32,505 nt of DNA. Source: Candidatus Woesearchaeota archaeon. GTDB lineage: Archaea; Nanobdellota; Nanobdellia; Woesearchaeales; GW2011-AR9. The stretch lies in NCBI GenBank assembly GCA_018221085.1, contig JAAOXZ010000033.1, positions 1 through 32,505 of the forward strand, given 5' to 3'. The notes below the pieces were generated by a model, which had not been told where the DNA came from, ran no database searches, and was given only the letters and a program-made list of their open reading frames with translations. A program made the position numbers and the translations under genes. Below are positions 1 to 32,505 of the stretch, one piece after another; the stretch's first letter is position 1, and every line of letters begins with the position of its first letter.

Positions 1-818
1 CTACTAATATTTTAACCGATTCAGATAATTGTGGAGGTTGTGCTTCCGGTTTAATAGCTGGTGCCGAAACTTCAGGAGAAGTTTGTGCAGCAGACCAAGT
101 TTGTCAAGCTGGTGCCTGTGTAGATGAAGATATTGATGTTCAAGATGATGATACTGGTTCCGATGATAACGGAGGTTCTAGTGGTGGCGGCGGCGGATCT
201 TGCTTTTCCGATTGGTCTTGTGGTTACTGGTCCGCTTGTGGTATTGATTCCACTCAAACTCGTGTTTGTGAAGATTTAAGAAATTGTGTACGAACCGATA
301 AAATAGAAACTCAAGACTGTGTCGCTTGTATCGAATCCTGGGTGTGCACTTCCTGGTCAAGTTGTGTTGCTGGAAAACAATCTCGGCAATGTAGTGACGA
401 AAATATGTGCGGTTCTAGCGCTAGAAAACCAATCTTTCAAAAAGATTGTGGCTCTCCAGATATTGGATATACCCCTGCAGGAACTACTCCTTCCCAAGGA
501 GAACCAACCGAACCTTCCTTTTGGAGTCAATACTGGTTATGGATGTTACTTGCTTTACTTGTAATCTTAATCGCCGGAGGAATCTTCCTTTACTTTTACT
601 TTTGGAAACCTAAAGAAGGAGAAACTAACATCTCAGAATTAAAAACATGGGTTAAAGGTGCTATGGCTAAAGGTGCTACTAAGAAAAAAATTAGAGAAAC
701 CATTAAGAAACATGGTGAATGGTCTAATAAAGAATTAAGACATGTCTTTAGATCACTCAAGAAAGAAGCCAAGGCCGCCGTTAAGGCAGCTAAAATTAAG
801 GTTCCTAAACTTAAATAA
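1..818 (+). CDS. 5'-truncated Cys-rich membrane-anchored surface protein (DxxNCGGC Cys module, two TSP1-like WxCxxWSxC..QxRxC repeats, TM helix, basic cytoplasmic tail)
   Basis: The frame of track ORF 342..818 is open back to position 3 (TNILTDSDNCGGC...CAADQVCQAGAC...GGGGGSCFSDWSCGYWSAC..QTRVCEDLRNC..CIESWVCTSWSSC..QSRQCSDENMC). TM segment WLWMLLALLVILIAGGIFLYFYFW. Confidence 0.8.
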   Translation, partial: TNILTDSDNCGGCASGLIAGAETSGEVCAADQVCQAGACVDEDIDVQDDDTGSDDNGGSSGGGGGSCFSDWSCGYWSACGIDSTQTRVCEDLRNCVRTDKIETQDCVACIESWVCTSWSSCVAGKQSRQCSDENMCGSSARKPIFQKDCGSPDIGYTPAGTTPSQGEPTEPSFWSQYWLWMLLALLVILIAGGIFLYFYFWKPKEGETNISELKTWVKGAMAKGATKKKIRETIKKHGEWSNKELRHVFRSLKKEAKAAVKAAKIKVPKLK

Positions 819-1164
819 AACCTTTTTTTATTACTTTATTTCCAATTATTTCTTTTTCTCCTTCATATACTTCTACCGTACCTAAAATCTCCACATAATC
901 TCCTTCTATTAAATCTATTCCGCCATCTTTAAACAATACTACCTTTGTTTCTTCTATTTTTTCATTTAGAATTTCTAAAAAAACCACCGCTCCGTTCTCA
1001 GATACCTTACCTACCCTCCCACTTAGTTTAACTTCCTCTTCCTCATCAATATCTCCAATACTTTTAATGGATTCCAAATCAATTCCTGAAGAAATGAAGT
1101 ATAAGGCTACTAATCCTAACAAACCGACTATTAAAGAGACTTTTAACAAAGTTTTTTCTTCCAT
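811..1164 (-). CDS. Membrane-anchored OB-fold nucleic-acid-binding domain protein
   Basis: N-terminal hydrophobic helix, then OB-fold pattern VKLSGRV...VVLF...GDYVEILGTVEVYEGEKEI. Confidence 0.7.
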   Translation of the reverse strand: MEEKTLLKVSLIVGLLGLVALYFISSGIDLESIKSIGDIDEEEEVKLSGRVGKVSENGAVVFLEILNEKIEETKVVLFKDGGIDLIEGDYVEILGTVEVYEGEKEIIGNKVIKKGFI

Positions 1165-1217
1165 TCCAGACCAATTTTCGCATAAATTTATATACTTTCC
1201 TATCCAATCATATACCT
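1165..1217. promoter_or_regulatory. Divergent promoter with a central TATA (TTTATATA 1187-1194)
   Basis: TATA is 23 and 24 nt from the two divergent ATGs (1164 and 1218). Confidence 0.55.
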
Positions 1218-1409
1218 ATGACTGAAACAGAAGAACTAAAACAATTGAAAGAAGAACTTTTTCAATTAGAAAACAAAATGAGAACTTTAGAATGGGATTA
1301 CACTAGAGAGCAGATTAATCCTTATAAAAAACAAGTTTTCGAAGGCATGCTTAAAGAAAAAGACCAATTAGTCAGTAAAATTGAAGAATTAGACACTCCT
1401 GAAGAATAA
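1218..1409 (+). CDS. Small coiled-coil hypothetical protein
   Basis: 63 aa, heptad-like L/E/K pattern, TATA 24 nt upstream. Confidence 0.7.
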   Translation: MTETEELKQLKEELFQLENKMRTLEWDYTREQINPYKKQVFEGMLKEKDQLVSKIEELDTPEE

Positions 1410-2102
1410 TCACACTCGCTTAGCAATTTCTATCAACTTTTCCAGATTCCTTTCACAATCTTCAACAACATATTTTGCTGGATCCATCCCACAAGGCAAA
1501 GTTAACAAGTCTCCTCCTCGAAAATCCTTCACTTCTTCTGTTCTATTGACTCCCCAAGCAATTCTTTTATCGTTGCGATATTTATCATAAATTGTGATGT
1601 CTTCCTTAGAGGCATCGAAACTGATGATTTTAACCAGATCCGAATCAAATAATTGGTCCCAATTCATATTGCCGCATACATGAACGCCCGGAATGACATC
1701 AAAACTAGCAAATAACGGTTCCCACAATTCTTGATAATCAAAACCAACATATCCCAAGGAAGGTTCGTCTAAAAAAAGTATAATTTTCCCTACATCTAAG
1801 CCATTTACAATCTTAAAAATGTGTTCGTAAGATTTATCCACAGCTTCTTCAGCACTATAATCACTTCTAGGGTCAAAAAGTAATGTTGCCGGACCAACAC
1901 ATTGTATTTTAACAGTTCCATAACCTCGCACTGCTTCTTTCCATTCATCTAAACAACTCAGCTGACCCGGAGTTTTGATATATTCAAACATAGCTTCTCC
2001 TAGGTCCGGAAGTTCTGGTAGAAATGGGATATCGTGCCGCAAACTATACTCTACTGCCATCCGTACATCCTTGTAAGGCAAAGATCCAATTTGCGTTATC
2101 AT
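1410..2102 (-). CDS. Stand-alone (core) cobalamin-independent methionine synthase-like protein, URO-D/MetE fold
   Basis: N-terminal IGSLP, DIPFLPELP, LDEP, Zn ligands HVC (GVHVCG) and C-terminal PCG. Confidence 0.7.
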   Translation of the reverse strand: MITQIGSLPYKDVRMAVEYSLRHDIPFLPELPDLGEAMFEYIKTPGQLSCLDEWKEAVRGYGTVKIQCVGPATLLFDPRSDYSAEEAVDKSYEHIFKIVNGLDVGKIILFLDEPSLGYVGFDYQELWEPLFASFDVIPGVHVCGNMNWDQLFDSDLVKIISFDASKEDITIYDKYRNDKRIAWGVNRTEEVKDFRGGDLLTLPCGMDPAKYVVEDCERNLEKLIEIAKRV

Positions 2103-2117
2103 CTTTTTTTATTATAC

Positions 2118-2288
2118 TCAAAACAAAAATAATGAAACAACTATCAATAAGATTCCCAAAGCAATACAAGAGTAAGCGATTTGCTCTCCTAAGCCCATCT
2201 TTTTGAATTTTGCTGGGAATTCTTTAATCAAAGTCCATGAATTCTTAAAAAAAACATTTATTTTTGTCTTTAATTCTTTTACATTCAT
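2118..2288 (-). CDS. Small (56 aa) membrane protein not in the ORF track
   Basis: MNVKELKTKINVFFKNSWTLIKEFPAKFKKMGLGEQIAYSCIALGILLIVVSLFLF*. ATGA overlap with the rps6e stop; fills the intergenic gap; C-terminal TM helix. Confidence 0.75.
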   Translation of the reverse strand: MNVKELKTKINVFFKNSWTLIKEFPAKFKKMGLGEQIAYSCIALGILLIVVSLFLF

Positions 2289-2890
2289 TCTTTAACCTCT
2301 TTTTTCTCTTCTTTGGCTGGTTCCTTAGTAGGAGCTTCATCTTTTTTTGGCTCGCTTAGAGGCTTCGCCTCTGGCGTCCCAGAAGCTTCGCTTCTCAGGA
2401 CTTCTTTTTTCTCTTCTTTGTCTTTTTCTTTAGGCTCTTCCTTCTTTTCTTCCTTAGGTGCTTCTTTAGCTTCCTCTACCGGTTTAGCTTCTCCTTCAGC
2501 CGGAGCAACTTCTCCTAATTTTTCTTTCCCTTCTTTTAAAATCTTTAAATTAATTTGAACGGTACTGTTGCCAATTCTTTCTCCGCAAACAGTTTTTTTG
2601 ATTCTTAATCCTTTTCTTTTATTCTTATTTCGGTCTTTTCCAGAAAAACCCACTCCTTTCTTAGTTAGAGTAATCTTCTGTCTAGTTTGTAAAATTCCTT
2701 TTCTCATCGGAAAACCACATTTATCGGAACCGCCAGTTATTTCAAATTCATAACCTTCCATCCCAATATCTTTACCAGAAACCTTATCGCCAATACTTTT
2801 CTTTAATAATGCATTAGCTTCGTTATCTTTTATTACTTTTTGAAAACTTTTTCCGTCCTTCTTGGACAATACTAATTTAAATTCAGCCAT
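2285..2890 (-). CDS. rps6e: 30S ribosomal protein S6e with K/E/P/A-rich C-terminal tail
   Basis: FKLVLS..DGKSFQ, YEFEITGGSDKCGFPMR, KGLRIKKTVCG..QINLKI; SD GGAGG at 2903-2899. Confidence 0.95.
   Translation of the reverse strand: MAEFKLVLSKKDGKSFQKVIKDNEANALLKKSIGDKVSGKDIGMEGYEFEITGGSDKCGFPMRKGILQTRQKITLTKKGVGFSGKDRNKNKRKGLRIKKTVCGERIGNSTVQINLKILKEGKEKLGEVAPAEGEAKPVEEAKEAPKEEKKEEPKEKDKEEKKEVLRSEASGTPEAKPLSEPKKDEAPTKEPAKEEKKEVKE
2354..2401 (-). repeat. 48-nt palindromic (double GCGAAGC hairpin) element in-frame within rps6e
   Basis: AGAAGC-GAA-GCTTCT and AGAGGC-GAA-GCCTCT hairpins; 29/48 GC in AT-rich surroundings; interrupts EEKKE|EPK. Confidence 0.7.
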
Positions 2891-2898
2891 TTTATTTT

Positions 2899-2953
2899 CC
2901 TCCCGAGACCAAAGTTCTTATTAGAACACGCCCTTTGGGCCATCTCAGCATAT
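2899..2953 (-). promoter_or_regulatory. Structured 5' leader of rps6e
   Basis: CUGAGAU/GUCUCGG stem enclosing GCCC-AAA-GGGC and GUUCU-AAUA-AGAAC hairpins; TATA TTTATAAA at 2977-2984. Confidence 0.55.
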
Positions 2954-3075
2954 TTATACTTCAATTCCTTCTTTTATTTATAAAATATTCGTTTAATGAT
3001 TGAATTTTCCCCAAATTGAATAAAAAGTCTAAGTTTTTAGATATTTAATCAGAAGTAAATTGAAGACAAAATTAT

Positions 3076-3735
3076 CTATTTGAAAAATGAGACGGATTCT
3101 AACGCAAATTTTTCTCCATAACCATTTCCTAAAGCAAATTTTCTCACTTCTAATATTTCTTGAACCGGCCCAATTACAACGGCCGTGCACATACTTCCAG
3201 AACGACCCATCCAATGAACCTTATGCTGAACTTTTATATCTGATTTCAATTGATCTCCGTATCTGCTAGAAAGATAAGTCTGTAAATGTTCAGCAGAATT
3301 TTCAGTGAATCCCGCATGCCCAGCATGTGTTGCCATTGTTAAAGTTGCTTGTGTAATTCCTCTCGCTTCAACAACTTCAAAACTAGAACTCCCTAAATAA
3401 TCTTGAAGTTCTAAAATGTCTTCTGGTCTTGCTCTCACAACTAGTTCAGTTCCAATTCTTGGAGCAATATTTTCTCCGAACAATCGTTTCTTTCCTTTTG
3501 AAATAATCAATGAATTTCTATACAAAACATCAAAATCTCCAGAATCATAAATTAATTTAGAAAGTGTTTCTGGACTTCCATTCCCTGATTTTGCGTTCAC
3601 GGAGTCTTCAATTGATGTTTCTACAAGTCCTTTGATATGTTTTTCACTAAGCAAATGTTTTTGGAGATTTCTTTCTAATTCAGAAACCTCTTCCCAGGAT
3701 TGTGATTCTAAATTATAATACTTAATTAAAGCCAT
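3076..3735 (-). CDS. Hypothetical protein, possibly with ACT/NikR C-terminal-like domain(s)
   Basis: 219 aa ORF with upstream GAAAACC-TTATAAA promoter; HKVH..C..VVIG.VQEI segment. Confidence 0.6.
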   Translation of the reverse strand: MALIKYYNLESQSWEEVSELERNLQKHLLSEKHIKGLVETSIEDSVNAKSGNGSPETLSKLIYDSGDFDVLYRNSLIISKGKKRLFGENIAPRIGTELVVRARPEDILELQDYLGSSSFEVVEARGITQATLTMATHAGHAGFTENSAEHLQTYLSSRYGDQLKSDIKVQHKVHWMGRSGSMCTAVVIGPVQEILEVRKFALGNGYGEKFALESVSFFK

Positions 3736-3829
3736 TTTAAAAGTAAAAATAATTACTCATTTATAAGGTTTTCTACAATTAACTACTTAATAATAACGAC
3801 AAAAAGAATCGACAAATATTCAAGTCCTA

Positions 3830-4660
3830 TCAAACCAACACTTTCTTTTTTCCTTTGTTAAAATTAAGATGATTCTCTTTAGAAATCACTTTTCTGCCGG
3901 TTTCTTTCTCCAGTTCTAATCTGGCATTTCTTGCAATTGATCCGCCTTTTTTTGAATCCTGCTCTAATTGATGAAACTTCTTGGAACCATGAGTTTGAGT
4001 GATTTCTGTGGTTGCTTTTTCTCCAAGCATAGTGAAGATAAGTTCTAAATCGTTCATGTGATCTCTCAAGTTGGCTTTTGATTGTTTTGGAATGTTTTTG
4101 AAATCTTTATGCTGCATAATCCCCATTCCGAATGTTGCTTTGCTTATTTCATTAGTTAAAATTGCAAAGTCTCTTTTTTCTTTCACTCCTCGTCTTTGCC
4201 ACTCTTCTGTTAACTCTTGTCTTATAGCAATACCTCTTAGTCTTTTATCAATCCAATCTTTAGGATAACCTTTCAATTCATAATATTCTTTCACCCTATC
4301 TTGGGCCAGTTCTGGATTTTCTATTTCTTCGATTCTTTCCTGTCCTAGTTGAGATAACCATTGTTTGAATGGTTCAGCTCTTTTAGAAGGAATTGATTGG
4401 ATTATTCTAAAAATACCTTTAGTGTTGGTGCAATTCATTCGCTGTTTCCCGCCTTTTGTCTCAACCTCAAGGGTATGTACAATTTGTACCCACCCTTTGG
4501 AAAGCCACAAATCTCTGCTTTTCAATCTTTGAATGTATTGCTTTGGATCCTCGCTTTCAGTGATAGCAAATACCACATCTTCTATAACATAATACCAGTC
4601 ATTGTTGTACCATGTCCTCCGGATACGTTTATCTTCAAATACGATTAATTTATTTGTCAT
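3830..4660 (-). CDS. BRO-N domain (antirepressor-like) protein
   Basis: FEDKRIRRTW..DWYYVIEDVV, GGKQRM.C, FRIIQSIPSKRAEPFKQWL, YELKGYPKDWI, NLRDHMNDLELIFTMLGE. Confidence 0.9.
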   Translation of the reverse strand: MTNKLIVFEDKRIRRTWYNNDWYYVIEDVVFAITESEDPKQYIQRLKSRDLWLSKGWVQIVHTLEVETKGGKQRMNCTNTKGIFRIIQSIPSKRAEPFKQWLSQLGQERIEEIENPELAQDRVKEYYELKGYPKDWIDKRLRGIAIRQELTEEWQRRGVKEKRDFAILTNEISKATFGMGIMQHKDFKNIPKQSKANLRDHMNDLELIFTMLGEKATTEITQTHGSKKFHQLEQDSKKGGSIARNARLELEKETGRKVISKENHLNFNKGKKKVLV

Positions 4661-4725
4661 TTTTTACGCCTTCCTTCCTCTTCCAAACCTTTTAATTATC
4701 ACTTATGCAGTATTTTCCCCCAGTA

Positions 4726-5244
4726 TCAAACCAACACCTTTTTCTCTCCCGCATATAATCCCATATTATCCAGTTTCTCAAATTGGTCTTCGTTTAAGAT
4801 TACATAGGACAAATCCAGTCCTTTCTCTTTGATTTTCTCACAAACCTCTTTAACTTTCAAATTATCAATCTGATCTCCAATTAAAATCACATTGGCTTGA
4901 TTATTTTCCATTTTTCCATGCAATAATGCTTTTTTCAATCCGTTCATCCCACTAACATATTCCACAAACACATCCAGCAAACTTTCTTCTTTGAACCAGC
5001 CATCTAAAAAGCTACTTTTTTCATTTCGTACCAAACTAAAGAATTTCATCATCCCTACTTCTTTAACCCTAATCAATCCCGTTCCCATTAATTCTTGCAA
5101 TATCCTAAAAACAGACGAAACTGACACTTCGCTTTTTTTGGCCAACTCTCGCAAGTACATTTCATCTTTAGAAAAATACAGAGTCTTTAATACAGAAATC
5201 TTCTTGTGATCTAACAATCCCCTCAACACCTCTTTCTCTACCAT
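4726..5244 (-). CDS. Winged-HTH protein with degenerate nucleotidyltransferase-like C-terminal domain
   Basis: MYLRELAKKSEVSVSSVFRILQELMGTGLI HTH plus wing; C-terminal LLHG...ANVILIG lacks the catalytic DxD. Confidence 0.75.
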   Translation of the reverse strand: MVEKEVLRGLLDHKKISVLKTLYFSKDEMYLRELAKKSEVSVSSVFRILQELMGTGLIRVKEVGMMKFFSLVRNEKSSFLDGWFKEESLLDVFVEYVSGMNGLKKALLHGKMENNQANVILIGDQIDNLKVKEVCEKIKEKGLDLSYVILNEDQFEKLDNMGLYAGEKKVLV

Positions 5245-5274
5245 TCGCTAAAGAAAAACAAATTATTATTTAAT

Positions 5275-5311
5275 TGTTTCGTTTCTGAAACATTGTTTCA
5301 TATTTAAAACA
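5275..5311. promoter_or_regulatory. Tandem palindromic operator TGTTTC-N6-(G/A)AAACA x2
   Basis: 5275-5292 is perfect, 5294-5311 has one mismatch; lies between the divergent wHTH and nitroreductase genes. Confidence 0.65.
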
Positions 5312-5356
5312 TAACTAACAGTTAAATATAAATAATCTAAAATTATTCCTAAAAAA

Positions 5357-5995
5357 ATGGATGTTATTGATACTATAAAATCTCGCAGAACTATTAAAGA
5401 ATTCCTTCCCGAATTTGTCAGCTGGGATAAAATATCTAAAATTCTTGATGCTGCCAGACACGCCCCTAGTTGCGGTAACGTTCAAAATTGGAAATTTGTT
5501 GTCGTGATAGAAACCGAGGTTAAACAACAATTAGCCGAAGCTGCCTTGCAGCAATATGAGATTCTTAATGCTCCTGTTTTAATTGTTGTCTGCGCTGAAC
5601 CAGAAAAAGCCGGACGTTATTATGGCGAAAGAGGAGAACACTTATTTAGTATTCAAAATTGTGCTAGTGCCACTCAAAATATGCTCTTAGAAGCTCATTC
5701 TTTAGGTTTGGGAGCTAGATGGATTGGGGGCTTTGAAGAAGAGATGGTTAAACGTATTTTAAGCCTTCCTGAAGAAGTCCAGCCCCAAGTTATCGTCGCT
5801 ATAGGTCATCCTAAAGAAGTCCCCGCTAAACCCCCTAAAATGCCTTTAGAATCCTTAGTATACTTCAATACCTGGCGTAATCGTCTTCGAGATCCCACTA
5901 AATACATGGGAGATTATTCTGCGATCATCAAACGGAAGCTACACACCACCAAAGAAGCCATTAAAAAACCATTTCTCGTCGATAAAAAAGAATAA
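5357..5995 (+). CDS. Nitroreductase family protein
   Basis: IKSRRTIKEF, ARHAPSCGNVQNWKF, QNMLLEAHSLGLGARWIGGF, AIGHP. Confidence 0.93.
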   Translation: MDVIDTIKSRRTIKEFLPEFVSWDKISKILDAARHAPSCGNVQNWKFVVVIETEVKQQLAEAALQQYEILNAPVLIVVCAEPEKAGRYYGERGEHLFSIQNCASATQNMLLEAHSLGLGARWIGGFEEEMVKRILSLPEEVQPQVIVAIGHPKEVPAKPPKMPLESLVYFNTWRNRLRDPTKYMGDYSAIIKRKLHTTKEAIKKPFLVDKKE

Positions 5996-6075
5996 ATCGC
6001 GGGAAGTATATTCTGCAATATATATTTTAAAAGTGAGAAATATTTAAATATAAAATATGCTTTTCTAAAAATTAT

Positions 6076-6199
6076 AAATTAGTTTGTTCAGTTAAGGGTT
6101 AGATTCACAAGACTTAGTTCGTCTTAGATAAATTAGTTCTCGTAGTTAGTAATATATTAGTTCGGGTTAAATTAGTTCAATGAGGGATAAACGAACTAG
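6076..6199 (+). repeat. Array of TTAGTTC short repeats upstream of ftsZ
   Basis: TTAGTTC at 6114, 6133, 6157, 6172; degenerate AAATTAGTTT at 6076; inverted GAACTAG at 6193-6199. Confidence 0.7.
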
Positions 6200-6275
6200 C
6201 TATATAAATCTTTATATGCTATAGTATATAAAACTCAACAAAAAATAAAAAACAAAAAACGAGAGGTGGTGTAAA

Positions 6276-7337
6276 ATGGATTTGCTTATTGAAAAAGCGA
6301 TGGAGAACCAAGAGGAAGTATATGACCAAGTGTGTCAAGCTAACATAAAAATTGTTGGCGTGGGTGGAGCTGGAAATAATATGGTGGGCTGGCTCTATAA
6401 AAAAGGAATTAAAGGTGCAGAGATTATTGCTACCAATACGGACCAACAACATTTAACCATTACTGGTGCGGATAGAAAATTCCTTATCGGTAAAGACCTT
6501 ACCCGAGGTTTAGGTTGTGGTGGTTTTCCTAACCGAGGAGCAGAAGCTGCTCAAGAAAACTTAACGGAAATTAAAGACACTCTGAAATCTTCAGACATGG
6601 TTTTTATTTGTGCTGGAATGGGAGGAGGAACTGGAACTGGTGCTGCCCCTGTTGTCGCTCAAGTAGCTAAAGACGCTGGTGCTATAGTTATTGGTACTGT
6701 TACTATGCCCTTTAGCATTGAACGAGCCAGAGTTGATAAAGCTGAATTTGGTCTACAACAATTAAGACAAGTTTCTGATACAGTTATTGTTATTGATAAC
6801 AATCGACTAGTTCAAATTGCTGGAAACTTGCCGGTTCAACAAGCTTTTGCTGTAGCTAATGAATTAATTGCTACTATGATCAAAGGAATCGTTGAAACCA
6901 TTGCTGTACCTAGCTTAGTAAACTTAGACTATGCTGATGTTAAAGCCATTATGACTAACGGCGGAGTAGCTGCTATTGGTGTGGGTAGTTCCGATACTAA
7001 TAGTAGAGTAGATGAAGCTGCTAAAGGTGCTTTGAGTAATCCTTTACTAGATATCAACTACGAAGGTGCTACTGGAGCCTTAATTCATGTTACTGGCGGA
7101 CCAGATATGACTTTAGATGAAATCTCTAGAGTTGGAGAATTAGTAACTGCATCTTTGGATGCTGAAGCTAACGTTATCTGGGGAGCTCGGATTGACAACG
7201 ACATGAAAGGTAAAATGGTTGTTATGACAATCATCACCGGTGTTAACTCTCCTTGGATCTTGGGAAAAAGTAGTGGAAAACAACCCAGTACTGAAGCCCA
7301 AACCTTAAGCAAGGAATTAGGTATCGAGTTAATCTAG
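6276..7337 (+). CDS. ftsZ: Cell division protein FtsZ (FtsZ2-like)
   Basis: GVGGAGNN, GMGGGTGTG tubulin signature, ERAR, DNNRL..NLP, NLDYAD, ANVIWGARI; SD GAGGTGG. Confidence 0.97.
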   Translation: MDLLIEKAMENQEEVYDQVCQANIKIVGVGGAGNNMVGWLYKKGIKGAEIIATNTDQQHLTITGADRKFLIGKDLTRGLGCGGFPNRGAEAAQENLTEIKDTLKSSDMVFICAGMGGGTGTGAAPVVAQVAKDAGAIVIGTVTMPFSIERARVDKAEFGLQQLRQVSDTVIVIDNNRLVQIAGNLPVQQAFAVANELIATMIKGIVETIAVPSLVNLDYADVKAIMTNGGVAAIGVGSSDTNSRVDEAAKGALSNPLLDINYEGATGALIHVTGGPDMTLDEISRVGELVTASLDAEANVIWGARIDNDMKGKMVVMTIITGVNSPWILGKSSGKQPSTEAQTLSKELGIELI

Positions 7338-7355
7338 GGAAAAAGAGGCGATAGA

Positions 7356-7393
7356 AAAAAGGGCTTCTGCCCTTTTTATTTTTTATTTTTTTT
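7356..7393 (+). terminator. Hairpin plus U-tract terminator after ftsZ
   Basis: AAAAAGGGC-TTCT-GCCCTTTTT followed by long T runs. Confidence 0.7.
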
Positions 7394-7434
7394 CACAATC
7401 ATCCACACATCAAATAAATCACACAAATCACATT

Positions 7435-7500
7435 TAAAGAATCTTGCCTTGGTCTAAATTCTTTACACCACCCCCAAAAGGCAAGATTTTTTATTTTTTT
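7435..7500 (+). ncRNA. Candidate hairpin RNA with loop antisense to the ftsZ RBS
   Basis: Stem AATCTTGCCTT (7440-7450)/AAGGCAAGATT (7478-7488); loop TTTACACCACC (7462-7472) is the reverse complement of 6265-6275; T-tract follows. Confidence 0.45.
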
Positions 7501-7586
7501 CTTTCAAAACATTTATTAAGAAGTTATATCGATTGCTTAATCAAAAGAGTTTTTAATGTTTTAAAACTAAATACGAGGTTAATAAA

Positions 7587-7946
7587 ATGTCAAATGAACA
7601 AGAAGGACTTTCTTTGGATGAAGTCTTAAAATTAAAAGATAAAATAAAAATAACCGATTGGCAAGAAACTGCCGGGTTATACCACACCAAATGTGGTGAG
7701 GCCACAGTTTATTTAAGAGAAGACACCGTTTTTTCAAGAGAAGAAACTAGTGACCCTCAATTGATGGGCCATGTCAGTGTAGATTACAACGGATTAAAAT
7801 TGGCTGAATACACTGGTGACCAGGATCCCAGAGTGAATGAATGGTATTTATCTGTTAAGGAAGGCATAGATGCTATCCATGATAAAGAAAGAAAAGAAGC
7901 TCTCCATGGAGCCAGAGAGACAATCAAGAATTTCTTAAAAGAATAA
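7587..7946 (+). CDS. Hypothetical protein
   Basis: 119 aa ORF with SD GAGGT. Confidence 0.7.
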   Translation: MSNEQEGLSLDEVLKLKDKIKITDWQETAGLYHTKCGEATVYLREDTVFSREETSDPQLMGHVSVDYNGLKLAEYTGDQDPRVNEWYLSVKEGIDAIHDKERKEALHGARETIKNFLKE

Positions 7947-7978
7947 CTTTTATAAAAGCAAAAGTAATTCTTTCTCTT

Positions 7979-9418
7979 ATGGCTAAGGACATCAAAGGTA
8001 TCACTGTTAAAAAGGAAAACTTCAGTGAGTGGTATACTCAAGTAATTCAGAAAGCAGATTTAGCTGATTATTCTGCCGTTTCTGGTTGTATTGTTTACAA
8101 ACCCAATTCTTACTTAATTTGGGAAAAGATCAAACACTTAGTCGATCAAAGATTCAAAAGTGTTGGAATAAAAAATGCTTACTTTCCTTTATTCATCCCA
8201 GAAAAACTCCTACAAAAAGAAGAAGCTCACGTAGAAGGATTCTCTCCTGAAGTGGCTTGGGTTACTCATGCCGGAAAAACTAAACTAGATGAACGTTTAG
8301 CCGTCCGACCCACTTCCGAAACTATTATGTATGATTCTTATGCTAAATGGATTCGTTCCCATAAAGACCTTCCTTTAAGATTAAACCAATGGTGTAACGT
8401 AGTCCGATGGGAATTTAAACATCCTATTCCTTTCCTAAGAGGTCGAGAATTCTTGTGGAATGAAGGCCATACTGTTTTCGCTACCAAAAAAGAAGCAGAA
8501 GCAGAAAAAGACCAAATCATCAACATCTACAACGATGTTTGTGAAAATTACTTAGCCTTACCTTCCTTAATTGGTAAAAAATCAGAAAAAGAGAAGTTTG
8601 CTGGAGCAGAATACACTGTTTCTATGGAATTTTTAATGCCTAACGGTAAAGGTATTCAGGGACCAGATTTTCACCATGACGGTCAAAACTTTGCTAAAGC
8701 GTTTGACATTTCTTTTTTAGATGAAAAAGGTACCAAACAATATGCTTGGCAAAACACTTTCGCTATTACTACCAGAATGCTGGGGATCATGTTTGCTATT
8801 CACGGAGACGATAAAGGATTGGTTCTCCCGCCCCAACTAGCACCCATTCAAGTAGTCATTGTACCTATTCTGTTTGAAAAAACCAAAGCTAAGGTTCTTA
8901 AGGCTTGCCAGAAAATAAAAGATAGCCTTTCTCCAAACTTTTCCGTTCACTTAGATAATCGGGAAGATTATTCTCCGGGTTGGAAATTTAACGAATGGGA
9001 AGTTAAAGGTATTCCGGTAAGAATTGAAATAGGACCTCGGGATTTAGAGAAAAATCAAGCCGTCTTAGTCCGAAGAGACACTGGAGAAAAGAAATCCCTT
9101 TCCATTTCTAGTTTAGCCAAGAAAGTTGGCCCATTATTAAATCAAATTCAAGATAATCTTCTTCAAAAAGCTAAATCCCATCTCAAAAAAAGTATTGTTA
9201 AAGTTACTACTCTAGCCGAAGCAAAAAAACAAATCAACGACCAAAAAATTGTTTTCGCTCCTTGGTGTAACACCTCCCAATGCGAAGAGAATATTAAAGA
9301 TAAAATAAGTGGCGCTAAATCCCTCAATTCCCCTTCTAAACAGTCTAAAGCAACTGGCAAATGTTTTGCCTGCGCTAAAAAAGCCACATCTCACTTTTAT
9401 TTCGGCAAGAGTTATTAA
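7979..9418 (+). CDS. proS: Proline--tRNA ligase (archaeal/eukaryotic type)
   Basis: FSEWY, HVEGFSPEVAWVT, RPTSET, LPLRLNQWCNVVRWE, FLRGREFLWNEGHT, HGDDKGLVLPP, C-terminal Zn motif and FGKSY. Confidence 0.97.
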   Translation: MAKDIKGITVKKENFSEWYTQVIQKADLADYSAVSGCIVYKPNSYLIWEKIKHLVDQRFKSVGIKNAYFPLFIPEKLLQKEEAHVEGFSPEVAWVTHAGKTKLDERLAVRPTSETIMYDSYAKWIRSHKDLPLRLNQWCNVVRWEFKHPIPFLRGREFLWNEGHTVFATKKEAEAEKDQIINIYNDVCENYLALPSLIGKKSEKEKFAGAEYTVSMEFLMPNGKGIQGPDFHHDGQNFAKAFDISFLDEKGTKQYAWQNTFAITTRMLGIMFAIHGDDKGLVLPPQLAPIQVVIVPILFEKTKAKVLKACQKIKDSLSPNFSVHLDNREDYSPGWKFNEWEVKGIPVRIEIGPRDLEKNQAVLVRRDTGEKKSLSISSLAKKVGPLLNQIQDNLLQKAKSHLKKSIVKVTTLAEAKKQINDQKIVFAPWCNTSQCEENIKDKISGAKSLNSPSKQSKATGKCFACAKKATSHFYFGKSY

Positions 9419-10366
9419 CTAACTACTTTTCTGCTTAACTATTTTCCACCATTCTGCCAGCATTTCGTTATAATCTAGAATTCCTTTTCCACTAGTCAAA
9501 GAAACGACTGGCTGCAGACCTTTGATTTTCATTGCTTTTTCGTATTCTCTAACAAATTTATGGGGACCCATTTTTGCTATCTTGTCCAAATCGTTGATGT
9601 GCTGGACATAAACCAGCGTATAAATCATGTGGAATCCCGCTGAGTAAGGTAGTTTTATAATCAATGTATTCCAGAACTTCTTTTTCGCTTTTTCTATTTT
9701 CTTTAACCTGCCGCCTTTTTTTGTGGCTAGGTATTTAGTCCATTGCTTTTTAGTTAATAAAGACCATTTCCGAGCAGCACTATAATATTTTTTGAATCTC
9801 TTTTTGTTGAAAATGATTCTGCCTTTCGATAAATATTTAAAATAGTCTGCCTGCCCTTCTGCAGGTAAGAGGTGAGTAAACAGCAATAACATCTCTCTAA
9901 TGTCTTTTGTATCTGGCTCCTCTTTCATTAATTTTGAAAAACGCTTTTGTAGTATTTTTCCAGTTCTATCTGAATGCCACGCCACTTTCTTAATCCAATT
10001 AGAAATTTGCTGGTGAGTTATGTGTCTTAGTTCATGGACCATATCGCTTTTAATCCCCTTCACTTTAATTTTGACAGCATTGATGTACACGATCACTTTG
10101 TTTTGTAATAGTTTTTCGGTCTCCACCCATGCTCTGTACATACCTCTGTCTCCTTTTTTGTGACTTTCAATCATAAAAGTGATTTTGGGGAATCTTTTTG
10201 CCGCTTTATCTGTTTTAGAAAAAAGTAGAATCTCTCTTTTGATTTTCTTTATCTTAGCACGGTTAACATCCCGACTCTTGTCTACAATAATAATCTCTCT
10301 ACCTTCGTAAGTTATCTCTATGTATTTCTCTGTTGGAATTTCAACCCTCTTTTTCCAAAAAGCCAT
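9419..10366 (-). CDS. Basic putative zinc metallopeptidase (HExxH...EGxA)
   Basis: VHELRH, AEGQADY, YSAGFHM. ATG at 10366 preferred over TTG 10387 because a TATA lies about 24 nt upstream. Confidence 0.6.
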   Translation of the reverse strand: MAFWKKRVEIPTEKYIEITYEGREIIIVDKSRDVNRAKIKKIKREILLFSKTDKAAKRFPKITFMIESHKKGDRGMYRAWVETEKLLQNKVIVYINAVKIKVKGIKSDMVHELRHITHQQISNWIKKVAWHSDRTGKILQKRFSKLMKEEPDTKDIREMLLLFTHLLPAEGQADYFKYLSKGRIIFNKKRFKKYYSAARKWSLLTKKQWTKYLATKKGGRLKKIEKAKKKFWNTLIIKLPYSAGFHMIYTLVYVQHINDLDKIAKMGPHKFVREYEKAMKIKGLQPVVSLTSGKGILDYNEMLAEWWKIVKQKSS

Positions 10367-10494
10367 GGCTATTATCAAACTAAACAAATTTAATAATCTT
10401 TCGTTAATCTAATCACTACTAATAAAAATAATAATATGCAGAAAAACCAGAAAATTATTGACTTTAGTTGATAGATGAATGGTTTTTGGCATCC

Positions 10495-10571
10495 TAAAAA
10501 TCCACTATCCAAAGAAAACTCTGACAAATCAGTACCTTTAGGTGCTGGTAGGAGTTTTCTGTGGATTTTTA
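10495..10571 (+). repeat. Long imperfect palindrome with an IS200/IS605-end-like core
   Basis: TAAAAATCCAC/GTGGATTTTTA, AGAAAACTC/GAGTTTTCT and ATCAGTACCT-TT-AGGTGCTGGT nested stems. Confidence 0.6.
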
Positions 10572-10589
10572 TGATTTTTTACGTGGGTT

Positions 10590-11093
10590 CTATGGACGTT
10601 CAGAAATATACTCTCTTATATGTTTATACAATCTTTCAAAGTTTTCTTTCTCTTTTTCATTAAAATATTCTTCTACCAGTGTTTCTGCTCGTTCTCTGCC
10701 ATCGGGTCTGAATCTGAAGAGATTGCCGTCTCCCAAGAACCATTCCCTGCCAAATCTATACTCATCTCCTAAAGCACGATGGATATAAGGATCGTCATTT
10801 TGGGAACCCCAAAGACACCGTATTAAGCCTTCATTTACTCTTTCTTCAAATTCAGCCATGCGTTGAAGATAGGGGCTGTGTGATGGACCATCAAAGAATT
10901 CATGAAACTTTAAATTAAATTGTGGATATTTTTTTGCAAATAGTTTATCCATGGCAAAATCCACACTTTTTATTATTTTGTGAGGCCCAGGTATTTTGTA
11001 GTCAAATCGTATTGGTTCGGTAAAACCTAAGGTCAAAGCATCTACTGTTCTGTTAAAAAGTTCAATTTTCTTTTCCCATTCGTCTTCTGCCAT
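10590..11093 (-). CDS. Hypothetical protein
   Basis: Long ORF; ATG at 11093 (MAEDEWEKK) preferred over TTG 11102. Confidence 0.7.
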   Translation of the reverse strand: MAEDEWEKKIELFNRTVDALTLGFTEPIRFDYKIPGPHKIIKSVDFAMDKLFAKKYPQFNLKFHEFFDGPSHSPYLQRMAEFEERVNEGLIRCLWGSQNDDPYIHRALGDEYRFGREWFLGDGNLFRFRPDGRERAETLVEEYFNEKEKENFERLYKHIREYISERP

Positions 11094-11213
11094 CTTTATC
11101 AATCATATTTAGTTTAATATAAAAATCTTTTTGATTTAAGTTCACAATTTTTCCCAATCACTACTACCTTGTCATCAACAATCTTTATATAGCACCTCTG
11201 TTTCTTCACTTCT

Positions 11214-11738
11214 ATGTTTCTAGAAAAAATAGTGCAAGGGGTGAGTAACCGCCGTCCTCCAAACATAACTCAAGCTAAACAGTATGCTGCAGAAATAAAA
11301 GAAGCTACCACCATAGTCCAACAACAGAAACCTCAACTCAAAGAAACTTCTTCTGAAGAAGAACCTCTCACTAAGATTGTTGAACTTCAAGAATTAGACG
11401 ACCTCCAAATTGAATATGCTCAATTTGAAGAACAAAACGTAGCTCAAATTAATTACGATGATCTTTTTTCTTATTTAGAACACCACGCCTCTTCTGGAGA
11501 TGATTACCAACCCGAAGCTGAAACTTCTGAACAAACTACTTCTGTTATGTCTGATGAAGAAGCCGAAGAAACTGTTCAAAAAATACAATTAAGTTATCTC
11601 ACTGGAGATAAAGACAACGTTTCCTATGCAGAAAAAGAAAAATTCCATCACTGGCAGAAATTTAACGCCACTCTTCTAATGCTTTATCATCAACTGAGTC
11701 CTCTCCGCACCGATAATGTTGATTACTCTGCAGTTTAA
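11214..11738 (+). CDS. Acidic hypothetical protein
   Basis: 174 aa ORF, TTTATATA about 24 nt upstream. Confidence 0.7.
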   Translation: MFLEKIVQGVSNRRPPNITQAKQYAAEIKEATTIVQQQKPQLKETSSEEEPLTKIVELQELDDLQIEYAQFEEQNVAQINYDDLFSYLEHHASSGDDYQPEAETSEQTTSVMSDEEAEETVQKIQLSYLTGDKDNVSYAEKEKFHHWQKFNATLLMLYHQLSPLRTDNVDYSAV

Positions 11739-12106
11739 TCCGGATTTGTTTCATTCTTGACCACTTCTACTGCCGCCGCCAACTTATACATTTTGTAACA
11801 CAAGAGAAACTGACTTAAGGAAGGACGGGTTTCTTCAGCTAATTTCCACCCAATCTCCCTGCAGGTTTTAATTTTGTCTAAGTCGTTATCTAGAAGGGTT
11901 TGACATAGTGTATCTAGCAAGGTGTTGGAATTATTTTCGTCTATTAATCCCCATCCCAATTCCACACACTTCTCCGCTTTGTCGGGATTGGAGTTGTAAA
12001 GAGTAAGATACAAATCATCTAACATCTGATATGGATTCTGACCATAATTAATAATATCATTCATCAAAGACTTATATTCTCTTACTTGCCCTTCTAAATC
12101 AAACAT
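11735..12106 (-). CDS. Hypothetical helical protein with an internal 35-aa duplication
   Basis: LDxLxxTL.....DK...CxE(L/I)GWxLxxE occurs twice. Confidence 0.7.
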   Translation of the reverse strand: MFDLEGQVREYKSLMNDIINYGQNPYQMLDDLYLTLYNSNPDKAEKCVELGWGLIDENNSNTLLDTLCQTLLDNDLDKIKTCREIGWKLAEETRPSLSQFLLCYKMYKLAAAVEVVKNETNPD

Positions 12107-12137
12107 AAAAACAATGAATCAAAGAAATATATAAATC

Positions 12138-12905
12138 TTATTTACCAAGAGAATACTTTTCTAAGAATTCTTCTTCCATGAAATGCATTTTCCCAGGTAC
12201 AATCAAACAATGGGGCGGTTTACCGAAGTCTTCTTTCATTAACTCGCTAGCCTTCCCAGACTTCACCACAAAATCATCTCGACCCAATCTGGCACTACCA
12301 ATACACAAACTATCTTCAGAAAAAACCTTTCCCTTTTTCCTACCTTCAATCTTCAACAAAACTTCAATAGCATCATTAACAGTCATAAATCGCTCCTCAT
12401 TCGGATTTAAATCTAATAAAAACAAAGTATGCAATCCCATCTTTTGATTATCTTTCAAAATGTTATATGGAGTCTCTAATCCTACAAAATTTTCAAAAAA
12501 AGGAATCGAAGCAATTTGCCCATACTTATACAATTGTAAACCCGCTATTCCCACGGCATCAAAGATAGAAGTATTGTGAATCACTTTTACCAAAACATTT
12601 TTTTCCTCTGCTTCAGCAATCAAACTTACATGCGTGGTTGCCATTAATGGGTTCCCCACTACCAAAAAAGCAATATCTTTTTTCACCGCTTCACTAATAA
12701 TTTTATCACTATCATTTTCCGCCATATCTCGATCTGCTAATACGATTTTCCGGCCGTAGAATTTTTCTAATTTTTCCACATTACAATCTAAGATGGAAGT
12801 ATAATTTTCTAAATAGATCTTGTTACAACTTTTGACAATCTCCAATCCCTTCACGGAAATGTCTTTTTCATCTCCCAGTCCAATACCAATTAAATATAAT
12901 GTCAT
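12138..12905 (-). CDS. dph5: Diphthine synthase
   Basis: LYLIGIGLGDEKDIS.KGLE, YLENYTS, GNPLMATTH, GLQLYKYG, GLHTLFLLD, DFGKPPHCLIVPG.MHFMEEE. ATG 12905 preferred over TTG 12911. Confidence 0.95.
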   Translation of the reverse strand: MTLYLIGIGLGDEKDISVKGLEIVKSCNKIYLENYTSILDCNVEKLEKFYGRKIVLADRDMAENDSDKIISEAVKKDIAFLVVGNPLMATTHVSLIAEAEEKNVLVKVIHNTSIFDAVGIAGLQLYKYGQIASIPFFENFVGLETPYNILKDNQKMGLHTLFLLDLNPNEERFMTVNDAIEVLLKIEGRKKGKVFSEDSLCIGSARLGRDDFVVKSGKASELMKEDFGKPPHCLIVPGKMHFMEEEFLEKYSLGK

Positions 12906-12924
12906 AATCAAATAAATATGAGTC

Positions 12925-14580
12925 TCACTTAAAAAATTTCACCATATAAGTGCCTTCTTTTACATAGCCCAGTTTACGGTAATAACCTCGTACACCAATA
13001 CCACTAATCACAGTTACTTTCTTGATACCTTCCCGCAGTACAATCTCTTCTGCAGTTCCCATTAATTTTTTACCCCAGCCTTTGTGCTGTACCGAACCTT
13101 TCTCTCCTACTCCGGCTGCCATTCCATAAACATGTAATTCTCTAATCCCTGCCAAACCTCCAGTAATTCTCAATCGACAAAAACCCAATAATAAATCGTT
13201 CTTCGTATCTTCAGCAGAAATAAAAAACTCTTCCCCCGTAGATGCTCGATATTGTTGGACCTTAATTTTGACGTCTTTAAAACTAACTTCCTTCCCTTTT
13301 GGTTCTCGACATCTAATACACCGACAAGAAGGTTTAAATTTTTCGTGAATATATTGCCGTAAATTAGTCATGCTCACTCCTGCCATTATTTGATAAGTCG
13401 GGATATCTCTTTGCACCCTTAACACTCGAACATATTCTGGAATCTGTTCTTTAAACCAAGCAATTAATTTAGCTGCCCGTTCAGTATCCAATGGTTTATA
13501 TTTCCCTCGCGCCCATAAATCATAAAGTTTAGTTCCTTTGGTGACCATACAAGGATATATTTTCAAGGCGTCTGGTCTAAAACGGGAATCACTAAATAAT
13601 TCCTTGAACATTTTTTTATCCTCTCCGATAGAACTTCCTGGCAAACCAGGCATAATGTGATAACCTACTTTTAAGAAATGATCTTTAGCTAACTTTGTTG
13701 CTTTAACAGTTTCTGCGGTGTCGTGTCCACGGGTTATTTTATCTAAAACCTTATCATTTAAATGTTGTACTCCCAATTCTATTCTGGTACAGCCCAATCT
13801 TAACATTCTTTTGATTTCTTTTTCGGTACAATAATCTGGCCGAGTTTCAATGCACAGTGCCACTCCTCTGATTTTTGCTTTTTCGTTTTTAGTTTGTTCC
13901 TTCAACAAACCAGCTTTACTAAATTTTCCTTTTAATTTCAATAATTTCTTTTGAATCCTATTAATTCTTTTTTTGTCTTCTAAATCTTCTACTGGCAGTT
14001 CAAAGAATCTCTTAAACTTAGACCAATTTAATTTTTCCTTAACAAAGAACAACTTAGAGAAATCATTCATCGCTTTGAAAGCCCCCCAGACAAATTCCTC
14101 TTGATATTTAATCGGAAAACTAGGGAAAGTTCCTCCCATCAAAATTAATTCTACTTTATCAACATTATGCCCCAATAAAATATATTGTTCCAATCGATTA
14201 AAAATCTGTAAATAACTACTATACTTATTTCTTATTCCCCTCATAGTGGCCGGCTCTCTTCCAGTATAACTTTGTGGCACATCTCCAAAGGGACTTTTTA
14301 CTCCGCCCGGACACATGGCACACTTGCCGTGAGGACATTTAAAGGGCTTAGTCATAATTGCTACTGGTGCCACTCCAGAAATGGTTCTAGTGGGTTTAGT
14401 CATCAATCTTTTTTTTAACCAACTCAAATCTTTCCCCTCACTATGCAATAGAATTTCAATATTAGTTGGTATCTTTTTAGCTTTATACTTCATACTTAGT
14501 TCTCTTTTTAGCCTAGCCAACTGTTTAGCAGTCAGTTTCTTTTTTCGGAGTACCGAGATAATTTCTTGGTAAAGTTCCAT
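12925..14580 (-). CDS. elp3: tRNA uridine(34) acetyltransferase Elp3 (radical SAM plus GNAT)
   Basis: KPTRTISGVAPVA, CPHGKCAMCPGG, QSYTGREP, ETRPD, RVQRDIP, IRELHVYG, QHKGWG. Confidence 0.96.
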   Translation of the reverse strand: MELYQEIISVLRKKKLTAKQLARLKRELSMKYKAKKIPTNIEILLHSEGKDLSWLKKRLMTKPTRTISGVAPVAIMTKPFKCPHGKCAMCPGGVKSPFGDVPQSYTGREPATMRGIRNKYSSYLQIFNRLEQYILLGHNVDKVELILMGGTFPSFPIKYQEEFVWGAFKAMNDFSKLFFVKEKLNWSKFKRFFELPVEDLEDKKRINRIQKKLLKLKGKFSKAGLLKEQTKNEKAKIRGVALCIETRPDYCTEKEIKRMLRLGCTRIELGVQHLNDKVLDKITRGHDTAETVKATKLAKDHFLKVGYHIMPGLPGSSIGEDKKMFKELFSDSRFRPDALKIYPCMVTKGTKLYDLWARGKYKPLDTERAAKLIAWFKEQIPEYVRVLRVQRDIPTYQIMAGVSMTNLRQYIHEKFKPSCRCIRCREPKGKEVSFKDVKIKVQQYRASTGEEFFISAEDTKNDLLLGFCRLRITGGLAGIRELHVYGMAAGVGEKGSVQHKGWGKKLMGTAEEIVLREGIKKVTVISGIGVRGYYRKLGYVKEGTYMVKFFK

Positions 14581-14634
14581 GAATCCTTTTCTTACCCGAA
14601 ACCTTTATAAATACTTTCTTAAATTTTAAGACTC
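14581..14634. promoter_or_regulatory. Bidirectional promoter with a single palindromic TATA (TTTATAAA 14604-14611)
   Basis: Exactly 24 nt to both the elp3 ATG (14580) and the rpl21e ATG (14635); purine-rich BRE-like sequence on each strand. Confidence 0.65.
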
Positions 14635-14925
14635 ATGGTAAGAAGAATAGGTACTGCAAGGAGAAAAACAAGACAGAAGTTTAAACAGCACTTTAAAGAT
14701 AAAGGCAAGGTTCCGTTAAGCCGTTATTTCCAAGAATTTAAAACTGGAGAGAAGGTAGTCTTAAAAGCTAATTTAGCGGTTGCTAAAGGTATGTATTTCC
14801 CTCGTTTTCACGGTAAAACTGGTACCATTTCCGGAAAGAGAGGTTTTTGTTACCAAGTCGCCATTAAAGATGGTCGAAAACCAAAATTATTTAATGTTCA
14901 TCCTATTCACTTAAAAAAAGTATAA
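14635..14925 (+). CDS. rpl21e: 50S ribosomal protein L21e
   Basis: RRKTR, FKTGEKV, RFHGKTGTI.GKRG, VHPIHL. Confidence 0.95.
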   Translation: MVRRIGTARRKTRQKFKQHFKDKGKVPLSRYFQEFKTGEKVVLKANLAVAKGMYFPRFHGKTGTISGKRGFCYQVAIKDGRKPKLFNVHPIHLKKV

Positions 14926-14931
14926 TTTAAA

Positions 14932-15279
14932 ATGCCAAACCCACAATTTATTGAAGAAACCCCTGTAACGTTAGTTGATGTTCAAGAAGCACTTCAAGAG
15001 ATAGAAGAACGCGACAAAGAACTTAATTATCGTTCCAATAAGACTAAAGAATTTCTGGGTTTATTTACTCACGTTTCTAAAGAAAAGAAAGAAGAACTTT
15101 ACAAGAAACTAACTGATCTTAAATTAATTCGTTTGAAGGAAGCCCACATCATCAAAATTATTGACTTCCTACCTCTCACTTTAGAAGAATTGAAAGTGAT
15201 TCTCCAAGCTTATCCCGTCAGCATGCCTAAAAAAGACATGGAAAGTATTGTTGCGACAGTCAAAGAAGTGGCGGAATAA
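14932..15279 (+). CDS. rpoF: RNA polymerase subunit F (Rpo4)
   Basis: ELNYR, KIIDFLP.T.EELKVIL; conserved position after rpl21e. Confidence 0.88.
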   Translation: MPNPQFIEETPVTLVDVQEALQEIEERDKELNYRSNKTKEFLGLFTHVSKEKKEELYKKLTDLKLIRLKEAHIIKIIDFLPLTLEELKVILQAYPVSMPKKDMESIVATVKEVAE

Positions 15280-15319
15280 AGCGTAATTTTTATTAACTAT
15301 TGAATAATACTAGAATAAA

Positions 15320-15886
15320 ATGGAAGAAAGAAATTTACCACCCCAACCAAAAGAAGAAAAAGCAGTTGTCTTAGACTACTTAGAACACGGCTATCCTTTT
15401 GATGCTAGCCCCGTCAAGTCTTCGATAGCTCAGGCTCTCGGTTTAGGACATTTAACTATTCTAGAATTGATTCCTAAGAAAGGTATTTTCTTACAACCTC
15501 ATGAAGAAGTTTACATTGGAGAAGGAAAAAGAGAACGGATCCATCATATTAAAGGTAGAATTTCTGCCGATAAATTAACCGCTACTGCCCAGAGCGAATT
15601 GAAACACGTTGTCGATAAAATTGTTTCTGATAACGAAGAGAAATACGTTAAGTTCTTTAACGAAGCTCAGCCTCTTTCCACTAGAATGCACCAGTTAGAA
15701 TTACTTCCTGGATTGGGGAAAAAACACATGTGGGAGATCATTGAAGCTCGTCGACAAAAACCCTTCGAGAATTTTGAAGACTTAAAGAACCGAGTTAAAC
15801 TCTTACCCGACCCTAAGATGATTGTAGTTAAAAGAATCGTCTCAGAATTAGAAGGCCACGAAAAGTATAAAATCTTTGTTGGTTAG
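15320..15886 (+). CDS. DUF655 putative RNA-binding protein
   Basis: VLDYL.HG, AQALG, YIGEG.R, FFN.AQPL.TRMHQLELLPGLGKK; rpl21e-rpoF-DUF655 synteny. Confidence 0.92.
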   Translation: MEERNLPPQPKEEKAVVLDYLEHGYPFDASPVKSSIAQALGLGHLTILELIPKKGIFLQPHEEVYIGEGKRERIHHIKGRISADKLTATAQSELKHVVDKIVSDNEEKYVKFFNEAQPLSTRMHQLELLPGLGKKHMWEIIEARRQKPFENFEDLKNRVKLLPDPKMIVVKRIVSELEGHEKYKIFVG

Positions 15887-16297
15887 TTACCGCCACTTCA
15901 TATCTTTCTGTTTCTCTTTCACTACATCTTTCATTCCGGATTCCGATGCCTTTCGTAATAGCTCTTTACCCACTTTTCTCAATCGCAAACCATTGATGTT
16001 AACATCAATTTCCAAAAAACTATATGCTTGTAGAATTCCATCTAATTGTTTAATCTGCTTGGATAAATTATCTGTTTTCAAACCGTCTTCTACAATTCCT
16101 TCTTCTTTAACCATACTTTTCATGGTTTCTAATTTCTTTACTAATTCCACTACATCAATTTCCTTCAAAGAAACCAGTACTGCACTTAAGTCTTGTTTTA
16201 CTTTAACATCTTCCGTTTCTTTTTCTTTAGCTAGCTTTAACTTCTGCCAGATCTTCCATTCATTAATCGCCATAGAACACATTAAAACTTTCTTCAT
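15887..16297 (-). CDS. Hypothetical protein (start uncertain)
   Basis: K/E-rich ORF filling the gap between convergent neighbours. Confidence 0.6.
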   Translation of the reverse strand: MKKVLMCSMAINEWKIWQKLKLAKEKETEDVKVKQDLSAVLVSLKEIDVVELVKKLETMKSMVKEEGIVEDGLKTDNLSKQIKQLDGILQAYSFLEIDVNINGLRLRKVGKELLRKASESGMKDVVKEKQKDMKWR

Positions 16298-16317
16298 TAA
16301 AAAACTTTCTTTTTAAT

Positions 16318-16353
16318 TAAAAGAAAAAAAAGAAAAAAAGGGCTTATTTGCCC
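16318..16353 (-). terminator. Short hairpin plus U-tract terminator
   Basis: GGGC-AAAUAA-GCCC overlapping the stop codon, then about 20 nt U-rich on the minus strand. Confidence 0.5.
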
Positions 16354-16727
16354 CACGCCATTACACCAACAACAACTAAGTTTACTAGTGGTACTATTAA
16401 CAATACGCCCCACCAGCCAGGTTTTTTAATCGCTTCCGCAATTTTCCACCACATAAATACTAGCACTGCCATCAATGCCAAATTACCCATTAAAGGTATC
16501 AAGGGCAACAATACTGCCAGTGTTAACCAGCCAGGTAGACCGGCCATTTTAGTCATCAGGTAAACATTGGCTATTGGAATCCAAGCCAACCAGGCATTAT
16601 CGGTTTTGGTTTTTTTGGCAATAGTCATCAATGCGAAAGCAAAATAAATGTAGATTGCTATCATACCTACAAACCATGCCACAACAAAAGAACCCATTCC
16701 CATTAATCCAAACGGAGTTAAAGCCAT
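16344..16727 (-). CDS. DUF5684-like membrane protein
   Basis: IAKK...AWLAWIPIANVY and WWG.LL.VPLVN repeated motif; several TM helices; SD GAGGTGA. Confidence 0.8.
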   Translation of the reverse strand: MALTPFGLMGMGSFVVAWFVGMIAIYIYFAFALMTIAKKTKTDNAWLAWIPIANVYLMTKMAGLPGWLTLAVLLPLIPLMGNLALMAVLVFMWWKIAEAIKKPGWWGVLLIVPLVNLVVVGVMAWGK

Positions 16728-16815
16728 ATCATATCACCTCTACTAAAAACTATTATTGTTCGTTATATAAATCTTTTCCAAAAGCTTTTATAATTAATCT
16801 GCTTCTGAACTAAAT

Positions 16816-17820
16816 ATGGCTGAGATTAATTATACAAAATTAGAAGAGATACTAGAAGGTAAAAAAGAATTAGCTATCTTTACTCACACCCATCCCGATC
16901 CAGATTCTATCGGTTCTGCCTTAGGTATGCAATTATTATTAGAAGAACAATTTGGCATTAAAAGTGATATCTACTATCCTGGAAGGATTAGCAATCCCGA
17001 AAACAAAAGTTTAGTTAATCTAAATAATATTGAATTAAATCTTATTGAATCTTTTGATCCGAAAAAATACCATGGAGTTATCCTAGTCGATACTGCTAGA
17101 AGCGAATTAGTTCCGAAACCGTTGGTAATTGTAGATCATCATAAATTAGAAAAAAATAGAGTCAAGGCCCACTTAAAATATATCCGGCCGGTGGGGGCCT
17201 GTGTTACTTTGGTTTTAAAACTACTTTCTCATTATAAAATTGAATTAGATAAACAAAAACACGAACATATTATTACTGCCATGGCCCACGGCATTAGATC
17301 TGATACGGGCAAATTCACTTTAAATGTCGGAACAGAAGATGTCCTGGCTTATGCCGCCTTACATGAATCTATTAATTATGAATTATTAAGAAAAATTGAG
17401 AATCCCCTTAAGACCTCTGCTATGACAGACGCTTTAGCTAATGCCATCAAAGATCGAGAAGTTAAAAATAGTTATCTCATTTCCGGAACAGGAATCGTAG
17501 AAGAAAGCGATGCCATCCCCTTAGCTGCAGATTATTTATTGGATATGGAAGGTATTGAAACTACTATCATTTACGGCGTTGCTGATAACAGAATCCGATG
17601 TTCTATTAGAACTAAAAATTCCAATGTTAACGCTACCGAATTGGCGCAAGCTATTTTTAGCGAAACTCTGGCCGGCGGTAAAATAACTTCTGCTGGGGCT
17701 GATGTGCCTTTGGATTTTTTTAATGAACCAGAATGCGAAGATGAATTATATTCGTTAGTTAAGAAAATCATTCGAAAAAAAGTTTTTCGGGCCATCAAGA
17801 TCAAAGAAGACGAAGACTGA
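16816..17820 (+). CDS. DHH/DHHA1 phosphoesterase (NrnA/oligoribonuclease or cyclic-dinucleotide PDE-like)
   Basis: HTHPDPDSIGS, ILVD, IVDHH, GIRSDT, SIRT, GGK..SAG. Confidence 0.88.
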   Translation: MAEINYTKLEEILEGKKELAIFTHTHPDPDSIGSALGMQLLLEEQFGIKSDIYYPGRISNPENKSLVNLNNIELNLIESFDPKKYHGVILVDTARSELVPKPLVIVDHHKLEKNRVKAHLKYIRPVGACVTLVLKLLSHYKIELDKQKHEHIITAMAHGIRSDTGKFTLNVGTEDVLAYAALHESINYELLRKIENPLKTSAMTDALANAIKDREVKNSYLISGTGIVEESDAIPLAADYLLDMEGIETTIIYGVADNRIRCSIRTKNSNVNATELAQAIFSETLAGGKITSAGADVPLDFFNEPECEDELYSLVKKIIRKKVFRAIKIKEDED

Positions 17821-17827
17821 ATAGTTT

Positions 17828-19027
17828 TTAATTAAATTCAACTAATTTCTTTTGTTTTTCCATTTCCGTGAGGAGTTTACTCTCTTTTAATAACGATTGA
17901 ATATCAAAACCAAATTTTTTCTTTACTAATTCTTCGCAATATTTTAACATTAATGATTTAGAACCAAAAGTAATGGATTTTTCGTTTAAACTTTTACGCG
18001 TTGCTTCCCGACAAACCCATACACCCAAAGGCATATTATATTCTGGCGTAATAAATCGCAGCACTAAAGCACTGTGTTGTCTTTTTAATTCTTTCATTTT
18101 TTCTAGTACTGGTAACCGCGAAGCATAATATCCTCCCGCACATTCTTGGGCATAGCTTTTCCGACCATTAAAATTTTCGTAATCCGTAGAATAAAAAGTT
18201 CCTGTTTTGCTCCAAGGGTTGACTTTGTATTCTAAATAAGTTTCAAATAATTCAAAACTCCACACTTCTGGAAAAAACAACACCAAATAATAGTTCCCCC
18301 ATCCACCACCAAAATAAACTTGGAACTCTCCAACTTGAAGTCTTTTTACTTCCTCTCCGATCTTTTTCCCAACAGTATCATCAATACTAGTAATGCTCCA
18401 GCGAGTGGGCACTAATTTTCTGTTTTTCTTGATTCCTAAATTGCCCACCGAAATTAATTTACTTAAAAAATTTTCATCAAAACCCTTCTGGTATAAGTCC
18501 CATACTCCGGAAACCGCCTTTAAATCAATATCTGAAACAATTTTATCTACTTTAGAATTCACTTTAGTATTTTCCGTAATTCTGATCTTTCTTACTTTTC
18601 CTGCAGGTCCAAAAGGGATTATTTCACTTTCTTTTTCTAAGTGTAGTTTCGGTTTATCTGTTAGATTGATTTCCAATTCTACTGGCTTCGAAGCCATCCC
18701 CACTTCTTGACACACTTCTAAAATCTTGCTTTTTTGATTTAGTAGATCATGGACTCTCGCTTTTTGTTGAGAATTAACTAATCCATAACGCATGTTAGCA
18801 ATTTTATTAATGGAAAAATTACTCGCACTCCATTCTCTGGGCGCATCATAGATTCCGGTATTTTCAGAGAATTGCGGACTCAACACCCCCACATTAACAT
18901 ATGGATAACCAAAGCGACCAATAAAGGGTGCTGGACTACTGCCAAAAAAATCTTCTTTGAAACTTTTATTTAAATTGAATTCGGGGAACCGCTCTACTTC
19001 TTTATATTTCACTCTTTTTATTTGCAT
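17828..19027 (-). CDS. nreA: Archaeal DNA repair protein Nre with C-terminal PIP box
   Basis: FIGRFGYP.V, RKLVPTRWSITSIDD, DYE.F.GRK.YA, GGYYA.RL, Y.MPLGVW.CRE, QKKLVEF. Confidence 0.9.
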   Translation of the reverse strand: MQIKRVKYKEVERFPEFNLNKSFKEDFFGSSPAPFIGRFGYPYVNVGVLSPQFSENTGIYDAPREWSASNFSINKIANMRYGLVNSQQKARVHDLLNQKSKILEVCQEVGMASKPVELEINLTDKPKLHLEKESEIIPFGPAGKVRKIRITENTKVNSKVDKIVSDIDLKAVSGVWDLYQKGFDENFLSKLISVGNLGIKKNRKLVPTRWSITSIDDTVGKKIGEEVKRLQVGEFQVYFGGGWGNYYLVLFFPEVWSFELFETYLEYKVNPWSKTGTFYSTDYENFNGRKSYAQECAGGYYASRLPVLEKMKELKRQHSALVLRFITPEYNMPLGVWVCREATRKSLNEKSITFGSKSLMLKYCEELVKKKFGFDIQSLLKESKLLTEMEKQKKLVEFN

Positions 19028-19084
19028 GGGTTTTCACAATCTCCGCAATTTATATTAATTGTTATCTTCCACCCGTTAAAAACC

Positions 19085-19188
19085 GTAAGTACTATGTCTG
19101 CTTTGCCCATTGAGGCACACGGCGCTCATGAATTAATCAATAAAACCAAGCGCCGTAACTGTGCCGTGCAAGTTGACATAGTACTTAC
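19085..19188. mobile_element. 104-bp MITE, IS66-like ends
   Basis: Perfect 14-bp TIRs GTAAGTACTATGTC (19085-19098)/GACATAGTACTTAC (19175-19188); 8-bp direct repeat TAAAAACC at 19077-19084 and 19189-19196. Confidence 0.8.
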
Positions 19189-19231
19189 TAAAAACCAAAC
19201 CTTTTAAAAGTACACAAAAAATTCTCTATTT

Positions 19232-20275
19232 ATGCTCACTAACAAACAAATCACCTTTATCCAAGAGGAATTAGCCACTGCTAAGAATCCTTTATTTCTC
19301 TTTGATGATGATCCCGATGGGTTATGCTCTTTTATTTTGATGTATAAAATCCACCGCGAAGGCCAAGGAACAGTAGTCAAAACCATCCCCCAAATTACTA
19401 ATCTTTTTTTAAGAAAAGTCCAAGAACGCAACCCCGATAAAATATTTATTTTAGATATGCCGATGGTGGATCAGGAATTTATCAACGCTGCTAAACGGCC
19501 TATCTTTTGGATTGACCATCATCAGCCCCTTGAACGGCAAAAAGTCCACTATTTCAATCCCAGAATAAAAAAACCCGAAGCTTATATCCCTACTACTCGC
19601 ATGGCTTATCAAATTAATCAAAATACTCAAGATTCGTGGTTAGCTATGGTTGGTTGTTTGGGTGATTATCATTTACCTGATTTCCATAAAGAATTTTCCG
19701 AACAATTTCCTAAGTTACTAAAAAAGAAAGTTACTATTGACGAAGCCATTTATCAAGAACCGATTGGTAAATTAGTCCGTGTTTTTTCTTTTCTTTTGAA
19801 GGGCCCCATTTATGAAGTTAATAAGTGTATCAAAATTCTCACTAGAATAAAATCTCCTTATGAAATTTTAGAGCAAGAAACTGCTCAAGGAAAATATCTT
19901 TACAAAAGATTTGAACGCATTGATGTTAAGTATCAAGCTTTATTACAGCAAGCTAAAAAACAATTAAACAAGAAAACTGACAAACCTTTCTTAATTTTTC
20001 CTTATGATGAACAAACCCAATCTTTTACTAGCGAATTATCTAACGAATTATTGCATCTTTATTCTCATAAAATAGTCATTGTAGCTCGGAAAAAATCCGG
20101 AGAGATGAAATGTTCTTTACGCAGTAGACACTTACCTGTGGCTCCAGCTTTGGAAAGGGCCCTAATTGGTATTGAAGGTTATGGTGGCGGTCACGAAATG
20201 GCGTGTGGAGCCTGTATTAAGGAAGAAGATTGGCAGCAATTCTTAATTAATTTTGAGAGGGAACTGAATGCTTAA
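19232..20275 (+). CDS. RecJ-like DHH/DHHA1 family protein
   Basis: DDDPDG, ILD, IDHH, CSLRS, GGGHEMACG. Confidence 0.88.
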   Translation: MLTNKQITFIQEELATAKNPLFLFDDDPDGLCSFILMYKIHREGQGTVVKTIPQITNLFLRKVQERNPDKIFILDMPMVDQEFINAAKRPIFWIDHHQPLERQKVHYFNPRIKKPEAYIPTTRMAYQINQNTQDSWLAMVGCLGDYHLPDFHKEFSEQFPKLLKKKVTIDEAIYQEPIGKLVRVFSFLLKGPIYEVNKCIKILTRIKSPYEILEQETAQGKYLYKRFERIDVKYQALLQQAKKQLNKKTDKPFLIFPYDEQTQSFTSELSNELLHLYSHKIVIVARKKSGEMKCSLRSRHLPVAPALERALIGIEGYGGGHEMACGACIKEEDWQQFLINFERELNA

Positions 20276-20654
20276 ATTATTATTTTCTTTAGGTGGTTTT
20301 TTGGTGGGTTTACTACTTTCTTTTATTGCTCCAGAAGAATTAAAACCGGGAAAAAAATATTTTATATTAATTAAACGAATTTTATTCGTCATGCTTTTCT
20401 TTACTATTAATTTATTTCTTTACCAAGCCAATCAATACTTTTATCTGATTCCTTTTACTATCTTAGCCCTAGTACTGTTCGTTATAGAATTAAAAAATAG
20501 TTCTTGGCACTGGGAAGGTTTAAATTATTTAATTTTTATTGTTCCTTACTTTTTGAATACTGACTCTACTTTCCGTTTAGTACTACCTTCTTTACTTTTC
20601 TTATACGGACTCCCTGCTGGTACATTATTTAGGATAAAGAGAAAAAAATTATAA
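20268..20654 (+). CDS. Hypothetical membrane protein
   Basis: 4-5 hydrophobic segments; overlaps the upstream stop. Confidence 0.75.
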   Translation: MLKLLFSLGGFLVGLLLSFIAPEELKPGKKYFILIKRILFVMLFFTINLFLYQANQYFYLIPFTILALVLFVIELKNSSWHWEGLNYLIFIVPYFLNTDSTFRLVLPSLLFLYGLPAGTLFRIKRKKL

Positions 20655-20676
20655 ACGCCCCCAACAAATAATTTAC

Positions 20677-21027
20677 ATGAATATCGTCACCATTGAAGAA
20701 GTCTATCGGAGAAAAGACCGGAAACTGAGAACTGGCAAACAGTATCCTGTCCTTGGAGAAGAAATTTCTTTCGCTGATAACAAAGAAAGAGTTGTCCCTT
20801 TAGTGGTGGAGAAACTGGTAAGTAAATTATTTATATACCTCAATCAACAGAAAAAAGAAGGAACTCTAGAGGATGCGGTATTTAATTCCAAAGACGAAAT
20901 TGAACAAATATTAACTTTGGTTGATGCCTTTGACGGGCCGGAATTTGATAAACGGATTAGTCCCCAATGTAAAAGAATAATTCAAGGACTAGAGTCTGTT
21001 TACAATGAATATAGTCAGAACTGGTAA
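20677..21027 (+). CDS. Hypothetical protein
   Basis: 116 aa ORF. Confidence 0.65.
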   Translation: MNIVTIEEVYRRKDRKLRTGKQYPVLGEEISFADNKERVVPLVVEKLVSKLFIYLNQQKKEGTLEDAVFNSKDEIEQILTLVDAFDGPEFDKRISPQCKRIIQGLESVYNEYSQNW

Positions 21028-21120
21028 ATCTCTTAATAAGTCAAAAAACAGACTGATATTTTATCTTATTTCTTCAGAAACCTTTAAAAATATCATCCGT
21101 AATTAACTATTAATTAAAAC

Positions 21121-21402
21121 GAGAGGGCCAGCTAGGCTGGGGGGTTAGCTCTCCCTTGTTACCATCAACGAGCTTTATGGTGGAGCCGAAGCCCAAGGAA
21201 GGGATAATTTTGTTTTGCTGGTCTTAAGCGTCTTTGCTGACGGTTTGTCCTTTGGGATGGACTTGTTGGGAACCAGGTCAGGCCGGGAACGGAGCAGCCT
21301 TAACTTTCAATCTTCATGTTCAAAGGGTCGCAAACTCGAGAAGCGTTTAAGGTTAAGCTGGTGAGGCTTTATTGTTTCGACTGCGGGCGTGCCCCTAAAC
21401 TC
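21121..21402 (+). ncRNA. ffs: Archaeal SRP (7S) RNA
   Basis: Alu-like 5' part GCTAGGCTGGGGGGTT...GCCGAAGCCC; helix 8 GGTCAGGCCG-GGAA-CGGAGCAGCC; 3' end GGGCGTGCCC; GC-rich; upstream GAAACC-TTTAAAA promoter. Ends approximate. Confidence 0.9.
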
Positions 21403-21426
21403 TTCTTCTATCAAAACATTTAAATA

Positions 21427-21453
21427 CTATAGCGTTCTATAGCTTACTATGGC
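21427..21453 (+). promoter_or_regulatory. Putative TA autoregulatory operator, CTATRGC x3 at 10-bp period
   Basis: CTATAGC 21427, CTATAGC 21437, CTATGGC 21447, directly after TATA TTTAAATA. Confidence 0.6.
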
Positions 21454-21667
21454 AACCACCATTCAAGTTAGTCAAGAACTAGTTCAGGAATTAAAAAACC
21501 GAAAAATGTTTGATAATGAAAGTTATGAGGCAGTTATTTGGGATCTGATAGAAGACACTATGGAATTATCCGAAGAAACCAAGAGAGACCTTGAGGAATC
21601 AAGAGCCGAAATTAAAGCAGGAAAATTTTATACTTTGTCTCAAGTGAAAAAGAAATTAAATTTGTGA
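21449..21667 (+). CDS. Putative antitoxin (RHH-like N-terminus, RelB-type)
   Basis: MATTIQVS..L..EL....ESYE.VI..LI; C-terminal EI..GK.YTL..VKK.L; upstream of relE. Confidence 0.8.
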   Translation: MATTIQVSQELVQELKNRKMFDNESYEAVIWDLIEDTMELSEETKRDLEESRAEIKAGKFYTLSQVKKKLNL

Positions 21668-21679
21668 GGGTGATTTATT

Positions 21680-21931
21680 TTGTACGAATTGATTTTTTCT
21701 GAAAAAGCTGTAAAACAATTAAATAAGTTGGAACTTCCCATACAAGAAAGGATTATCAAAGTTTTGAATAGGGTTAAATTTAGGCCAGAAGCACATGTTA
21801 AAAAATTAGTGGGAGATCCCGGTTGTAGCCTTAGAGTTGGAGATTATCGAGTAATCGTTGATATCGATAGAGGAATATTAGCTATTTTAGTCATTAAAAT
21901 TGACCATCGTAAAAAAGTTTATAAAAAATAA
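21680..21931 (+). CDS. relE: RelE/ParE family toxin
   Basis: YELIFSEKA.KQL.KL, KKLVG, LRVGDYRVI, IDHRKKVY; TTG start with GAGGGTG SD. Confidence 0.9.
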   Translation: MYELIFSEKAVKQLNKLELPIQERIIKVLNRVKFRPEAHVKKLVGDPGCSLRVGDYRVIVDIDRGILAILVIKIDHRKKVYKK

Positions 21932-22179
21932 GGTCCAACTTTCAAATAAAATAACTGCTCCCCACGCATCACCGTTTCTAAAACTCCTTTCTGCGCTAAC
22001 ATAACACCTATCTGAGAAAAATCTTCATAATCTAATTCCTTACGTAAATAATTTATTTGGAATGCTGGATCAGCATCTATAACTTTCTTAATCTTGGCTT
22101 CAAAGTAATGCCGGCTCATCATTCCTTCGTAAACATCTACTTTTTCTGCAATCGCTTCCAAAACTATTTCTGAATGCAT
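21919..22179 (-). CDS. Hypothetical protein
   Basis: 86 aa ORF convergent with relE. Confidence 0.6.
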   Translation of the reverse strand: MHSEIVLEAIAEKVDVYEGMMSRHYFEAKIKKVIDADPAFQINYLRKELDYEDFSQIGVMLAQKGVLETVMRGEQLFYLKVGPYFL

Positions 22180-22210
22180 TTCAATTTAGAACAAAATTTG
22201 ATTTATTAAC

Positions 22211-22543
22211 TTAATGAATTTCAAACTCTAACTGATCTCCGATTACATAGTTTGTTGGAGTTCCTAATTCTACTACATATTGTCCTTTTTTATCAGAATT
22301 CCATTTGGTAAATGGTTTAAAATTTTGTTTAATCTCTACAATTTTTTTATCAGCATCTAAGACCAATACATCAATTGGATAAAAAACAAAAAAGTTGTGT
22401 AATTTAATCTTCCTTTCCTGATTGAACATCATTACTAAATTCTTTCTCCTAGAAAACATCAACCCCCAACCTTGCGAGAAAATATTATTACAATAATTCT
22501 CTTTTTGACTTAAAATATTTTTCCTAGTTCGATTAATTATCAT
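22211..22543 (-). CDS. DUF192 family protein
   Basis: GLMF, LHNFFVFYPIDVLVLD, YVVEL, GDQL; ATG 22543 lies just after the upstream stop. Confidence 0.88.
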   Translation of the reverse strand: MIINRTRKNILSQKENYCNNIFSQGWGLMFSRRKNLVMMFNQERKIKLHNFFVFYPIDVLVLDADKKIVEIKQNFKPFTKWNSDKKGQYVVELGTPTNYVIGDQLEFEIH

Positions 22544-22544
22544 C

Positions 22545-23516
22545 TTAGATATCCACCGGGAAGAATACATTTCTTAAGATCAAATACAATAAAAACATCC
22601 CAATTAACACCACTGCTTCTTTCTTCCCTAAAGAACGGTGTTTTAATAAGAAAAATAAAATTACTATCGCTCCCAAAATTTTTATTGGCAAATCGTACCA
22701 CACTATTACATTGGGAACAAAATACTTAGAGATCATTGCCCCCAAACCCAGAGCTAAAGTAGGATTGGTAATATTACTGCCAATTAACACTCCCGTAGAC
22801 ATCTCTTTTCTTTTTTTCTTCAAAGCAATTAGTGCCGTCGTCAACTCTGGCAAGGCTGCAGCTATCCCAATAACTAAGACTCCAAAAAAACTGGCACTGA
22901 TAGTTAATTCCATCACTAAAGATTCTGCAGCTATTAATACCCAATTAGCAGCCAAGGCCATTAATACAAAACCAATTAATATCAATGAAACGGTTAACGC
23001 TACTTTTTTAGCAGTTAAATGGTTTTTAGCTCGGATACCTTCATTTAGCTTTTGTCTTTTGAGGTAGACTAAGTAAATCAAGTAACCAATCACTAATGCT
23101 GCTCCTTCCCATCTAGAAATTAAACCGTTGATACTAACTAGCCATAGGGCTACTGCACCTACAATTAGCCCCCCAATAATAGCGGGAATGTTTTTTTTCA
23201 GTACTACTACCGTACCTAAAATGGCCACTATCCCCAAAATAAAATTCTGTTGGAAAATATCTGAACCAATATTAGTTCCTATCACTAGTGAAGAAACCGT
23301 TTGATACAATGAAGGATCTTTTAAAATATGAATGCTGCCCATAATATGGGTCATAATCTCCGGCAAGGAAGTTCCGATGGATAAGATAGTTAACCCAATA
23401 AAAGTTCCCGAGAAACCAAAGTGTTCAGCAATATCTATATTTTTTCTAATTACAAAATGAGCTAGTAAGACAATCACTAAACATCCTATCAATACGATTC
23501 CAAAGTCTACTAACAT
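22545..23516 (-). CDS. Ca2+/cation antiporter, CaCA (YrbG-like)
   Basis: Alpha repeats GTSLPE...NIGSD and AAALPE...IGSNITN; about 10 TM helices. Confidence 0.9.
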   Translation of the reverse strand: MLVDFGIVLIGCLVIVLLAHFVIRKNIDIAEHFGFSGTFIGLTILSIGTSLPEIMTHIMGSIHILKDPSLYQTVSSLVIGTNIGSDIFQQNFILGIVAILGTVVVLKKNIPAIIGGLIVGAVALWLVSINGLISRWEGAALVIGYLIYLVYLKRQKLNEGIRAKNHLTAKKVALTVSLILIGFVLMALAANWVLIAAESLVMELTISASFFGVLVIGIAAALPELTTALIALKKKRKEMSTGVLIGSNITNPTLALGLGAMISKYFVPNVIVWYDLPIKILGAIVILFFLLKHRSLGKKEAVVLIGMFLLYLILRNVFFPVDI

Positions 23517-23621
23517 CTATCTTATTAATAAAATAACAGAACTAAATAAAGGTTACTGAAAGATTTATAAGAATTAACTTTAGAACATTTTATAAATATT
23601 TTACACCTTATATTTATTTAG

Positions 23622-23921
23622 ATGGTCAACCCAGACGAATTATATGTTGTCGATGAGGACAATATTGAAAGGGATATGGACACACTAAGGCAAAAATTAA
23701 AAGAAGCTTATACAAAAAATCCCCTAATAACCATTGGTGAAGCAATTGATAACCTCCAAAATGAATTTTACCGAGGCAGTTTAGAATCTCTTTCTGAAGA
23801 AGAAATTGAAAGAAACCTCGTTCGAGAAATTGCTATTGAAGAATTGGGTTTAGATAAGGTCCCAGTACGGAATCAACATGTTAGTGATTATTTACCTTCA
23901 GAATATTTAAAAAAAGATTGA
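23622..23921 (+). CDS. Acidic hypothetical protein
   Basis: 99 aa ORF with TTTATAAA upstream. Confidence 0.65.
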   Translation: MVNPDELYVVDEDNIERDMDTLRQKLKEAYTKNPLITIGEAIDNLQNEFYRGSLESLSEEEIERNLVREIAIEELGLDKVPVRNQHVSDYLPSEYLKKD

Positions 23922-23922
23922 C

Positions 23923-26574
23923 TCACTCTACCAAAACTCCAACCTTACCGGGCATTGCTTTCCGTGCTTTCTCTTCCAACCCACCAACTATAATCTCGAC
24001 GGAACATTCAAACTCTTCAGCAATCGCTTCCTTATTTTCTTCCAAAGCAGTCAATTCACTTTTCTGGTCCAACTTCCCTTCCGGCAGTTTACTAGAATTG
24101 TTAATCAGATAAGGCACTAGCTTACTAATTTCTTTACCATGTTTCTTCAACTCCCCCACCATCAAACCCTTGATAATCATTCCTGGATTTCGATCCTTAG
24201 CTAATAATTTTTTAAACTTAGTAATAAAATCATACTTCCATTTATCGGCTACAAATAATTTAATCAACGATGGCTTTTTAATTCCAATTAACTCTAAAAC
24301 GGTACTAATGTCTCCCATCACTACACCAATTGCTTCTTCCGCCATCTCAGCTTTCAAATCAATCTTCTTTAAATCGTACTTGGGCCACTTAGCTAATGAA
24401 GTAAATCCTTTCTTGCCCAAAACACTCCACAATTCTTCTGACAAATGAGGTACAAACGGATTTAATATTAAAGCCAAATTCTCCACTACTTCTAAGAATA
24501 CTTTCTTATTGACTTCTCCTTTCTTATATTTCACTAAATGCTTCACTAAATCCATCACTGCTCCAATCGCCAAGCTTAATTCAAATTTCTCTAAATAATT
24601 CTCTACCTTTTCAATCGTTCGGTGCATCTTCCCGATCAAATACTTTTCCTTACTGCCCATTTCATTACCATATTCTACTTCATCCAACAAACTACATATT
24701 TTATTCAGGAATTTAAAACAACCATCTACTCCCCCTTCACACCATTCTAGCTCTTTCTCTGGCAGAGCAGTAAATAAAATGAACCAGCGGGCAGTATCGG
24801 CTCCATATTTGTCCATAATCACTTCTGGTTCTACTACGTTACCTAAGGACTTACTCATTTTCACACCTTCTTTCAACACCATTCCTTGACATAATAACCT
24901 AGCAAACGGTTCATCAAACTTAACCATCTTCAAATCCCGTAAGGCTTTAGTAAAAAATCGAGCATACATCAAATGCATACAGGCATGTTCAATGCCACCA
25001 ATATATTGATCTACTGGCATCCACTTATTCACGGGATCAGATTCAAAAGGCAATTTCTTAGAAGCGGAGCAATAACGTAAAAAGTACCAAGAAGAATCGA
25101 CAAAAGTATCCATGGTGTCTGTTTCCCTTCTACCAACTCCGCCACATTTAGGACATTTACATTTAGCAAAACTCTTAGAATCCTCTAACGGATTTCCCTC
25201 TCCGGTAAACTTAACATCTTTCGGCAGCAACACCGGTAATTTTTTCTCCGGCACCATCCCACATTTATCACAATAAACAATTGGAATCGGAGTTCCCCAA
25301 TATCGCTGTCTGGAAATTAACCAATCTCTTAATTTGTAATTTACTACTGCCTTACCTAGTTTTTTCTGCTTCAAAAATTTACCAATCTCCACAATCGCTT
25401 TTCGATTCCCTAAACCATTAAAATTAGGAGAATTAACTAACTTACCGTCTTTAGTGTAAGCTTGTGACATCGTAGTTACATCCAACTTATACGAAGAAGG
25501 TTGAATCACCACTTTAATTGGAATCTTAAAACGTTTAGCAAATTCAAAATCTCTTTGATCGTGAGCCGGCACCGCCATTACTGCTCCGGCCCCGTATTCA
25601 TAAACTACAAAATTACCCACATAAAGAGGAATTTTCTCTCCAGTGATTGGATGACTAGCATACTTTCCAATAAACATTCCTTTTTTCTCTCCACCTTCTG
25701 CCATCCGTTCAAATTTGTCTTCTTTCTGTACTTCTTTCAAAAAAGAATTAAACTCTTTCTCATACTTGGTTCCTTTAACCCACTTTGCTACCAAGGGATG
25801 TTCTGGAGCAAAGACCATAAAAGTAACCCCAAATAAAGTATCGGCCCGGGTAGTAAAAATAGCTACTTTTTCCTTACCAATTTTAAATTCAATCTCGGTT
25901 CCTTCTGAACGGCCAATCCAGTTCTTTTGCATAATCTTAACTTTCTCCGGCCAATTCTTTAATCCATCTAAGCCATTCAATAACTCCTCAGCATAATCAC
26001 GAATTTTGAAAAACCATTGTCCTAAAAATTTATTCTCTACTTGACTTTTACATCTCCAACATTTCCCACTCACTACTTGCTCGTTAGCCAATACTGTTTT
26101 ACAGCCAGGACACCAATTAACTGGGGCTTCTTTCTTGTAAGCTATCCCTTTTTCTAAAAACTTTAAAAAAATCCATTGGTTCCATTTGTAATATTCTTCA
26201 GAATGCGTCATTAATTCTCTAGACCAATCATAACTTAAACCAATACTCTTCTGCTGCTTCCGCATTTGTTTGATATTGTTCTCAGTCCATTTCCGCGGAT
26301 CTACTTTCTGTTTGATGGCCGCATTTTCTGCCGGCAGACCAAAACTATCATAGCCCATCGGATAAAGAACATTAAAACCTTTCATCCGTTTGTAACGGGC
26401 AAAAGCATCTCCGATGGCATAGTTCCTTAAATGCCCCATATGTAAACCGCTACCCGAAGGATAAGGAAACATTTCTAGAACGTAAAAATTATTTTTACCA
26501 CTAACACTCTTAAATATCTTCTTTTCGTCCCACTTCTTCTGCCACTTACTAGAGATCTTCTTTAAGTTAATCAT
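23923..26574 (-). CDS. leuS: Leucine--tRNA ligase (bacterial-type core, archaeal-type C-terminus)
   Basis: MFPYPSG.GLHMGH, WCP.C.TVLANEQV, QKNWIGRSEG, VPAHDQRD, DWLISRQRYWGTPIP, KMSKS, terminal AMPGKVGVLVE. Confidence 0.96.
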   Translation of the reverse strand: MINLKKISSKWQKKWDEKKIFKSVSGKNNFYVLEMFPYPSGSGLHMGHLRNYAIGDAFARYKRMKGFNVLYPMGYDSFGLPAENAAIKQKVDPRKWTENNIKQMRKQQKSIGLSYDWSRELMTHSEEYYKWNQWIFLKFLEKGIAYKKEAPVNWCPGCKTVLANEQVVSGKCWRCKSQVENKFLGQWFFKIRDYAEELLNGLDGLKNWPEKVKIMQKNWIGRSEGTEIEFKIGKEKVAIFTTRADTLFGVTFMVFAPEHPLVAKWVKGTKYEKEFNSFLKEVQKEDKFERMAEGGEKKGMFIGKYASHPITGEKIPLYVGNFVVYEYGAGAVMAVPAHDQRDFEFAKRFKIPIKVVIQPSSYKLDVTTMSQAYTKDGKLVNSPNFNGLGNRKAIVEIGKFLKQKKLGKAVVNYKLRDWLISRQRYWGTPIPIVYCDKCGMVPEKKLPVLLPKDVKFTGEGNPLEDSKSFAKCKCPKCGGVGRRETDTMDTFVDSSWYFLRYCSASKKLPFESDPVNKWMPVDQYIGGIEHACMHLMYARFFTKALRDLKMVKFDEPFARLLCQGMVLKEGVKMSKSLGNVVEPEVIMDKYGADTARWFILFTALPEKELEWCEGGVDGCFKFLNKICSLLDEVEYGNEMGSKEKYLIGKMHRTIEKVENYLEKFELSLAIGAVMDLVKHLVKYKKGEVNKKVFLEVVENLALILNPFVPHLSEELWSVLGKKGFTSLAKWPKYDLKKIDLKAEMAEEAIGVVMGDISTVLELIGIKKPSLIKLFVADKWKYDFITKFKKLLAKDRNPGMIIKGLMVGELKKHGKEISKLVPYLINNSSKLPEGKLDQKSELTALEENKEAIAEEFECSVEIIVGGLEEKARKAMPGKVGVLVE

Positions 26575-26606
26575 AACAATAGAAAAAGAACTTTAACTTT
26601 TAAACT

Positions 26607-26876
26607 TTACCTTAATAATAAATTATCTGATTTCAAATCCACTCGTTTCATATCTTCTTTTTCTAAACGTCGGATCAAATCAGAGTCTCTAACTTCCACT
26701 GCCGTAGCAGTATGGGTTGCTACATGATCATTAAGGACACGATAAACTACTCCATTTTTTGGACCGTCTATTAAATAAAGTGCTCCTTCTAGTTCTATTG
26801 CTTGTAATCGACAAAGATGGTCTCCTTCTACATACCCACGATCCCCATCAAAATTCTCTATAGTTACAATTGTCAT
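26607..26876 (-). CDS. Hypothetical protein
   Basis: 89 aa ORF between rpoN and leuS, co-oriented. Confidence 0.6.
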   Translation of the reverse strand: MTIVTIENFDGDRGYVEGDHLCRLQAIELEGALYLIDGPKNGVVYRVLNDHVATHTATAVEVRDSDLIRRLEKEDMKRVDLKSDNLLLR

Positions 26877-26895
26877 TTTTGATTTTGTCCTTAAC

Positions 26896-27093
26896 TTAGA
26901 ATTTCTTAAATTCTGCCGCTAGATCAATTAATTCTACGTGACCTAAGAGTAATCCTCTACAACAGTATCTTTCTACGCCTAAACTGTCTAAGACTTTCTT
27001 CTTGTCGGCACCTTTACTGGTTTTTTCCGCGTATTCTTCCCATAGGTGACCTACGGGTTTTCCACACGAAAAGCATCTTATTGGAATTATCAT
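26896..27093 (-). CDS. rpoN: RNA polymerase subunit N (Rpo10)
   Basis: MIIPIRCFSCGK...LG..RYCCR. Confidence 0.97.
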   Translation of the reverse strand: MIIPIRCFSCGKPVGHLWEEYAEKTSKGADKKKVLDSLGVERYCCRGLLLGHVELIDLAAEFKKF

Positions 27094-27161
27094 AATTTCA
27101 ACTCCGTTGGAATTTGATTACTCAAAAATATTTTGATTTTTGTTGTTATCATTTTATAGCA

Positions 27162-27563
27162 TCACCTGTATGATTTTTGTCTTTTTGCTCGCGCTTTGGA
27201 AATATTAGGTTTACAGACTTCTTTTCGTCTGATATCTGCCACTAACAATAACCGATCGTAATCTTCAAAGACTTTTTTCAATTTATTATCGTATTCTACT
27301 AAGGCTCTAGCAATTGCTAATCTAATAGCGTCTGCTTGTCCATTTACTCCACCGCCTCTCACTGAAACCCCTACATTAATTTTCTTAGCTAATTCACCGG
27401 CTAAAATAAGGGGTTCTTGAATTCTTAATCGTGAAACATCATTTCCAAAATTATCTAAAAACACTCCATTAATCTTGACTTTTCCTTGACCTTTTTTCAC
27501 TGTAGCTCTAGCTATAGATCGCTTCCGTTTACCACTCTTATGAACTGCGTTTGATTTTTTCAT
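27162..27563 (-). CDS. rps9: 30S ribosomal protein S9
   Basis: SGKRKRSIARA, GGGVNGQADAIR, YDRLLLVAD.R, QKSYR; ATG 27563 overlaps the rpl13 stop. Confidence 0.96.
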   Translation of the reverse strand: MKKSNAVHKSGKRKRSIARATVKKGQGKVKINGVFLDNFGNDVSRLRIQEPLILAGELAKKINVGVSVRGGGVNGQADAIRLAIARALVEYDNKLKKVFEDYDRLLLVADIRRKEVCKPNISKARAKRQKSYR

Positions 27564-27979
27564 TTTCTTCCCCTCAACCAATTACAGATTTCTGTAACTG
27601 TCACGTATTTTAAAGTAGGTAATTTCCCCACATTAGCACTTTCTATAGTTTCCATATTGGAATTAAACTCCTCAGGAATATTAACATAACACATTACTCG
27701 GCCATAAGCTTCCCGACCTCGTTCTTTTTTGTGTGGCAGCATTCCTCGCACTGCTTTTCTAACAAATCTGTCAGGTAATCTAGGTAATTTAGGACTTTTT
27801 AATGGGTAACCCCCACGCTCTCTTTTCTGTCTTTCATTAGCGAAAACTTTCTTTCTGTCTCCACTAACAACTACCTTGCCGCAATTGACTATTTTAACTT
27901 CTTCGCCTAATAAAGCAGCTTTAGCTGCATATGAGCATAATCGTCCTAGTAATAATTTTTCTCCGTTGATAACTTTCAT
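27560..27979 (-). CDS. rpl13: 50S ribosomal protein L13
   Basis: LGRL.S..AK.ALLGE.V..VN, VRGMLPHK. Confidence 0.96.
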   Translation of the reverse strand: MKVINGEKLLLGRLCSYAAKAALLGEEVKIVNCGKVVVSGDRKKVFANERQKRERGGYPLKSPKLPRLPDRFVRKAVRGMLPHKKERGREAYGRVMCYVNIPEEFNSNMETIESANVGKLPTLKYVTVTEICNWLRGRK

Positions 27980-28338
27980 CCTAATATTCGAACCTTCTTT
28001 CCTTCAGGGTTCGTCTCCATTAATTCTTGAATATCCATTACTTTTCCTACTTTGCTAATTTTCTCTTTAGCTGCATCAGAAAAACTAAAGGCTGCTACGT
28101 CAACTTTCTTGCTTAATTCGCCCAGATTCAAAACTTTTCCTGGAACTACAACTGTTTCTCCTTCTCTAGACCACTTATTAATTTTATAAATATTAACGGT
28201 TCTTCTTTGTCGAGATGGTTTCTTCAAATCACTGGCTAATCTTCTCCACAATTTTACTCCACCTTCTAGAAACTTCTTTTCTAGTTCCTCAATCAGCAAC
28301 TTCAGCTGAAAGTTTGTGGGGCCAGTTCGTTTTACCAT
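27976..28338 (-). CDS. rpl18e: 50S ribosomal protein L18e
   Basis: LW.RLA.DL.KPSRQR..VN, VVVPGKVL, AAFSFS..A.EKI. Confidence 0.96.
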   Translation of the reverse strand: MVKRTGPTNFQLKLLIEELEKKFLEGGVKLWRRLASDLKKPSRQRRTVNIYKINKWSREGETVVVPGKVLNLGELSKKVDVAAFSFSDAAKEKISKVGKVMDIQELMETNPEGKKVRILG

Positions 28339-28340
28339 CT

Positions 28341-29105
28341 TTACAATAATCCTTCAAATTCATCTAATTTTTCTAATAAGATATCTACACTAGTATCTAA
28401 GATTTCTTTACAACTTAATTGTCCCCAACTTTCTAAGTTAAAGACCATGTTTTTATCGTTGTTAACTACTTCTATTCCGTGCTCTTCACAAATTTGTTCA
28501 CAAGCACCATTCCATTTAGTGATATCTTTAATCTTCAGAGTTCCGCCTCGGGATTCTAACACTTTACATTCTTCAGCACATCCCTTCACGTCACTTTTAC
28601 CGGTCACTTTGAATTCTGGCCAGCCGTGGAACCATACCCATCCCGGACTCCATTTAGCGTGTTCTTTTCCTTTTCCTAAGATAGCAGTCAGTTGCATTTC
28701 TACTTTCTGTTTTGATATTAATTTTACAATTGGCATTTTGTGCACAAATTTGCATTTAGAATCTTTACTATCTGCATCGGTAGCGTAAACATAACCTTTC
28801 TTACCGCCTTTCAAAACTAAGATTAATTCACAACTGGCACAGCCTTCACCTTCACATTTGCATTTTTCTTTTAAAGTATAACTTTTCAAATCTGTTTTGA
28901 TCGGACTTAAACCCAATCTTAAAGCTATCATTTCGTCGTATAAGGCAGAACTATTTTCTTTGATTTCTACATCTTCTACTGCTAAAACGGGTACTTCTTC
29001 TAAGATTAATCTTCTGATAGCATTAACAAAACCTTCTTCTGAATCCTTTAAGAGGAAAGTTAATAGGTTATTTTTTTTATCCCAATTTAATTTTTCTAGC
29101 TTCAT
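28341..29105 (-). CDS. rpoD: RNA polymerase subunit D (Rpo3)
   Basis: NAIRR...[40 protein letters not shown]. Confidence 0.96.
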
Positions 29106-29548
29106 ACTCGTCTCCCCCTTCTTCCTCCTTTAGCTCGACAACCATTGTGTGGCTCTGGAGTAACTTCTTCAATTTTACCAATACGGATACCCATTCTGGA
29201 TAACGCTCTAATGGCTGCTTGAGCTCCTGGACCGGGACTTTTTGGACCATTGTGGCCTCCTGGGGCTCGCACTTTGATGTATAAACCGCCAATTCCTTTA
29301 TCTTTAATGATCTCTCCGATCTTTTTTGCTACTCCCATCGCTGCAGTTGGTGAACTTTCTAATCGGTCTGCTTTGACTATTTGTCCTCCACTAGATCGGG
29401 CTAAGGTTTCGGTTCCGGTAATATCAGTAACCGTAATGATAGTATTATTATAACTAGCAAAGATGTGGGCAATTCCCCATCTTACTTTTCCGTAGAATTC
29501 CTGTCGTGGTGGTCTCCGTTCAGTATTCCTTCTGTTGTCGTTTCTCAT
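29102..29548 (-). CDS. rps11: 30S ribosomal protein S11
   Basis: [34 protein letters not shown]. Confidence 0.97.
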
Positions 29549-30207
29549 TTTTTAACCTCTTCTTTAGTAGGAGTTTCTTCCTTCTTTTCTTCAGCGGGTT
29601 TTTCAGCAGGAGCTTCCTTAGCGGGCTTCTTCTCAGCTTTCACTTCTTCTTTAGCTGGAACAACCGCCTTAACTTCCATTTCGTCTTTCCTACCCAGAAT
29701 CACTCTTTCCGGATGTTCCGGATCATCTAAAGAAGAACGACTATCGAATCGAATCTTATTTTCGTCTTCACTAGAAATAATTGCTGAAGGAAAAGTTAAT
29801 TTCTTATTATCAATCATAATATGTCGGTGAGTAATAAATTGTCTGGCTTGTTTCATACTTCTAGCCAACCCTTTTCTAAAAACTAGACTTTGTAATCTTC
29901 TTTCTAAAATATCTTTTACTTCTAAACCTAAAACTGCATCTAATTCTGCTCCAGCTCCAATCAAACCCCATCGTTGTAATTTATCTACCATCTGCTCTTT
30001 TTCTTTTTCTCCTTGAGAAGTTTTGACGGCAATTAATTGTTTAGCTAAATCTTTATATTTCTTGAGAATAGACTTCATCTTCCAGAGTTCTTTTTTATTC
30101 CCTAGCTTATATTCTTTGACTAGTTCTCTCTCTGATTCAATGACGTCCGCGTTCCACGGGTGTACTGGAGTGGAATATTTTTTTCTTAATTTTCTTGGAG
30201 TTCCCAT
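29545..30207 (-). CDS. rps4: 30S ribosomal protein S4 with K/E/A/P tail
   Basis: MG.P....KKY.TP.HPW, LERRLQS.V..KGLA.S.KQARQFI.H.HI. Confidence 0.97.
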
Positions 30208-30210
30208 TAT

Positions 30211-30741
30211 CTATGTTCTCCCCGCTTTGGCTTTTTTCTTAGCTACACCAACAACTTTTCCTTTACTTCTTCGGAAGTTAGCTTTAGTTCTTTGCCCTCT
30301 TACTGGCAAACCTTTAGAATGTCTAACTCCTTTGTAACATTTGATTCTTCTTAATCTTTTGATAGTATTATCTTTAACGAAATCTAAAGTTCCCAAAAAT
30401 AAATGCTTATCTTCACCAGTTTCGTAATTTTTTCTTTGGTTTAACATCCATACTGGGATTCCTTTTCCCATTGGATCAGCAATCACATCGTTTAATTTCT
30501 TAATTTCTTCCTCGCTTAAGGCTCCTACTTTTTTGCCTTTATTAATACCAGCGACATTGCAAATGGCGTTAGCTAAATTGAAACCCATACCTTTAATTTT
30601 TCTTAAAGAAATCTTAAGTGGTTTATCTCCTATTAGATCTACTTGACCAATTCGGACAATATGTTTTAATGACTCTTGTGGTTTTTGCACTGGAGCTTTC
30701 TTTACCGGTTTAACTTCGGTGTTTTGTTTTTCTTCTGTCAT
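30211..30741 (-). CDS. rps13: 30S ribosomal protein S13
   Basis: HIVRI...DL.G, IKG.G, IP.WMLN..K..ETG, YKG.RH..GLPVRGQRTK. Confidence 0.97.
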   Translation of the reverse strand: MTEEKQNTEVKPVKKAPVQKPQESLKHIVRIGQVDLIGDKPLKISLRKIKGMGFNLANAICNVAGINKGKKVGALSEEEIKKLNDVIADPMGKGIPVWMLNQRKNYETGEDKHLFLGTLDFVKDNTIKRLRRIKCYKGVRHSKGLPVRGQRTKANFRRSKGKVVGVAKKKAKAGRT

Positions 30742-30750
30742 TTTGTAAAT

Positions 30751-30999
30751 TTATCCTCCGTGAGCGGAGGTAAGGATATCCATTAATTTTAATTCAAGTA
30801 AGTCTGATTTTCCTTCTTTGCATAATTCATAAGGAGTTTTATCATTCAGAGCTTTGTTTGGTTGATAAAAAAAATCAACTAAGTTTTCTTTCCCTACTAC
30901 TGCGGCTGCCAAATCAGCTAATGTCTTAACATTCTCTCCAGGCAGCATTAGTTCTTGGTTAGCTACTTTGTAAATTTCTTTTAATCTTGGGTCATCCAT
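30751..30999 (-). CDS. Xre/MbcA/ParS antitoxin C-terminal (DUF2384)-like protein
   Basis: FF..PNKAL.DKTP.EL...G....L..I...G pattern. Confidence 0.65.
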   Translation of the reverse strand: MDDPRLKEIYKVANQELMLPGENVKTLADLAAAVVGKENLVDFFYQPNKALNDKTPYELCKEGKSDLLELKLMDILTSAHGG

Positions 31000-31013
31000 T
31001 TTTATTCAATAAA

Positions 31014-31077
31014 GCTAAGAAATGACTTTCTCAGCCCTGTGCGCTATTAACTCGGACTATTTCGTATTAAAACTGAG
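31014..31077 (-). promoter_or_regulatory. Structured leader upstream of the S13 operon
   Basis: GCUGAGAAA-GUCA-UUUCUUAGC hairpin (31035-31014); alternative pairing CUCAGUUU/GGGCUGAG. Confidence 0.45.
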
Positions 31078-31083
31078 GCTTGT

Positions 31084-32490
31084 TTAAAAAGCTTTCTCTT
31101 CTTTTGATTCCCTTTTCTCCTCTTCTTTGGGCACTGCCTTATCTTTCTTCTTTCCCTTCTCCTTCTTCTCTTTTTCTTTCTCCAGCATTCGGACCCATTT
31201 CCATTTCCGCAGAGTATAATTAACTGGGTTTTTAACCCGTTCACATAATTTATCTGGTTTACAGACTCCAATGTCTAAATAGTATGCTTCATTATCGCAA
31301 TTAGGTGGTAATTTGTCTCCCTTGAAATAGTTCAACTGGCTAATAATCAAGTTCTCTCGCAAACCATCCTTGTTCTTCTCTCGATTCCACTTTAACAAGA
31401 ACCGTTTAATCTCTTTCTTCTCCCAGCCTACTTTGCCTAAAAAATTCATCAAAGAAAACACTGCCCTTTTCTTGCCATCTTCCAATCCTTCTAATATTAA
31501 TTTTACACACGGAGGAAATAATTCTTCTTTGATTGCTCCTTCTACTTGGATAATCTGTCCCCTAAATTTTTTATCCCCTTCGTAATCTTTCTCTTCCGGT
31601 TTGGCTTCAAAATCCAAGGCCTGTAATAATAGTCTTCTTCCACTATCTTCCACCACATTTTGATCTAAAAATTTTAACTCACTTACCACTACCTTCTCCG
31701 GCCGACCCATTTCTTTCTCGAAGTCCTTTACTTTATCTGGCTCCACCATCACCGAAGCCAAACCACTCTTTTCGTGCAAAGAATAAGGCATTCGATACAA
31801 ATGCCTGGGAGCAATTAGGATAGTGTCAATTTCTAAAAAAGGATCCACATTTAATTTAGCTACATCATTCCCCAATTTATCTTTTTCATAACGAATAATT
31901 TTTTTATCAAAGCCGGTCTTTTCTTTTATCTTTCCAAAATCACCATTTTCGAATTCCATGAGTCTCTTCCCTAATTCTTCTTTGATATTTTCTTTGATAT
32001 AACCAGCAATTTTCTTCGGTGCTTCAGGAAATAATATTCTAGTCTCAGAATCTAAAGCTCGCTTAGGAAAAGCTTCAAAGGGCACTCCGATATGAAAACC
32101 TTTATTCCCGCTAAATTTACAAGAAATTCCCTTGACTCCACAATACTTTAAGAATTTAATAATCAATTCTGCCGCAATCCGGCTGTATTCAAAAATGGGG
32201 CAATCAATATCTAATACTAAATCCCACGCTGAACGCAATTCTTCCATTTCTTGTTTCTTGATCTCGCTGCTTAATTCCAAGGGATTGCTCCACCGCTCTT
32301 CACTGCAATGAAAGCTGGTGGCTCCACTCATCACCGATTCAATCACATCCCGAGGGTAATTTAGAATATCTGGTCGCTTACCAAAACTATCGCCGTATCG
32401 CACACTAAACTCTCTATCGCGGCAATGTTCTACCATTGCCTCTTGAATGTCCTTTCTCTTATAATACCTCAACAAAGCCCCCTTATCCAT
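31084..32490 (-). CDS. Fused DNA primase (PriS catalytic plus PriL C-terminal domain)
   Basis: WDLVLDID, KFSGNKGFHI, RMPYSLH (AEP motifs), then FPPC..IL.GL.DG.KR, PPNC, C.PD.LC..VKNPVNY. Confidence 0.92.
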   Translation of the reverse strand: MDKGALLRYYKRKDIQEAMVEHCRDREFSVRYGDSFGKRPDILNYPRDVIESVMSGATSFHCSEERWSNPLELSSEIKKQEMEELRSAWDLVLDIDCPIFEYSRIAAELIIKFLKYCGVKGISCKFSGNKGFHIGVPFEAFPKRALDSETRILFPEAPKKIAGYIKENIKEELGKRLMEFENGDFGKIKEKTGFDKKIIRYEKDKLGNDVAKLNVDPFLEIDTILIAPRHLYRMPYSLHEKSGLASVMVEPDKVKDFEKEMGRPEKVVVSELKFLDQNVVEDSGRRLLLQALDFEAKPEEKDYEGDKKFRGQIIQVEGAIKEELFPPCVKLILEGLEDGKKRAVFSLMNFLGKVGWEKKEIKRFLLKWNREKNKDGLRENLIISQLNYFKGDKLPPNCDNEAYYLDIGVCKPDKLCERVKNPVNYTLRKWKWVRMLEKEKEKKEKGKKKDKAVPKEEEKRESKEEKAF

Positions 32491-32505
32491 ACCCTTTCAG
32501 AAATC

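Follow-up and report, generated by a model that had tools for sequence, protein, structure and literature searches.

Is the hairpin that follows the cell division gene ftsZ in a small archaeal genome simply the end of a transcript, or does it belong to the control of the gene itself? The question was raised by a stretch of 32,505 nucleotides (the window, meaning here the whole stretch of DNA that was analyzed, positions 1 to 32,505 of contig JAAOXZ010000033.1) from a Candidatus Woesearchaeota archaeon. An inspection of its letters alone (the sequence-only reading) had found behind ftsZ a hairpin whose loop is complementary to the ribosome-binding site (RBS) of the same gene, and had proposed a feedback on FtsZ2 translation at the RNA level. 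To our knowledge, the control of FtsZ-based division in archaea is largely unknown, and we know of no genetic manipulation of DPANN archaea yet. The regulators of archaeal FtsZ-based division that were found in a literature search are proteins, e.g., CdrS. A conserved gene-linked RNA with a testable pairing partner would be a handle on the process that is independent of cultivation.

The genome is an archaeal assembly of 0.85 Mb with 35% G+C in 92 contigs, and the public relatives of the window's FtsZ protein are titled Woesearchaeota or Nanoarchaeota. The gene order at the locus is nitroreductase, ftsZ, a 119-aa ORF without family match, and prolyl-tRNA synthetase; the features around ftsZ are collected in Table 1. 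Two FtsZ paralogues were present in all 41 genomes searched. The copy in the window scores 324 bits against M. jannaschii FtsZ1 and the other paralogue of this genome (contig C9) 420 bits. Being less like M. jannaschii FtsZ1, the window copy is therefore FtsZ2-like by bit score, which is consistent with the label that it had been given from the start.

Table 1. Features of the ftsZ locus and of the downstream hairpin (the element) in the window
Feature	Position	Strand	Sequence or basis
TATA-like box of ftsZ promoter	6201-6208	+	TATATAAA, then ATGCTATAGTATATAAAAC at 6216-6234
ftsZ ribosome-binding region	6261-6283	+	SD GAGGTGGTG, spacer TAAA, ATG at 6276, GGATTT
ftsZ, FtsZ2-like paralogue, 353 aa	6276-7337	+	Pfam Tubulin and FtsZ_C domains
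Purine motif directly 3' of ftsZ stop	7338-7349	+	GGAAAAAGAGGC; sequence reading
First hairpin, terminator-like, between ftsZ and element	7356-7393	+	AAAAAGGGC TTCT GCCCTTTTT and T-tracts
Conserved element, outer stem	7435-7450 / 7478-7493	+	Sequence reading and folding
Element loop, 27 nt	7451-7477	+	Pyrimidine stretch TTCTTT 7459-7464; C-rich core CACCACCCCC 7466-7475
T-tract after element	7487-7500	+	Archaeal-type termination signal

To judge from the promoter sequence, an ftsZ leader of ca. 50 nt would start downstream of the TATA-like box (6201-6234 area), and relatives share the same promoter layout, i.e., a TATA box, ~10 nt, and then ATGCTAGTATACAAAA. A leader peptide or N-terminal extension at the upstream G-box was considered and dropped, being inconsistent between loci. 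On the other side of the gene, the purine motif, searched as the regular expression GGGAAAAAGAGGT, was found in 15 of 102 loci and lies 5' of the element in 12 to 13 of those, at 20 to 95 nt; it precedes the element in the downstream and upstream arrangements alike (for the latter, see group U below). A small ORF after this motif was likewise discarded as inconsistent across loci. The first hairpin is the sole terminator-like site that a simple scan detected in 6000-7700; its sequence is not conserved in relatives, and in the intergenic regions of 30 of them an earlier hairpin is found in only some (untallied). The element of the relatives often begins within ~35 nt past the stop codon, with a minimum of 6 nt, and this proximity gives indirect support for its lying in the ftsZ mRNA. 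A type I toxin mRNA does not fit the locus, the gene being a full FtsZ (353 aa) and no small toxic ORF, which was sought, being associated with it.

The hairpin, its loop, the T-tract, and the 11 + 6 bp match with the ftsZ RBS were all confirmed in the sequence at the coordinates at which they had been described. Of the 16 bp in the outer stem, 11 are perfect (AATCTTGCCTT / AAGGCAAGATT), and one is a G-U pair at 7439-7489. The folding energy of the hairpin (-20.8 kcal/mol, z = -6.2) was matched by none of 200 shuffled sequences. The signal is also stranded, since in the window the covariance model R1 gives 61.1 bits on the plus strand versus 26.5 on the minus strand. It had also been noted that the minus strand offers only ATG-TGA at this place, and indeed no ORF of at least 40 aa starts there. 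The G+C-rich stem followed by a U-tract at a gene end is what is expected of a terminator. However, the loop of a terminator should be free in sequence and not conserved between genera, and here the loop core and the basal stem are kept over ~60 families. The simple terminator scan flags the hairpin at 7356-7377 and misses the element, because the loop of the latter is too long for the rule of the scan. The hairpin is thus more than a plain terminator, a single-copy structure on the strand of ftsZ.

Searching the whole window with Rfam 15 at gathering score returned only the archaeal SRP RNA (21125-21395) and left the element unmatched, and with permissive thresholds 7300-7620 yielded 27 matches, none of them anywhere near the gathering score, the best of those over the element having E = 0.012. 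No tRNA or tmRNA was detected by a dedicated scan. An 'ftsZ-DE' motif exists in bacteria; no Rfam model matched the element. No report of such an ftsZ-linked archaeal element was found in a literature search. We are highly confident that the element is real, conserved, and new as an RNA family, i.e., a new candidate family for the annotation of such genomes.

Among the ftsZ loci of 30 relatives, 27 of the 29 that could be assessed carry a hairpin of the same design just 3' of the ftsZ stop. A protein scan reported at least 535 FtsZ2-type loci. Of 123 distinct ones that could be assessed over the whole order Woesearchaeales, at least 111 have the element. The complete set of 124 distinct loci, which are best protein matches and not a random sample, divides into 105 elements recovered by a helix-finding rule, 6 recovered by covariance models, 5 variant-like cases, 7 loci with nothing, and 1 at a contig edge. 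Model R1 gives a single strong match per genome, always beside the FtsZ2-type gene and on the same strand, in 22 of 24 genomes of the window's family; the blanks are one genome without the orthologue (79% complete) and one truly without the element. When 150 further genomes of the class were screened with R2, the model of group B (see below), strong matches appeared in 12 of the 16 non-family genomes of the same order and only in these, 12 of 12 just downstream of ftsZ. The other orders gave six weak matches, none of them near ftsZ, and nothing credible was found outside the order. It should be noted that a blank with R2 does not equal absence, since look-alike elements with different stems are present in at least one order beyond Woesearchaeales and probably in a second one, as judged from sequence and predicted folds.

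Three sequencing runs that include the stretch are contigs, probably of DNA, and no RNA run with it was listed. In one of them, a near-identical strain shows ~9 changes in the spacer at 7401-7433 and none in 7456-7493, while the change G7439A turns the G-U pair of the stem into A-U. Across relatives, the flanking intergenic DNA is scrambled while loop and stem are kept over ~60 families. This order-wide conservation is left unexplained by the suggestion, also made from the letters, that the hairpin might be an inverted relic of the 5' region of ftsZ.

The elements of the window's family (group A) have an outer stem (A)ATCTTGCC(C) / (G)GGCAAGAT(T), TTCT, an inner stem CTTACA / TGTAAG, and an apical loop of 7-8 nt, CCACCCC(C), with a T-tract after; the inner stem is lost in the copy of the window. 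Most other families of the order (group B) have the stem TGCCTTCAyy / rrTGAAGGCA with the loop aACCACCCCCAAC or aTCACCCCCAAC. RNAalifold recovered 12 outer-stem pairs in the relatives, five of them with compensatory changes. For group B (56 sequences), pairing holds in 94.8% of the cells, and double changes occur at 8 of the 11 pairs; none of 500 shuffles came up to this, and the slid controls gave at most 50.5%. These hairpins were chosen by the helix-finding rule, which biases the percentage upward and leaves the compensatory changes at homologous columns unaffected. The C-run falls within the predicted hairpin loop in 33/37 elements of group A, 58/59 of group B, and 8/9 of group U, so that the seed would be exposed as it is in sRNAs with a seed loop. 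At least 4 T within 10 nt of the stem are found in 36/37, 31/59, and 2/9 of them, respectively. From the stop codon to the element, the median distance amounts to 34 nt (group A) or 43 nt (group B).

Regarding the complementarity with ftsZ, the loop sequence TTTACACCACC (7462-7472) is complementary, without a single mismatch, to GGTGGTGTAAA (6265-6275), which covers the 3' part of the ftsZ SD and the spacer, and the neighboring AAATTC (7456-7461) pairs with GGATTT (6278-6283) with one G-U. RNAduplex predicts for the whole a duplex of 11 + 7 bp with a 2-nt bulge and -21.0 kcal/mol. Of 2000 shuffled loops, 24 reached an equal pairing with the start region of ftsZ, so that much of the pairing energy is a matter of base composition, C/U-rich loops being complementary to purine-rich SDs. 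The loop-matching 11-mer has 5 occurrences in the genome, one of them as part of a perfect 15-nt match that precedes a 31-aa ORF of contig C45. The sequence-only reading expected ftsZ to rank first among the predicted targets, and this was not borne out: among 779 crude start regions of this genome it is 4th, behind MCM (1st), an ABC ATPase, and a 103-aa protein, and in another genome of 774 kb (G055) it is 22nd of 755. Once intramolecular structure is taken into account, cofolding yields a gain of only -2.8 kcal/mol in the window; in three relatives, where some of the complementary sequence (TTACA) is hidden in the inner stem, the gain ranges from 0 to -0.9 kcal/mol. In the folding model, pairing in those relatives would need to start from the 7-8-nt apical loop. 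The match between loop and RBS within a single genome is suggestive only, and its strong support comes from the relatives.

The 16S tail was taken from two complete genomes of the order, in both of which the rRNA has the 3' end GGATCACCTCCTT, the window's own 16S being cut at the contig end. The loop core at 7466-7475 looks like the CACCTCC of this tail. Group B has the loop core (A/T)CACCCCC and group A has CACCACC, in both cases the tail CACCUCC with the central U changed. As for the ftsZ SD, the 779 start regions of the window genome include 64 with GGAGG, 74 with GAGGT, 24 with GAGGTG, and a single one with GGTGGTG, that of ftsZ. GGTGG is the rule in group A (35/37), and all 51 ftsZ SDs of group B have GGGG, with GGGGG in 34 and a T after the G-run in 35. 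Taking one genome per family, ftsZ has GGGG in 25/26 and a canonical SD (GGAGG or GAGGT) in 1/26, versus 1/29 and 18/29, respectively, for the control gene, proteasome alpha; the values for MCM are 3/20 and 1/20. Orthologous genes were used as SD controls, the flanking ORFs of the 4-kb loci being too noisy. Within the window's family, the SD of MetK varies and that of proteasome alpha stays GAGGTG, followed by a spacer that is not constant; the ftsZ stretch GAGGTGGTGTAAA, spacer included, is near-fixed between genera that share only 80-88% of FtsZ residues.

Loop and SD change together. The SD GGGGGU of group B faces the loop ACCCCC and the SD GGUGGUGU of group A the loop ACACCACC, while in one locus inside group A (L009) the pair is GGGGUGUA with UACACCCC, the same triplet being lost on both sides. 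Another order of the class has, after the FtsZ2-type gene, a hairpin of the same design (z = -5.6) with an outer stem, UUUCU, an inner stem AAUCA / UGAUU, the apical loop CUCCCCC, and a U-tract. Six of its nine genomes combine the SD GGGGAGUG with the loop CACUCCCC and two combine GGGGGU with ACCCCC; the ninth (L401) fits only in part. In a third order a larger conserved structure follows ftsZ2, and there one genome has a 10-nt match (AAAGAGGGUU with AACCCUCUUU) and two have canonical SDs opposite CCUCC-containing loops. Counter-examples are L401 and locus L048, the latter with the SD GGTGGT and a loop without CACCACC. The complementarity is kept in relatives and changes in step across lineages, which was the check for compensatory changes that had been asked of it, and these matched changes are few independent evolutionary events, a handful.

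The pairing energies of the ftsZ SDs with their own loop versus the 16S tail are -15.8 versus -12.2 kcal/mol in group A (loop better in 33/37), -12.7 versus -11.1 in group B (43/51), and -9.2 versus -11.3 in group U (2/9). At control genes, the corresponding values are -6.9 versus -9.9 kcal/mol for proteasome alpha over the order (loop better in 4/22) and -7.6 versus -8.8 for MetK within the family (4/24). These energies predict that the loop would prevail over the ribosome at ftsZ, and the ribosome over the loop at ordinary genes. A generic anti-SD sRNA, another of the possibilities raised before, does not agree with a loop that pairs worse than the 16S tail with canonical SDs. Cognate pairs of loop and RBS are better than non-cognate ones in group A (-17.5 versus -16.6; permutation p = 0.002, uncorrected for phylogeny) and no better in group B (p = 0.85).

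Conservation, structure, strand, linkage to ftsZ2, and the matched changes of loop and SD were all computed from the genomes. The best reading of them, which we take as an evenly balanced call, is that of an anti-SD element of the ftsZ transcript that would compete with the ribosome in a way similar to the icaR 3' UTR, where, as here, a C-rich motif complements the gene's own SD. The hairpin would be a structured RNA module of the ftsZ2 transcription unit, located mostly in the 3' UTR and, in one lineage, in a long 5' leader. Its outer stem would present an apical loop equivalent to the 16S anti-SD with the central U replaced (CACCCCC or CACCACC), and the ftsZ2 SD would bear the matching replacement, GGGGGU or GGUGGUG instead of GGAGGU. 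Because the replacements match, the loop would beat the ribosome at the ftsZ2 SD and do worse than the ribosome at ordinary SDs. By binding the ftsZ2 RBS it would compete with 30S binding, and FtsZ2 synthesis would be throttled in proportion to the output of the ftsZ2 transcript. The contact might take place within one mRNA (5'-3') or between molecules, possibly after 3' processing; we infer that the element is transcribed and that the pairing takes place, as well as which way the effect goes and whether the element acts in cis or in trans. In comparison with the feedback on FtsZ2 originally proposed, a conserved RNA element tied to ftsZ and the matching of loop and SD have held, and the place of ftsZ as top target has not.

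One lineage departs from this picture. In its nine loci (group U), the start codon of ftsZ is preceded at 25-105 nt by a related element on the same strand, which reads GGGCTCTCCActg-TTTCTTTCCCATAAACCACCCCCCAAACCCACA-...TGGAGAGCC. The intergenic region there is divergent, and the element comes after a TATA box and ATGCTAGTATACAAAA. In the window, too, the latter motif stands behind the TATA box of ftsZ (6201-6234). From its position, the module would seem to be part of the ftsZ transcript, whichever UTR it occupies. However, the ftsZ SD of group U is the canonical GGAGG in 9/9 and the loop is unchanged, so that this group does not fit the reading by loop-SD matching. The first hairpin with its T-tracts, placed in the window's genome between ftsZ and the element, also speaks against that reading.

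These nine upstream-type loci, with an unchanged loop facing a canonical SD, speak for another explanation, that of a protein-binding or 3'-end element, in which the hairpin would end and stabilize the ftsZ2 mRNA and its C-rich loop would be read by an RNA-binding protein, e.g., a KH-type poly(C) binder, the SD complementarity being a by-product of a purine-rich SD meeting a pyrimidine-rich loop. The conservation of the loop core together with its flanks (CCA/UCA before the C-run, AAC after), beyond the 5-6 bp of the SD match, points in the same direction, as do a basal stem conserved in sequence beyond what pairing demands, the small cofolding gains, and the T-tract after nearly every group A element. 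However, such an element would leave unexplained why ftsZ2 has a deviant, loop-matching SD (25/26 versus 1/29 in the control gene) and why SD and loop have changed jointly in group A, in L009, and in another order; besides, no candidate protein was identified. We consider it unlikely.

The target rankings bear on a further alternative, a trans-acting small RNA with a wider regulon (e.g., replication and division genes), which would be coexpressed with ftsZ2 only through its location in the 3' end of that gene, ftsZ2 being at most one of several targets. MCM, ranking ahead of ftsZ in the window genome, has in the family an RBS of the G-run type, for which the loops are better pairing partners than the 16S tail in 23/24 genomes, but it is G-rich in only 3/20 genomes of other families. 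In G055, the loop matches the RBS of an extra Cdc6 paralogue over 22 nt with one mismatch, and ThyX is preceded by a perfect match of 15 nt; two more sites have matches of 14 nt. The ranking of this genome places an FtsZ1-type paralogue 4th (Pfam-confirmed) and LonB 8th, and GGGGTGGTTAAGAA is found at three further sites, each before an ATG. Together with the 15-nt perfect match on contig C45, these would be the targets of such a regulon, but pattern scans of two other genomes (G017 and G040) revealed no excess of long loop matches over reversed-pattern controls (7 versus 3, including the element itself, and 17 versus 19). Orc1/Cdc6 was rejected as a general target, since most Orc1 genes have no SD and only the extra paralogue of G055 matches. 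A common CdrS-like target behind the long matches was also discarded, the two small ORFs concerned being unrelated to each other: the 43-aa ORF of G055 is weakly similar to RHH proteins (E = 0.0037, below the cut-off), and the 31-aa ORF on C45 had no match. In addition, the category of cell-cycle genes was picked after seeing the target lists. A wider regulon is possible, but not a general one, and as an account of the element we find it quite unlikely. Lastly, a fortuitous likeness to the RBS in what would be a common terminator hairpin or an inverted repeat at the DNA level, for which the T-tract, the copies of the 11-mer elsewhere in the genome, and the 24 equally good shuffles could be adduced, is highly improbable in view of a loop and stem kept over roughly 60 families amid scrambled flanking DNA, the asymmetry of the R1 scores between strands, the compensatory stem changes, and a spacer between the arms that varies in length, unlike that of a protein-bound DNA palindrome.

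The anti-SD reading can be carried one step further, to a private SD/anti-SD pair in a DPANN class, a proposal that we advance tentatively. A cis-encoded copy of the 16S tail, changed at a single position, would recognize only the SD of ftsZ2 with the corresponding change (in the window's family, also that of MCM), gating the translation of a division gene, and possibly of a replication gene, in competition with the ribosome. If true, it would be an RNA-only circuit of cell-cycle control, the first described for archaeal FtsZ-based division, and it points to an 'orthogonal' SD/anti-SD pair of natural origin.

Repression of ftsZ by RNAs that act on its RBS has precedents in bacteria. In E. coli, the sRNA DicF blocks the ftsZ RBS. 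In Klebsiella, the same site is occupied by DinR, an sRNA derived and processed from the 3' end of an mRNA (PMC10907235). Both come from other genes (dinI and a prophage, respectively) and are Hfq-dependent, whereas here the RNA would come from the transcription unit of ftsZ itself, which would make it a self-feedback. Neither sequence nor structural kinship of the element to DinR or DicF was found, and there was no Rfam match. In the Euryarchaeota, a dedicated regulator genetically linked to ftsZ2 is known in CdrS, a ribbon-helix-helix protein encoded upstream of the gene (PMC7439475, PMC8406309), which acts on transcription. Here the linked element is an RNA, and the ftsZ of the window is not flanked by a cdrS-like gene, its upstream neighbor being the nitroreductase. 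The sRNAs of Firmicutes with C-rich loops, such as RsaE and RNAIII with their UCCC motifs, also use a C-run exposed in a hairpin loop as a seed against SDs; they target the ordinary G-rich SDs of many genes (PMC3868564). In contrast, the loop of the element is mismatched with the canonical GGAGG (A opposite C) and matched to a gene-specific variant.

The closest parallel is the icaR mRNA of Staphylococcus aureus, in which UCCCCUG in the 3' UTR pairs with the SD of the same mRNA, UAGGGGG, and blocks ribosome loading, in cis or possibly in trans (PMC3868564). Both cases oppose a C-run motif to the G-run SD of the same gene. The icaR motif is bacterial, lies 260 nt past the stop codon, and involves RNase III cleavage (PMC3868564), while the element is archaeal (DPANN), forms a dedicated conserved hairpin at a median of ~35-45 nt from the stop, extends over a whole order with matched changes of the SD, and is attached to a division gene. 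The mechanism would be an archaeal variant of the known 3' UTR anti-SD control, sharpened to an anti-SD look-alike matched to a gene-specific SD, and would extend this type of control from one staphylococcal gene to an order-wide archaeal system.

The most favorable predicted partner of the loop of the conserved hairpin in the window's own genome is the start region of the MCM helicase (GGAGGGTGGTTT). A perfect 15-nt complement of the loop, GGTGGTGTAAAGAAT, is found 1.4 kb downstream of MCM, with a TATA-like box on its 5' side and, on its 3' side, a 31-aa ORF without a family match. In the 774-kb relative genome G055, near-perfect complements (14 to 22 nt) of that genome's own ftsZ-linked loop are present at four sites; three of them precede an extra Cdc6 paralogue, a 43-aa ORF that is weakly RHH-like, and ThyX, respectively, and one is unassigned. 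These complementary sites are far above the chance expectation and are confined to G055. As a separate observation on MCM, the matches at the loci of six relatives (G018, G024, G049, G039, G051 and G033) are split within open frames of 1130 to 1339 aa, which suggests that several of these genomes carry MCM inteins.

Many ftsZ leaders of the window's own family (group A) have, 20 to 70 nt 5' of the ATG, a second box rich in G, either GAGGGTGG or GGGGGGTG, which likewise complements the CCACCC(C/T)C core of the loop. The window has its copy of this box (ATGAGGGA) 5' of the TATA box.

Downstream and upstream arrangements alike keep a purine motif, GGGAAAAAGAGGT, 20 to 95 nt 5' of the element, usually followed on its 3' side by a variable hairpin; among the loci with the motif, no consistent ORF comes after it. 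In the third order (L411, L414 and L415), a larger conserved structured region is located ca. 60 to 260 nt 3' of ftsZ2, and it includes AGCGAGCGCA...GAGGCAG and a hairpin, CCTTCC-TC(TT)CCCCC-AGGAAGG, with further structure 3' of these.

Regarding the gene neighbors, a 119-aa ORF with no match in Pfam or NCBIfam sits between the element and the prolyl-tRNA synthetase gene (ProRS), which in several relatives is directly 3' of the element. On the other side, 1 to 2 kb 5' of ftsZ, a Bro-N domain protein adjoins a TrmB/MarR-type HTH regulator. The Bro-N domain is common in viruses.

Coordinates and loci of the features described
Feature	Sequence or genome	Position or loci	Strand
Bro-N protein/HTH regulator pair	Window	3830-4660 and 4726-5244	-
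TTAGTTC/ATAAATTAGTT repeat units, 5' of ftsZ TATA box	Window	6074-6180 (e.g., 6114-6134 and 6157-6177)	
G-rich box	Window	6180-6187	
Purine motif	Window	7338-7349	
119-aa ORF	Window	7587-7946	+
Purine motif	Relatives	L005, L011, L012, L033, L035, L084, L087, L088, L096, L097, L103	
Second leader G-rich box (examples)	Group A	L010, L011, L018, L019, L023	
MCM start region	G000 (window's genome), contig C45	5790-5811	
15-nt loop complement	G000, contig C45	9216-9230	
Loop-complementary sites	G055, contig C1	Near 46.5, 384.0, 503.2 and 608.4 kb	

The repeat units 5' of the ftsZ TATA box have counterparts elsewhere: at the equivalent position, other families, as well as another order, carry TTTGGCGA(A) or TTGGCGCA in two to three copies. 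Such repeats are likely binding sites for a transcription factor that is conserved along with the ftsZ2 promoter.
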